Positions 1-64,000 of a DNA stretch of 64,000 bases are shown one piece after another. A model generated the notes under the pieces. That model saw nothing but the letters and a program-made list of their open reading frames with translations. It did not search any database and was not told the origin of the DNA. The position numbers were made by a program, and so were the translations under genes. The DNA is from Myxococcales bacterium (GTDB taxonomy: Bacteria; Myxococcota_A; Polyangia; Palsa-1104; JAEUJZ01): assembly GCA_033578775.1 (NCBI GenBank), contig JAVQWY010000014.1, positions 1 to 64,000 on the forward strand, written 5' to 3'. Positions within the stretch are counted from its first letter, which is position 1; every line of letters begins with the position of its first letter.

Positions 1-133
1 TACCCCTGTGACCTCCGCATGGAGGGCAGCGGTGCCTTTGCCTTCCAGCAGCACCACACAAGCGCCCCCGGTGGAAAGTTCCAACTGCACACGCACTCGG
101 CAGAAGGTCGCGCCACCTGCACCCGCGGCCCCC

Positions 134-816
134 TCAGCGCAGATCGATGATCGGCCAGTTGTAGGACCGGGCCACGGCGCGCAGGCGCAGGTCAGGGTTG
201 ACCGCCGTCGGCCGACCCACTGCCGCCAGCATCGGGTAGTCGGAATAGCTGTCGGAATAGGCCCAGGACTGGGCCAGGTCGATGTCGTGCTGCAAGGCAA
301 AGTCGCGTAGAATTTGAGCCTTGGTCGCACCGGCGACAAAGGGGCGGCCCAGCTGACCCGTGGCATAGCCGCGGTCAAATTCCAGCCGGTTGGCAATGAT
401 GTCTTCAATGCCCAGATAGCGCGCTAGGGGCCGGAGGGTAAAATCCAGCCCGCCCGAGACCAGCACCGGTCGACAGCCGGCGCGGCGCGACTCGGCGATG
501 AGATCCCGCGCCCCAGGAAAGATGCTCGGGCGGATGACCTCCTCGAACAGATCCTCGGCCAACACAATCAGCCGGTCCTCCGACTGGCCGGCATAGTAGG
601 CATAGAAGAGCTGGTTAAACAGCTTGCGCGACAGCTTGTCTGCCACCAGGAACATGGGAACGGACAGGGCCGTCTGCGCCGTCTTCCACAAGGAGCCGAG
701 AAGGGTCGGCTGGTTGCGCGCATAATAGGCAAAAGCATGCACAATGTTGGTGCGGATGAGGGTGCCGTCCACATCGTAAAAGGCGGCCGAGCGACAAAAG
801 GGCCCTTGCTGCATGG
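134..816 (-). CDS. HAD-superfamily subfamily IB hydrolase (phosphoserine-phosphatase-like)
   Basis: The C-terminal 227 aa of the long ORF 134..1768 carry HAD motif I 'FYDVDGTL' near the N-terminus, plus 'LVSGG' and a C-terminal 'DSYSDYPML' motif. Start taken as the ATG at 816 (MQQGPF...). The upstream part of the long ORF is Arg/Pro/Ser-rich off-frame noise. Confidence 0.7.
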
Positions 817-965
817 CAAGGTTGTATCTCATAGGGCACGTCCGTCCGCCACAGGGAAGTGGAGGGTGTAATGGTTGGCTGGTCCGTCCATTTGGGATGG
901 GTTCCCGTGGCCAGGGGTTGCTGCAGGGCCTTGACCGGCACGGAACCATGTCGACACTGGAGGGC

Positions 966-2024
966 ATGCGAACGCTTCTGGTTGGCTGCGGGGCCATTGG
1001 CAGCGTGATGGCTGCAGAGCTGACCCGTGCTGGGCGCGACCTCACCGTGGTCACAGGCAACACCGAGACCCGTGACCGGATCCGCGAGCGCGGCCTGCAG
1101 ATTCGCGACCTGAAGGGAGAGTGGTCAGTGCGGCTGCCGCGAGATCCGGTGGCGCGGGCCAGCGAACTGGTTGGGGCGCCGCCCTTTGATGCGTGCCTGG
1201 TGGCCACCAAGACGACCACGCTGGAGGAAGCGGTGCGGGAGGCGCTGCCGCTGCTGTCGCCCGATGCAAGTGTGGTGTGCCTGCAGAACGGGCTGCCCGA
1301 AGAACGGGTGGCAGCCATCGTCGGGGTCGAACGGGTGGTGGGGTGTGTGGTCGGCTGGGGCGCCACGCTGCTGGGGCCAGGGCAGTCGGCGCGCACCTCG
1401 CGGGGAGGGCTGCAACTGGGGTGTCTGCGCGGAGGGCGCGAGGCCGCGGTTGGACGGGTGGCGGCGCTGTTGGGCGGGCCGTTCGAGACCCACATCGTCG
1501 AGGACTTAATCGGGGTGCGCTGGAGCAAGCTGGCCATCAACTGCGCCACCAGCACGCTGGGGGCAGTGGGGGGAGACACGTTGGGGCGGCTGCTCAGCCA
1601 CCGCTTTGTGCGGCGCCTGGCACTGGAGGTGTGGGCCGAGATCTGCGCTGTGGCCCGGGCGCTCGGGGTGCGCCTGGGCCGCGTCTCGGGAACCCTGGAC
1701 ATCGAGCAGCTCGCGCTCACCGAGCGGGAGCGGCGGCAGCGCATCGGCTCGCTGAGCCTTGTTGTCAAGCACGCGGTGCTCTATGCCGTCGGGATGAAGT
1801 TCCGCCGCATGCGCAGCTCGATGTTGGTGGCGCTGGAGCGGGGGCGCCGGCCCGAGGTCGACTGGCTCAACGGAGAGGTGGTCCGCCGCGGCGCGCAGGC
1901 AGGCGTCTCCACGCCGCTCAACTCGGCCCTGGTGGAGCTGGTACACGCCATCGCGGCGCAGCGGCAGCGTTCCGGTCTGGACACGCTGCGCGCCTTCTAC
2001 GAGCACCACGTGGCCAGCGCCTGA
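966..2024 (+). CDS. panE: 2-dehydropantoate 2-reductase (ketopantoate reductase, ApbA/PanE family)
   Basis: N-terminal Rossmann motif '[13 protein letters not shown]' preceded by a GGAGGG RBS. The overall ApbA/PanE architecture is present, including 'WSKLAINCA' and a C-terminal domain. Confidence 0.8.
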
Positions 2025-2237
2025 CCGGCCCCCGCGCACAGCCCTTCCCCGGGCCGGTCTCGCGGTTCCTGGCGCCGCGCCTCCCCATGGGTGGGGTAGA
2101 TGACCCCGGACATAGCCCTCCCCCTGCGCCGGTCCGCGGAGGGTCCGCGCATCGGGCGGCAGGCAGTGGAGCATCTTGTTGATAGATGGGGGAGGGGGCC
2201 TATCTTCCTGCGGGTCCGCGCCTGGGGCGGGGGCCTG

Positions 2238-4685
<2,448 letters not shown>

Positions 4686-4778
4686 TGCAGTGGCTCCTTC
4701 AGACCCTAGGTGTGCAGGCCAGACAGAGACGGGGGGCCGCAGCCCCGCCCTGAGCTGTTTTGCTAAAGCTTATCATAC

Positions 4779-4991
4779 TTACTGCGTGCGCGTCGGCAAC
4801 CCATGGTCAGGCACCGGCGCGCACGGGGCGGCGCTGTTCCAGCCACAGCGCCGGGAGGCGAACTCGATGTCCAGCTCATCGGCGAACATCTCGTCTAGCA
4901 GCCCGTCGACATCCAGGTCCAGACCAACACCGCTCAGCTCGGCGCGCTCCAGCTCTTCAAAGGTTCGGAATACTCGGGGCAAGCTGCGCAT
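4779..4991 (-). CDS. small acidic hypothetical protein
   Basis: 70-aa ORF with a strong AGGAGG RBS 6 nt upstream of its ATG. Highly acidic stretch 'LDLDVDGLLDEMFADELDIEF'. No family recognised. Confidence 0.35.
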   Translation of the reverse strand: MRSLPRVFRTFEELERAELSGVGLDLDVDGLLDEMFADELDIEFASRRCGWNSAAPCAPVPDHGLPTRTQ

Positions 4992-5159
4992 CGGCGACCT
5001 CCTGTGTGTCAGGAAGAGTAGTTCAATATCCTACATGTAGGAGGAGTAGATGCCGGTCTGGGGGGTAGGTCAACTTTTTCCGCCACTTTTTTTGGGGCCG
5101 TGCCGTTTCCGTCGCTATGTTTAGCCAGTCCTGGTAGCCGCCGCGTTCTCAGGGAGAAA

Positions 5160-5972
5160 ATGAGCCGTATCATTGCCATTGCGAACCAGAAAGGAGGCGT
5201 GGGCAAGACCACCACCGCGGTGAACCTTGCAGCCGCGCTGGCCCACGAAGGGCACAAGGTACTGGTCGTGGATGCCGATCCACAGGGCAACGCCACCTCG
5301 GGGCTGGGCTTCCCCAAGGGCAGCGTGGAACAAGGGTTGTACCAGGCCCTGATCGATCGGGTGTCGCTGCGCGAGCTGACGCAGCTTACGCTCCTGCCGA
5401 CGCTGTGGCTGGTGCCAGCCACAGCGGACCTGGCCGGTGCCGAGATCGAGTTGGTGGGGGAGGAGCGCAGGGAGTGGCGCCTGCACGACGCACTGGAGCC
5501 GGTGCGCGAGCGCTATGACTACGTGATGATCGACTGCCCGCCGTCGCTGGGGCTGCTCACGCTGAACGCCCTGGTGGCGGCCGATCGGGTGGTCATCCCC
5601 ATGCAGTGCGAATACTATGCCCTGGAGGGGTTGTCCCACCTGTGCAGCACCATCGAGCGCGTCCGCGCCGTCTGGAAGCCCCAGCTCGAAATCGAAGGGA
5701 TCCTGCTAACCATGGTGGATGGACGGACCAACCTGAGCCAGCAGGTGGAAGGGGAGGTGCGGAGCCACTTTGCCAAGCGCGTCTACACCACCGTCATCCC
5801 GCGCAACGTCCGCCTGTCGGAGGCCCCCTCCCATGGCATGCCCATCATCCTGTACGATGCCTCCTCCCGCGGCTCGCAGAGCTACCAGCAGCTGGCGCGC
5901 GAGTTCCTCCAGCGGCAGATCCCGCAGAGCGCCAGCACGCCGACGCGGCGCTTCCCGGCAAGGCTGGTGTAG
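5160..5972 (+). CDS. parA: chromosome partitioning ATPase ParA/Soj
   Basis: Deviant Walker A 'KGGVGKTT'. Typical ParA length. AGGGAG RBS. parB follows immediately. Confidence 0.9.
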   Translation: MSRIIAIANQKGGVGKTTTAVNLAAALAHEGHKVLVVDADPQGNATSGLGFPKGSVEQGLYQALIDRVSLRELTQLTLLPTLWLVPATADLAGAEIELVGEERREWRLHDALEPVRERYDYVMIDCPPSLGLLTLNALVAADRVVIPMQCEYYALEGLSHLCSTIERVRAVWKPQLEIEGILLTMVDGRTNLSQQVEGEVRSHFAKRVYTTVIPRNVRLSEAPSHGMPIILYDASSRGSQSYQQLAREFLQRQIPQSASTPTRRFPARLV

Positions 5973-5975
5973 CTC

Positions 5976-6899
5976 ATGGACAAGCGCAAGGCGCTCGGAC
6001 GCGGGCTAGGGGCGCTCATCCCGACCCTGCCCAGGCCAGAACACACATCGCCGCCAGAAGACGGCCCTGCGCCACCGGGTCGGCGAGAGTACTTTTTGTG
6101 CCCCATTGAGGAAATCGTGCCCTCGGAGCACAACCCGCGGCACCGCCACGACGAGCAGCGGCTGGAGGAGCTGGCGGCCTCGATTCGCAGCCAGGGCCTG
6201 GTGCAGCCCCTGGTGGTGCGGTTGCGCACCCCGGCCGAGCAGAGTGACGGTCGCGGGGCGAGCTTTGCCCTCATTGCGGGGGAGCGGCGCTGGCGGGCAG
6301 CGCAGCGCGCAGGGCTGCGGGAGGTGCCGGTGGTGGTCAAGGAGGTCAGTGCGGCCCGTGCATTTGAGCTGGCGCTCGTCGAGAACTTGCAGCGCGAGGA
6401 CCTCAACGTCATCGAGGAGGCAGAGGCCTATCGGCGGCTGTCGGAGGAGTTCGGCTACACCCAGGAGGAACTGGCGCAGCGGGTGGGGCGGGCCCGCGAG
6501 ACGGTGGCCAACGTGCTGCGGTTGTTGCGCCTGCCAGAGCAGGTGCGACAGATGGTGGCCCGAGACGAGCTGTCCATGGGCCACGCGCGGGCATTGCTCG
6601 GGCTGGAGGACGAGGAGGCCATCATCCGCACGGCGCTGCAGGTGACCGCGCGACGCCTGTCGGTGCGGCAGACAGAGCTGCTGGTTCGTCGAGAGAAGTC
6701 CCCACCAGCCGAGGAGCCGCAGCGGGCACCGGACAAGTCGCCCGCCGTGCGCGATGTGGAGGAGCGACTGCAGAAGGCACTCGGGACGCGGGTGACTTTG
6801 CTCATGAAGGACGGCCGCAGCGGACGCATCGAGATTCACTTCCACAGCCTCGATGAGCTGGATGGGCTCATCGCGCGGCTGGGCGCCGCCCCTACTTGA
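5976..6899 (+). CDS. parB: chromosome partitioning protein ParB/Spo0J
   Basis: ParB box 'GERRWRAA', an HTH region, and an N-terminal 'KALGRGLGALI' motif. Starts 4 nt after the parA stop. Confidence 0.9.
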   Translation: MDKRKALGRGLGALIPTLPRPEHTSPPEDGPAPPGRREYFLCPIEEIVPSEHNPRHRHDEQRLEELAASIRSQGLVQPLVVRLRTPAEQSDGRGASFALIAGERRWRAAQRAGLREVPVVVKEVSAARAFELALVENLQREDLNVIEEAEAYRRLSEEFGYTQEELAQRVGRARETVANVLRLLRLPEQVRQMVARDELSMGHARALLGLEDEEAIIRTALQVTARRLSVRQTELLVRREKSPPAEEPQRAPDKSPAVRDVEERLQKALGTRVTLLMKDGRSGRIEIHFHSLDELDGLIARLGAAPT

Positions 6900-7110
6900 G
6901 GCGCAGCAGCGGCTGGCCCTCGGTCACCGCCTGGCCCTCCTGCACCAGGATCTCATCTACCTCGCCCGCTTCCTCCACCTCCACGGGCATCTCCATCTTC
7001 ATCGACTCTAAAATCACGGCCACTGTGCCCGGCTCGACCCGGTCGCCGGGGCGGACCTGGATCTTCCACACGGTGCCCGTGATGTGGGCAGCAACGACCT
7101 TGGCCATCAT
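6892..7110 (-). CDS. biotin/lipoyl-attachment domain protein (BCCP-like, 72 aa)
   Basis: Biotinyl-domain hammerhead with an 'ESMKME' biotinylation-type motif and a 'GQPLLRL' C-terminus. Confidence 0.7.
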   Translation of the reverse strand: MMAKVVAAHITGTVWKIQVRPGDRVEPGTVAVILESMKMEMPVEVEEAGEVDEILVQEGQAVTEGQPLLRLK

Positions 7111-7219
7111 ACCGTTCCGTTCCTCTTTTTGGTTTTGGTTGGTTTTTTGGTTGGTGGTACGCGTCTGTGTCTGCGCTTGACGTGGTGAGCGTTTCTCTCT
7201 CTAAAGATAAAGACACGAC

Positions 7220-8677
7220 CTACATACGACGCAGTGTGTCAATAAGGGCACCTAGGCGCGCTGGCACGGCGCGGAAGCGCAGGGCCGCCGAGATGCCATC
7301 GACAAACCGGTAGTTGCCCTGCGCATCCTGGGCGAAGACACACCGCCGCATGGGGTCTGCGTTGGGATGGCTCGTATCGCCGTTGCGGATGATGGTCCCA
7401 TCTCCGTCGCGGCACGTGTCCACCACCAGCGGCCTCTGGTTGGGATTGGCGACCCAGAAGGTCTCCAGGCCATCGCGATCCACGTCCATGTCCGGCAGCA
7501 GGTGCCCCTGCTCATCCATCTTGAGCATGAGCAAGGTTCCCACCGCTCCGCCGGCCCAGATGACGTCAAAGAGCGACTGGGGAGGGGTGATGAGGCCCTT
7601 CACTTCAATCCGGTCCAGCCGCGCCAGGCTCACGGCCTGCAACACCCCACCTAGCAGCCCCTCCTCCAGGTAGGTGCGGTCGCCCACCGTCCGCAGGATC
7701 CCGCGCACGCGGGCGCCAGACAGCTCCAGCTCCAGGGGCAGATTCTGCACGAGCTCAAGAGAGATGCGGAACAGGTCGGGCCCGGCCTCTAGCAGGCCGT
7801 TGCGGACCACGCCACTGCGGAACACCAGCAGCGGCCGCCCCATGGCATCCAGAGAAACACGCTGGACGTCGAGTGCAACGTTGGCATCGCCGAACGGATC
7901 GCAGGCTGGCGCGTTGTCGGGGATGCCATCGCAATCATAGTCTATGCCATCGCAGCGCTCGACGCCCGCGGGCAGGCCCCGACCCACCACCTGGGGGTGG
8001 CGCAAGCGGGCCAGCGGCACAGGGCCCGCCTCGGTCATGACCGGTTCGGAGGTGGGCCGGTCGTCGCAGTCACCCTCGGCGAGGCTGACGCCGTCGCCGT
8101 CGAGATCCCTCGGGTCGGCAGCGGGCTCGCGGGGCCTGGCGTTGTCCGCATAGCCGTCGCAGTTGTCATCCAAGCGGTTGTCGGGCACCTCCTGCCGACC
8201 GGGGCGTACCTCCGGGTCGTGATCGTTGCAGTCGCCCTTGGCGCCGTTTTTGTCAAAGCTCCAGTTGGTGTCCTTGCCGTCCCCATCGCGGTCCTTGTTG
8301 AACTGGCCGAGATAGAAGGCGATTTTGGTGCAGGATGAATTCTCAGCAGCCAGGCCGAACAGTTCGAGGGGGATGACCACATCATGGCGCCGGCGGAACG
8401 ACTCCTCCAGCGGCTCCGCAGCGAGCGAGTGCACCACGCCAAGCTTGTTGTCAATGGCTCCGTCGCGGTCTAGGTCAAAGCCCTGATTCGGGCCGGCGAC
8501 CTGCAGCTCGGCAATGACCAGCGTGCGGTCCCCCTTGCCATAGGCCACCGTCGGTCCGTTGCACTCCGGAGCCGGGGCGAAGGGGTTGTCAGCCGCTGGG
8601 TCTGTGCACCCGGCGACCCAGAGAAGCGCCGGCAGCGACCGCAGGAGGCGAACGAGATTGGGAAATTTCTTGCGCAT
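7220..8677 (-). CDS. lipoprotein with thrombospondin type-3-like Ca-binding repeats
   Basis: Lipobox 'LLWVAGC' after a basic n-region (MRKKF...). Multiple DxDxDG-type repeats: 'DRDGDGKD', 'DLDGDGVS' and 'DKNGAKGDCNDHD'. Confidence 0.6.
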   Translation of the reverse strand: MRKKFPNLVRLLRSLPALLWVAGCTDPAADNPFAPAPECNGPTVAYGKGDRTLVIAELQVAGPNQGFDLDRDGAIDNKLGVVHSLAAEPLEESFRRRHDVVIPLELFGLAAENSSCTKIAFYLGQFNKDRDGDGKDTNWSFDKNGAKGDCNDHDPEVRPGRQEVPDNRLDDNCDGYADNARPREPAADPRDLDGDGVSLAEGDCDDRPTSEPVMTEAGPVPLARLRHPQVVGRGLPAGVERCDGIDYDCDGIPDNAPACDPFGDANVALDVQRVSLDAMGRPLLVFRSGVVRNGLLEAGPDLFRISLELVQNLPLELELSGARVRGILRTVGDRTYLEEGLLGGVLQAVSLARLDRIEVKGLITPPQSLFDVIWAGGAVGTLLMLKMDEQGHLLPDMDVDRDGLETFWVANPNQRPLVVDTCRDGDGTIIRNGDTSHPNADPMRRCVFAQDAQGNYRFVDGISAALRFRAVPARLGALIDTLRRM

Positions 8678-8762
8678 GTGGCCTCTGCACCAGGATCCGG
8701 CCCCGCATCGTGGCAACTCGGCCCCTGTCCGTCAAGGCCCTGCAGTGGTAAGGTGGCGATGC

Positions 8763-9275
8763 ATGCCACCGCGCAGCCATGGCACAGGGCAGTTTACTCG
8801 CAGCCAGCTGGGGCGTTGCCCGGACTCGGTCGTCATCGAGGAGGGTGTGCTCATCTTCCATCCGGAGAACGTGTTCCTCGACGAGGAGGTCTACATCGGG
8901 CATAGGGCCATTCTCAAAGGCTATTATCGGAACCAGCTCCACATCGGACGGGGGAGCTGGATCGGCCAGATGTGCTTCCTGCACGCCGCCGGCGGCATCG
9001 AGATTGGCCAGGAGGTAGGTGTCGGACCGCAGGTGTCGGTGCTGACCAGCACCCATGGGGAACCGGCCCCGGGGGAGCCCATCATGAGGGGGGCCCTGCA
9101 GTTTGCCCCGGTCCGCCTGTGCGATGGGTGCGACATTGGCATTGGAGCCATCATCTTGCCCGGCGTCACCGTCGGAGAAGGGGCCCAGGTCGGCGCCGGA
9201 GCGGTGGTCACCCGGGACGTGCCCGCCCGCGCGGTGGTTGCCGGCAATCCGGCCCGGGTGCTGCGTCAGCGATGA
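8763..9275 (+). CDS. left-handed beta-helix (hexapeptide-repeat) acetyltransferase
   Basis: Imperfect hexapeptide repeats: 'VYIGHRAILKG', 'IGRGSWIGQMCF', 'IEIGQEVGVGPQVSV' and 'IGIGAIILPGVTVGEGAQVGAGAVV'. A 'VAGNPARV' C-terminus. Start is the first in-frame ATG after the divergent upstream gene. Confidence 0.65.
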   Translation: MPPRSHGTGQFTRSQLGRCPDSVVIEEGVLIFHPENVFLDEEVYIGHRAILKGYYRNQLHIGRGSWIGQMCFLHAAGGIEIGQEVGVGPQVSVLTSTHGEPAPGEPIMRGALQFAPVRLCDGCDIGIGAIILPGVTVGEGAQVGAGAVVTRDVPARAVVAGNPARVLRQR

Positions 9276-9580
9276 GCCAGGACCTGCGGCCCCAGCAGGG
9301 CGTTCGCTTCGAGCTCGAATGGCTCGGCATGGAACAGCAGAGCGTCCGCTACCGCGCCTGTCTACACTTGCCACAGGCGCGGCATGAGTACACCTTGCGC
9401 ATCGTCCTGCCCGGCGGGACCTGTACCCTGGCCGAAGTGGGCCATGACCCACCCGGAGCACCTGCGCCGTCCGCGTCGGTGCTGGAGCACTTGCTCCGCT
9501 TGGGGCGGCAGCTGTATCGCGATGCGCAGCGCGACGGAACCTGGAAGCGGCGCGTGCTGCGCTGGCGGGACCTGGAGTGA
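9272..9580 (+). CDS. hypothetical protein (about 102 aa)
   Basis: Its ATG overlaps the acetyltransferase stop (ATGA), implying translational coupling. No recognisable domain. Confidence 0.35.
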   Translation: MSQDLRPQQGVRFELEWLGMEQQSVRYRACLHLPQARHEYTLRIVLPGGTCTLAEVGHDPPGAPAPSASVLEHLLRLGRQLYRDAQRDGTWKRRVLRWRDLE

Positions 9581-9632
9581 CCAAGATCCGCCTTGCTCGC
9601 TGGGGCGGAGTGCGCTACCGAAAAGAAGTATC

Positions 9633-9968
9633 ATGTCGAAGCCCCCCACAAAGTGGTCATTTCCACGCCGTTCCTCGTCGCCGAGCGTGTTCGAGCGGTT
9701 CATCGGGCAGGAGGTGAACGTCTTTGGCCCGCGATCGTGCGAGGAGCACGAGAACTGCCTGGGCGGGGGGTATCTGCTCGGTGTGGAAGACGGTTTCCTG
9801 CTGCTGGCGGAGCGCAATGGGGAAGCACCTGACCTGGCCGTGTCGCTCAACGACGTCGTCGTGATCGCGGTGGTCAAGGACCGGCCGGAGCTTACCGCCG
9901 TCGATGGTGGCAAGGTCCATCGCCTCCGTCGCCCCGAGGCACACGAGGACGAGCCGGGCGACAACTGA
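9633..9968 (+). CDS. hypothetical protein, possibly Sm-like fold
   Basis: ORF of about 111 aa. The pattern 'FIGQEVNVF..GGYLLGVEDGFLLL....VSLNDVVVIAVV' resembles an Sm/LSm beta-barrel. The call is tentative. Confidence 0.3.
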   Translation: MSKPPTKWSFPRRSSSPSVFERFIGQEVNVFGPRSCEEHENCLGGGYLLGVEDGFLLLAERNGEAPDLAVSLNDVVVIAVVKDRPELTAVDGGKVHRLRRPEAHEDEPGDN

Positions 9969-10461
9969 GTGGGGCAGGTGGCCCACGGCCGACAATCGGC
10001 CAGCCGAGCTCTGTCGGCATCGGCCGCCTCCGGCTCGGGCACGGGGCAGAGCGCGCGCAGCCTCTGCACCGCGCGCCTCCATTGGCATAACGTCATCGGG
10101 CGCGTAGGTCAGCGGCCGGCCGAGCAGCCGACGCACCGCTCCCAGGGCGTCGGGGACCTGCGCCCCGTGCGGGGTCGCGAGCAGGGCCGGCCGGCTGGTG
10201 TGGAGGCGGCGTAGCGCTCGATGAGCTCGGCTGCTGCTCGTCGCACGTCAACATTGCCTTCGACGAGTGCGCGCTTCACCGGGGGGGCAGGTCTCCATCT
10301 GCCTCCCAACGTGCGGTACGCGTCGCAGGCGGGCGCTGCCAGGCACCCAGCCAAAGGAGCAGAGCGCGGCGCGTGGGTCGATCTAGCCCGCGACGGGGGC
10401 GCTGCCGCTCATGGAGGCTGCTCCTTGACCATAATGGACCTGCTTGAGTACTGTTAACTTT

Positions 10462-11367
10462 ATGACACGTCTCTATATTCGCGCGGTGCTCTACCCCATC
10501 GTCCTCGTTGGCATGGGCGGGCTCGGGCTGGGGGGGTGCCCGAAACCTGCCCCCCCTCCACAGCCAGTGGTCCAACCGCCGCCCCCCCCGCCTAGGGGAG
10601 ACCTGTTCCGCTTCTCCCAGCAGGCCGGCACATCAGGCCAGGGCAGGGTCAGCATCCGCATCGAGAACGAGCCCCTCAACCCCAAGCCCGGTCGCAAGGG
10701 GGCGTCCAGCGGGCGGCTCATGCGCGCCTACACGCTCACCGAGGAGCACCTCATCGTCTCCGTCGATGCCGATGGGACCCAGCACATCACCGGCAAGCTC
10801 ATCGACGTCGAGGGCAAGACGGACAATCCCAAGGAGCAGCGGGAGGCCGATGCGCTCGCCCGGGCGCTCTCCGAAATCAAGATCAGCTTTGACCGCACCG
10901 CTCGCGGCGAGGTGATCCCAGCGAAGCTGGAGATTACCGATGTGAACCGGCCGCTGGATCCGCGCACCGCGCGGATTGTGGCCGGATCGATCTATGGAGC
11001 CGGCCGCGGCCCGATCTTCCCGGAAGAGCACGTGGAGGTGGGCCGCACCTGGACGATTCGCTCGGAGGTCCCCATCCCCGGCGGCAACATTACCTGGGAG
11101 ATCGAGTACAAGTACGAGAGACGAGAGGGGAACATCGCGGTCATCAGCTTTTCTGGCAAGTCCAGCGGAGAGAGCCAGGGAGCGCAGCTGACCGGGGATG
11201 CCAAGGGTGAGCTGCGCTTCGATCTGCAAAAGGGCGCCCTGGCGGCCATGACGGTGGACACCAAGAACGCCAGCGATCCGGGGCCCCAGGCGAGCACTCC
11301 GGGGACCATCCTGCGGGTACACGTGGAGTGGGAGGCGGTCGCCCCCCAGCAGGAGGCAGCCCAGTAG
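10462..11367 (+). CDS. hypothetical lipoprotein
   Basis: Signal plus lipobox 'LGLGGC', followed by a Pro-rich linker (PPPQPVVQPPPPPP). No known catalytic motifs. Confidence 0.5.
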   Translation: MTRLYIRAVLYPIVLVGMGGLGLGGCPKPAPPPQPVVQPPPPPPRGDLFRFSQQAGTSGQGRVSIRIENEPLNPKPGRKGASSGRLMRAYTLTEEHLIVSVDADGTQHITGKLIDVEGKTDNPKEQREADALARALSEIKISFDRTARGEVIPAKLEITDVNRPLDPRTARIVAGSIYGAGRGPIFPEEHVEVGRTWTIRSEVPIPGGNITWEIEYKYERREGNIAVISFSGKSSGESQGAQLTGDAKGELRFDLQKGALAAMTVDTKNASDPGPQASTPGTILRVHVEWEAVAPQQEAAQ

Positions 11368-11418
11368 GTCCCTTTGTCCCGCCTGCCCTTCCCTGCGTCC
11401 TTCGCGTACGCTCCATCC

Positions 11419-12471
11419 ATGCGTGCCATCTTGGTTGACAACGAGGGCGAGCTTGTGCTCGGCGAGGTGCCTGACCCGGTCTGCGGCGACGACGAGCTCC
11501 GCATCGAGGTCAGGGCCACCGCGGTCAACCGCGCCGACCTGCTCCAGCGCCGCGGGCTCTATCCGCCTCCCGAGGGGGCCTCGCCCATTTTGGGGCTTGA
11601 GGCCGCAGGGCGGGTCCTGGAAGCAGGACCGGCTGCCCGGGCCGCAGGGTTTGCCGTCGGACAGCGGGTCATGGCGCTGCTGGCCGGCGGCGGCTATGCC
11701 GAGCAGGTGACGATGCCCTTCTGCCAGGCGATGCCTGTGCCGGCCCGGCTTAGCGATGAGGAGGCAGCCGCGGTGCCGGAGGCGTTTCTGACGGCGTTTT
11801 TGAACCTGTTTCTCCTGGGCGGCCTACCCTGGCGGGGTGAGGGGAAGGGGGAGACGCCCCCGCCCACCGTGCTCATCCACGGCGGCGCCTCGGGCGTGGG
11901 CACCGCCGCGCTGCAGCTGTGCCGGGCCAGCGGTGTGACGGCCCTGTGCACCGTCGGCAGCCAGGAACGCGGGGTGCGCTGCCAGGCGTTGGGCGCTGCC
12001 TTCTTTTGGGACTACCACCGCGGCGACTTTGCCCCCGCGGTGCTGGCCTACACCGAGGGGCGAGGTGTGGACCTGGTGCTCGACTGTATCGGCGGTCCCT
12101 ACTTGGAGCAGAACCTGCGCGTGCTCAGGCCCGAGGGACGGCTGGTCTGCATCGGCCTCCAGGGCGGCTCCCGGGGGGAACTGGACCTGGCGTTGCTGCT
12201 GCGCCGCCGCCTGACCGTGCGCGGCTCCACGCTGCGGGCCCTGCCAGTGGCACGCAAGGGGGCCCTGGTGCAGCGCTTTTCACAGACCGTACTGCCCCTG
12301 CTGGCCACCGGGGAGGTGGTCCCGGTCATCGACCGCGTGCTGCCGCTGACCCAGGCGGCTGCGGCCCACCAGGCCCTGCAAGGCCCCCATGTGGGCAAGA
12401 TCGTGCTCCGCGTGCACCCCGAAGACTTCCCCCCTGGCCCGCTGGCCCAACCCCTCCGGTCGGAGGGCTAG
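11419..12471 (+). CDS. NAD(P)H:quinone oxidoreductase (zinc-type ADH / MDR superfamily, PIG3-like)
   Basis: Medium-chain dehydrogenase/reductase (MDR) fold. Nucleotide-binding motif 'IHGGASGVGTAALQL'. 'RAILV' N-terminus and 'HVGKIVL' C-terminal motif. Confidence 0.8.
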   Translation: MRAILVDNEGELVLGEVPDPVCGDDELRIEVRATAVNRADLLQRRGLYPPPEGASPILGLEAAGRVLEAGPAARAAGFAVGQRVMALLAGGGYAEQVTMPFCQAMPVPARLSDEEAAAVPEAFLTAFLNLFLLGGLPWRGEGKGETPPPTVLIHGGASGVGTAALQLCRASGVTALCTVGSQERGVRCQALGAAFFWDYHRGDFAPAVLAYTEGRGVDLVLDCIGGPYLEQNLRVLRPEGRLVCIGLQGGSRGELDLALLLRRRLTVRGSTLRALPVARKGALVQRFSQTVLPLLATGEVVPVIDRVLPLTQAAAAHQALQGPHVGKIVLRVHPEDFPPGPLAQPLRSEG

Positions 12472-12536
12472 GGGGGCGGCCAGCTCCGCAATTTTTTCCA
12501 TCTGGGCATTTTGTTCTGTCATATCAGCTGGTTCGG

Positions 12537-21273: not shown

Positions 21274-21543
21274 ATGAAGCCCCAGCCCACAGATACCGCC
21301 GCAGTCCTTTATGACATCTACTTGCGCGCCTTTGTGCTCGCCAAATTAGGCAGAGAACTCCCCAATACTGCATTTCTTTACCGCCAGGATGTGCCCCTGT
21401 CGCAGGCCGAGTTGCTGGCCGTGGCCCTCGGCGCAGATGATGCCAGCACGTCGGGCAGCTTGCTCGGGCGGGAGGCCCTGCTGGCTCGCATCGAGGCCCT
21501 GCTCGGTGCCCCCGCCGGGGAACCGATGGCCCTGGTCGCATGA
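21274..21543 (+). CDS. hypothetical cytoplasmic protein (about 89 aa)
   Basis: GGAAG motif before the ATG. Its stop overlaps the next reading frame (ATGA at 21540). No domain recognised. Confidence 0.4.
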   Translation: MKPQPTDTAAVLYDIYLRAFVLAKLGRELPNTAFLYRQDVPLSQAELLAVALGADDASTSGSLLGREALLARIEALLGAPAGEPMALVA

Positions 21544-21719
21544 TGGGCCCGTACCAGAGCCCCTGGGGGCCTCCCGCCGCGCTCATCCCGCAGGGGAGCG
21601 GTGTGCCAGAGGGTCCTGCTCAGGCCCAGCCCGCTGAACCGGCTGACCCCACAGGGCCCGGAATGACCAAACGGTGCGGCGGGCCCTGCCGGGCCCGACC
21701 CTTGCTATCCTGTGCCCCT

Positions 21720-23039
21720 ATGTGCCGTGTTTCCGTGACCGTTCCGGCCGCTCTGGCCGTTCTGCTAGTTGCTTTGCCCTTGCGGGCCCAGATGTCCACC
21801 CCGATGGATGGGAGCGCCGGCACCTGCAGCGGCAGCGTCGGCGGAGCCCCTCTGTCCGGGCAGGTGTTCCTCAACGTCAACGGCATCCGGGTCAGCACCG
21901 CGGGTGGGGCCGCCGGCGGGGTCTTCAGCCTGTCGGAGTGCGAGTGCAGCACGTCGGACATCTTTTTGGAGTTCATCCTCCAACAGGCCATTCCCAATGC
22001 GCTGGGCGACCTGGGCGCCGCCATGTACATCGGCATCGGCACGGATTGCACGGATCCCACTACGCGCTCGACGAGTTGTAAGGAGATCACCCGCGCCGAC
22101 TACCCTGATGGAAGCGAGTTTAACCTCTCGTTTTCGCTGTTCAAGACCCAGGGACGGGCCTTCTACATCCCCCTGCCGGCCGCGGTGGTAACCTCGCCGA
22201 AGATCGGCGTCAACCCGCCTCCCTTCACCTGCCAGGGCGTGACCTCCTCACGCTCTCTGACCATCTTTCTGGGCGACATTGCGGCCAGCCCGGCCACCTG
22301 CAAGATCCCGCTCCCGGTGCGCACCCTCCTCCCACCCCCGCCTACCGGCGTCACCACCCGCCCGGGCAACCGGGCCGTGTCCGTGCTCTGGAGCGTGCCC
22401 CAGGTCAACGAGGGCGTAGAGCGGTACCAGATCCTATGCCGCGATCGCGCCCGGCCCGATGTGCCCCTTAAGCCAGAGCTGCAGGCGCGACAGCTTTTTT
22501 ACTCCACCTGCATCGACCCGGCCGCGCGCCGCCACATTCGGCGGACGAACATCCCTGGCACGGGCGCAACCCTGCCCATCCCTGACATGGCCCGGAGCAC
22601 CCTGTCGAGCGCGGCACCGTCGCAGCGCGAGCCGCTGGAAACCATGGACATGGGGAGCGCCGACCTGAGCGCCGCGACCGACCCGCCCGGCTCCGGCGAT
22701 GCGTTCCGGCGCCTCGACCCGAGGTTCCTCTGCTCGGGCGAGGTGCGCGCAGCCAGCGGGGCCACCCTGGAGTATCGCGTGGACGGCCTGGACAATGGCC
22801 GGCAGTACGAGTTTGTCGTCGTGGCCATCGACTCTTATGGCAACGCCACCCCGTCGCAGCCCGTGCTGGCCAGCCCGCAGCAGACGCAGAACCTGCTGGA
22901 GGCCCTGCACCGCAGCGGCAACTACGCCGGCGGCTTTGGCTGCTCCGCCACCGGGGGCACGGAAGGCCATCTGCCCGGTGCCCTGGCTGCCCTGTTGTGG
23001 TTTGCCTGGACCCGGCGCCGACGGGGGCCAGCCTCATGA
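21720..23039 (+). CDS. secreted fibronectin-III-like protein with MYXO-CTERM sorting tail
   Basis: Sec signal 'MCRVSVTVPAALAVLLVALPLRAQ'. FN3-like segment ('RPGNRAVSVLWSVPQ...YEFVVVAIDSYGNATPSQPV'). The C-terminus 'GGFGCSATGG...LAALLWFAWTRRRRG' matches the MYXO-CTERM pattern. An alternative start is the ATG at 21663. Confidence 0.6.
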   Translation: MCRVSVTVPAALAVLLVALPLRAQMSTPMDGSAGTCSGSVGGAPLSGQVFLNVNGIRVSTAGGAAGGVFSLSECECSTSDIFLEFILQQAIPNALGDLGAAMYIGIGTDCTDPTTRSTSCKEITRADYPDGSEFNLSFSLFKTQGRAFYIPLPAAVVTSPKIGVNPPPFTCQGVTSSRSLTIFLGDIAASPATCKIPLPVRTLLPPPPTGVTTRPGNRAVSVLWSVPQVNEGVERYQILCRDRARPDVPLKPELQARQLFYSTCIDPAARRHIRRTNIPGTGATLPIPDMARSTLSSAAPSQREPLETMDMGSADLSAATDPPGSGDAFRRLDPRFLCSGEVRAASGATLEYRVDGLDNGRQYEFVVVAIDSYGNATPSQPVLASPQQTQNLLEALHRSGNYAGGFGCSATGGTEGHLPGALAALLWFAWTRRRRGPAS

Positions 23040-23947
23040 CAATGAGAGTGGGATTTGTATTGAGCATGATGGCGGTCCTGACAGCGGCCCCGGCGCGGGC
23101 CGAGTCACCGCAGCGCTTCGCCCTGGAGGTCAAGTTCGGTCCCTACCGTCCCGACATGGACGCCTCGCCGGGCCTGAGCCGGCCGGTGTTCTCGGATCTG
23201 CTCAACCCGCCCGATGCCGCTCGTGGCGATCGCCTCTACCCTGGGCTGCTCACGCAGGTGGAGCTGGACTATCAATTTCTCCATCGTGTTGGCATCTTGG
23301 GCGTCGGCCTGAGCGTCGGCTACCACCGGCGCTCGGCCCCGCAGCTGCGCTACTTTCCCGGAGCAATGCTGGCCACCTGCGACATCCAGGACGAGGTCCT
23401 CACAGCCTCCGACGGCGTCAGGCGGCCCTATAAGAAGTATGTGCTGCCGGACGGCAGCGTGGACCGCCAGGGCGCCTGCTTTTCCAACGACGAGCACGTG
23501 GTCAACGTGCTGCCCCTGTCCGTGCTGCTCGTGTATCGCTTCGACTGGCTGGACAAGCGCTTTGGCGTGCCCCTCATCCCCTACATGAAGGCCGGTCTGG
23601 CCTACTATCTGTGGTGGTTTGGCAGCAGCAGCGAGTTTGTCGTCCGCAAGGAGGTGGATGAGTCCGGGCAGCTGGTCGAAGATGGCCCCACCGCCTCGGG
23701 TGGCACCTTCGGCTTCGTGCTCCAGCCGGGGCTGGCCATCGATCTGGGCGCCATCGACCGGGCGGCAGCCCGCGTCATGGACAAGGAGATCGGCCTGAAC
23801 CGCGTCAGCGCTTTCGTCGAGCTGCACTACGCCCAGATCGACAACTTTGGTCACCCCGCCGAGCGGGACGTGGGCGGCCAGCGCGGACCCACCACCCTCA
23901 ACCTGTCTGACACCACGCTCAGTGCCGGCCTGGCATTTGAGTTTTAG
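23036..23947 (+). CDS. predicted outer-membrane beta-barrel protein
   Basis: Signal peptide 'MTMRVGFVLSMMAVLTAAPARA'. Alternating amphipathic beta-strand pattern. The C-terminal '...LSAGLAFEF' ends in Phe, as is typical for OMP barrels. The start overlaps the upstream stop (ATGA). Confidence 0.5.
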   Translation: MTMRVGFVLSMMAVLTAAPARAESPQRFALEVKFGPYRPDMDASPGLSRPVFSDLLNPPDAARGDRLYPGLLTQVELDYQFLHRVGILGVGLSVGYHRRSAPQLRYFPGAMLATCDIQDEVLTASDGVRRPYKKYVLPDGSVDRQGACFSNDEHVVNVLPLSVLLVYRFDWLDKRFGVPLIPYMKAGLAYYLWWFGSSSEFVVRKEVDESGQLVEDGPTASGGTFGFVLQPGLAIDLGAIDRAAARVMDKEIGLNRVSAFVELHYAQIDNFGHPAERDVGGQRGPTTLNLSDTTLSAGLAFEF

Positions 23948-23952
23948 CGCCC

Positions 23953-25572
23953 ATGCCAGGCCCGCTTCACGTCGAGCTCCGCCTGGTCGACTGGGCCATT
24001 CTGGGCATCTACTTTGCCTTCGTCCTGGGCATTGGCTGGCGGCTCAAGCGCCACATGCGCACGGCGGAGGAATTTCTCCTGTCAGGCCGGTCCATCCCGT
24101 CGTGGATCACGGGCCTGGCTTTTCTGTCAGCCAACCTGGGCGCGCTGGAGGTCATGGGCATGGCCGGCAACGGCTACAAGTATGGCCTCATGACCGCCCA
24201 CTTCTACTGGGTCGGTGCCATCCCGGCCATGGTCTTTGTCGGCCTCTTTATGATGCCCTTTTATTACGGCTCGCGCGCCCGCTCGGTGCCCGAATATCTG
24301 CGCCTGCGCTTCGACGAGAAGACCCGCGGCCTGAACGCGCTGAGCTTCGCCGTGCTCACGGTGCTCATGTCCGGCATCAACATGTATGCCATGGCCATCG
24401 TCTTCGAGGTCATGCTCGGCTGGTCGATCCACGCCTCGATCCTGATGAGCGCCGCGGTGGTGCTGGCCTATACCTACCTGGGCGGGCTGACCTCGTCTAT
24501 CTACAACGAGGTACTGCAGTTCTTCCTTATCGTGTTTGGCTTTGCACCGCTGGCCATCGTCGGTGTAGAGGCCGCCGGCGGCTGGTCTGGCATTGAGCAG
24601 AGGCTGGCCCATACGCCGGGCATGACGGCCATCTGGTCCAGCGCCATGCGCACCACCGACAACCCGATGGGCATCGAGCTGTTTGGCCTGCTGATGGGCC
24701 TGGGCTTCGTGCTCAGCTTTGGCTACTGGTGCACGGACTTCCTCGTGATCCAGCGCGCCATGGCCTCGCGCGACATACCGAGCGCCCAGCGCACGCCGCT
24801 CATCGCCGCCCTGCCCAAGGCCCTGTTTCCGTTCGTGGTGGTGGTGCCAGGGCTGGTGGCCGCTGCGCTCGCCATCGAGCTGCCAGGCAATCGATACGAC
24901 TACACCCTGCCGCTGCTGCTCAAGCGGTTTTACCCCACAGGCATGCTCGGCCTGGGTCTGGCGGCGCTGCTGGCCTCGTTCATGAGCGGCATGGCCGGCA
25001 ACGTGACGGCCTTTAACACGGTCTGGACCTACGACATTTACCAAGCCTACATCCACCGTGGTGCCAGCGACCAGGCGCTGCTGCGCACCGGCCGGCTGGC
25101 GACGCTGTGGGGCGTGGTCGCTTCCATTGGTACGGCCTACCTGGTGCTGCGCTTCGACTCGCTGATGGACTACATGCAGCTGCTGTTTGGCTTCTTCAAC
25201 GCGCCCATCTTTGCTACTTTTCTTCTGGGCATGTTCTGCAAGCGCACCACGGCCAACGGGGCCTTTTACGGTCTGCTGTGTGGCATCTCGGCGGGCATTC
25301 TGCACCACGTCGTTCGCTCCGTCGGGTTCATCCGTTACCCGAGCGACATGGCGGCGGCCTTCTACGGCGCCATCGTGGCCTTTGTGACCTGCTTTGTTGT
25401 CACCGTGCTTGTCTCGCTGGCAGGCCGGGCGCCAGCCGAGGAGGCCCTGCGTGGGTTGGTCTACTCGCTGACGCCGCGGCAGCAGCTGAGGCTGCCCTGG
25501 CACCTGCGCCCCGGAACAGCCGCTGTGGCCGTGCTGGTCGTGGTGGTGCTGCTCAACTGGCGATTTTTCTAG
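23953..25572 (+). CDS. sodium:solute symporter family transporter
   Basis: 539 aa with about 13 predicted TM helices. SSF-type motifs 'GRSIPSWITGLAF' and 'YLGGL'. Starts 6 nt after the upstream stop. Confidence 0.85.
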   Translation: MPGPLHVELRLVDWAILGIYFAFVLGIGWRLKRHMRTAEEFLLSGRSIPSWITGLAFLSANLGALEVMGMAGNGYKYGLMTAHFYWVGAIPAMVFVGLFMMPFYYGSRARSVPEYLRLRFDEKTRGLNALSFAVLTVLMSGINMYAMAIVFEVMLGWSIHASILMSAAVVLAYTYLGGLTSSIYNEVLQFFLIVFGFAPLAIVGVEAAGGWSGIEQRLAHTPGMTAIWSSAMRTTDNPMGIELFGLLMGLGFVLSFGYWCTDFLVIQRAMASRDIPSAQRTPLIAALPKALFPFVVVVPGLVAAALAIELPGNRYDYTLPLLLKRFYPTGMLGLGLAALLASFMSGMAGNVTAFNTVWTYDIYQAYIHRGASDQALLRTGRLATLWGVVASIGTAYLVLRFDSLMDYMQLLFGFFNAPIFATFLLGMFCKRTTANGAFYGLLCGISAGILHHVVRSVGFIRYPSDMAAAFYGAIVAFVTCFVVTVLVSLAGRAPAEEALRGLVYSLTPRQQLRLPWHLRPGTAAVAVLVVVVLLNWRFF

Positions 25573-25579
25573 GAGGCTG

Positions 25580-25829
25580 GATGGGGCTCGACATCCGCTT
25601 GCCCATCGGCCTGATGTTTTGTCTTATGGGGCCGTTGCTGCTCGGGACCGGCCTGGCAGAAGGCAGCCCGCTCAGCGCGCGCACCGGGGGCGCCATGCTG
25701 CTCTTTGGGGGGGTGATGCTGGCGCTGGGGCTGCGCGCTCAGCTTAGCGCCTCCTCATCGGAGGCCTCGTCCTCGTCGGACGCTTCCGCCTCGTCCTCTT
25801 CATCCTCCTCTTCAAACGAGATCACATAG
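25580..25829 (+). CDS. possible small membrane protein downstream of the symporter
   Basis: AGGAGG RBS 6 nt before the ATG. Two hydrophobic helices ('LPIGLMFCLMGPLLLGTGL', 'AMLLFGGVMLALGL'). The C-terminal Ser-rich tail is antisense to the FHA gene's acidic tail, so the true end is uncertain. Confidence 0.25.
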
Positions 25830-26095
25830 TCGCCAATGTAGAGCTTGTCGTCCACGTCCAGCGGCCGCGGCTCCTCGACGCGAAAGCCGTTGACGAAGGT
25901 GCCACAGGTGCTCTTAAGGTCTTCGATCCAGTACTGTTCGTCTTTGACAAACAGGCGCGCGTGCCGCTTGGACACGATGCCGTCGGGCAGCACGATGTCG
26001 TTGGCGCTGCTCAGGCGGCCAATGTTGATCTCGTCCTTTTCGATCTCCAGGCGCCGCTGCTTGCCTTCCTTATGGACGATCCGGAAGACGGGCAC
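25739..26095 (-). CDS. FHA-domain protein with acidic C-terminal tail
   Basis: Canonical FHA elements 'INIGR', 'DIVLPDGIVSKRHARL' and 'IEDLKSTCGTFVNG'. Start assigned to the GTG with an AGGAGG RBS 7 nt upstream. The tail is 'EEEDEEDEAEASDEDEASDEE'. Confidence 0.75.
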   Translation of the reverse strand: MPVFRIVHKEGKQRRLEIEKDEINIGRLSSANDIVLPDGIVSKRHARLFVKDEQYWIEDLKSTCGTFVNGFRVEEPRPLDVDDKLYIGDYVISFEEEDEEDEAEASDEDEASDEEALS

Positions 26096-26227
26096 GATAG
26101 ACCTCCTGCCGCATCGTACCATGGCCTGCCCGAGCCTTCACAGAGGGGGCGTGAAGCGGGATTCACAGGGAGCCCCCGCGCTCAGGCGACGGTTTCGTTG
26201 GCATGCGGGCTGCAATATCCGCCTGCC

Positions 26228-27073
26228 ATGAGAAGCCCGCTGCTTGCCATGGTGATTGCAACGCTGTCCTACATTGCCTCTGGAGCGGAAGGGGGGCTGC
26301 CGCTGGCCCGGGCCAGCGATGCCGCGACCCAGCTTCCCCGGCACCGTCTGGTGGGCGTGATTCTGTCCACCTCGCAGGTCCTGCTTTGGGACGAGGAAAC
26401 CGGCGAGTACCAGCTGCGCCGCGTGGGCGATGAGATCATGGGCGGGCGCATCGTGGCCCTGGAGGAGGACATGATCCTGCTGGAGCGGGGCGAGGAGCGG
26501 GAGGAGATCGGCATCATGCCGCCGCCCCAGCGGCGGATCGCAGCGCGGAGGTCGCGGCGTCTGCCGCCGATGATCGTCCAGGTGGCCCCGGTGGACCAGG
26601 AGCCGTCTGCCGCGACGCTGGCGCCGCAGGCGCCGGCCCAGCCAGTGCCCGGCCCGATGCCGCTGCCGGCCCAGCCAGTGCCCGGCCCGATGCCGCTGCC
26701 GATCCAGCCGCAGAGCCCACCCCCCGTGCCCCCTGCGCCACCGGCTGCGGCACCCCAGCTGGGCCCCGTGCAGGCCCTGTCGCGGGCCCAGCTGGAGCGG
26801 ACCCTGGAGGCCCTCGGCGGATCGGAGCCACCGGTGGCGCTGGCCCCCCATCCCAGCGGGGGCTACCGCATCCTGGCGGTGCAGGCCGGCAGCCTGGCCG
26901 AGGGGATGGGCCTGCGCCCGGGCGACATCGTGCTGCGCATCGACGGCCGGCCCATCCACTCCGTCGGCGACGCCGTTTCCGCCTACGCCTGGCTGCGGCT
27001 GACCGACCAGTTCACCATGGACGTGCTCCGCGACGGCCGCTTGCTGACTCTTCGCTACGTGTTCCAGCCGTAG
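26228..27073 (+). CDS. GspC/PilP-like protein: N-terminal TM helix, HR-like beta domain, Pro-rich linker, C-terminal PDZ
   Basis: 'HRLVGVILSTSQVLLWDEETGEYQLRRVGDEIMGGRIVALEEDMILLERG' resembles the GspC HR/PilP fold. The PDZ segment is 'GYRILAVQAGSLAEGMGLRPGDIVLRIDGRPIHSV'. Confidence 0.55.
   Translation: MRSPLLAMVIATLSYIASGAEGGLPLARASDAATQLPRHRLVGVILSTSQVLLWDEETGEYQLRRVGDEIMGGRIVALEEDMILLERGEEREEIGIMPPPQRRIAARRSRRLPPMIVQVAPVDQEPSAATLAPQAPAQPVPGPMPLPAQPVPGPMPLPIQPQSPPPVPPAPPAAAPQLGPVQALSRAQLERTLEALGGSEPPVALAPHPSGGYRILAVQAGSLAEGMGLRPGDIVLRIDGRPIHSVGDAVSAYAWLRLTDQFTMDVLRDGRLLTLRYVFQP
26637..26702 (+). repeat. 33-bp perfect in-frame tandem duplication (encodes AQPVPGPMPLP twice)
   Basis: 'gcccagccagtgcccggcccgatgccgctgccg' occurs twice in a row inside the Pro-rich linker of the GspC-like gene. 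Confidence 0.8.
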
Positions 27074-27600
27074 CAGAAGGGCCGAGCCCAGGGGCACGAG
27101 GAACGGCCGGCGATCCGGTCGGCCGCAACAGGCCCGCGGGGGTGCAAGCTCACCTCCGGCACGGTGTCCTACGAGGTGGCAGAGGGTGCAGGAGCACGCC
27201 CAGCGAGCTGTCCTGTCTGCCCCCCTGGGGTGGGGGAACACCCTGCAGAGGGTGGTCGCACCTGCGGTGCGCAACGGCCATCGGCCTTTACAGCCCCCGG
27301 GACCGGACCAGACAGCCCCGCTCGCTGTGCTCCGCCCTGCGCCGGCGGCCGCAGAGGCAGCCCCCTGGAAGACCCACCTGCCTCCAAGCGGTCGCGACAG
27401 GAGGCCGGGAGAGAAACGCCGCGCCCTGATCGACCCTGATCGATCGTGATCGATCGTGAAGGCCCGGCTGGACCCAGGAGTCGGGGGGGCACGCTCTGGC
27501 CTCGAACCCCGGACGGAAGGAGGCCACCTGGGTCCGGTGCCAGCCGGGGGCGGACCGCAGGGGCACGGGGTCGGCGCGCCGGTCTGTCGTGATCACTCCC

Positions 27601-27721
27601 GTGCGGCGCCCTGGTGCAGCCGGTCAGTTGCGCCGGTACATCGTGACCACGCAGGTGCGGACCCCGTGCGGCGCCCTGGTGCAGCCAATCAGTCGCGCCG
27701 GTACATCGTGACCACGCAGGC
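27601..27721. repeat. direct repeat of about 56 bp duplicating the 3' end of the thiolase gene
   Basis: 'gtgcggcgccctggtgcagcc(g/a)(g/a)tcagt(t/c)gcgccggtacatcgtgaccacgcagg' occurs at about 27601-27656 and 27666-27721. The second copy contains the real thiolase stop. The first encodes a near-identical '...CVVTMYRRN*' tail. Confidence 0.75.
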
Positions 27722-28867
27722 CCCGCCCAGGCCGAGGTTGTGCTGCAGCGCCACCCGGGCCCCCTCCACCTGCCGCTTGTCCGCGGTGCCACGGAGCTGC
27801 CACACCAGCTCGGCGCACTGGGCCAGCCCGGTTGCGCCCAGCGGGTGACCCTTGGACAGCAGACCCCCGGACGGGTTGATCACGTACTTGCCGCCGTAGG
27901 TGTTGTCGCCGTCCCAGATGAACTTCTCGGCACCGCCCTCCGGGCACAACCCCAGGGCCTCGTAGCTGAGCAGCTCGTTGGTGGTGAAGCAGTCGTGCAG
28001 CTCGACCACATCCACGTCCTCGGGCCCCAGGCCGGCGCGCTCGTAGACCTGCCGGGCGGCGCTCTTGGCCATGTCGTAGCCGACCATCTTGATCATGCTT
28101 TTTTCTTGGAAGCTGGACGGAGAGTCGGTGGTCATGACCTGCGCCGCGATGTAGATGGGTGCAGACAGGCCGCGCCGGTTGGCAAAGTCGCTGGAGCACA
28201 GCACGGCCGCCGCCGCGCCGCAGGTGGGCGGGCAGCACTGGTAGCGCGTCAGCGGGTCGAAGACTTCGTCGGAGGCCAGTATCTCCTCGACGGTCAGCGG
28301 CTGGTTGAAGAGAGCATAGGGATTGTTGGCCGCATGGCGGCGGGCCTTCTCGGCAATCTTGGCGAAGGTCTCGCGTCGCGTGCCGTAGCGCCAGCGGTAC
28401 TCGCGGCCGGCGCCACCGAACATCTGTGCCGTCGGCGGGGCCTGGGTGAAACCCTGCACCTCATTCATGAGGTTGGCGTGCCACTCGACCGGGCTGGCGC
28501 GATCGGTCCACTTGGAGCCGAGCGCGCCCTTTTCCATCTTCTCGAAGCCCAGGGCGAGCACGCACTCGGCACCGCTCTCGATGGCCTGACGGGCGAGCAT
28601 GAGCGCAGTGGAGCCAGTGGCGCAGTTGTTGTTGACGTTGAAGATCGGGATGCCGCGCAGGCCAAGCTCGTAGACTGCGCGCTGTCCGCAGGTGCTGTCA
28701 CCGAAGACGTAGCCGGCATAGACCTGCTCTACGTCCTCGAACCCTACGCCAGCATCGCTCAGGGCCGCGCGGGCGGCCTGGCTGGCCATGATGTGATAGT
28801 CATCGCTCTGGCCCGGCTTCTGGAACTTGGTCATGCCGACGCCAATGACATGGGTCCGTCGTGCCAT
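27689..28867 (-). CDS. SCP2/SCPx-type 3-ketoacyl-CoA thiolase (nonspecific lipid-transfer protein thiolase domain)
   Basis: '[16 protein letters not shown]' N-terminus, active-site Cys in '[11 protein letters not shown]', and 'GHPLGATG' and 'GGLLSKGHP' motifs. AAGAGGTG RBS. Confidence 0.85.
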
Positions 28868-28888
28868 CGTGCACCTCTTGCGGGCAGC

Positions 28889-31870
28889 TTAGCCGAGGTT
28901 TTTGAGGAATCCCAGCCGGTGCGCCAGCAGGACATCACCGTCGACGCGCAGGCGACCACGCTGGAACAGGTCACGCGCAACCTGGGGGTCCCGCACAAGC
29001 TGCGCCAGGTCCGCATCGGCCAGGGTGAAGACCGCTGCAGCCTGCGGGTCTCGCCCGGGTCGGACGCCGACCGAACCAGGCCGCAGGTCCACGAGGTAGC
29101 TGGCCTCTGGGCTCTGGATGTGGAACTGCAACAACGCCCCGACCTCGGCGGCAAGCTGCGGGTTGCTGGCCAGCCGCTCGGAGAGCGCGCGAAAGATCGC
29201 CGGGGCGCACCCCTGGGCTGGCTGTCCCGCGGGCGGCGCCTGGACCGAGCCCTGCGCCGCTCCGCTTCCCTGCTCCGCCTGCAGCGCCCGGGCTGCGGCC
29301 TCGCGATCGATGTGCTTGAGGAAGTCCAGCTTCTGCGCGGCCAGCAGGTTGCCCGTGATCTTGAGCCGGCCGGAAAAGTACAGCTTCTGCGGGTCGGCCT
29401 GCCCGGTGGCCATGGCGATGAAGTCCGCCTCGCTCAGCGTGAGCGTCACATCGGGCGCCTCGGCCGTGCCCGGGGCGCAGCGGCCGGTTCCGTGCTTCAC
29501 ATCGAGTACCCAGGCGCTGTCTGGCTCGGTCAGCTTCCACTGGAACACGGTCTGGATGCGGGCCGGCAGCTCGGGGTGAGCCTGAAGGTAGTGGGCGATG
29601 GCCCGGAAGATCGCCTCGCTGCGCAGCCCGGATGCCGGGGGTGAGGCTGTCGCAGGCCCTGTGCCGCGCCGAGCCTGGATGACGCGCAGAGCTGCCTGGG
29701 GGTCGATCTTTTTGAGGAACTCCAGCTTCTGCGCAGCCAGCAGGTTGCCGGTGATTTTCAGCTTGCCGCCAAAGTAGAGCTTCTGCGGGTCGGCCTGTCC
29801 GGTGGTCATGGCGATGAAGTCCGCCTCGCTCAGCGTGAGCGTCACGTCCGGGGCGGCGGCCGCGCCCGGCGTGACCGAGCCGCTGCCGTTTTTCAGATCC
29901 AGGGTCCAGGTGCTGTCCGGATCCTTGATTTGCCACTGGAATACCGCCTGCACCTTGCTCACCAGATCGGGGTTGCGCTGCAAGTGATCGGCGATGACGG
30001 CGAAGACGTCAGCGCTCTGCAGCTCGGTGGGAGCAGACGGGGCCGGCCCTGGGGCCTCCTCCTTGGGCGGCTCGCGGTGCAGCTCCACCACGGCATTGCT
30101 CAGCACGACCCGGTCGCGCTCTTTGACCTTGCAGCGCAACAGGATGCGCCCTGGCTCCTCCTGCCACATCTCGGTAACGAGCGTCTCGCCCGGGAATACG
30201 CTGTCGGCAAACCGGACCCTGATGCTTCTGAGCAGACGCGGGTCGCCGCCGGCGAAGCTGCGCAGCACGTGCCGGGTGACAAAGCCAAAGGTGCACAGCC
30301 CGTGTAGGATGGGCCGCTCGAAGCCGAAGCCGCGGGCAAAGGCAGGGTCGGCGTGTAGCGGGTTCCAGTCGCCCGAGAGGCGGTAGAGCAGCGCCTGGTC
30401 GGGCCGCGTCTTCTCCTCGACGATGGCATCGGGCGGCCGGGAGGGCAGGGGAACCTCCACCGACGGACCTCGCTCTCCACCCCAGCCGCCGGCCCCGCGC
30501 ACAACGGTGGTCACTTCATTGTAGCAGAGCTCGCGGCCGCTCTCGTCGGTGGTGGTGATGGCCGTGACCACCAGGGCGTTTTTGCCCTTGTCGAAGATGT
30601 CCTTGATCTTCATGCGGTGCACGAGCTTTGCCTGCGTCGGCAGCGGTCGCCGGATCTCGGTGTACTGTTCACCGTGGAGCACGCGGTCTAGCCCATAGTG
30701 CAGGCCGGGCGCCTGCTTGCCCTGCTGCGCGGCGCGCACCAGAGCACCCACGGCCTGCGCAGCCATGAAGCTGGGCAGGGGATAGAAGCCGCTGGCGTTT
30801 AGCTCATACACCAGACGCAGGTCCTTCTCGTCGAGCGGATCGGCACCGGCACCGACCCCAAGAGCGTACAGCGCCAGGTCGCGTTCGGTGTAGCTGGACT
30901 CCAGCGGGGGGAACTCGTAGCCGAGCGCCTCGTCGACGTCAATGAACTCGTTGCCCACCTTGCCGCGGGCAGAGGCGAGGTTGTCGAGCACCGGCTGCAT
31001 CGAGGCCGTGATGTCCGACGGGTGGGTGGTGCGATCAAAGCTGGTGATGACGGCGAAGCGATCGCGCACCCCCTCGGGCGTAATGGGACGGGACAGCTTG
31101 AAGGTGTAGCCTGCCGTGCGCTCCCAGCGCAGCTTGCTGAAGAAGCCACCGCCGACTTCGAACAGACCGCCCGTTTCGGTGCACGACTCGTGGCACAGCC
31201 AGACCACCAGGGGCGAGACATACTCTGGCTTCAGGGCCTCGACGAGGTCTTTGGGTAGGACCGTTTCGGTCAGGCGCGAACCGGCAATGGGCGCGATGGT
31301 ATTGACCAGGATGCCACGCTTGCGGCCCTCTATGGCCAGGGTATTGGCCAGGCCGACGAGGCCCATCTTGGCGGCGCTGTAGTTGGCCTGGCCGAAGTTA
31401 CCATACAGGCCCGCTGCCGAGGTGGTAAAGAGGATGCGACCATAGCCTGCCTCGCGCATCGGGTTCCAGGCAGCGGCCGTGACGCGGTAGGAGCCGAGCA
31501 GGTGCACGCGGTAGATGAGATCCCAGTCCTGCTCGGTCATCTTCTGGAAAGAGGTGTCGCGCAGGATGCCGGCATTGTTGATGACGATGTCGATGCGGCC
31601 AAAGTGGTCCAGCGCGCACTGGACAATCTTGGCCCCATCCTCGACGGAGTCATAGTTGGGCACGGCCTCACCACCCAAGGCCTTGATCTCGGCGACGACG
31701 CGGTCGGCGGCTGCAGTGGACTGGCCCTCGCCATGGCGAGAGCCACCCAAGTCGTTGACCACCACGCGGGCGCCGCGGGCACCCAGCAGCAGCGCGTGGG
31801 CGCGGCCTAGGCCGCCGCCCGCCCCGGTGACGATGGCGACGCGTCCGTCGAAACGAAGTTCGTTGGCCAT
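28889..31870 (-). CDS. multifunctional enzyme type 2-like protein: SDR 3-hydroxyacyl-CoA dehydrogenase + MaoC hydratase-2 + three tandem SCP2 domains
   Basis: The N-terminus 'MANELRFDGRVAIVTGAGGGLGRAHALLLGARGARVVVNDLGG...YDSVEDGAKIV...NNAGILRD...YGNFGQANYSAAK...LAIEGRK' is near-colinear with eukaryotic HSD17B4. The MaoC hot-dog segment is 'LYRLSGDWNPLHADPAFA'. Three SCP2-like segments each carry 'TLTLSEADFIAM.TGQADPQKLYF.GKLKITGNLLAAQKL.FL'. AAGGAAGG RBS at 31880. Confidence 0.85.
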   Translation of the reverse strand: MANELRFDGRVAIVTGAGGGLGRAHALLLGARGARVVVNDLGGSRHGEGQSTAAADRVVAEIKALGGEAVPNYDSVEDGAKIVQCALDHFGRIDIVINNAGILRDTSFQKMTEQDWDLIYRVHLLGSYRVTAAAWNPMREAGYGRILFTTSAAGLYGNFGQANYSAAKMGLVGLANTLAIEGRKRGILVNTIAPIAGSRLTETVLPKDLVEALKPEYVSPLVVWLCHESCTETGGLFEVGGGFFSKLRWERTAGYTFKLSRPITPEGVRDRFAVITSFDRTTHPSDITASMQPVLDNLASARGKVGNEFIDVDEALGYEFPPLESSYTERDLALYALGVGAGADPLDEKDLRLVYELNASGFYPLPSFMAAQAVGALVRAAQQGKQAPGLHYGLDRVLHGEQYTEIRRPLPTQAKLVHRMKIKDIFDKGKNALVVTAITTTDESGRELCYNEVTTVVRGAGGWGGERGPSVEVPLPSRPPDAIVEEKTRPDQALLYRLSGDWNPLHADPAFARGFGFERPILHGLCTFGFVTRHVLRSFAGGDPRLLRSIRVRFADSVFPGETLVTEMWQEEPGRILLRCKVKERDRVVLSNAVVELHREPPKEEAPGPAPSAPTELQSADVFAVIADHLQRNPDLVSKVQAVFQWQIKDPDSTWTLDLKNGSGSVTPGAAAAPDVTLTLSEADFIAMTTGQADPQKLYFGGKLKITGNLLAAQKLEFLKKIDPQAALRVIQARRGTGPATASPPASGLRSEAIFRAIAHYLQAHPELPARIQTVFQWKLTEPDSAWVLDVKHGTGRCAPGTAEAPDVTLTLSEADFIAMATGQADPQKLYFSGRLKITGNLLAAQKLDFLKHIDREAAARALQAEQGSGAAQGSVQAPPAGQPAQGCAPAIFRALSERLASNPQLAAEVGALLQFHIQSPEASYLVDLRPGSVGVRPGRDPQAAAVFTLADADLAQLVRDPQVARDLFQRGRLRVDGDVLLAHRLGFLKNLG

Positions 31871-32041
31871 GGAAATCCTTCCTTGTTCCTTGAGGAGTCT
31901 GGCTGGATGAGGCCGTGCGGCGCACCAGCCCGCACGAGGGGCCGAGTATGAGGGCAGGCCCCATGGGCCGTCAAGGGCAGGGGATGCGATTCGGTGGGCG
32001 GCTGCTACTATTAGAAGGTCCGCCACTTCGCTGGAGGATCC

Positions 32042-32623
32042 ATGACGCTCCGAGTTCGCTTCGTCCTAGCTTGCACCCTGCTGGCGCAGGTGCTGCTCAA
32101 AAGCCCGTCGCTGGAGGCATCGGTGCTCCTGCCACTGAGCACGGCCCAGTTGGTCGCCCGAGCCGAGCGGATTGTGGTGGGCACGGTGGTGGGCCAGGAG
32201 AGTCACTGGGTGGATGGCGGGTCGGCCATTGTCACAGATGTGCGCATCCGCGTCACCCGCGCAGTCCTGGGGGCGCAAGAAGGGGAGATCATCACCGTGC
32301 GGCGTCTGGGTGGCACAGTGGGTGAGATCGGCATGCGCGTCTTTGGCGAGGCCAGCTTCCGGGACGGCGAGGAGGTGCTGCTGTTTGCCGAGCGCCGCGG
32401 CGGCGCCTACTACAGCGTGGGCATGACGCAGGGGACGCTGCACATCACGCAGCAGGGGGGACGGCGCATGGCCCAGATGGCCTTGGGCGGCGCCGAGATC
32501 GTGGGGCGGAGTGGGGTGGCGCCGGTTGTCCGTCCGCTGGAGGAGGTCCTCGATGAGGTGCGCCGTGCCCTGGCAGCGCGCCGTCCGGAGCCGGCGCAGG
32601 GCCGGTCGGAGCAGACGCGATGA
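32042..32623 (+). CDS. secreted hypothetical protein
   Basis: Signal peptide 'MTLRVRFVLACTLLAQVLL'. Its stop overlaps the start of the downstream protease (ATGA). Confidence 0.5.
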   Translation: MTLRVRFVLACTLLAQVLLKSPSLEASVLLPLSTAQLVARAERIVVGTVVGQESHWVDGGSAIVTDVRIRVTRAVLGAQEGEIITVRRLGGTVGEIGMRVFGEASFRDGEEVLLFAERRGGAYYSVGMTQGTLHITQQGGRRMAQMALGGAEIVGRSGVAPVVRPLEEVLDEVRRALAARRPEPAQGRSEQTR

Positions 32624-33594
32624 GGCCGCTGCAGAGCTTCTCTGGGCTGCTGGCCCTGGTGGGCCTGATTGCGCATGGGGGAGCGGCACAGGCCTGGGTG
32701 CGCTCGCGGACCAACGGCTGCCACCCGGTCTACTGGTCGCAGAGCTGCATCTACCTCCAGCCCGACGGCGAGCTGACCAAGGACCTGCCCGCCGACCAGG
32801 TGCAGCGCATCATCCAGAGATCCATAGCCCAGTGGCAGGACCGCATCGGCGGCAGCTTTCTCCGCCTCATCTACGTCCCGCCGGACGGGCCGCGTGAGGC
32901 GCGATTTGACCGCCAGCCGACCATCAAGTTCCGCACCGGACGCTGGTGCCGCCCTGGCGACTGCCAAGGCGACCGAGAAAGCTGCTATGACGCCAGCGCC
33001 GCAGCGATCACGACCGTGTTCTTCGTCAACAAGCCCGACAATGAGCAGGAGGATGGCCTCATCCTCGATGCGGACATCGAGCTGAACAGCGTCCACAACC
33101 AGTTCTATGATGCCGACCAGCTTCCTCCCCGGGGGGACGGGCGCACCCTGACCGATCTAGAAAACACGCTGGTGCATGAGCTGGGGCATCTGATGGGCTT
33201 GGAGCACACCTGCCGGTCGGCGGGAGACGGCATGCCGGACTGCACGGTCGACCACCTAGGCCAGCGACCGCCGTTGTGCAGCACGGTGCTAGCCGGCATG
33301 GATCGGGACCCGCGCCTGCGCGAGATTGCCGAGACCACGATGTTTGCCACGGCCCAGCCGCGTGAGACCAAGAAGCGCACCCCCGAGGCCGACGACGTCG
33401 CGGCCATTGTGGCCATCTACCCGGCAGCGCGCGATCCGCGCTCCTGCGAACGGCCCCGTCCAAGAGATCAATGTGGCGGCGGTGGCTGCGCGCTGGCACC
33501 GCATGGGCGCACGGCGGCCGCGGCTCCCCTGCTGCTGCTCGGGGCGATCCTGCTGTGCATGCGTCAGCGGCGCCAGAGCGGCCGCACATGCTAG
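32620..33594 (+). CDS. matrixin-like zinc metalloprotease with MYXO-CTERM tail
   Basis: Metzincin motif 'HELGHLMGLEHT' (HExxHxxGxxH). Signal peptide present. The C-terminus 'CGGGGCALAP...LLLLGAILLCMRQRRQ' matches the MYXO-CTERM pattern. Confidence 0.7.
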   Translation: MRPLQSFSGLLALVGLIAHGGAAQAWVRSRTNGCHPVYWSQSCIYLQPDGELTKDLPADQVQRIIQRSIAQWQDRIGGSFLRLIYVPPDGPREARFDRQPTIKFRTGRWCRPGDCQGDRESCYDASAAAITTVFFVNKPDNEQEDGLILDADIELNSVHNQFYDADQLPPRGDGRTLTDLENTLVHELGHLMGLEHTCRSAGDGMPDCTVDHLGQRPPLCSTVLAGMDRDPRLREIAETTMFATAQPRETKKRTPEADDVAAIVAIYPAARDPRSCERPRPRDQCGGGGCALAPHGRTAAAAPLLLLGAILLCMRQRRQSGRTC

Positions 33595-33614
33595 AAGCAG
33601 CTCAGGAGAAGTCC

Positions 33615-34820
33615 ATGCCCTTCCTGTCCCGTAGGGCCCAACTCGCCCCGGCGAGCCCCATCCGCAAGCTTGAGCCTCTGGCACGCCAGGCAGCGGAGCG
33701 AGGATTGCATATTTATCACCTCAATATTGGCCAGCCCGATGTGCCCACACCAGCGGCCTTCCTGCGCGCGGCGACGCTGCCAGAGGGACAGGTGCTAGCC
33801 TACAGTCCCTCGGTGGGGCTGTATGGCTTTCGGCGCGCTCTGGCTGCGCATTACAGTGGTTCCCTGGGCCTGCCGGTGACCGAGGAGGATGTGCTGGTGA
33901 CCACCGGAGGCTCCGAGGCGCTGCTGTTTGCCATCCTGTCCATCTGTGACCCCGGAGATGAGATCATCACGCCGGAGCCCTTTTATCCAAACTACCGCAT
34001 GTTCGCCGTGATGGCTGGGGCCGAAGTGCGGCCGCTGCGCACCCGCATCGAGGAGGGCTTTCGGCTGCCGCCGCCGGCCGTGTTTGCGGAGGCGGTGACG
34101 CCACGGACCCGGGCGGTGCTGCTGTGCAACCCCAGCAACCCCACCGGCGCGGTGTATGACCCCGAGGCGCTGCGCGCGGTGGTCGATCTGTGCCGCCAGC
34201 GGGGCCTATACCTCATCGCGGATGAGGTCTACCGCGAGTTCATTTATGGGGGCCTGCGTCCGCAGAGCATTCTGGCCATTCCCGGCGCTACAGACGTTGC
34301 CATCGTGGTCGATTCGCTGTCAAAGCGCTTTTCCGCTTGCGGCGCGCGGGTAGGTTGCCTGGTGAGCCGGCTGCGGCCAGTCCTGGAGGCGGCCACCCGA
34401 TTCGCCATGAGCCGCCTGTCTCCCCCCACGCTGGGCCAGCTGGGCGGCATGGCCGTGCTCCAGGAGGCAGAAGCCTTCATCGAGCCGATGATTGCCGACT
34501 TCGAGCGGCGGCGGAATGTCCTCCTGGAGGAGCTGCGGCGGCTGCCCGGAGTGCTTTGCCCGGAGCCTCAAGGCGCCTTCTACCTGATGGCCCGGCTGCC
34601 GGTGGACTCCAGCGAGCGCTTCTGCCAGTGGCTGCTGACGGACTTCTCTCTGGATGGCGAGACGGTCATGCTTGCGCCGGGCCCGGGCTTCTACGCCACG
34701 GCAGGAGCCGGACACGACGAGGTGCGCATCGCGTACGTGCTGGCCGAGGCCCCGCTACGGCGCGCGATGCATTTGCTGGGCCATGCCCTGGGCACCTACC
34801 CCGGCGGGACACGGGGTTAG
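33615..34820 (+). CDS. PLP-dependent aminotransferase (class I/II, aspartate-aminotransferase-like)
   Basis: 'NPSNPTG', and 'SLSKRFSACGARVG' (PLP-Lys in SxSK). AGGAGA RBS 5 nt upstream. Confidence 0.8.
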   Translation: MPFLSRRAQLAPASPIRKLEPLARQAAERGLHIYHLNIGQPDVPTPAAFLRAATLPEGQVLAYSPSVGLYGFRRALAAHYSGSLGLPVTEEDVLVTTGGSEALLFAILSICDPGDEIITPEPFYPNYRMFAVMAGAEVRPLRTRIEEGFRLPPPAVFAEAVTPRTRAVLLCNPSNPTGAVYDPEALRAVVDLCRQRGLYLIADEVYREFIYGGLRPQSILAIPGATDVAIVVDSLSKRFSACGARVGCLVSRLRPVLEAATRFAMSRLSPPTLGQLGGMAVLQEAEAFIEPMIADFERRRNVLLEELRRLPGVLCPEPQGAFYLMARLPVDSSERFCQWLLTDFSLDGETVMLAPGPGFYATAGAGHDEVRIAYVLAEAPLRRAMHLLGHALGTYPGGTRG

Positions 34821-34984
34821 ACAGACCTTGTAGGGACAGGTGTCCTCGGCAAGGGGGTCGGCTCTTCCCGCCTCCGCAGGGAGGCGAGCATGCCGCAGCC
34901 CACATTAGCCTACATTCGGAAATGAGGGGGGAGCGGCCCGATGGGGGAGCTGGGGGTGCCCTGGGGGGGTGTGGGGCGTAGGGA

Positions 34985-36775
34985 CTAGATGAGGACGGGG
35001 ACCTGGACGGCGGGGAAGGGCTTGCCGGGGTAGAAGTCGCTGATGCGGCGCACATCGCCGCGGCTGACGGCATACAGGATGGCCGCCATGGCGGTCTCGC
35101 CCCGCTCCATCATGGTCACGCGGCTGCCGTTGATGTTGCCGGTGCGGCCGGAGGTGTCAAACATCACCAGGTCGCCGGTCTCCAGGTCCCAGACGCCGCC
35201 CTCGCCCGGGCCGCGGGCCAGGTGGTCGTTGGAGGTGACCCCCTCGCCGGCAAAGCGCGCCCGGTCGCCGCCGAAAAACCCGCTGCGCAGCAGGCCGTTG
35301 GACATGATCCAGGTGCGGTTCTGCCCGCCGTAGGTCGGGTCGTTCCAGTTGATGTAGTTGATGCCGGTGCGCGGCGTGTCGCCGATAAAGGCGATGACCG
35401 TGTTGTCGCCCAGCTTCAGGCCTGGGCAGAAGGGGTCCTGGACCGCCATCAGGTCGTCCATGAAGGCCTCCAGGACGTTGTAGAAGTACCGCGCCACGGT
35501 GGCGGCGTTGTCCCCGGTGCCCGACTGGCCGTTGGCGCTAAAGATGTTGTGCGGGTCGTCGTTAAAGTAGCTGATGACCACCTGCGAGGTCAGGCCCAGG
35601 GCCAGCGCCTTGGCGGTCACGATGAGGCTGTCGCGCAGGGCGGCCATTTTGGCGGGCGTGTTGCCGGTAAAGCCGTAGCGCAGCCGGTCCGCGTCGTTGG
35701 GCAGCAGCTTTTCCGACAGGTTCAGCCCCACCAGGTTGGCCGCCAGCTTGGCCGTGCGGTAGCCGCGGCTGAAGCTGGGCAGGGTGGCGGTCTTGCTGGT
35801 GCCGATGAAGCCCTTGGTGTAGGCCTCAAACAGCACGGCGTTTTTGGGGTTGGACAGCGCCCCGCCGGCCTTGGCCGCGTTGCTGTTGAACAGGTCCACC
35901 ATGCCGGCTGCGTTGGCCACAAAGGCGGGCAGCGGCGCCCCAGGCACGTTGTTGCCGTAGTAGGCCAGGTTGGACCCCTCGTTGGAGGCCATGCTGCCCA
36001 CAAAGATCACCGGCACGATGGTGGGCCGGGTCAGCTGGATGGCCGCCGCGGCAGCCATGACGCTCCACTTTTTGCGCGCCGGCAGGATCGACTCCGCGTC
36101 GCCGTTGATGTAGTGGTTGTGCGAGCCGGTGACGTGGAAGGGGTTGATGCCGCCGCCGTCGATGGCGGTGATCCACTTTTTGGGGCCGTACTTGAGCCAG
36201 GGCGTCTCGCGCGTGACCACCAGGAAGTTCTGCCCCTTGTCGATGCCGACGTTGCTGGGGATGGTCTCCCGGCCGTGCGCCTGCACGTCCAGGGCGCGCG
36301 AGGTGGCATCGAAGCTGCGGTAGCCGCGGAAGGCCATGTTGTCCACGCCGCGCAGCAGCTTGTACCGCTCGCCCGCCGCCCAGGGGCCTAGGCCCGTGCT
36401 GGGTGCGGCCGGCGGCGACACGTAGTTGCTGTACTGGGCATCGCGCAGCGCGCCGCCAAAGCTGTTGGCCACCGCCCCCCGGTTGGCCATGGTCTGCATA
36501 AAGTGCAGCGCCAGCGAGTCACTGAACCGCCCGGGGTAGAAGCTGTCCGGCTGGGGCCACAGAAAGTGCGGGTAGCCGTGCGCCCCGGAGCTGCCCACCA
36601 GCAGCACCAGGTTCTGCGCCCCCTTGGTCGTGCAGTCGGCCAGCGCGTTGCTGCCCGCCCCGCGCGCAATGAAGTCCCAAATCCGGGCCGGGCCCCAGCC
36701 CAGCGCCGCGCCCAGGGCAAAGGCGCCCCGAATGAATTCCCGGCGGGACGCGCCCCGAAGTTCCTTGTTCGCCAT
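34985..36775 (-). CDS. Tat-exported DUF1501-like protein (sulfatase/phosphatase-like superfamily)
   Basis: Twin-arginine motif 'SRREFIRGAFALGAALG'. Large Gly/Asn-rich periplasmic domain. AAGGAG RBS. The family assignment comes from the overall pattern, not a confirmed motif. Confidence 0.55.
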   Translation of the reverse strand: MANKELRGASRREFIRGAFALGAALGWGPARIWDFIARGAGSNALADCTTKGAQNLVLLVGSSGAHGYPHFLWPQPDSFYPGRFSDSLALHFMQTMANRGAVANSFGGALRDAQYSNYVSPPAAPSTGLGPWAAGERYKLLRGVDNMAFRGYRSFDATSRALDVQAHGRETIPSNVGIDKGQNFLVVTRETPWLKYGPKKWITAIDGGGINPFHVTGSHNHYINGDAESILPARKKWSVMAAAAAIQLTRPTIVPVIFVGSMASNEGSNLAYYGNNVPGAPLPAFVANAAGMVDLFNSNAAKAGGALSNPKNAVLFEAYTKGFIGTSKTATLPSFSRGYRTAKLAANLVGLNLSEKLLPNDADRLRYGFTGNTPAKMAALRDSLIVTAKALALGLTSQVVISYFNDDPHNIFSANGQSGTGDNAATVARYFYNVLEAFMDDLMAVQDPFCPGLKLGDNTVIAFIGDTPRTGINYINWNDPTYGGQNRTWIMSNGLLRSGFFGGDRARFAGEGVTSNDHLARGPGEGGVWDLETGDLVMFDTSGRTGNINGSRVTMMERGETAMAAILYAVSRGDVRRISDFYPGKPFPAVQVPVLI

Positions 36776-36813
36776 GGTCTGACTCCTTGATGCCTGTTCC
36801 TTCGGTGTGCGTC

Positions 36814-37650
36814 TTACTCGCAGATGTGTACACCCATCAGAATCGCCGCCACCGCCAGCTGCTTGCCCGTGGTGACCGCATCGACCTGCTGCCGCCCACC
36901 CCGCGCTGGCGTGATGTCAGCCTGCAACACCAGGCGGTTGCACAGCGCCAGCTGGTCCGCCGTCGCCGGGTAGCCCTGCAGGCAGGTCACCCCTGCCTCG
37001 TTGCACGTGTTGTCCGGGTTGAACAGCCGCGCCGGCGCGCCCCCTTCCATGCATGCCGTCCCCCGCAGCGTCCCCAGCGGGTTGGCCGCATTGACCAGCT
37101 CCTGCGCCGCCGTGACAAACAGGTCCGCCTGCTTCGTCGCGCTCGCCGTGGTCGGCGACGTCGCCTCGCTCAGCCGCCCCGCATACTGCGGGTAGCCCAG
37201 GGTCAGCCGGCTGTCACAGTAAACATAGCGCGCCGTCTGCGACAGCGTCTCCACCGGCTGCGTCACCCCAAAGGGCGGCGCCGTGCAGTCGGTCGCCAGC
37301 GTCACCGGCAGCGTCCCCATGTTCACCCCCCGGCTCTGCAGCAGCCGACCCAGCGTCTCGTACTTCATCTTCATGCAGCTGTGCCGCCGCGCCGCAATGT
37401 CCAGCGCCCCCTCCTCCATCGCCCGCGCCGCAATCGCCGCCGGGTCCCCCTGGTCCCGGTAGATGCTCACCTGGTCCTGCGGCAGCTCCGGCCGCACCGC
37501 CACCGGCTCCTGGCTCGTCGGCGGGACCCGCTCCGGACCCGTCTGCTCCTCCGCCGGGTCCCGCGCCGGGCTCGGCGCTCCAGGCTCATAGGTGGGCAGA
37601 CACCCGCTCAGGACCAGCACACCAACTACTCGGAGAATGTCGTTGCGCAT
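36814..37650 (-). CDS. hypothetical lipoprotein (Cys-rich)
   Basis: Lipobox 'VLVLSGC'. Several conserved Cys pairs. Lies between the DUF1501-like gene and the CxxCH lipoproteins. Confidence 0.45.
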   Translation of the reverse strand: MRNDILRVVGVLVLSGCLPTYEPGAPSPARDPAEEQTGPERVPPTSQEPVAVRPELPQDQVSIYRDQGDPAAIAARAMEEGALDIAARRHSCMKMKYETLGRLLQSRGVNMGTLPVTLATDCTAPPFGVTQPVETLSQTARYVYCDSRLTLGYPQYAGRLSEATSPTTASATKQADLFVTAAQELVNAANPLGTLRGTACMEGGAPARLFNPDNTCNEAGVTCLQGYPATADQLALCNRLVLQADITPARGGRQQVDAVTTGKQLAVAAILMGVHICE

Positions 37651-37669
37651 CTTGCTTCTCCTGACCCAT

Positions 37670-39094
37670 CTAGAACCGAATAAAGTTCGCGTCCGTGTAC
37701 AGCCGGTACAGGAGCTTCTTGAAGTTAAAATTCCCACCCGTCGGAGACACAAAATACTCCACCAGCTCCTTCGTCACACTCTCCGGCACCAGCGCCAGGT
37801 CCTGCACCACATCGTCCCGCGAGTACGCGTGGTTCCACGCACGAATCACAAAACACTGGTGCACCTGCGGGTCCTCTGCCATCGCCCGACCAAACTCCTG
37901 GAACGTGTTGGTCGGCTTCCCAAACTTCCACGCCAGCTGCTGGTTGCCCGCCGGCAGATAATCTTGAATCTGCGCCCACGGCGAGTCCGTCACCGGCACC
38001 GGCACCATGTACTGCGTCGGGTTGTAGTAGCCCACCTGGTCAAACCCGGCAAACAGCGGCGTCCGCCGGTTCAGCGTCGTGTGGCACCCCTGACACCCAC
38101 GCGCCAGCGAAAAATCCACATAGTCCCGGCTGTTGGTCGTCCCCCCACCCCGCACCCGCCGCACCGTCCAGCTCGGCCGCGTCGACTGCAGGTCCGACGA
38201 CGTCACGCTGTACTCCGGCCACGGCGAGGCATACAGCGTCGAGCCAATCTGCTTCGGCATCGCCGCAAACTCCGCCGGATACCGCGTGCAGGCAAAAATC
38301 TCCTGAATCGCACGCGCCCGCCGGAACCCCATGTTCGAAAAATACGTCGCCTGGAACCCAGGATTGGTCAAAATCCCCGCCTGCTGCCCCTCCGGCACGT
38401 TGTTGCCCATCGACGCCAGGCTCACCCCGTTGACCACCACCGTCCCCGTCGCCGCGCAGCTGCCGTCTCGGAACGTCGCGGTGGCCGGGTCAAACGTCGG
38501 GCACGTGTTGCGGTCCTGCGTGAACAGCAGCCGCATGTCCCGGTCCTCTGCCACCAGCCGCGCCGCAAACGCAGGCCCCGTCTCCAAACTCACCCCACGC
38601 ACCGCCGTGGTCGAGTCGCCAAACAGCCCCGAGATGCTGTCCCCCATCCGCAGCACGTTCCGCCAGTACTGCATCATCTGCCGGTTGAACGTCTGCGGCG
38701 TGTCAATGTAGCTGCGCACCAGGTCCCCGTACACCTTGGCCGGGTCCCGCTCGCTGCCATCGCTGGCCCCAGCTGCCACCGCCGCCTGCAGCCGGCGAAT
38801 CTCAGCCAGCGTCGGCAGGTCCCCACGCAGCTTCAGCGCCGCCGTGCGCAGCGCCAGCCCGTAGTCCACCGACCGGTCGCTCACCCCCACCGACCCAGCG
38901 CTGGAGCGCACCCCCAGCCCCGACTTGACCGGCTGGTACGTCCCCAGATTCAGCACCGGCGGCGAGTCCACCCCCTGGTGAACATAGTCCACCGGTCGCC
39001 CCTGCTCCGGCTGCCCAGCCTGCATCCCCCCGCAGCCAGATACCACCCCCACCCCCAGCGCCAACAGGGTTGGAATATGGGTTTTCCTCTTCAT
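37670..39094 (-). CDS. lipoprotein with CxxCH heme-binding motif (DUF15xx / planctomycete-cytochrome-like)
   Basis: Lipobox 'GVVSGC'. Single 'CQGCH' motif. The C-terminus ends '...FIRF'. GAGGAG RBS before the chosen ATG. Confidence 0.5.
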   Translation of the reverse strand: MKRKTHIPTLLALGVGVVSGCGGMQAGQPEQGRPVDYVHQGVDSPPVLNLGTYQPVKSGLGVRSSAGSVGVSDRSVDYGLALRTAALKLRGDLPTLAEIRRLQAAVAAGASDGSERDPAKVYGDLVRSYIDTPQTFNRQMMQYWRNVLRMGDSISGLFGDSTTAVRGVSLETGPAFAARLVAEDRDMRLLFTQDRNTCPTFDPATATFRDGSCAATGTVVVNGVSLASMGNNVPEGQQAGILTNPGFQATYFSNMGFRRARAIQEIFACTRYPAEFAAMPKQIGSTLYASPWPEYSVTSSDLQSTRPSWTVRRVRGGGTTNSRDYVDFSLARGCQGCHTTLNRRTPLFAGFDQVGYYNPTQYMVPVPVTDSPWAQIQDYLPAGNQQLAWKFGKPTNTFQEFGRAMAEDPQVHQCFVIRAWNHAYSRDDVVQDLALVPESVTKELVEYFVSPTGGNFNFKKLLYRLYTDANFIRF

Positions 39095-39137
39095 CGCATG
39101 TCTCCTCATGATCACATCAAAATAGCCTTAGACATCC

Positions 39138-40430
39138 TCAGTTGGCTTCCGCGTTGCGCCACGCATCCAGGACCGCAGTGAATTGAGTGTGACACGTAGG
39201 GGGGAACCCAGCCGTGGTGCAGTTGGTTGCGTTGAAGCGGTACGGGTGGCTCACCATCGAGGTTGGGTTGGTATTGATCTCCAGCGTGCGGCTGGTGTTG
39301 TAAAACTTCAGCTCCTCACACAGCTCCCTGTTCTTCTTGTCGTCGAGTGGCAACTTGAGCCCGTCGAGCATGTTGATTCCCCCCGCCACCCCCGTGTTGT
39401 CGTGACACCCCATGCGGGTGCAGGACTGGTTGGCGCGCAAATACGGTGCCACCTGGTTGTTAAACACATTCAGGCCAGCGGGCTTGCACGGGTTGGATCC
39501 TGGCAGGGGTGGCAGAACATTCAGCACGTCGAAGACCATGCTCAGGGCGGAGCCTGCCCGGAATTGCGTCAGCGTGAACAGACCCGGAATGATGAGGTTA
39601 CCCGTGCCAGGGATGTTCCGTGTCGTACCCTCTGGGTCGTCGTCATCCTGGAAGAGGCGGATGGTCCGGTCAGTGGTAGCAAAGTTGTCGCCTGGATCGG
39701 GCAGGGGCAAGCCGTTGTTCCAGACGACGAACAAGATCCGTTGCATCCGGATGGTGCGCTGCTCCGTCGGCTGGGCATTCTGCTTGACGTTGAAGAAGCG
39801 CAGATCGCTGATCTCGACGCCGCGGCCCCCTGGCAACGGCGTGGTGCGGAACTGGAAGTAGGCGCCGCTGAACAGGTCGCCGATGGAATCCAGGCGGACC
39901 TGGGTAATGCCGTTGAGCACGGGATAGAAAGGACGGACGGCGGGCTTGAAAGTCGGTGCGACCAGGGCCAGCCGCTCCTGCTGTTCCAGCTTCAGCCACT
40001 CCAGCACAATGCCGCACTGATCGTTGCAGCCGGTGTCGAAGCCTACCAGCGCAGGGCCCTCGTGAACGCCCTTGCGGATGAACTTGCTCTGGGCAGGGTC
40101 GTCTAGGCGGATAAAGTCAGGCCAGCTGACCATCGTTGGATATGGATCGTCGGTGCCAGGGGCAGGCTTGAGGAAGCCGGGCCCAACGCCCCCCTCGACC
40201 CTGTGGCAGCCGCCACAGGTGGGCTGGATGGACGGCAACACCTGGGTGTTAAAGTAGGCCCGCGCCGAGACCCTGCTGGTTGCATCAATGGTGGGCTCGC
40301 GCATATCGGGCGCTTCCATCGGTACCTCAATCTCAGGTGGCGTTTGTGGTCTGGGAGAGCTGGGCAGACAGCCACCCAGGGCAACCCCCCACACAGCGGC
40401 CCACAGCGGAGCAAGAAGTGGTCTTGTCAT
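39138..40430 (-). CDS. lipoprotein with CxxCH motif(s), paralogous-type partner of the upstream gene
   Basis: Lipobox 'GVALGGC'. 'TCGGCH' motif plus further Cys-His pairs ('GCHDN', 'TCHTQ'). The N-terminal 140 codons of the long ORF were rejected as non-coding. Confidence 0.5.
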   Translation of the reverse strand: MTRPLLAPLWAAVWGVALGGCLPSSPRPQTPPEIEVPMEAPDMREPTIDATSRVSARAYFNTQVLPSIQPTCGGCHRVEGGVGPGFLKPAPGTDDPYPTMVSWPDFIRLDDPAQSKFIRKGVHEGPALVGFDTGCNDQCGIVLEWLKLEQQERLALVAPTFKPAVRPFYPVLNGITQVRLDSIGDLFSGAYFQFRTTPLPGGRGVEISDLRFFNVKQNAQPTEQRTIRMQRILFVVWNNGLPLPDPGDNFATTDRTIRLFQDDDDPEGTTRNIPGTGNLIIPGLFTLTQFRAGSALSMVFDVLNVLPPLPGSNPCKPAGLNVFNNQVAPYLRANQSCTRMGCHDNTGVAGGINMLDGLKLPLDDKKNRELCEELKFYNTSRTLEINTNPTSMVSHPYRFNATNCTTAGFPPTCHTQFTAVLDAWRNAEAN

Positions 40431-41039
40431 GGTCACTTGTCCCTGCACATTCCTTCCAGGTTGGATATTTTGCGATTTCCGTGCCAACATGGCGGTGCCG
40501 AACATGGTGGTTCGGCTCCGTGAGCCTTTGGCAAAGGTTGTTGACACCTCAGATTCGCACCTCTCCATATGCGGATATCTGCATGTGTTCCCGCCGGCAC
40601 CATTCCGGGGATCGTTTTCGGCCATGTGGCCGTAACCAGCTGGGAGACACGAGGCTGGCACAGAAGGACCCACTGCAATTATACAACACAGTGGGACAGA
40701 GGCGCAAATTGGAGGATCAAAAAACAAAACAGGAAGGTACAGGAACACAAGGCCCCACTCGGGGCAGGCATCTGGGGACGCGGACCCGGACCATCTGCGC
40801 GCCGACCTCAATGACAGGGGACACAAGACCCCACCCACAGTGGCCATCTGGGGGTCAACCAGCCCCTGCAGTGCGAGACAAGATATGGCTAGAACCTCTG
40901 CTCCCTGGCAGGTTGGCGTCCCTGATGTTGGCGCCGCGCGTCCTCAGGGAGGAGACAATCTATCCTCTCACAGGCCTTGCTCGTAGGTGATGACCCTGAT
41001 GATGGCGCCGCGCGCCTCTAGGGGGGAGACAACGTAGGA

Positions 41040-42746
41040 TTAGAACCCCTGCTCTTCGTAGAACGCGGCGAAGCGGCTCAGGTCTCCGACCCAGACGTCG
41101 CGACCCTGGAGCGCGTCGAGGAAGGCAACCAGTGCCTGGGTGCGACCGGGACGCCTGCTCGGGTGCACCAGCAGCAGGGTGGGCGCGCCCGTCACGAGGT
41201 TGCGGTCCACCACCGCCAACCACTGCGCCACCCGCTCAGGGATGTTTCCCTCGTCGAGCCCTCGGTCGCTCAGGGCAAGAGGGTACTCGATGACCGGATA
41301 GATATCGTAGCCACCAGGGCGGCTGCGCACCGCGCGGTGGGGGAAGTTGGTGCGCACCAGGCCACCGGCGCGGACCGAACTGCGCAGGTAACCGCCGGCA
41401 ACAAGCTGCTCGTAGTAGGCGGGCGGTGTCAGGAGGAAGCCAGGCCGGAAGGCAGCCACGCGGATGCCCAGGTCCTCCTCTAGCAGGTAGCGGCTGACCT
41501 GGATTTCGCCCACCAGCGAACCGCCTTGGGTCTGGCCTTGGTCGTAGCGGGGCAGGTAATTGGCGGCGCTCTCCCCGTCGAGTGCCACCGGCAGGCGATG
41601 GAAGTCAGGGAAATGGCCGAACGAGTGGCTGCCCACGTCGAACCCATCGGCGACAAGACGGCGCAGGCCGTGTATCATCGCCCGGGTGTAGACGGCACCC
41701 ATGAGCCCATTGCGGTAAGCGGATGTGGTCACCAGATAGGTCGCGCGCACGCCACGGGCGCGTTCGGCCTCTGCGAAGTGATGCATGATCTGGGCCGAGT
41801 AGGGCGAGTCGCAGTCGTGCGTCAAGATCACCGCTGCCCGATGGCCATCGGGCGCTGTCCGGCGGACCCGTGGGGACGGCGCATGCAGCAGGTAGAAGCG
41901 ACGGAGTAGCAGCGGCAGCAGGTCCCCTTGAATATAGTGTCGGTTGGTATACTCGTCAGAGAAACCGAGCCCTAGACCGGACAGTAGATCCAAATAGTAC
42001 TGGGTGCGCAGGCCGAGAACGTACAGCGCACCACGCTGCACCAAGGCCGCGCTGCCATCGTCGAAGCGGGCCAGCACCCGCGCGCCGCCGTCCTGGACGG
42101 CGTAGCCTACGGTCGGCGTCACGGCGCCGGCTCCAGTGAGAGGTAGTTTGCTAATGGCAATACTACGCAGCTCCTCCAGCAGCGGACTGGGCTCATCGGC
42201 GAGGAGCAACTCTCGGCGATCTCCCATCGGGGCCACAGCCTGAATACCGGCGAGTGCATACAACCGGGTGGCTCGCGGCGCTACCAGCAGAACGGCTGTG
42301 CCGGCCTGAAGGGCAGCAGCGAGCCGGTCCGCGGCGTCCTTGGTGATTGTGGCATCGGTCAGCTCGCCCACAACGACCACCACACGGTACGCTGGAAGCT
42401 GGCTCGGCCGTGCTATGGACTCGCTGGGGATGCCCATGGTCGCCAGAGCATGGCGTACGGCTGTGCTGTCGCGGCTGGGGGCCGCGCCCACTTCCCAGAT
42501 GCCCACGATGGTGCCGACGGCGGGAATGGGGCGGGGCTGGGGGGTGGGGGGATAGGCTGGCACCGGCGCGCCCGGCCGGGGATAGGGGGCGGCCTCATCG
42601 CCATCGGTCAGCATGTCCAGCGGATCGATGCCGTGCTCGTCGGGGAGCGAGGTCGGGGGTTCGTCGACAGGGGCCGGAGTGGTCTGGGTGCAGCTCAGGG
42701 CAAACGCTAGCATGAGGGCTTGGATAGTTCGATGTATTGCTCTCAC
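41040..42746 (-). CDS. polysaccharide deacetylase (CE4) family lipoprotein
   Basis: NodB-type motifs 'LTHDCDS' and 'GSHSFGH'. Lipoprotein signal 'ALMLAFALSC' when started at the GTG at 42746. Confidence 0.7.
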   Translation of the reverse strand: MRAIHRTIQALMLAFALSCTQTTPAPVDEPPTSLPDEHGIDPLDMLTDGDEAAPYPRPGAPVPAYPPTPQPRPIPAVGTIVGIWEVGAAPSRDSTAVRHALATMGIPSESIARPSQLPAYRVVVVVGELTDATITKDAADRLAAALQAGTAVLLVAPRATRLYALAGIQAVAPMGDRRELLLADEPSPLLEELRSIAISKLPLTGAGAVTPTVGYAVQDGGARVLARFDDGSAALVQRGALYVLGLRTQYYLDLLSGLGLGFSDEYTNRHYIQGDLLPLLLRRFYLLHAPSPRVRRTAPDGHRAAVILTHDCDSPYSAQIMHHFAEAERARGVRATYLVTTSAYRNGLMGAVYTRAMIHGLRRLVADGFDVGSHSFGHFPDFHRLPVALDGESAANYLPRYDQGQTQGGSLVGEIQVSRYLLEEDLGIRVAAFRPGFLLTPPAYYEQLVAGGYLRSSVRAGGLVRTNFPHRAVRSRPGGYDIYPVIEYPLALSDRGLDEGNIPERVAQWLAVVDRNLVTGAPTLLLVHPSRRPGRTQALVAFLDALQGRDVWVGDLSRFAAFYEEQGF

Positions 42747-42749
42747 GAT

Positions 42750-43800
42750 CGGCTTCCTTGCAATATCTCCTTGAGGAGAGGGTAGAGATGGCCCCCCCTG
42801 GCGACAACATTTCCTGTTTCGCGTAGAGCAAACAGCTTGCTATGGGATGACAAGCGTGATGGGTACTGCGGCATTTGTTTCGCCCGTCGGCACCACCTCC
42901 AGCGGCTGGTTCGGGAGCGAGACCCCATCGCCACTGTTGGACCAGAGCGTATGAGGGAAGGCGCGCTTGCGGTCCAGGATCGCGGTCGCCCAGTATGGTC
43001 CGGGGTGAATCTGGGTGAATCTGATCGATCTACTACCAGCTCGGCGCGCAATGCCCCGACAGGCACCGCAGCGCTGAGGCTCCGGCTGACGGCGCAAACG
43101 CCTGCCAGGCTGCAGTCCTGGACAGCTCCTAACACAAATAGGACCTGCCACACATTTGCCTCCTGCGGCAGGGGGGTGCTGTCACGATACGGCAACGCGC
43201 AGCCGCGGCAGGGGGGCAACGGGCCATCGCCTGGCAGCGGATCGAGATCGACGGGGAGGGGCTGGGGCAGGGAGTGTGGTTCCAGGCGACGAGCACGCCA
43301 CAGCAGGTGAGCTGAGCCGCGCACGCTCACCTTCAGCTGGAGCTGATCATCCCCGTCCAGCTGGAAGCGGGCATCGATGTAGCCGCAGCCTCTCTCGATG
43401 GAGCAGAAGCGTGGGGGGCCGATCCGTCGAGAAATGCGGTGCGGGAGTCACGCACCAGACCCATAAACAGACCACCATTGCGGAAGACGAGCACCGGCCG
43501 CTCGCCACGGCGCTCCACCGCGAAGGCAAAGCGCGGGTTTTTTTCAGCGCGCGAAAAGAGCGTCTACGGGCCTGCTGCGCGTAGGTCCATACTCACAAGA
43601 GGAAAAGATCCCAATATCGTATAGGTGGCAGGGCCGCTCCACAACCCGGCAAGGCGGGGCAACAGCTCCAGGCCCGCCACTGGTCCGGACGGAGCACCGC
43701 TCTCGGATGGAGTCACCCAGCTGCGGCTGCAGCGAACAGGATCGTCCAGGGGGTGGTTCGTAACATGGCCCTTCCTTTGGTAGCAGATGGCAGCAGATAC
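42750..43800 (-). pseudogene. degraded region: no intact ORF; 17-codon remnant with strong RBS directly after the ABC ATPase
   Basis: A 'ccaaaggaagggccATG' start is followed by 'MLRTTPWTILFAAAAAG*'. Then only fragmentary, frame-switching ORFs for about 1 kb. Confidence 0.3.
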
Positions 43801-43805
43801 CGCGC

Positions 43806-44558
43806 CTAGAAGCCGGGCGTCTCCATCGGACCTTCAGCCCGACCGGAGATGAACTGCTGCACCACCTCGTCGGTGCTGCGGCGAAGCTGATCCGGAGTGC
43901 CCAGGGCGTGAACCTTGCCCTGGTAAAGGAACGCGATGCGATCGGCAATGGAGAAGATTGAGGTCAGATCATGCGACACGACGACGGTGGTCACACCCAG
44001 GTCCCGGGACAGCCCCCGGATGAGGGCATCGACCCGCCGCGCGCTGACGGGGTCCAGCCCAGTGGTAGGCTCATCGAACAGAATGTATTCAGGCTCCATC
44101 GTGAGCGCGCGCGCGATGGCCACGCGCTTGCGCATTCCGTCCGATAGTGCTGCGGGCAGCAGATCGGCAAACTCGGACATCTGCACCCGATCGAGGTAAG
44201 CCCTGGCCTGCTCGCGGGCCCGCGCACTCGAGAGACGGCGATGCTTGATGAGGGGCAGCGCGACGTTGTCGAGCACGGTCATCGAATCCAGCAAGGTCGA
44301 GTGCTGGAAGACCATCGCGCAGCGGCGCCGGACCGCATACATGTGGCGCTCGTCTAGGTCATCGATGCGCTGGCCATCGAGCAGAATCTCCCCTCGGTCA
44401 GGACGAATCAGCCCCACCACGTGCTTGATGGTTACCGACTTGCCGACGCCGGAAGCACCAATGATGAACAGGATTTCCCCGCGCATGACGCGCAGGTCGA
44501 TGCCACGCAGCACAACCTGGCCGCCAAAGGACTTCCAGATGTTGCGAAACTCAATCAA
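43806..44558 (-). CDS. ABC transporter ATP-binding protein (MlaF/Ttg2A-like)
   Basis: Walker A 'GASGVGKS', signature '[15 protein letters not shown]', Walker B '[11 protein letters not shown]'. No permease gene is intact nearby. Confidence 0.85.
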
Positions 44559-44612
44559 GGCCCTGCCGGGCAGTATAGCCGGCTTCGGGATGGCACAGAC
44601 GTCGGGAAATCT

Positions 44613-44918
44613 TCAGGGGCGGCTGCGTCGGCGGTTTGCTCTCGGCTGGTTGACGGTGACGCTGCGAGTCGGTGAGGCAGCCTCTGCCTGCAAGGGCCCC
44701 GCCTGCACGAACAGCTCGCCAGGGTTGACCTTGAGCGCTGCCGCCAGCCGCGCCACCGTGCGCAGGCTCATGTTCACCTGGCCCGTCTCTAGGCGCTGGT
44801 AGTTTCGCAACCCGCACTCGATGCGCAGCGCCATGGCCTCCTGGGTCAGGCCCGCCGCATACCGGAGCTGCTTGAGCCGGGCCCCCACGCTGGCAATCAG
44901 AGCATCCTCGTCAATCAT
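44613..44918 (-). CDS. XRE-family helix-turn-helix transcriptional regulator
   Basis: 'LRYAAGLTQEAMALRIECGLRNYQRLETGQ' is a typical HTH_XRE. Confidence 0.7.
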   Translation of the reverse strand: MIDEDALIASVGARLKQLRYAAGLTQEAMALRIECGLRNYQRLETGQVNMSLRTVARLAAALKVNPGELFVQAGPLQAEAASPTRSVTVNQPRANRRRSRP

Positions 44919-45132
44919 GCCAGCCAGGCTAGCAGGCGTCTGCCAGGCTGCAAACGATCAAAGGGGATCGTGGATAGATGTGTACGTATAAAAGATTGCT
45001 CGATTTTTTTGAAAGATGTGCCAGTTTTGCCCGCCCCTTGCGGAGCGCAACCTGACCTCCCTCTTCCAGGACGGGGGCGTAGATGCTAGGGTGCCCCCAT
45101 CGGAGGATCCGGTGCGTCCACGCAGTCTCCAA

Positions 45133-45810
45133 ATGGTTTTGGTCGGCGCGGCGATCGGACTGGCCGCATGCCCTGAACCGCCCCCAGCGCCTACGGCCCA
45201 GGAGGTGGCGGAACGCCTGCGAGCTGACCCGGAGTTCTTGCGCATGGTGACTGGGCCGCCAGGCCCCCCGGGGCGGGATGGCGAACGGGGTGAGCCAGGC
45301 CCGCGTGGAGAACGGGGCGACAAGGGCGACAAGGGCGAACGGGGTGAGCCAGGCCCACGCGGAGAGCGGGGCGAGCGGGGTGAGCCGGGCCCAGCCGGGC
45401 CACCTGGGATGACCGGTCCTGCTGGCCCCCCCGGCCCTAAGGGCGATAGCGGGGTTGGTAAGTTCTGCGGCGAGAGCGCGCCCAGCAAGGGCATGGCGGT
45501 CAGCGGGGGGATGGTCGGCGCCCGCGCGGCCAAGCGGCTGTGCGAGACCGCCTGTGGGGACGCGCAGGCGCACGTGTGCACCAAGACCGAGGTGTCGCTG
45601 AGCTGGCAAGCGGGGCTGCGCCCCCGGGCCAACGCCTGGATCAGCCACCCCGGTCCCTACCCCCACGGCGCCATCACGATCTCGGACTGCAGCCCCCTGG
45701 TGGGCGACGGCGATCAGTGGGTCGACAGCAGCAATGGCCTCTATGGCTCCGTCTGGTTCGGCGGTGGAGAGCGCTGCGATACCTCTCTGCCCTTTGCTTG
45801 CTGCAAATGA
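45133..45810 (+). CDS. collagen-triple-helix-repeat lipoprotein with Cys-rich C-terminal globular domain
   Basis: Lipobox 'IGLAAC'. About 25 uninterrupted G-X-Y triplets ('[67 protein letters not shown]'). A C-terminal domain of about 110 aa with 8 Cys. Confidence 0.7.
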
Positions 45811-47321
45811 CCTCGCAGCAGGGCACGGGTGCGGCCCCACAGGCCTTGCCGCCGTGACTGCCGCCACCACTGCCCTACGGCCCGGCCCAGCGCAGCGACC
45901 CCGAACCAGATGAGCAGCAGCGAGAGAAACCCGCCCACGATACGAGGCTGCCACAGACCCAGCCCGCCCGCTCCTAGGAGCAGCGCACCGGTTGCCCCAG
46001 CCACAGACCAGGTGTTCTGTTCGAACTGACGCCGCAACGCCGCCCCCAGCACCGCAGCGCTGGCCCGGGCCATGGCCGCTCCGGCCCGCCCTGTCGGCGG
46101 AGCCAGGTCCCGACGCCGTCGGCCCGACGGCCCCGCTCGGCCTGCCCCCATCGGCTGACGGGAGCCCTGGATCATGACCGGCACCGCCCGCTGAATGTGC
46201 CCCTGGAACCGTCGACGCCGCGTGCGCAAAATCAGCTCCCGGGCGTTGCCTATGTCCTCGAGAAACATCTCCTCCATGGCCCTGGCCAGGGTCGCGTCCT
46301 CGACGGTCACATCCAACTCCCAGTTGGTCAGCAAGCTGGCCAGGTTCAGGTTCGAGGAGCCGACGCGACACCACAGCCCATCAATGACCGAGGTCTTGGC
46401 ATGGAGCATGGGCCCCTCCCATTCGAAGATGCGCACGCCGGCACGGAGCAGGCCCGTGTAGCCAGCCCGGCCAATCCAGGATACCCAGGGCAGGTCTGAC
46501 CGACCTGGCACCAGCACCCGCACGTCGACGCCATCGCGAGCCGCCGCCAGCAGGGCCTCATAGAGAGGCGGCGGGGTGAGAAAATAGGCATCGGTCAGCC
46601 AGATTCGCCGGCACGCCAGCGACAGCAGCACCTGAATGATGCGGTAGATCCGCGACCGACCCGGCAACCCGGAAATGACGCGCACCGGCGCTCCCCCCCT
46701 TCGTTTGTCCGGCGGCGGCAGCGGGGGCAGGTGGGCAGCTGGCAACGGTGGACCGGCTGCGCTCCACGTTTCGTTGAAGGCGCGGCACAGTGCCACCGCT
46801 GCGGGGCCGACGATCCGCACGGCAGTGTCCCGCCACGGCGGGATGCCCTGAGCAGGATCGCCAGCCCAGGCGTCCCCCACACACAGGCCCCCAACGTAGC
46901 CGATCCGGCCGTCCACGCAGAGGCTCTTGCGGTGGTTGCGCTGCACCGAGCGGATCGGATCGCTCAGGCGCGGGGGGTTGAAGACCCGGACGTCAACCCC
47001 GCCTTCGGCCAAGCGCCGCCACAGCCGACGGCTCGTGCCGATGCAGCCGAACCAGTCATAGAGCAAGTGAACCGCCACACCGGCCGCGGCACGCTCGATG
47101 AGCGCATCGGCAATGGCGTTGCCCGTTCGATCATTATTAAAAATGTAGTTCTCGAAGAGGACAAAATGCTGCGCCGAGGCGATGTCCTGAATCCAGGCTG
47201 GAAACACCTCAGGGCCATCGCGCAGCAAGGTCACCTCGTTGCCTGCGATCGGAGGGGCCTCGCCAGCCCGGGTCAGGGCCCACGGCGGCAGGACCGGGTC
47301 AGCCATTGTTTCGTCAGTCAA
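45741..47321 (-). CDS. phospholipase D / cardiolipin-synthase family protein
   Basis: Two HKD motifs: 'HRKSLCVDG' and 'HAKTSVIDG'. The 3' end overlaps the collagen-like gene convergently by about 70 bp. Confidence 0.8.
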
Positions 47322-47373
47322 GCAAGGCAGAACCTAGCACGGGCCAGGCCAGGTGTTGGCCACCTGTTGGCCC

Positions 47374-48042
47374 CTAGTGGCTCGCTGGTGTGCACAATGG
47401 CGGCTCGCCCCACTGCGGCGGGCGCGCGAACGGATCGCAGCAGCCCGGCTGGCCCGATGACCCCATGCACCGGTAGCGCAGCGGGCCAACATCGCACCGC
47501 ACCGAGCACGTCGCACCATCTCTGCAACAGGTGGCAGGAACCAGAGCGAACACCCCCAGATGGGTGGTCTGCGCCCACAGCAGCGACGGGGAGCGCCCTT
47601 GCCCCGGCAGCGGCAGCCAGGCCGTGGTCTGCGGCAGCAACCGGCCCACCCGGGCCACCGTCATTTCCTGCATGTCCTGCTGGGTTGCGATGCTCACCTT
47701 GAGCGGACGATGGAGCAGCAGGCTCTCAGGGCCGATGCGGACCGGCGCAATGGACGGCGGCTCCAGCGGAACGGTCAGGTCGCCTGGCTCCACCTGGGCT
47801 CCCGGACGAACCGGCGTGAGCGTGATGCGCACCGTCTCGGCCAGCGCCCCCGGGGGAAACTCCACCGTGACCGGGCCGACGCTCAGCCGCCCGCCCCCGG
47901 GCCCTAGCAGACGGGCACCGCCCACCACGGACAAATCCGCACCCCCTGAGTGCAACTCGGCCTCTGGCTCGGTGGCTGACATCGTGCAGGCCACCAGCCC
48001 GGCCTGCGCAGCCAGGACCAGGCATGGGGCAACCCTCCGCAT
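47374..48042 (-). CDS. hypothetical lipoprotein
   Basis: Lipobox 'GLVAC'. Cys-rich C-terminus 'CCRDGATCSVRCD'. Confidence 0.45.
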   Translation of the reverse strand: MRRVAPCLVLAAQAGLVACTMSATEPEAELHSGGADLSVVGGARLLGPGGGRLSVGPVTVEFPPGALAETVRITLTPVRPGAQVEPGDLTVPLEPPSIAPVRIGPESLLLHRPLKVSIATQQDMQEMTVARVGRLLPQTTAWLPLPGQGRSPSLLWAQTTHLGVFALVPATCCRDGATCSVRCDVGPLRYRCMGSSGQPGCCDPFARPPQWGEPPLCTPASH

Positions 48043-48066
48043 GAGCTAGCACGTGCTTGCGGGCAC

Positions 48067-48369
48067 TTATTTGCGAAAACGCGACAGGTTGGCCGGCAAC
48101 TCCGCGAGCGGCGGGAACGTCATGTCCGGATGAAGGCGGACGGCCCGGTTGTACAGCGTCTCCTCGCTTTCCCGGTTGTTCGGATCGGGGATGCAGCACT
48201 CGACGGGGCACACCGCCTGGCAAGCCTCATAGTCGTGGAACCCGACGCACTCTGTGCACAGGTTCGGGTCGATGACGTAGATGTCCTCCCCCTCCGAGAT
48301 CGCCTCATTCGGGCACTCGGGCTCGCACGCACCGCAGTTGATGCACTCCTCCGTAATCATGGTGGCCAT
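48067..48369 (-). CDS. 4Fe-4S ferredoxin (YfhL-like)
   Basis: 'CINCGACEPECP' and 'CTECVGFHDYEACQAVCP' cluster motifs. Confidence 0.85.
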   Translation of the reverse strand: MATMITEECINCGACEPECPNEAISEGEDIYVIDPNLCTECVGFHDYEACQAVCPVECCIPDPNNRESEETLYNRAVRLHPDMTFPPLAELPANLSRFRK

Positions 48370-48433
48370 GGTTCGCTGGCTCCTTCTAACCTCTTTCTTT
48401 GTCTAGGCAAGCGGCCCCACTTTTGAAGAAATC

Positions 48434-50176
48434 TTACCATACGTGAGATTTTTGTGCCGGCCTTTCTTGCACAGAAGACGAAGACCGTCTGCACAGATAG
48501 GTCCGACCCTTGCCGGACCCCAAAATTTGCGCCAGGTCGTCCTCAGGCCCCATCGATATCACATGAAACCCCAGCCGGGAAAGGGCCGCCTGCAGCTCCT
48601 GCTCCCGGCGGCCCACCTCCCAGCTGAAAATCTCGGCGGCTCGTGCAGCGCTGGGCCGGGCCAGCAGGTCCGCAGGCAGGTATCGCCGTGCCACTGGAAA
48701 CAAGTTCACCAGCGAGTGTCCACGCCGGCGACAGGCAGCCGCCGCATGCCCCAGCACCCCAAGGTCACCGGCGATGCCGTCCAGATCTGACACAAGCACG
48801 ACACGGGCCGCGCGCACCGTGGCCGCCAGCCGCAGGGCCGCAGCCAGGCCAGCCGGGCGGTTCTTGCTCGTAGCGCCCCGGTAGGGCAGCTCAATGCCTC
48901 GGTGCAGGCACAGGCGCCGCAGCCAGGTCAGATCCAGCTCGCCCTGGGATTCGGTCTTGGCTTCCAAGATGCGGCGCGCAGCTCCAATCAGCCGCTCCAG
49001 GTCGAAGACCACCTCCGCGCCGGGTGCAACCTGCACCCGCGACCAGGCGCGGACATCGTCGATGCTCGGTGGGCGCGGCAGGCACACATCCAGCCCCTCC
49101 TGCTGCCGCAGGTAGCGCGCCACGCGGGCGCACAGCTCGGCATCGTCCACCCCACAGAAGCGCTCGTCCACCACGTGCATGACCTCGAGTAGCCGCTTGG
49201 TCAGGCGCACACGCTGCGCCGGTCCGCCGGCTGGACGGGTGTGGCTGAACACCGCGCCATCGAAGGTGATAAGGCCCACGCTGTCACCCCCCTCGAGGGC
49301 CGCGCGCGCGTAGCTCAGGCATAGCTCGAGGGCGTGATCCAGCTTCCATGTGCCCGGCCGGCCCTGCCGCATGCTGGCGCCAATGTCCAGAATGAGGTAG
49401 TGGCAGACCAGCGTCTCGCGGTCCAAGTCGCGGACCAGCAGACGGCCATAGGGGGCACGGGCACTGGCCTTCCAGGCGATCAGCTTGAACGGATCGCCAG
49501 GGGCGTACTCGCGCAGCTCGCGCAGCTCACCGCCCAGGCCCCGATGCCGTAGGGCATGCGCCCCGAGCCGCTCGTCAGGGGCCCCTAAGGCGATCCGTTC
49601 CGACAACAGGGTTGCCCGCCCACCGCGGCGGGGCAGCACCTGGATGGGCGTTGGTAGGGGAAAGTAGGCGTCCAGCTCCATCAGCCCCGCGGTGTCGCGG
49701 AGCTGGACGGCCGCACCGTGAATGAACCAGGTGCCGGCCTGCATGGCCACCAGCTCCTGCTCGGCACAGACCTGGCACCGCGGTGGCAGCAGCAGCGGCG
49801 GTGGCGCACGTACCGATGCCAGAGCGCTCGAGTGCAACGGCCGCACCTGGGCACAGCCCAGGGGCAGCGGCGCTAGATTGCGCAGCACCAGCCGCAGAAC
49901 AAAGGGCCGATGCACCAGGATGCCCCGGGGACTCCCATCTGCGCCGCTGGGCTGCTCGACCCACAGGAGCACCTCCAGGTAGCGGCGCCACAGCAGGACT
50001 GCCACCGGGATGAAGCGCAGGTAGAGCGCCAACAGCGCGGCCAACGCCGCCAGACCGCACGCCGACAGCATGAGGCTACCCCCCCCGGCCCCCAGCAGGA
50101 GCAGCACCACCGCGAGGGCGAGCCAGGTCTGCCCCCGTGGGCTTAGCGTAGGGAGGCGGCTGGCGGCGCTGGCCAT
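48434..50176 (-). CDS. DUF58-domain membrane protein (MoxR partner, vWA-like)
   Basis: N-terminal TM helices. The 'GELRELREYAPGDPFKLIAWKASAR' DUF58 core. Lies immediately downstream of MoxR. Confidence 0.65.
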   Translation of the reverse strand: MASAASRLPTLSPRGQTWLALAVVLLLLGAGGGSLMLSACGLAALAALLALYLRFIPVAVLLWRRYLEVLLWVEQPSGADGSPRGILVHRPFVLRLVLRNLAPLPLGCAQVRPLHSSALASVRAPPPLLLPPRCQVCAEQELVAMQAGTWFIHGAAVQLRDTAGLMELDAYFPLPTPIQVLPRRGGRATLLSERIALGAPDERLGAHALRHRGLGGELRELREYAPGDPFKLIAWKASARAPYGRLLVRDLDRETLVCHYLILDIGASMRQGRPGTWKLDHALELCLSYARAALEGGDSVGLITFDGAVFSHTRPAGGPAQRVRLTKRLLEVMHVVDERFCGVDDAELCARVARYLRQQEGLDVCLPRPPSIDDVRAWSRVQVAPGAEVVFDLERLIGAARRILEAKTESQGELDLTWLRRLCLHRGIELPYRGATSKNRPAGLAAALRLAATVRAARVVLVSDLDGIAGDLGVLGHAAAACRRRGHSLVNLFPVARRYLPADLLARPSAARAAEIFSWEVGRREQELQAALSRLGFHVISMGPEDDLAQILGSGKGRTYLCRRSSSSVQERPAQKSHVW

Positions 50177-50181
50177 GTCGC

Positions 50182-51168
50182 CTAGCGCCCTCCCCGACGC
50201 ACCGGTACCTTGCTCAGGGCCTCCTCGATCACGGTCTCGGGCCGTGTGCCCTCCAGCTCGGCATCCGGTAGGAGCAGCAGCCGATGTGCCAGCACCGGGC
50301 GAGCTAGGGCCTTGACGTCATCCGGCAATACATAGTCCCGTCCGCTCAGCAAGGCATGGCTCCGCGCAGCGTGCAGCAGCGACAGCGCCGCCCGCGGCGA
50401 GGCTCCCAGTGCCACCCGCCTGTGGCTCCGGGTAAAGTGCACCAAGCCGAGCACATAGTCATAGATCTCGTCGTCCACATGGACGGCCTCGGCCAGGCGC
50501 TGCAGCTCTAAGATCGCCGGTGGCGACAGGACCGGACGCAGCTCGGGCCGCTTGAAGGAGTAGGTGCGGAGCATCTCCTTTTCTGCGCCCGCGTCCGGGT
50601 AGCCAACTAGCAGTTTCATCAAAAAACGGTCCAGCTGCGCCTCGGGCAGGGGATAGGTGCCCTCGTGCTCCAGGGGGTTCTGCGTGGCCAGCACCATAAA
50701 GGGCTGCCCCAACGAGCGGGTTTGTCCATCCAGGGTCACCTGCCCCTCCTGCATCGCCTCCAGCAGGGCCGCCTGGGTCTTGGGCGGAGCGCGGTTGATC
50801 TCATCGCCCAGGACGATCTGGGAGAAGATCGGCCCTTCGCGCAGGACGAAGCTCTGGCGTGTCGGATCGAGCACGTAGGTGCCCGTAATGTCCGCTGGCA
50901 GCAGGTCGGGCGTAAACTGAATGCGGCGGTGCTCGCAGCCCAGGGCCGCGGCAAAGGCCTTTACCAGGGTGGTCTTGGCGACGCCGGGAACGCCCTCGAG
51001 CAGCACGTGGCCCCGGGACAGCAAGCACACAAGCAGGGCCTCGGCGAGTTCGGGGCTCCCAAGAAAGGCACGACGAACCTCCATCAGCACGGCCTGGCCA
51101 AGACGCTGCGCGTGCGCCAGGCTGTCTGGGGGAAGGGTGGAGGAGCGCTTGACAGGCTCGGCAGTCAT
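50182..51168 (-). CDS. MoxR-family AAA+ ATPase
   Basis: 'LLEGVPGVAKTTL' Walker A, 'VLGDEINRAPPKTQAALLEAM' (Walker B/sensor), and 'RAALSLLHAARSHAL' (C-terminal domain). Start codon overlaps the upstream stop. Confidence 0.85.
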   Translation of the reverse strand: MTAEPVKRSSTLPPDSLAHAQRLGQAVLMEVRRAFLGSPELAEALLVCLLSRGHVLLEGVPGVAKTTLVKAFAAALGCEHRRIQFTPDLLPADITGTYVLDPTRQSFVLREGPIFSQIVLGDEINRAPPKTQAALLEAMQEGQVTLDGQTRSLGQPFMVLATQNPLEHEGTYPLPEAQLDRFLMKLLVGYPDAGAEKEMLRTYSFKRPELRPVLSPPAILELQRLAEAVHVDDEIYDYVLGLVHFTRSHRRVALGASPRAALSLLHAARSHALLSGRDYVLPDDVKALARPVLAHRLLLLPDAELEGTRPETVIEEALSKVPVRRGGR

Positions 51169-52562
51169 CAGGGCGGTTCGGACGGCGGTCCGCGGCGGTC
51201 CAGCTCGGCAAACAGTGCCACAGCCAGGGCATAGAGTCGATCCATCCGCCATGCCGGGAGCCACCGCGTGCTCTGCCGCGCCGCCTCCGCCTGGTTCCAT
51301 CCGGGCAGGATGCGGAGCTCACGCCACAGGGCGGCGGCCAGACGGCCAGCTTGCGGTCCGGCCGTCTGAGCGACATGACGCGCCACGTCGTCCGGGGTCA
51401 CCCGTGCCGACGCTGTCTGACCGTATCGCGGCAGGCCCTGCAGGTGAGGCGAGAGCCGCCGCAGCACCTCTTCACGCAGCAGGATCGCCGGATAGATAAA
51501 CCCCCAGGGTACCTTGCGGCGGCCATAGCGCACAACCAGGTCGGGCAGCGCCATCCCGCTGCCGTGTCCGGCCCGGTCGGCGCCAGCAAAGCCATCGTCG
51601 AGCTGCGCGCCTTGGAGCGGCACGTAGCGCAACAGCAGCAGCAGCGTAGCCACGCCCAGCACCAGCCCAGAGAGCGCCGCCGCATCCAGCCCCCCCCTGG
51701 AAGGGCCAGGGTGGGCTAGCGTGCGCTGGATGTGTTCGTTGCCCTCCGCAAGAAGGAGGTTCAGGCGACTCCACACATCGCCCTCTGCCGCAGGTGGCGG
51801 CGCGCCGGTCAGCACCGCCGGCGGGACACCCCGGCTGGACGCCATGCCGGTGAGGAGCACGAGACGGTCCTCGCCAGGTCGACAGAACTGGCGTAAAAGT
51901 GCCTGAGCGAAGGCCAGATTGCCCTCGAACTCGAGCATGTTGTTGATGAGGATGCTAGGGTCTGACAAGGCGACGAAGCGGCCGCGGCCGAGCGTCCCCT
52001 CGATGATCGCCCCCAGCCCTGGTAGAAAGGCATACGTGGCGGGCAGCACGCTTTCAAAGGCAGCAGGGTGGTTGGTCACCAGCTCTGTGGCAGCGGTGCC
52101 CAGCGCTGTGGACCGCACAGCCCGGGCCAGAGGCAGTGTGGCCCCCGGGCGAAAGGTCGGCACGGAGGCTGGCAGCGGCCCCTGGTGGCGACGGATGCCA
52201 AGGCGAGCCAGCACCCCTGCACCCTGTCCGAAATCGTCGCCGATCACCAGGCGCCCGCCGGCGGCCAGGAACGCCACCACGCTGTGCTCCTGCAGCGGGC
52301 GCTCCGGATAGAGCACCACCAGGACATCGCGGCCACCCAGCTCGGCAAAGTCCAGCACGCTTGCCGTCTGCAGCGGGCACCCCATGGAGGTGGCTAGCTC
52401 GGCAAACCGCGACAGGCCGTTCCAGCCGGTGTGGGCTGGGTGGTAGTCTCGCCTCGCCAACCTGCTGCCCAGCGAGGGGTCGGTAGGTGCCGGCTGCGCC
52501 CCTGCGGCGGCGGCCCACAGCAGCCAGGGGGCCAGCACTTGCCAGCGGGGACGTCGAGTCAC
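51168..52562 (-). CDS. secreted hypothetical protein, possibly DUF4350-like partner of MoxR/DUF58
   Basis: GTG start with signal 'RRPRWQVLAPWLLWAAAAGAQ'. The long upstream ORF extension was rejected as low-complexity. C-terminal TM segment. Confidence 0.35.
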   Translation of the reverse strand: MTRRPRWQVLAPWLLWAAAAGAQPAPTDPSLGSRLARRDYHPAHTGWNGLSRFAELATSMGCPLQTASVLDFAELGGRDVLVVLYPERPLQEHSVVAFLAAGGRLVIGDDFGQGAGVLARLGIRRHQGPLPASVPTFRPGATLPLARAVRSTALGTAATELVTNHPAAFESVLPATYAFLPGLGAIIEGTLGRGRFVALSDPSILINNMLEFEGNLAFAQALLRQFCRPGEDRLVLLTGMASSRGVPPAVLTGAPPPAAEGDVWSRLNLLLAEGNEHIQRTLAHPGPSRGGLDAAALSGLVLGVATLLLLLRYVPLQGAQLDDGFAGADRAGHGSGMALPDLVVRYGRRKVPWGFIYPAILLREEVLRRLSPHLQGLPRYGQTASARVTPDDVARHVAQTAGPQAGRLAAALWRELRILPGWNQAEAARQSTRWLPAWRMDRLYALAVALFAELDRRGPPSEPP

Positions 52563-53494
52563 GATTTTCTCTGGCCTGATAGCTCCGCCTCCTGGGCCCG
52601 CTGAATCTCCTGTAAGCGCTCCGGATACCGGCGGATCTGCAGCTTGCCTGCCAGGTTGTCGATCCAACGCAGGAACTCGCGTTGTTGCACCCGCGGAAAC
52701 AGGCTCTGGCGGATGGTGGGCGTGGCCTCCTCCAGCGACACGTTCTCCTCGGGAATGTCCGAGGCCAGGCGGATGACATGGTATCCGTACGAGGTCCGCA
52801 CAACTGGAGAGATCTGACCTGGCTGGACAAGGTCGAAGGAAGCCTTGGCGAAGGGTTCCTCCGTCCAGCCCTGCCGGGCTGTGACGACCCGTTCGGAGAT
52901 CAGCTGGCATCCGATGGCCCGGGCCCGCGCATCGAAGCTCTGGTAAAGATTCATAAATTCCTCGGCGGTCTTGGTCTCCAGAGCGCGCTGGCGAATCTCC
53001 TCGGCCAGCGCCTCGGCCTGGGGATCGTCTTTCTTGGTCTGCACAAGCAGGTGGTTCACTTCTTTGAGGGGAGGATGGACCAGGCGGGGCAGGGCGTTCT
53101 GGTATGCCTTGCGGATCTCGAGTGAACTCACCGATTTCTCTGGCGTCACTTCTTTCTCGAAGACCTCCTTCAGGTACCGCCGCACCATCTCCTGGCGGGC
53201 CTGCCGCTGGACGTCGGGGTGGCCAGCAAGCCCCTGGGCGTCGGCCTGCTGGGCCAAGATCTCGCCGCGCACCAGTGCCTCCAGCGCCTCGGCCGGAGAC
53301 TGGCCAGCAGCCTTGGCTTGAGCTACCACCTGTGCCACTGTGATCGGGGCGCCGTTGACAGTGGCCACCACTTCCTCCGCGGGCGGCGGTGGCAGGACCG
53401 GCAGGCGATGCTGAGCCACCGGCGGGGGCGGGCGGGAGCAGCCCAACAGCAGCCCCCCTAAAATTGCGCAGGCAGCAGCTCTGTGCGCCCTCAT
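52559..53494 (-). CDS. parvulin-type peptidyl-prolyl isomerase lipoprotein (SurA/PpiC-like)
   Basis: Lipobox 'LLLGCS'. Parvulin motif '...ISPVVRTSYGYHVIRL'. Confidence 0.7.
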   Translation of the reverse strand: MRAHRAAACAILGGLLLGCSRPPPPVAQHRLPVLPPPPAEEVVATVNGAPITVAQVVAQAKAAGQSPAEALEALVRGEILAQQADAQGLAGHPDVQRQARQEMVRRYLKEVFEKEVTPEKSVSSLEIRKAYQNALPRLVHPPLKEVNHLLVQTKKDDPQAEALAEEIRQRALETKTAEEFMNLYQSFDARARAIGCQLISERVVTARQGWTEEPFAKASFDLVQPGQISPVVRTSYGYHVIRLASDIPEENVSLEEATPTIRQSLFPRVQQREFLRWIDNLAGKLQIRRYPERLQEIQRAQEAELSGQRKS

Positions 53495-53685
53495 GCGCTC
53501 CGCTCCGCCAGGGCCAGCCGCGCCAGCTCACCGCCGGCCCACATCGTGAACAGGCCAATCAGGGTGAGCATGCCTGCAGCGACATAGTCGCGTCGCGACA
53601 GGTACGACACGCACTCCCAGAAAAAAACCAGGCTGCCAGCCATCATGAGCAATGTGAGGAGCTGGAAGTAGGGAAATGACTTCAT
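53491..53685 (-). CDS. small membrane protein (64 aa)
   Basis: Two TM helices. Stop overlaps the PPIase start. Confidence 0.35.
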   Translation of the reverse strand: MKSFPYFQLLTLLMMAGSLVFFWECVSYLSRRDYVAAGMLTLIGLFTMWAGGELARLALAERSA

Positions 53686-54425
53686 GGAAATAGACTCCGG
53701 TGGATGAGCATTGCCATGCTCAACACAGCGAGCACCATGGCGATGTAGAACTGGGGCCTAGGCCGGCCGGTGCGCGCCTGGCGGCGCAGGGTTGCGATCT
53801 GGGCCGCGGTTGTCCGGTCGTGCAGCAGATGCGACACCAGCGGACCTGCCAGGAAGAAGTGGAAGGCCGTCGTCCACAGCAGAGCCAGAGCCGACAGGGC
53901 AGCGGCCTGCACGCCTGCGATCCGCTCCGGCGTCTCGAAGGAGAGACGGAAGGCGCGTTGCGTCTCGGGATCCAGCAGCAGCGCATACAGCAGCAGGGCC
54001 GGCGCGACGATGCTGTAGGCAACCAACAGACGATAGATCTGGACCCGACGGCGCCAGCGCCATGGCACATCCGAGTCGGGCAGGGTGGTCGCCGGAGGAG
54101 TGGACGGCGCCGGGGCGAGCGCCCGGCTGGTGGTCCATAGGTAGCCGATGAGGACAGCTGCCTGGAGCGCCACGACCGGCCGCGGATGAAGCATGGCGTG
54201 GGCCAGCGGGCCGTCGAGCACAGGCAGAAAGGTAGCCAGTGGCACGCCCAGCAGCAGCACCAGCCGCGCCCCACGGGCCGCAGGCCGCAGGAGCCACAGA
54301 AGCAGCAGCGGTGCGAGCGGCAGGAGCACCAGGACAGGCCCCCTGGGGCGGGGGCCGAGCAGGGCGGGCACGCCGATGGTCAGGAGCCACAGGTTGAGGC
54401 CCAGTGCCGCCGGCCACAAGGTCAT
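53682..54425 (-). CDS. polytopic membrane protein, hypothetical
   Basis: About 7 hydrophobic helices. No catalytic motifs seen. Confidence 0.45.
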   Translation of the reverse strand: MTLWPAALGLNLWLLTIGVPALLGPRPRGPVLVLLPLAPLLLLWLLRPAARGARLVLLLGVPLATFLPVLDGPLAHAMLHPRPVVALQAAVLIGYLWTTSRALAPAPSTPPATTLPDSDVPWRWRRRVQIYRLLVAYSIVAPALLLYALLLDPETQRAFRLSFETPERIAGVQAAALSALALLWTTAFHFFLAGPLVSHLLHDRTTAAQIATLRRQARTGRPRPQFYIAMVLAVLSMAMLIHRSLFP

Positions 54426-54526
54426 AACATCATCATAGCATAGAGCCACCGACGAGACGATCTAAGCCTGCCGGGCGGCAGGCAGGGCAGGCACAACGCG
54501 CACAGGGCGTGCTAAAGTGCCACGTC

Positions 54527-55642
54527 ATGGCGTTTCGGCGCGGTGTATGTCATCTGGTCTTGTGTCTGGGGCTGGCCATGGCTCTGTCCGGGGCTGGCGC
54601 AGCACCGCGTGCCAAGAGGCAGGACCACGGCGAGATGCCCCCTCCCCAGGTGACGCCTGGCGAGAAGGTGGCAGTGGCCCTGCTGGAGCTGGGGCGAAAG
54701 CGGTTCGAGCAGGGGGACCTGGCGGGGGCTCTGGAGGCCTTCGGCCGGGCGCAGAGGGAGGCACCCCGGGACCCCCGGCCGCTGTACCTGCGCGCGGCCG
54801 TCTACCACAAGATGAACAAGATCGCCGAGGCGGAGGCGGACCTGCGCGCGGCGCTGGCCCTGGATCCGAAGCTGGCCGACGTCCGGGCCGAATTGGGCGC
54901 GATCCTGATCGACAGCGGCCGCACCGCCGACGCGGTGAGCGAGCTGGAGCAGGCGGTGGCGCTTCAACCCGATCATTTCGAGGCGCTGTTCAACCTGGGG
55001 GTGGCGCATGAGACGCTCGGCCGCTGGAGCGAGGCGGCCAGGGCCTACGAGCGTGCGGCGCGTATCCGGCCGCAGGACGCCGATGTCCGTCTGAACCTGG
55101 CCGCCGCGCTGCGCCGCAGTGGCCAGCACGATGCCGCCCTGCGCGCAGCCCGCGAGGCCGTGCAGCTCGCGCCGGACGACGCACAGGCACATTTCAATCT
55201 GGGGCTGATGCTGGCCGAGGTCAAGCGGCTGGACGAGGCCGCTGCCGAACTGGTGGCGGCCACGCGCCTGGACCCAACGATGCACAAGGCCTGGTGGCGC
55301 CTGGGCGTGGTGCACTCCCGCCGCGGCGACTTCGACCAGGCCCTTGCGGCTCTGTCGCGGGCGCGCGCGCTCAAGGCCACACCCGAAGTCCTGACCGACC
55401 TGGGCCAGGTGCAGCGCAAGCGAGGCGATCTTGCGGCCGCCGAGCAGAGCTTTCGCAGTGCTGTCGGCCTAGATGGTCGCTACCATGTCGCACGCATCTA
55501 CCTGGCCTCGATGCTGGCCCAGACCAACCGCTGCAAGGAGGCGCTGGGGGAACTCGCCCGCGTTCCAGAGCGACCCGACTACATCGAGTCTGTCCACCGC
55601 GTCCGCGCCCAGTGTCAGTTCAACCGCGCGGCGAAGAAGTAA
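54527..55642 (+). CDS. secreted TPR-repeat protein
   Basis: Signal peptide 'LVLCLGLAMALSGAGAA'. At least 8 TPR units with 'A..Y.RA..L.P' patterns. Confidence 0.7.
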   Translation: MAFRRGVCHLVLCLGLAMALSGAGAAPRAKRQDHGEMPPPQVTPGEKVAVALLELGRKRFEQGDLAGALEAFGRAQREAPRDPRPLYLRAAVYHKMNKIAEAEADLRAALALDPKLADVRAELGAILIDSGRTADAVSELEQAVALQPDHFEALFNLGVAHETLGRWSEAARAYERAARIRPQDADVRLNLAAALRRSGQHDAALRAAREAVQLAPDDAQAHFNLGLMLAEVKRLDEAAAELVAATRLDPTMHKAWWRLGVVHSRRGDFDQALAALSRARALKATPEVLTDLGQVQRKRGDLAAAEQSFRSAVGLDGRYHVARIYLASMLAQTNRCKEALGELARVPERPDYIESVHRVRAQCQFNRAAKK

Positions 55643-55742
55643 TGGTCGGCGTCAGGTCCCCTGGCCCAGGCTGCTCCACCCCGCAACAGGCGACCTTGGT
55701 TTGTGAGGAAGCAATGGTCGGCATCGTGCCCCCTGGCCCCCC

Positions 55743-56153
55743 TCAGCGCATGCACCCTGGGGGAGGGTTGGTCACGCAGGCCGTGGGCGTGCAGGCGCAC
55801 CCAGCACCTCCGCTGTCGCACTCGCACTGAGCCCCCTCGCCGCAGGGGTTGCCCATGTCGAGCCGGGGGTCGCACAGGAAGGTGCAGAAGAACGTCTTGC
55901 GCATGGCCGTGTTGCCCAGCGACGAGCAGATGGTGGCGCGCATGTTGTTCTGGCAGTCCGCTATCCCCTGGCAGTACTTGCCAACGCCCAGGGAGTTGCC
56001 GGTGTCGCCGGGCCGGCCGCAGCAGGACTGGATGACCATGTCGCCCGAGGACGAGCTCAGGTCAGGCATCGACATGGCCATGTCGGTGTCAGCGGGGGCT
56101 GGGTTGTTGCAGGACAGCGAGGCTAGGCACAGGATTAGAATTAGGTTCCGCAT
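55743..56153 (-). CDS. Cys-rich lipoprotein
   Basis: Lipobox 'LASLSC'. 16 Cys in about 110 mature residues. Confidence 0.45.
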   Translation of the reverse strand: MRNLILILCLASLSCNNPAPADTDMAMSMPDLSSSSGDMVIQSCCGRPGDTGNSLGVGKYCQGIADCQNNMRATICSSLGNTAMRKTFFCTFLCDPRLDMGNPCGEGAQCECDSGGAGCACTPTACVTNPPPGCMR

Positions 56154-56365
56154 AAGGCGGAGGGTAGCGAGGCCCTTGCGGGGCGTCAATCGCGGAGCCT
56201 GTGGCCATCCAGCAGGGGGGAGCGACATGCGCCGTTGACTGGGGGCGGACGGTTGCAGGGGCAGACGGAGCCCCTACCTAGATAGGGGAACGTGCATCCA
56301 GAACGCGCAGGCAGGTTTCTCGGTGCGGCTTGCTGCATCGTCCAACAGGGGTCTGGGAGTCTCTT

Positions 56366-57235
56366 ATGAAGGAAAAGTTTCTCATCGGTGTCCGAGCCGA
56401 CGACCCGGAGCTCCTTCGCGGCTGCTCCTCGGCCGTTTCCAGCTTGGCGGAAACGCTGCCCATCCCCACCAGCTTGGACCTGCCGGGGCACTGCAGCGTG
56501 GACCTGGTGTTGTGGGCCCTTGGCGTCCCGCCGTGCGCGGACCTAGAACCCCTGGCCCGGTGGCGGGCACGGTATGCGCGTGTGCCCATCCTTCTGATGG
56601 GCCATGGCCTCAGCGCAGATGAGGCCGTGGAGCTGGTCCAGTGCGGGGTGAGGGACTTTCTGTCTCTGCCGCCGGACTGGACCGCGCTGGGGCGCAAGGT
56701 GCGGCGGATCCTGCTTGGGCGCCCACAGCCGGCGTTCGACACGCCGCTGCTCTCGCTGTGGATGGCTGCTCCCCAAGCCACCGCCGGATGGCGCGAGCCG
56801 GAGCCGGAGATGCCAAACCGGCGCCACTGCTTCCGCGCCCGCCTGCCCTGCAGCCAGCGCACCGTGGTGCAGATGCACTTTGCCACCGAGACGGTGGAGG
56901 GGCTGCTGGCCGATCTCTCCGTGGAAACCGAGGGGCACTGGGGCGGCATGCTGCTGATCGTGGACGGCACCCGGCGGGCGCTGCTGCCGCCGGCCGACCA
57001 GCTGGTGCGCGGCCTGCAGTTCTGCATGACCACCCTGCTGCCTGAGCATCGTGCTCCGCTGGAGTTGCAAGCGCGGTTGATCCGCGTCGCGTCTCCACCC
57101 TCCACCTGCGCTCCGGTGCGTCTAGGGGTCCAGTACGGACCGCCACCCCCTGCGGTGCATGAGGCGATCCGGCGGTTTTGGTTGATGTGCCAGCGCCGCT
57201 TGATGCACCTGGTAGTTGACAGCGGCCCCCGCTAG
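56366..57235 (+). CDS. receiver-like domain + PilZ domain protein (putative c-di-GMP effector)
   Basis: REC-like 'VDLVLW...PILLMGHGLSADEAVELVQCGVRDFLSLP'. PilZ-like 'RRHCFRARL' (RxxxR) and 'DLSVETEGHWGG' (DxSxxG). Confidence 0.55.
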   Translation: MKEKFLIGVRADDPELLRGCSSAVSSLAETLPIPTSLDLPGHCSVDLVLWALGVPPCADLEPLARWRARYARVPILLMGHGLSADEAVELVQCGVRDFLSLPPDWTALGRKVRRILLGRPQPAFDTPLLSLWMAAPQATAGWREPEPEMPNRRHCFRARLPCSQRTVVQMHFATETVEGLLADLSVETEGHWGGMLLIVDGTRRALLPPADQLVRGLQFCMTTLLPEHRAPLELQARLIRVASPPSTCAPVRLGVQYGPPPPAVHEAIRRFWLMCQRRLMHLVVDSGPR

Positions 57236-57297
57236 CTGTACCAGACTTTCTTTCGTGGCGCTTGCCAAGCGCCCTTCCGGACCAAGGAACCCAATCC

Positions 57298-57873
<576 letters not shown>

Positions 57874-57922
57874 CTGGCTTCGTCGGGCTGACCCTGGCAT
57901 CCTGCTGGACGTTCGGCGGGCC

Positions 57923-59230
57923 ATGGAACCTGCAAAGACACCCACCCACCGCCTGGCTGACCTCGGCGCAGGCGCGTCGGGAAAGGGGCCCGTGCGGGTG
58001 TGCGGTCGGGTGGTGCAGTGCGCAGCCGATGGCTTGCTGCTGGATGATGGGTCTGCGGCGCGGAGCTTCCTCCGGACGCCGGGAGATGAGACGGTGCGCG
58101 CCGGGGACCTGGTGGTGTTGGAATTGCCCGATGCGAGCTGTGTGCAGCCAGTGGGGGTGTGGGTTGTGGGCCGCCATGCGGGCCTGGGGGAGTTTCCCTC
58201 CCCCGAGGGGGAGTGGTACCGCCTGCATCGCAACGGCGCGCGGCGGCTACGCAACCTCATGCGGCGCTCGGTGCTGCTAACCGCGGTGCGGCGGTTCTTT
58301 GCAGACCGGGGCTTCGTCGAGATCGAGGCCCCGCTGCTGGTTCCGGCGCCAGGCCTGGAGCTGCACCTGGATGCATTTGCTGTCGGCAAAGATCGCTATC
58401 TTATTACCTCGCCAGAGTATCAGCTCAAGCGCCTCTTGGTCGGGGGGTTAAGCCGCATCTTCAGCCTCGGGAAAGCCTTTCGCCGTGGCGAGGCCGGACC
58501 GCAGCACAACCCCGAGTTCACCCTGCTGGAATGGTATCGTGCCTGGGAGGGGTGGGAGGCCGTCGCACGCGATGTGGAGGAACTGTGCGCCGAGTTGGCG
58601 ACGGCGGTGGCGGGGCGGCCTCGGGTCCGGTACCGTGATAAAGAGGTGGATCTTACGCCCCCATGGACGCGCATGACCGTTGCGGAGGCCCTGGAGCGCT
58701 ACGCCGGGGTCCGACTCCGTGGCGACGAGAGCACCGAGGAGCTCCGGCACCTGCTCCGCCGCGCAGGACATGACCCGCGCGGGGCGGAGTCGTGGGACGA
58801 CCTGTTTTTCTCTGTGTTTCTGGACCGCGTCGAGCCCCACCTGGGACGAGCACAAAGCCCAGATGAGGCGGCCCGTCCCGTGGTGCTGCATGACTGGCCT
58901 CGGCCCTTGGGGGCCCTTGCGAGGAGCAAACCAGGTGCGCCAGAAGTGGTGGAGCGCTTCGAGGCATACGCTGGCGGCCTGGAGCTGTGCAATGGCTTCG
59001 GAGAGCTTTGCGATCCGGTGGAGCAACGAGCGCGGTTCATGCAGGACCTGGCCGAGCGGCAGCGACGGGGGCTGCCGACCTACCCGCTGGATGAGCGCTT
59101 CCTGGCAGCCCTCGCTGAGGGCATGCCCCCATCAGGGGGGGTGGCACTGGGCCTGGACCGGCTGCTCATGCTGCTGCTGGAGGCAGAAGACATCAGCGAG
59201 GTGCTCCCGTTTGCCTGGAGCGAACTCTAG
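57923..59230 (+). CDS. epmA: EF-P lysine aminoacylase (class II LysRS paralogue) with about 110-aa N-terminal extension
   Basis: Class II aaRS motifs ('FRRGEAGPQHNPEFTLLEWY', 'GGVALGLDRLLMLL'). Lies directly downstream of efp. Confidence 0.8.
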   Translation: MEPAKTPTHRLADLGAGASGKGPVRVCGRVVQCAADGLLLDDGSAARSFLRTPGDETVRAGDLVVLELPDASCVQPVGVWVVGRHAGLGEFPSPEGEWYRLHRNGARRLRNLMRRSVLLTAVRRFFADRGFVEIEAPLLVPAPGLELHLDAFAVGKDRYLITSPEYQLKRLLVGGLSRIFSLGKAFRRGEAGPQHNPEFTLLEWYRAWEGWEAVARDVEELCAELATAVAGRPRVRYRDKEVDLTPPWTRMTVAEALERYAGVRLRGDESTEELRHLLRRAGHDPRGAESWDDLFFSVFLDRVEPHLGRAQSPDEAARPVVLHDWPRPLGALARSKPGAPEVVERFEAYAGGLELCNGFGELCDPVEQRARFMQDLAERQRRGLPTYPLDERFLAALAEGMPPSGGVALGLDRLLMLLLEAEDISEVLPFAWSEL

Positions 59231-61295
59231 CGACCCGGCGAGCGAGCAGGCCTGCGATCTGGCTGGCAGCCAGGCACAGCAGGGTCAGCAGCATGACCTC
59301 GCCGGTGTTGCCCTCCATGCGTCCGACCAGGAGCACGGGGGCAATCGTCACCCCGAGCACGGCCAGCAGTGTCTCCAGCCGTCCCGGCACGTGGTGCGGC
59401 TCGGCCGGCTCGCCAGCGGCCCGGCTGCACACCACCGCCCCGAGTGCGGCAGACAGCGTGATGAGCAAAAGGCCCAGCTGCCAGGTGGCCCGGAACACTG
59501 CCTCCTCCGCCAGCGCCTCCTCACCGCGGTGGGCCAGCACCGCATAGAGGACCTTCACATCGATTCCAGGGATCAGCACGGCCAGCAGCAGCAGCGACAG
59601 GTGCAGCGCCACCAGCCCACCGAGCAGCCAGCGCCAGCGGACCGGACGATCCCCTCGCCAGCGGGCCACTGCTCCCAGCAGCAGCACCACCGCCAGACAA
59701 CCACCGCCGAACGACTCGCCCAGCCGCTGGTACAGCCCTCCGGGCGGCAGCAGCGCTGCCTCCTCCAGCAGCGTGGTTGGCGCCACGCCCGGAGTGACCA
59801 CCGGATCCACCGAGGGGCCTGCTTGGTAGACGCGCCCCGTGGCATCGATGAAGGCGGACACGCCGGTGTTGACCGCACGCACCAGGTCCACGCGGTGCTC
59901 CACGGCGCGGAAGACGCTTAGCGCCAGATGCTCCCAGGGCTCTGAGGTGGCCCCGAACCAGGCGTCGTTGGTGATGTTGATGAGCAGGTTAGGCGGCGTC
60001 TGGGTATCAAACAGGCGCCGGGCGAAGGCTGGAATGATGTCCTCGTAGCAGATCATGGGGCCGATGCGGTAGGTCTGGCCCTGGTGCAGAAGGGGAAAGG
60101 TGGTGGTGGTGGTGCCGCGAGCGAAGTTCGACATCTCCGGCACCAACTCTCTGAGCCACCCCATGTGCTCGGCATAGGGGATGTACTCGCCGAAGATAAG
60201 CAGAAAGTTCTTGTCGAAGGTGCCGGTGATGCGGCCGTCCCGGTCCATCATGAGCGCCGTGTTGTAGGGCACGGGGCGCGGGCCGCTCACATCATAGGTG
60301 AGCGCACCAAAGAGCAGCGGCGTGGAGAAGCCACGGCGCACCCGCCGCGGGTCGTCCTCTGGGAAGTCCGCGACCACCGGGCGCCGCAACGGGAAGGGAT
60401 AGGAGGATTCCGGCCAGACAATCAGCTCTGCGCCGCGCTGCTCCAGGGCGGCTGACAGGCGCTGATGCACGGCAGCTTGCTCCTCGCGTAGCCCGGGCAC
60501 GAACTTCTCATGAATGCCGATGTTGGCCTGTACGACGCCGACGCGGATCTTCGGCGCGGCAGCGCGGGCACCCTGCACCTGCTGAATGCGCACCAGACCA
60601 TAGCCCAGGCACGCCAGGATCACCAGCACGGCCAGCCCTGGCGCACGCAGCGCGCGCCGCTCCGGCCAACCGCGGGCCCGCCACAGGGCGCAGCCCAGAT
60701 CGAACAGCGCGCCGTTGGCGAGCACCAGCAGGAAGCTGACCCCTAGAGGACCGGTGATGTCGGCAATCTGGATAACTGGCGGCACCCACGCCTGGGTGAT
60801 GGCCAGGTACCAGGGGAACACATAAGGCACGCACAGCTCGCAGGCCGTCCAGCACAGAGGCGCCAGCCACGTGACGGGGATGTTGAGATGGGTGCGCAGA
60901 CGGCACAGGGACCAGGCGAAGAAGCCAAAGGTGATCGCCTGGTAGGCGATGAGAAGGACGAAAATGGGCAGTGCAGCCACCAGCGGCATGTGCCCAAACC
61001 GCTGCAACAGACCCACAATCCAGTAAAATCCGCCGCCGTTGGCCAGCAGCCCGCAGAGCCAGCCCCACAGGAAGGCATGGCCACCTCGCGGCGACCCATC
61101 TCCGTCGAGGAGCACGGCCAGCAGAGGCACCATCCCGACCCAACACAGGGGCCAGATGTCAAAGTCCGCACAGGACAAAAACAGCAGGGTACCGGCTAGA
61201 GACGAGAGCGCGATTCGTCCGACCGGGTTGATAGCAAGCGCATGCAGGAGCCGCAGAGCGGCAGGAAGTGGGCGGACAGGTGGCTGGGATGGCAT
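59193..61295 (-). CDS. lnt: apolipoprotein N-acyltransferase with extended C-terminal membrane region
   Basis: Nitrilase-fold catalytic segment 'IGPMICYEDIIP'. 'VWPES', and an N-terminal polytopic membrane domain. The exact start is uncertain. Confidence 0.75.
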   Translation of the reverse strand: MPSQPPVRPLPAALRLLHALAINPVGRIALSSLAGTLLFLSCADFDIWPLCWVGMVPLLAVLLDGDGSPRGGHAFLWGWLCGLLANGGGFYWIVGLLQRFGHMPLVAALPIFVLLIAYQAITFGFFAWSLCRLRTHLNIPVTWLAPLCWTACELCVPYVFPWYLAITQAWVPPVIQIADITGPLGVSFLLVLANGALFDLGCALWRARGWPERRALRAPGLAVLVILACLGYGLVRIQQVQGARAAAPKIRVGVVQANIGIHEKFVPGLREEQAAVHQRLSAALEQRGAELIVWPESSYPFPLRRPVVADFPEDDPRRVRRGFSTPLLFGALTYDVSGPRPVPYNTALMMDRDGRITGTFDKNFLLIFGEYIPYAEHMGWLRELVPEMSNFARGTTTTTFPLLHQGQTYRIGPMICYEDIIPAFARRLFDTQTPPNLLINITNDAWFGATSEPWEHLALSVFRAVEHRVDLVRAVNTGVSAFIDATGRVYQAGPSVDPVVTPGVAPTTLLEEAALLPPGGLYQRLGESFGGGCLAVVLLLGAVARWRGDRPVRWRWLLGGLVALHLSLLLLAVLIPGIDVKVLYAVLAHRGEEALAEEAVFRATWQLGLLLITLSAALGAVVCSRAAGEPAEPHHVPGRLETLLAVLGVTIAPVLLVGRMEGNTGEVMLLTLLCLAASQIAGLLARRVARVRSRQTGAPR

Positions 61296-61419
61296 GCGGC
61301 AGCGGAATCCTACCTCCAGGTGGCTGGGACGGCATGGGGCAACGGAATCCTACCTCAAAGTGCCCTTGGGCCGCGCTGGATGGGCCCCTTGTCCCACCGA
61401 GCAGTATGATAGGTCAAGT

Positions 61420-62724
61420 ATGATGCGCCTTCCCTTCGCGCCGTGCATCCCGCTTCTGGTCCTGCTGCTCGGCGCTTGCCGCGAGCGAGCGCGCCCGGTC
61501 GAGGCGCCGCCGCAGCCCGCTTTCCCGCCTGATGCAGCGGTGGTGGTCTCTCTGGGAGAGCACGATACCCTGCAGGGGGCGCGACAGGGGCTTGCCGCTG
61601 CCCTCAAGCTGAGAGCAAACTTACCGCTCCCCTTCCCGCGGGTGGAGCGCCATGGAGATCTGTTCCGCGTGGTGGCGGCACGGGGCAAGTACGCCGCCCT
61701 GGAACCCCTGTTGGGGGAGCTAGGTAAGAGCGGAGGGGCGCACAGGGTGATTCCGGCCAGCCAGGCAGGAGGCGACGACGTGGTGCGGCTGGCAATCGTC
61801 TGCACAGAAGGTGCCGCGGCGCCCCTGTATGCTCCTGTTCTGCCTGAGTCGGGCCTTCCTGCCGAGATAGCGCGGCTGCCCCACGGGGAGGTGCTCGTCC
61901 CGCTAGAGGACGAGGGCGGACTGGAGGAGGATAGCCCGGAGGCGGAGCGGGGGTTTATCAAGGTGGTGGCTCCCCAGCAGGGCATGGTGCGCGGTCCGGA
62001 TGTCCTGCTGCCGGCCGATTGCACCCCACGCGACGAGGACAACGACGACGGCAACGGCCATCTGCTTGGCGGCGGTCGCCTGTGCCTAACCACGCGCTTT
62101 TCTGGCCGCGATGGCGATGTGGCTCGGGCAGCGCTGGTGGCGGTGGCGCCGAACTACCGGCGGTGCCATCGTTTCCCCGATGCCGGGACGTTTGATGGCT
62201 TCGATCAGCACCCGGCAGGCACACAGTTTGCCGTCGAAGCCATAGGCAGTGGCGGGGCCGGAGTCTCGGTCTACGACGTCTCTGCCGAGGGCGTGCTCAC
62301 CCTCCGCTTCCATGTGGTTGGCCTCACCAGACCAGTGTATCTGGGCGGCAACCTGGTCGCTGTTGAGGAGACTGCAGACCGCCAGGCGTTGGTGGTGATT
62401 GGACCCGAAGCGCTGCAAGGGCCAGGGTCCCCCACGCCGCGGCGCATCTTTTCCGTCGGGGCTGCCCAGTTCCATCCCGCGGTGCCGACCCACCGGCCAG
62501 CTGCGCCGACGCTGCAGGATGGGCGCGTGACGGCCGTATTCCACCAGGCGTGCAACCGGATCGAAGAACGGCGCGTGCGCAGCGTCGCCCGGGGCGACTT
62601 TGAGCAGTGCGTGCGGGAGATGGAGGTCGAGGTCGGCCTGGACGCCTCCGCTCCACAGACCCGCTGCCAGCTGAACAACTCGCCCAGTGGGCTCGACCAG
62701 CCTCTTCGCACCAGCTGCCCTTGA
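61420..62724 (+). CDS. hypothetical lipoprotein
   Basis: Lipobox 'LLLGAC'. No recognisable domain. Confidence 0.45.
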   Translation: MMRLPFAPCIPLLVLLLGACRERARPVEAPPQPAFPPDAAVVVSLGEHDTLQGARQGLAAALKLRANLPLPFPRVERHGDLFRVVAARGKYAALEPLLGELGKSGGAHRVIPASQAGGDDVVRLAIVCTEGAAAPLYAPVLPESGLPAEIARLPHGEVLVPLEDEGGLEEDSPEAERGFIKVVAPQQGMVRGPDVLLPADCTPRDEDNDDGNGHLLGGGRLCLTTRFSGRDGDVARAALVAVAPNYRRCHRFPDAGTFDGFDQHPAGTQFAVEAIGSGGAGVSVYDVSAEGVLTLRFHVVGLTRPVYLGGNLVAVEETADRQALVVIGPEALQGPGSPTPRRIFSVGAAQFHPAVPTHRPAAPTLQDGRVTAVFHQACNRIEERRVRSVARGDFEQCVREMEVEVGLDASAPQTRCQLNNSPSGLDQPLRTSCP

Positions 62725-62830
62725 TGGGGGCTCGGCGCCGAGCGTGCGCCCCTGTCCTTCAGGGTTCTTGGTCGCTGGCTTCTTGGCGGTGGTCTTGGCA
62801 GCTGCAGCGCCGAGCGTGCGCCTCTGTCCT

Positions 62831-64000
62831 TCAGGGGGCCGTCAGCACCAGCGCCACGGTGGCCCCGCCCTGGGCTAGCACCGGGATCAAGACCGATCTG
62901 ACCGTCGCGGCACGCGATTGTAGGCACAGGCCTGGTAGCGCAGCTTCGGCATCTGGTTCTTCGCAGCGTGCCGACCCCGGAATCCGCTGCCGTCGGAGCA
63001 CGTCGATTGCGACAGCCAGCCGCAGCGCTGGCGACATCATGCTCTCTCCTGTCTGCCCTAGGATCGAGGAAATGGGCACCGTCTCGGCCGCCGTCCCCAG
63101 GGCTGCCCGCAGCACCCGGCTCTCCACCAGCTCTAGGTCGGTACCGTTTCCGCCGCCCGCCACATAGTCGATGTCTCGAGCCGACAGCCCGGCCTGTCGC
63201 ATGGCCGTCTGCACCGCCGCGACTGCGCCCGCCACGGGTGGATCCTCTCCCGGCCGACGCCAGCCTACGCGCGGTCGGTCGTCGCCGCCTCGGCCTACGC
63301 CGGCCAGCCTTGCCAGCACCGTTGCGCCGCGAGCGCGCGCATCCTGTTCTCGTTCCAGTAGCAGCAGCACGGCCCCCTCGCCCAGGGCGGTGCCAGCGCG
63401 GCGACGGTCGTAGGGCCGCATGGGAACTCCTTCTGCGCCAAGGGCACCCAGGCGCGCATATCCGTGCGCCACCCACGGACCCAGCTCCTCGAATCCGCCC
63501 GCTAGGATGGCGTCAGCACGGCCGCGCAGGAGCTGGTCCCGAGCCGTGGCCACTGCCTCAACCGCTGACAGATCGCGGTGGTTTACCGTGATGTTGGGGC
63601 CCAGGAGCTGGAGCTCCATGGCCAGCATTGCTGCGCCCGTATTCATCACCGTGGTCGGGAACATGGTCGGCGAGGCGTTGTCTGGCCCGCCCACCAGGTG
63701 CCCCGAGGTAAACTCCATCACCTGATCCACCGAACCCAGGCCTGTCCCTAGAACCACACCGATGCGCTCGCCGCTGCAGTTGGGCAGGGCCCCCGCTGGC
63801 CCGAGCGGACCAGGTCCGAGGCCGAGAGCCTGACGACCAGCGACGATACAGAACTGCGCAATGCGCGGAATGCGTCTGAGCCGAGCTGGATCGATGGCAG
63901 CGCGCGCACCAAACTCCCCGACCCGCGCCACCTCGATGGGCCGTCCTTCCTGAGGCCCCTTGCCCCGGGGCACCCACCGCCCTATCTCTTTATCCTGTCG
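62831..64000 (-). CDS. beta-ketoacyl synthase-like protein lacking catalytic Cys/His (5' end beyond window)
   Basis: Thiolase-fold KAS architecture: '...MFPTTVMNTGAAMLAMELQLLGPNITVNH', with 'RD' where the 'TAC' active site belongs. 'GGGNGT' replaces 'AHGTST', and 'GQTGESM' replaces 'GHSLG'. The reading frame is open to the window edge. Confidence 0.6.
   Translation of the reverse strand, partial: RQDKEIGRWVPRGKGPQEGRPIEVARVGEFGARAAIDPARLRRIPRIAQFCIVAGRQALGLGPGPLGPAGALPNCSGERIGVVLGTGLGSVDQVMEFTSGHLVGGPDNASPTMFPTTVMNTGAAMLAMELQLLGPNITVNHRDLSAVEAVATARDQLLRGRADAILAGGFEELGPWVAHGYARLGALGAEGVPMRPYDRRRAGTALGEGAVLLLLEREQDARARGATVLARLAGVGRGGDDRPRVGWRRPGEDPPVAGAVAAVQTAMRQAGLSARDIDYVAGGGNGTDLELVESRVLRAALGTAAETVPISSILGQTGESMMSPALRLAVAIDVLRRQRIPGSARCEEPDAEAALPGLCLQSRAATVRSVLIPVLAQGGATVALVLTAP

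Follow-up and report, generated by a model that had tools for sequence, protein, structure and literature searches.

A myxobacterial locus with a conserved pair of an SgmI-like MYXO-CTERM protein and an outer-membrane barrel, beside a putatively separate symporter module

Introduction

Myxobacterial social behaviour relies on surface proteins that are sorted by the MYXO-CTERM pathway. To our knowledge, the need for a barrel partner is understood for just one of these surface proteins, TraA. TraA and TraB form a 1:1 complex in which the membrane-proximal head of TraA is predicted to sit atop the TraB barrel (PMC12045341). MYXO-CTERM proteins are processed by the myxosortase MrtX and delivered to the surface via the T2SS (type II secretion system), and MXAN_5598 is a natural fusion of an adhesin, a MYXO-CTERM region and a barrel (PMC11980579). 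In Myxococcus xanthus, sgmI and MXAN_2562 are apparently co-transcribed and have matching Tn-seq fitness profiles, and the role of SgmI in type IV pilus-dependent (social) motility comes from M. xanthus genetics only (2026 preprint). The MXAN_2561 (SgmI) and MXAN_2562 families are curated in NCBIfam as NF045522 and NF040596.

The locus described here lies in the window, the whole 64,000-nucleotide stretch of DNA that was analysed, and is a new member of this known but poorly characterised kind of cassette. As in the SgmI/MXAN_2562 pair, a protein with an FN3 domain and a MYXO-CTERM anchor is followed, in the same order, by a small outer-membrane barrel. A sequence-only reading of the window had treated these genes as part of a five-gene coupled operon divergent from an MVP gene. 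The outcome for the window is mostly clarifying, in that this operon comes apart into what appear to be two ordinary modules and a chance neighbour.

Results

Gene content of the locus

Five co-directional open reading frames (ORFs) are present on the plus strand as had been claimed, independent gene prediction for this organism's contig returned the same five, and all five look like genuine genes. The features of the locus are:

18140-20983, minus strand: MVP-like gene (Pfam MVP_shoulder 63.9 bits, Vault_3, Vault_4)
21199..21226, plus strand: putative promoter of the small gene, low confidence (TTGACA-N17-GTACA, ~50-75 nt upstream of the ATG)
21274..21543, plus strand: small cytoplasmic protein, 89 aa, no signal peptide; lineage-restricted orphan upstream of the cargo gene
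21720..23039 (alternative start 21663), plus strand: cargo, an SgmI-like secreted protein (Pfam fn3, partial NF045522 match, AF2 model)
21720-21791, plus strand: cargo signal peptide
~21807-22331, plus strand: Cys-rich beta-sandwich N-region of the cargo
~22332-22889, plus strand: FN3 domain of the cargo, split by a disordered insert of ~43 residues
~22929-23036, plus strand: short helix of the cargo, then the MYXO-CTERM tail
23036..23947, plus strand: outer-membrane beta-barrel of the MXAN_2562 family, 8 strands, 303 aa (NF040596, AF2)
23953..25572, plus strand: SGLT-type Na+/solute (probably sugar) symporter, SSF (PF00474, TIGR00813, PDB relatives)
25581..25829, plus strand: two-TM mini-protein, 82 aa, conserved over about its first 55 aa; symporter partner

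The secreted cargo protein

Of the features proposed for the secreted protein, the FN3-like domain was recovered, as was a tail of MYXO-CTERM architecture. Pfam fn3 matched at 28.9 bits (cutoff 25), and the tail is tripartite (...NYAGGFGC-SATGGTEGH-LPGALAALLWFAW-TRRRRGPAS), with a Cys motif, a TM helix and an Arg-rich end containing RRRR. The tail model TIGR03901 (threshold 20 bits) gave 21.9 bits on the isolated last 50 residues and 15.9 bits in the full-length cargo, and the AF2 model (pLDDT 79) has a tail helix at residues 421-434. The SgmI equivalog model NF045522 scored 47 bits, which is below its cutoff of 150, and aligned at model positions 216-304 only. The homology to SgmI thus covers the last ~90 residues, i.e. 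the membrane-proximal FN3 and the tail. In contrast to SgmI, the cargo is ~110 residues longer than the 304-position model, has an unmatched Cys-rich N-terminal region and carries the disordered insert in its FN3 domain. Searches for cargo homologues returned 2 proteins at first and 38 when a profile from translated neighbour ORFs was used, and the cysteines are invariant among the homologues.

The start of the cargo gene bears on its spacing from the small gene. The small ORF and a 499-aa version of the cargo ORF overlap as ATGA at 21540, which had been read as translational coupling. However, the signal peptide starts only at residue ~61 of this version, GC3 gives the longer frame no preference before ~21800, and L081, the closest relative, has a cargo ORF that begins 206 nt past the small gene, with no further upstream extension possible. 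The overlap is therefore most likely an artefact of an over-extended ORF. A homologue (P0122) begins, at the corresponding position, with a signal peptide. The cargo start is probably 21720 and possibly 21663, which gives a gap to the small gene of 176 or 119 nt; the leader in this gap is not distinctive (z = +0.17).

The small gene itself is, by sequence comparison, a real gene and a lineage-restricted orphan. At the equivalent place, the sister lineage (L081-L083) has a 93-aa ORF whose product is 64% identical to the 89-aa protein (E 4e-33), and dN/dS against this lineage, taken over 88 codons, is 0.19. The 89-aa protein matched nothing in Pfam, NCBIfam or the PDB, and an exhaustive phmmer search against 1.84 billion representatives returned only the protein itself and two low-complexity matches. 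These two weak matches, to proteins of ~1000 aa, were rejected as noise.

The outer-membrane barrel

The barrel protein has a signal peptide (MTMRVGFVLSMMAVLTAAPARA|ESPQ), a transmembrane beta-barrel fold and a C-terminal aromatic residue, which are the traits of its family, and matches NF040596 along the entire model (positions 1-208; 159.7 bits, cutoff 100; E 7.4e-47). Its start overlaps the cargo stop as ATGA at 23036-23039, as was expected. The sequence-only reading had also predicted an outer-membrane barrel with a C-terminal Phe; the protein ends in ...AFEF, and AF2 gave a confident model (pLDDT 85.6, pTM 0.79) with eight long strands that resembles NspA and OmpA. The best fold matches are the pore-less barrels NspA, OmpA, OmpW and PagL. 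NspA, the N-domain of OmpA/OprF, OmpW and PagL share the eight-stranded outer-membrane fold, with an identity to the window barrel of just 13-20%. The window barrel differs from them in being almost twice as long, in having structured elements outside the membrane and in its turns, which are conserved, contain helices and are of unusual length. Compared with MXAN_2562, it has extra insertions in L2 (a hairpin with a Cys pair) and L4, and the orphan 89-aa gene precedes the pair.

All 147 barrel homologues came from Myxococcota-type sources. Among them, conservation outside the strands is highest in turns T2 and T3, presumed to be periplasmic (majority fraction 0.64), whereas loops L2-L4, presumed to face the surface, vary (0.21-0.35). 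This suggests that docking of the cargo at the surface fits less well than docking at the periplasmic side. A hairpin at the 3' end of the barrel gene is not distinctive (z = -1.09).

The cargo and barrel resemble TraA and TraB in that the ORF of a MYXO-CTERM surface protein, whose stalk is rich in Cys, overlaps the ORF of an outer-membrane barrel partner. However, the cargo is without the PA14-like variable domain of TraA. The barrel has no detectable homology to TraB (NF033763 was silent) and has neither TSP3 repeats nor the OmpA peptidoglycan-binding domain (no PF00691 match); the whole protein is a barrel only.

Pairing with a dedicated barrel had suggested a surface-display or export module. 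One form of this is that the barrel is a dedicated translocon that moves the lipidated cargo over the outer membrane, as Slam does for neisserial surface lipoproteins. The strict adjacency of the genes and their overlapping ORFs are consistent with this, and the conserved periplasm-facing turns with short helices could receive a substrate. However, known protein translocon barrels have 12-16 strands or more, and a Slam-type translocon joins a periplasmic TPR domain to a 14-stranded DUF560 barrel. The window barrel has only eight strands in the model, its best matches have no pore, and neither a TPR nor a Slam-type Pfam match was found in it. In addition, the MYXO-CTERM proteins studied to date use the T2SS (PMC11980579), and neither TraA nor TraB needs the other to get to the outer membrane (PMC12045341). 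A translocon is thus considered quite improbable, and a channel role in export is unlikely for a modelled barrel of this size. Since eight strands would be too narrow for a protein export pore, the barrel is read instead as a TraB-like docking partner.

It could also be that the barrel is an outer-membrane enzyme or lipid handler of the PagL, PagP or OmpW kind, which modifies or accommodates the lipid anchor of the cargo and not its protein part. This is unlikely. The barrel homologues have no strictly conserved His, Ser or Cys from which a PagL- or PagP-type catalytic site could be built, the lipid would be expected to be attached at the inner membrane, ahead of cleavage by the myxosortase, and the gene pair persists when the cargo carries a CFI-box-CTERM tag instead.

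Conservation of the cargo-barrel pair

A 10-sequence alignment of the barrel was used as query, and the best 80 Myxococcota genome loci were inspected, of which 77 were evaluable (M. xanthus is not among them). A C-terminally anchored protein was encoded directly upstream of the barrel homologue in at least 67 of the 77. Over the 80 loci, the proteins directly upstream included 61 with a Cys, a TM helix and an Arg-rich tail and 6 with a CFI-box-CTERM. The pair is kept in about 87-91% of evaluable loci from deeply diverged Myxococcota while every other neighbour changes. The distribution of the barrel family relative to its anchored neighbours is therefore far from random, and the proposal that a MYXO-CTERM cargo is paired with an outer-membrane protein of its own held up, as did the barrel fold in structure prediction. 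The cargo-barrel pair is the conserved core of the locus, a gene pair already known from M. xanthus as sgmI/MXAN_2562.

When ten diverse upstream cargos were compared with NF045522, all ten matched, at just 29-69 bits, and 7 of the 10 matched only around model positions 215-304. This suggests that the membrane-proximal module is constant and that the heads vary.

Adjacency could also mean only that two independent envelope proteins are expressed together, with neither a physical nor a functional tie between them. The median spacing from cargo to barrel elsewhere is ~79 nt, which means that tight coupling is not the rule, and five or six barrel loci have no recognisable upstream cargo. The retention of the pair amid changing neighbours argues against this explanation, as do the matching Tn-seq profiles in M. 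xanthus (2026 preprint). A second MYXO-CTERM protein in the window has no barrel, which suggests that the pairing is family-specific. Mere co-expression is regarded as a rather poor prospect, and a partnership of cargo and barrel is preferred.

The symporter, its mini-protein and the divergent MVP gene

The SSF transporter claimed downstream of the barrel was confirmed by PF00474 (182.8 bits against 22.8) and TIGR00813 (252.1 bits against 184). Its best PDB relatives are vSGLT, to which it has strong full-length similarity (E 1.8e-51), and human SGLT1/2. Unlike these, the bacterial subfamily to which it belongs (over 590 relatives in metagenomes, 53-63% identical) is nearly always trailed by a 2-TM mini-protein. 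The 'possible small membrane subunit' thus proved to be a real gene, with a homologue directly downstream of the SSF gene in 72 of 73 evaluable metagenome loci when a profile from family members was used. It has an ATG at 25581 with a GGAGG Shine-Dalgarno sequence 5 nt before it and a frame GC3 of 0.83-0.86, its 3' end overlaps a convergent FHA gene by 91 nt, and no curated Pfam or NCBIfam model matches it above threshold.

Gaps of 6 nt or less had been claimed for this part of the array. This is correct for the barrel and SSF genes, the latter starting 5 nt past the barrel stop, but the gap from SSF to the mini-protein is 8 nt. Because of the 5-nt gap and the lack of a significant terminator, co-transcription of the symporter genes with the pair is likely.

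These features also lend themselves to the view that all five genes are one functional operon (e.g. the adhesin binds a polysaccharide and the symporter imports its sugar), co-regulated with MVP. The genes are co-directional, and an MVP promoter-like site and the upstream region of the small gene share one intergenic stretch. The small ORF and the MVP-like gene are indeed divergent, as had been noted, across exactly 290 bp (20984-21273). However, homologues of SSF, MVP, the small ORF and the mini-protein were found within 10 kb in none of the best 80 barrel loci, and neither SSF nor MVP is near the barrel in the sister lineage. Conversely, a barrel or cargo neighbour was found in none of 80 SSF loci; the SSF gene is accompanied there by its own mini-protein and often by galactokinase (20 of 80 loci). 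The four or five genes are therefore not one conserved unit. By these comparisons SSF and the mini-protein are a separately conserved module.

A search of the intergenic region for shared operators gave no convincing candidate. Only short imperfect repeats without conservation were found, e.g. CTGGCCAAGA/TCTTGGCAAG at 21010-21058, a promoter and terminator scan of the locus gave no excess over shuffles, and an Rfam scan of 20800-26300 gave one sub-threshold snoRNA match and nothing else. The putative promoter of the small gene was not picked up by a sigma-70 consensus scan; its counterpart in L081 (TTTACA-N17-GTACA) is the sole motif kept between otherwise diverged upstream regions. A sigma-54 reading of the motif was tried and dropped, as GC is missing at -12. 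Co-regulation with MVP is unsupported, and a single operon of all five genes is considered very improbable. This locus should not be used to infer what the bacterial vault-protein homologue does, as this is probably a chance neighbour.

Discussion

The reading given somewhat more than even credence here, by analogy with TraA and TraB, is that the locus holds two modules, that the cargo docks on an eight-stranded barrel partner and that MVP is present by chance. The modules would be independent and lie head to tail, module A at 21274-23947 and module B at 23953-25829. Module A would be a lineage-specific version of the myxobacterial sgmI/MXAN_2562 cassette, with the 89-aa protein as an orphan accessory. 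Module B would consist of an SGLT-like Na+/sugar symporter and a conserved 2-TM mini-subunit and be functionally unrelated to module A.

In this model the cargo would be exported via Sec. As work on TraA suggests, the TM helix in the MYXO-CTERM tail would keep the cargo in the inner membrane, and the cysteine of GGFGC would then be lipidated and the tail cut by a myxosortase. The barrel, presumably inserted by BAM, would not be a channel and would serve as the cognate 1:1 outer-membrane partner of the cargo. The conserved membrane-proximal FN3/stalk of the cargo may dock on it as TraA does on TraB, and the variable Cys-rich N-terminal beta-sandwiches may form the adhesive end.

The SgmI-type cassette is conserved over Polyangia, Nannocystaceae and related uncultured lineages; the heads vary while stalk and barrel stay constant, and this provides a concrete hypothesis for the role of MXAN_2562 in M. 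xanthus. A broader and more tentative proposal is that it is a portable 'surface-anchor cassette', in which a membrane-proximal FN3/stalk and an obligatory eight-stranded barrel co-receptor carry interchangeable adhesive heads, and in which MYXO-CTERM and CFI-box-CTERM can be swapped while the barrel is kept. If so, the TraA/TraB principle would extend to a second barrel family, one that is unrelated to the first and far more widespread, and lipid anchoring alone would be insufficient for such surface proteins. Barrels with a long L2 insert accompany cargos whose homology to the window cargo extends along almost all of it.

Gene order and junctions

Five ORFs lie on the + strand between 21274 and 25829, and the same five were called by an independent gene caller on the Logan assembly contig carrying an identical cargo protein. 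The protein RMK29_09590 (NCBI, 'Myxococcales bacterium' MAG) is also identical to the window cargo.

Features of the locus
18140-20983, - strand: homologue of major vault protein (MVP), 947 aa, with MVP shoulder and vault repeat domains
21274-21543, + strand: small upstream gene, 89 aa
about 21720-23039, + strand: cargo, an SgmI-like secreted FN3 protein
23036-23947, + strand: barrel, MXAN_2562-family outer-membrane protein
23953-25572, + strand: SSF symporter
25581-25829, + strand: two-TM mini-protein
25739-26122, - strand: convergent FHA-domain gene

Coding was supported by third-position GC in four of the ORFs, namely the cargo (from about 21800), the barrel, the symporter and the last small ORF, for which the support holds until the FHA gene begins at 25739. 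The sequence-only reading had described a translationally coupled operon of four or five genes divergent from the MVP gene. The divergent arrangement was borne out, with a spacer of exactly 290 bp, as were the five ORFs, the ATGA at 23036-23039 in which the cargo stop overlaps the barrel start, and the symporter ATG 5 nt past the barrel stop. Two of the proposed junctions did not stand. The gap between symporter and mini-protein is 8 nt, and the symporter stop overlaps a GGAGG that precedes the mini-protein ATG (25581) by 5 nt. Coupling of the small ORF to a 499-aa cargo ORF through an ATGA at 21540 is not credible, because the hydrophobic signal sequence of that version comes about 60 residues in, third-position GC does not favour its frame around the ATGA, the cargo start chosen by PGAP and by the other gene caller is later still (21792), and L081, the nearest relative, has a cargo ORF that begins 206 nt past the small gene and opens with a signal peptide. 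We place the cargo start at 21720 (MCRVSVTVPAALAVLLVALPLRAQ|MST...), with 21663 as an alternative.

Conservation of the cargo-barrel pair

The genome scan with the barrel profile yielded a best 80 loci, all from Myxococcota (Enhygromyxa, Plesiocystis, Nannocystis, Labilithrix and many Polyangia MAGs). A tblastn search with the window cargo found a homologue directly upstream of the barrel in 45 of these 80. By tail architecture, the upstream gene encodes a Cys + TM + Arg protein in 61 loci and a CFI-box-CTERM protein in 6; an anchored protein is thus upstream in at least 67 of the 77 barrel loci with enough upstream sequence. Three further loci have other signs of a cargo and five or six have none. 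As a rough estimate, given the approximately 30 MYXO-CTERM proteins reported per genome, the chance that a random gene lies next to one of them is well below 1%. The proposed pairing of a MYXO-CTERM cargo with a dedicated outer-membrane protein is upheld by these counts. The pairing is specific to this family, since a second MYXO-CTERM protein in the window has no barrel neighbour and is followed by an aminotransferase gene:

32620-33594, + strand: matrixin-like M10 metallopeptidase, tail ...CGGGGCALAPHG...LLLLGAILLCMRQRRQ

In a distant barrel subfamily (L021-L079; Nannocystaceae and Polyangia relatives) the pair sits in a fixed gene context, identified by sequence motifs only, of upstream MoxR-like ATPase, DUF58-like and transglutaminase-like genes, and in 24 of these loci the barrel is followed within a few nt by the start of a TruA-like gene.

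The cargo protein

The cargo matches Pfam fn3 above cutoff (28.9 bits), and in its AF2 model, built from 37 homologues (pLDDT 79), the FN3 domain is split by a disordered insert at residues 283-325. The tail, NYAGGFGC...LPGALAALLWFAW-TRRRRGPAS, has the tripartite MYXO-CTERM architecture, scoring 21.9 bits against TIGR03901 (cutoff 20) in isolation and 15.9 bits in full-length context. The SgmI equivalog model NF045522 gave 47 bits, below its cutoff of 150, with only model positions 216-304 matched. All ten diverse barrel-linked cargos tested also matched this model below cutoff, seven of them only over its last 90 or so positions, and alignment of distant cargos to the window cargo was confined to residues ~320-430. 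In this family the membrane-proximal FN3/stalk/tail is constant and the heads are variable.

Some cargo homologues (P0132, P0139, P0142; loci L011-L015, L018) carry CFI-box-CTERM in place of MYXO-CTERM, with P0142 scoring 83.9 bits against NF041770, and keep a MXAN_2562-type barrel gene directly 3'. Within one cassette, the sorting tag has been exchanged. No mention of CFI-box-CTERM was found in the literature searched.

The barrel and its role

The predicted outer-membrane barrel was confirmed by NF040596 (MXAN_2562 family; 159.7 bits, cutoff 100) and by an AF2 model from 25 sequences with eight long strands (pLDDT 85.6, pTM 0.79). The family has no invariant His, Ser or Cys, which makes a PagL/PagP-type active site unlikely. 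When conservation was mapped onto the model, turns T2 and T3 scored 0.64, equal to the strands, and loops L2-L4 scored 0.21-0.35, being variable with many indels. T2 and T3, both long, would lie on the periplasmic side of a barrel with standard topology. Residues 169-179 and 237-255 form predicted periplasm-facing turns that are unusually long and contain short helices, with invariant R168, D170, P179, L237, D241, D249, G253 and N255 in or near them; turns on this side are better conserved than the presumed surface loops.

The pair is a divergent addition to a family already curated and recently described. According to a 2026 preprint, the FN3 protein SgmI (MXAN_2561) of M. xanthus carries a C-terminal sorting tag and has been implicated in T4P-dependent motility; its gene is apparently co-transcribed with MXAN_2562, whose product is predicted to be an outer-membrane barrel, and insertions in the two have similar developmental fitness profiles (10.64898/2026.08.28.747804). 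MYXO-CTERM proteins follow a route of Sec export, inner-membrane anchoring, presumed Cys lipidation, MrtX cleavage and T2SS delivery; MXAN_5598 is an adhesin-MYXO-CTERM protein fused to a barrel, and the TraA and TraB ORFs overlap (PMC11980579). The complex of TraA with TraB has 1:1 stoichiometry, the TraA proximal head being predicted to sit atop the barrel, and neither protein needs the other to localise to the outer membrane (PMC12045341). The window pair resembles TraA/TraB in having overlapping ORFs for a MYXO-CTERM protein and a barrel.

An export role for the barrel, as raised by the sequence-only reading, is wrong or unsupported: the model has eight strands and, to our knowledge, a barrel of that size cannot pass a folded protein. 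On this ground and by analogy with TraA/TraB, we favour the barrel as a docking partner that may hold the cargo. The main weakness of docking is that it leaves the conserved periplasmic face unexplained.

The symporter and mini-protein

No SSF, MVP, small-ORF, mini-protein, FHA or OmpA-domain homologue was found within 10 kb of the best 80 barrels, so neither a five-gene unit nor a link to MVP is supported. In the sister lineage (L081-L083) cytochrome c genes lie 5' of the cassette and an unrelated gene 3', and another relative has a GMC oxidoreductase 3' of the barrel. The symporter is SGLT-like (vSGLT match, E 1.8e-51) and of a very common type, over 590 relatives of it being found in metagenomes; neither barrel nor cargo occurred in any of 80 fetched SSF loci. 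Among the metagenome loci L087-L166, a mini-protein homologue is immediately 3' of the SSF gene in 72 of the 73 that could be evaluated, and 20 of the 80 SSF loci have a galactokinase nearby. Because each set is kept together and is not found near the other in these loci, the window juxtaposes two independently conserved modules, cargo-barrel and SSF plus mini-protein. Read-through from the cargo-barrel pair into the symporter is likely in this genome, since the gap is only 5 nt and no significant terminator was found; the arrangement is local and not a functional unit.

The mini-protein family has the consensus M(G)LDIRLPIGLxF...G...NVNLWWG..L..FG..ML..RR and no Pfam or NCBIfam model above threshold, and has the look of an accessory subunit, so far uncurated, for SGLT-type transporters of bacteria. 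Its ORF shares 91 nt (25739-25829) with the FHA gene, and its poly-Ser tail, antisense to the acidic tail of the FHA protein and outside the conserved family part, probably results from the absence of a stop codon.

The small upstream gene

The small upstream gene had no family, PDB or Rfam match, and when 1.84 billion representatives were searched exhaustively with phmmer, the only matches were the protein itself and two low-complexity hits. However, L081-L083 encode at this position a 93-aa protein with 64% identity (E 4e-33), and the changes are mainly at third codon positions (dN/dS 0.19), which marks it as a real gene. Since the other 80 barrel loci gave no homologue at a threshold as loose as E = 5, it is a lineage-restricted accessory. 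The sole conserved element 5' of it between the window and L081, TTGACA/TTTACA-N17-GTACA, is a low-confidence candidate promoter.

Other genes in the window

27689-28867, - strand: SCPx-like thiolase, eukaryote-like
28889-32026, - strand: MFE-2-like enzyme, 1045 aa (SDR + hydratase-2/MaoC + three SCP2), eukaryote-like
12764-13321, + strand: gene with prepilin-type N-terminal methylation domain (PF07963), from the gene table of L086

The thiolase and MFE-2-like genes cluster with the MVP homologue, which is also eukaryote-like. The gene at 12764-13321 could encode a pilin or a T2SS pseudopilin.
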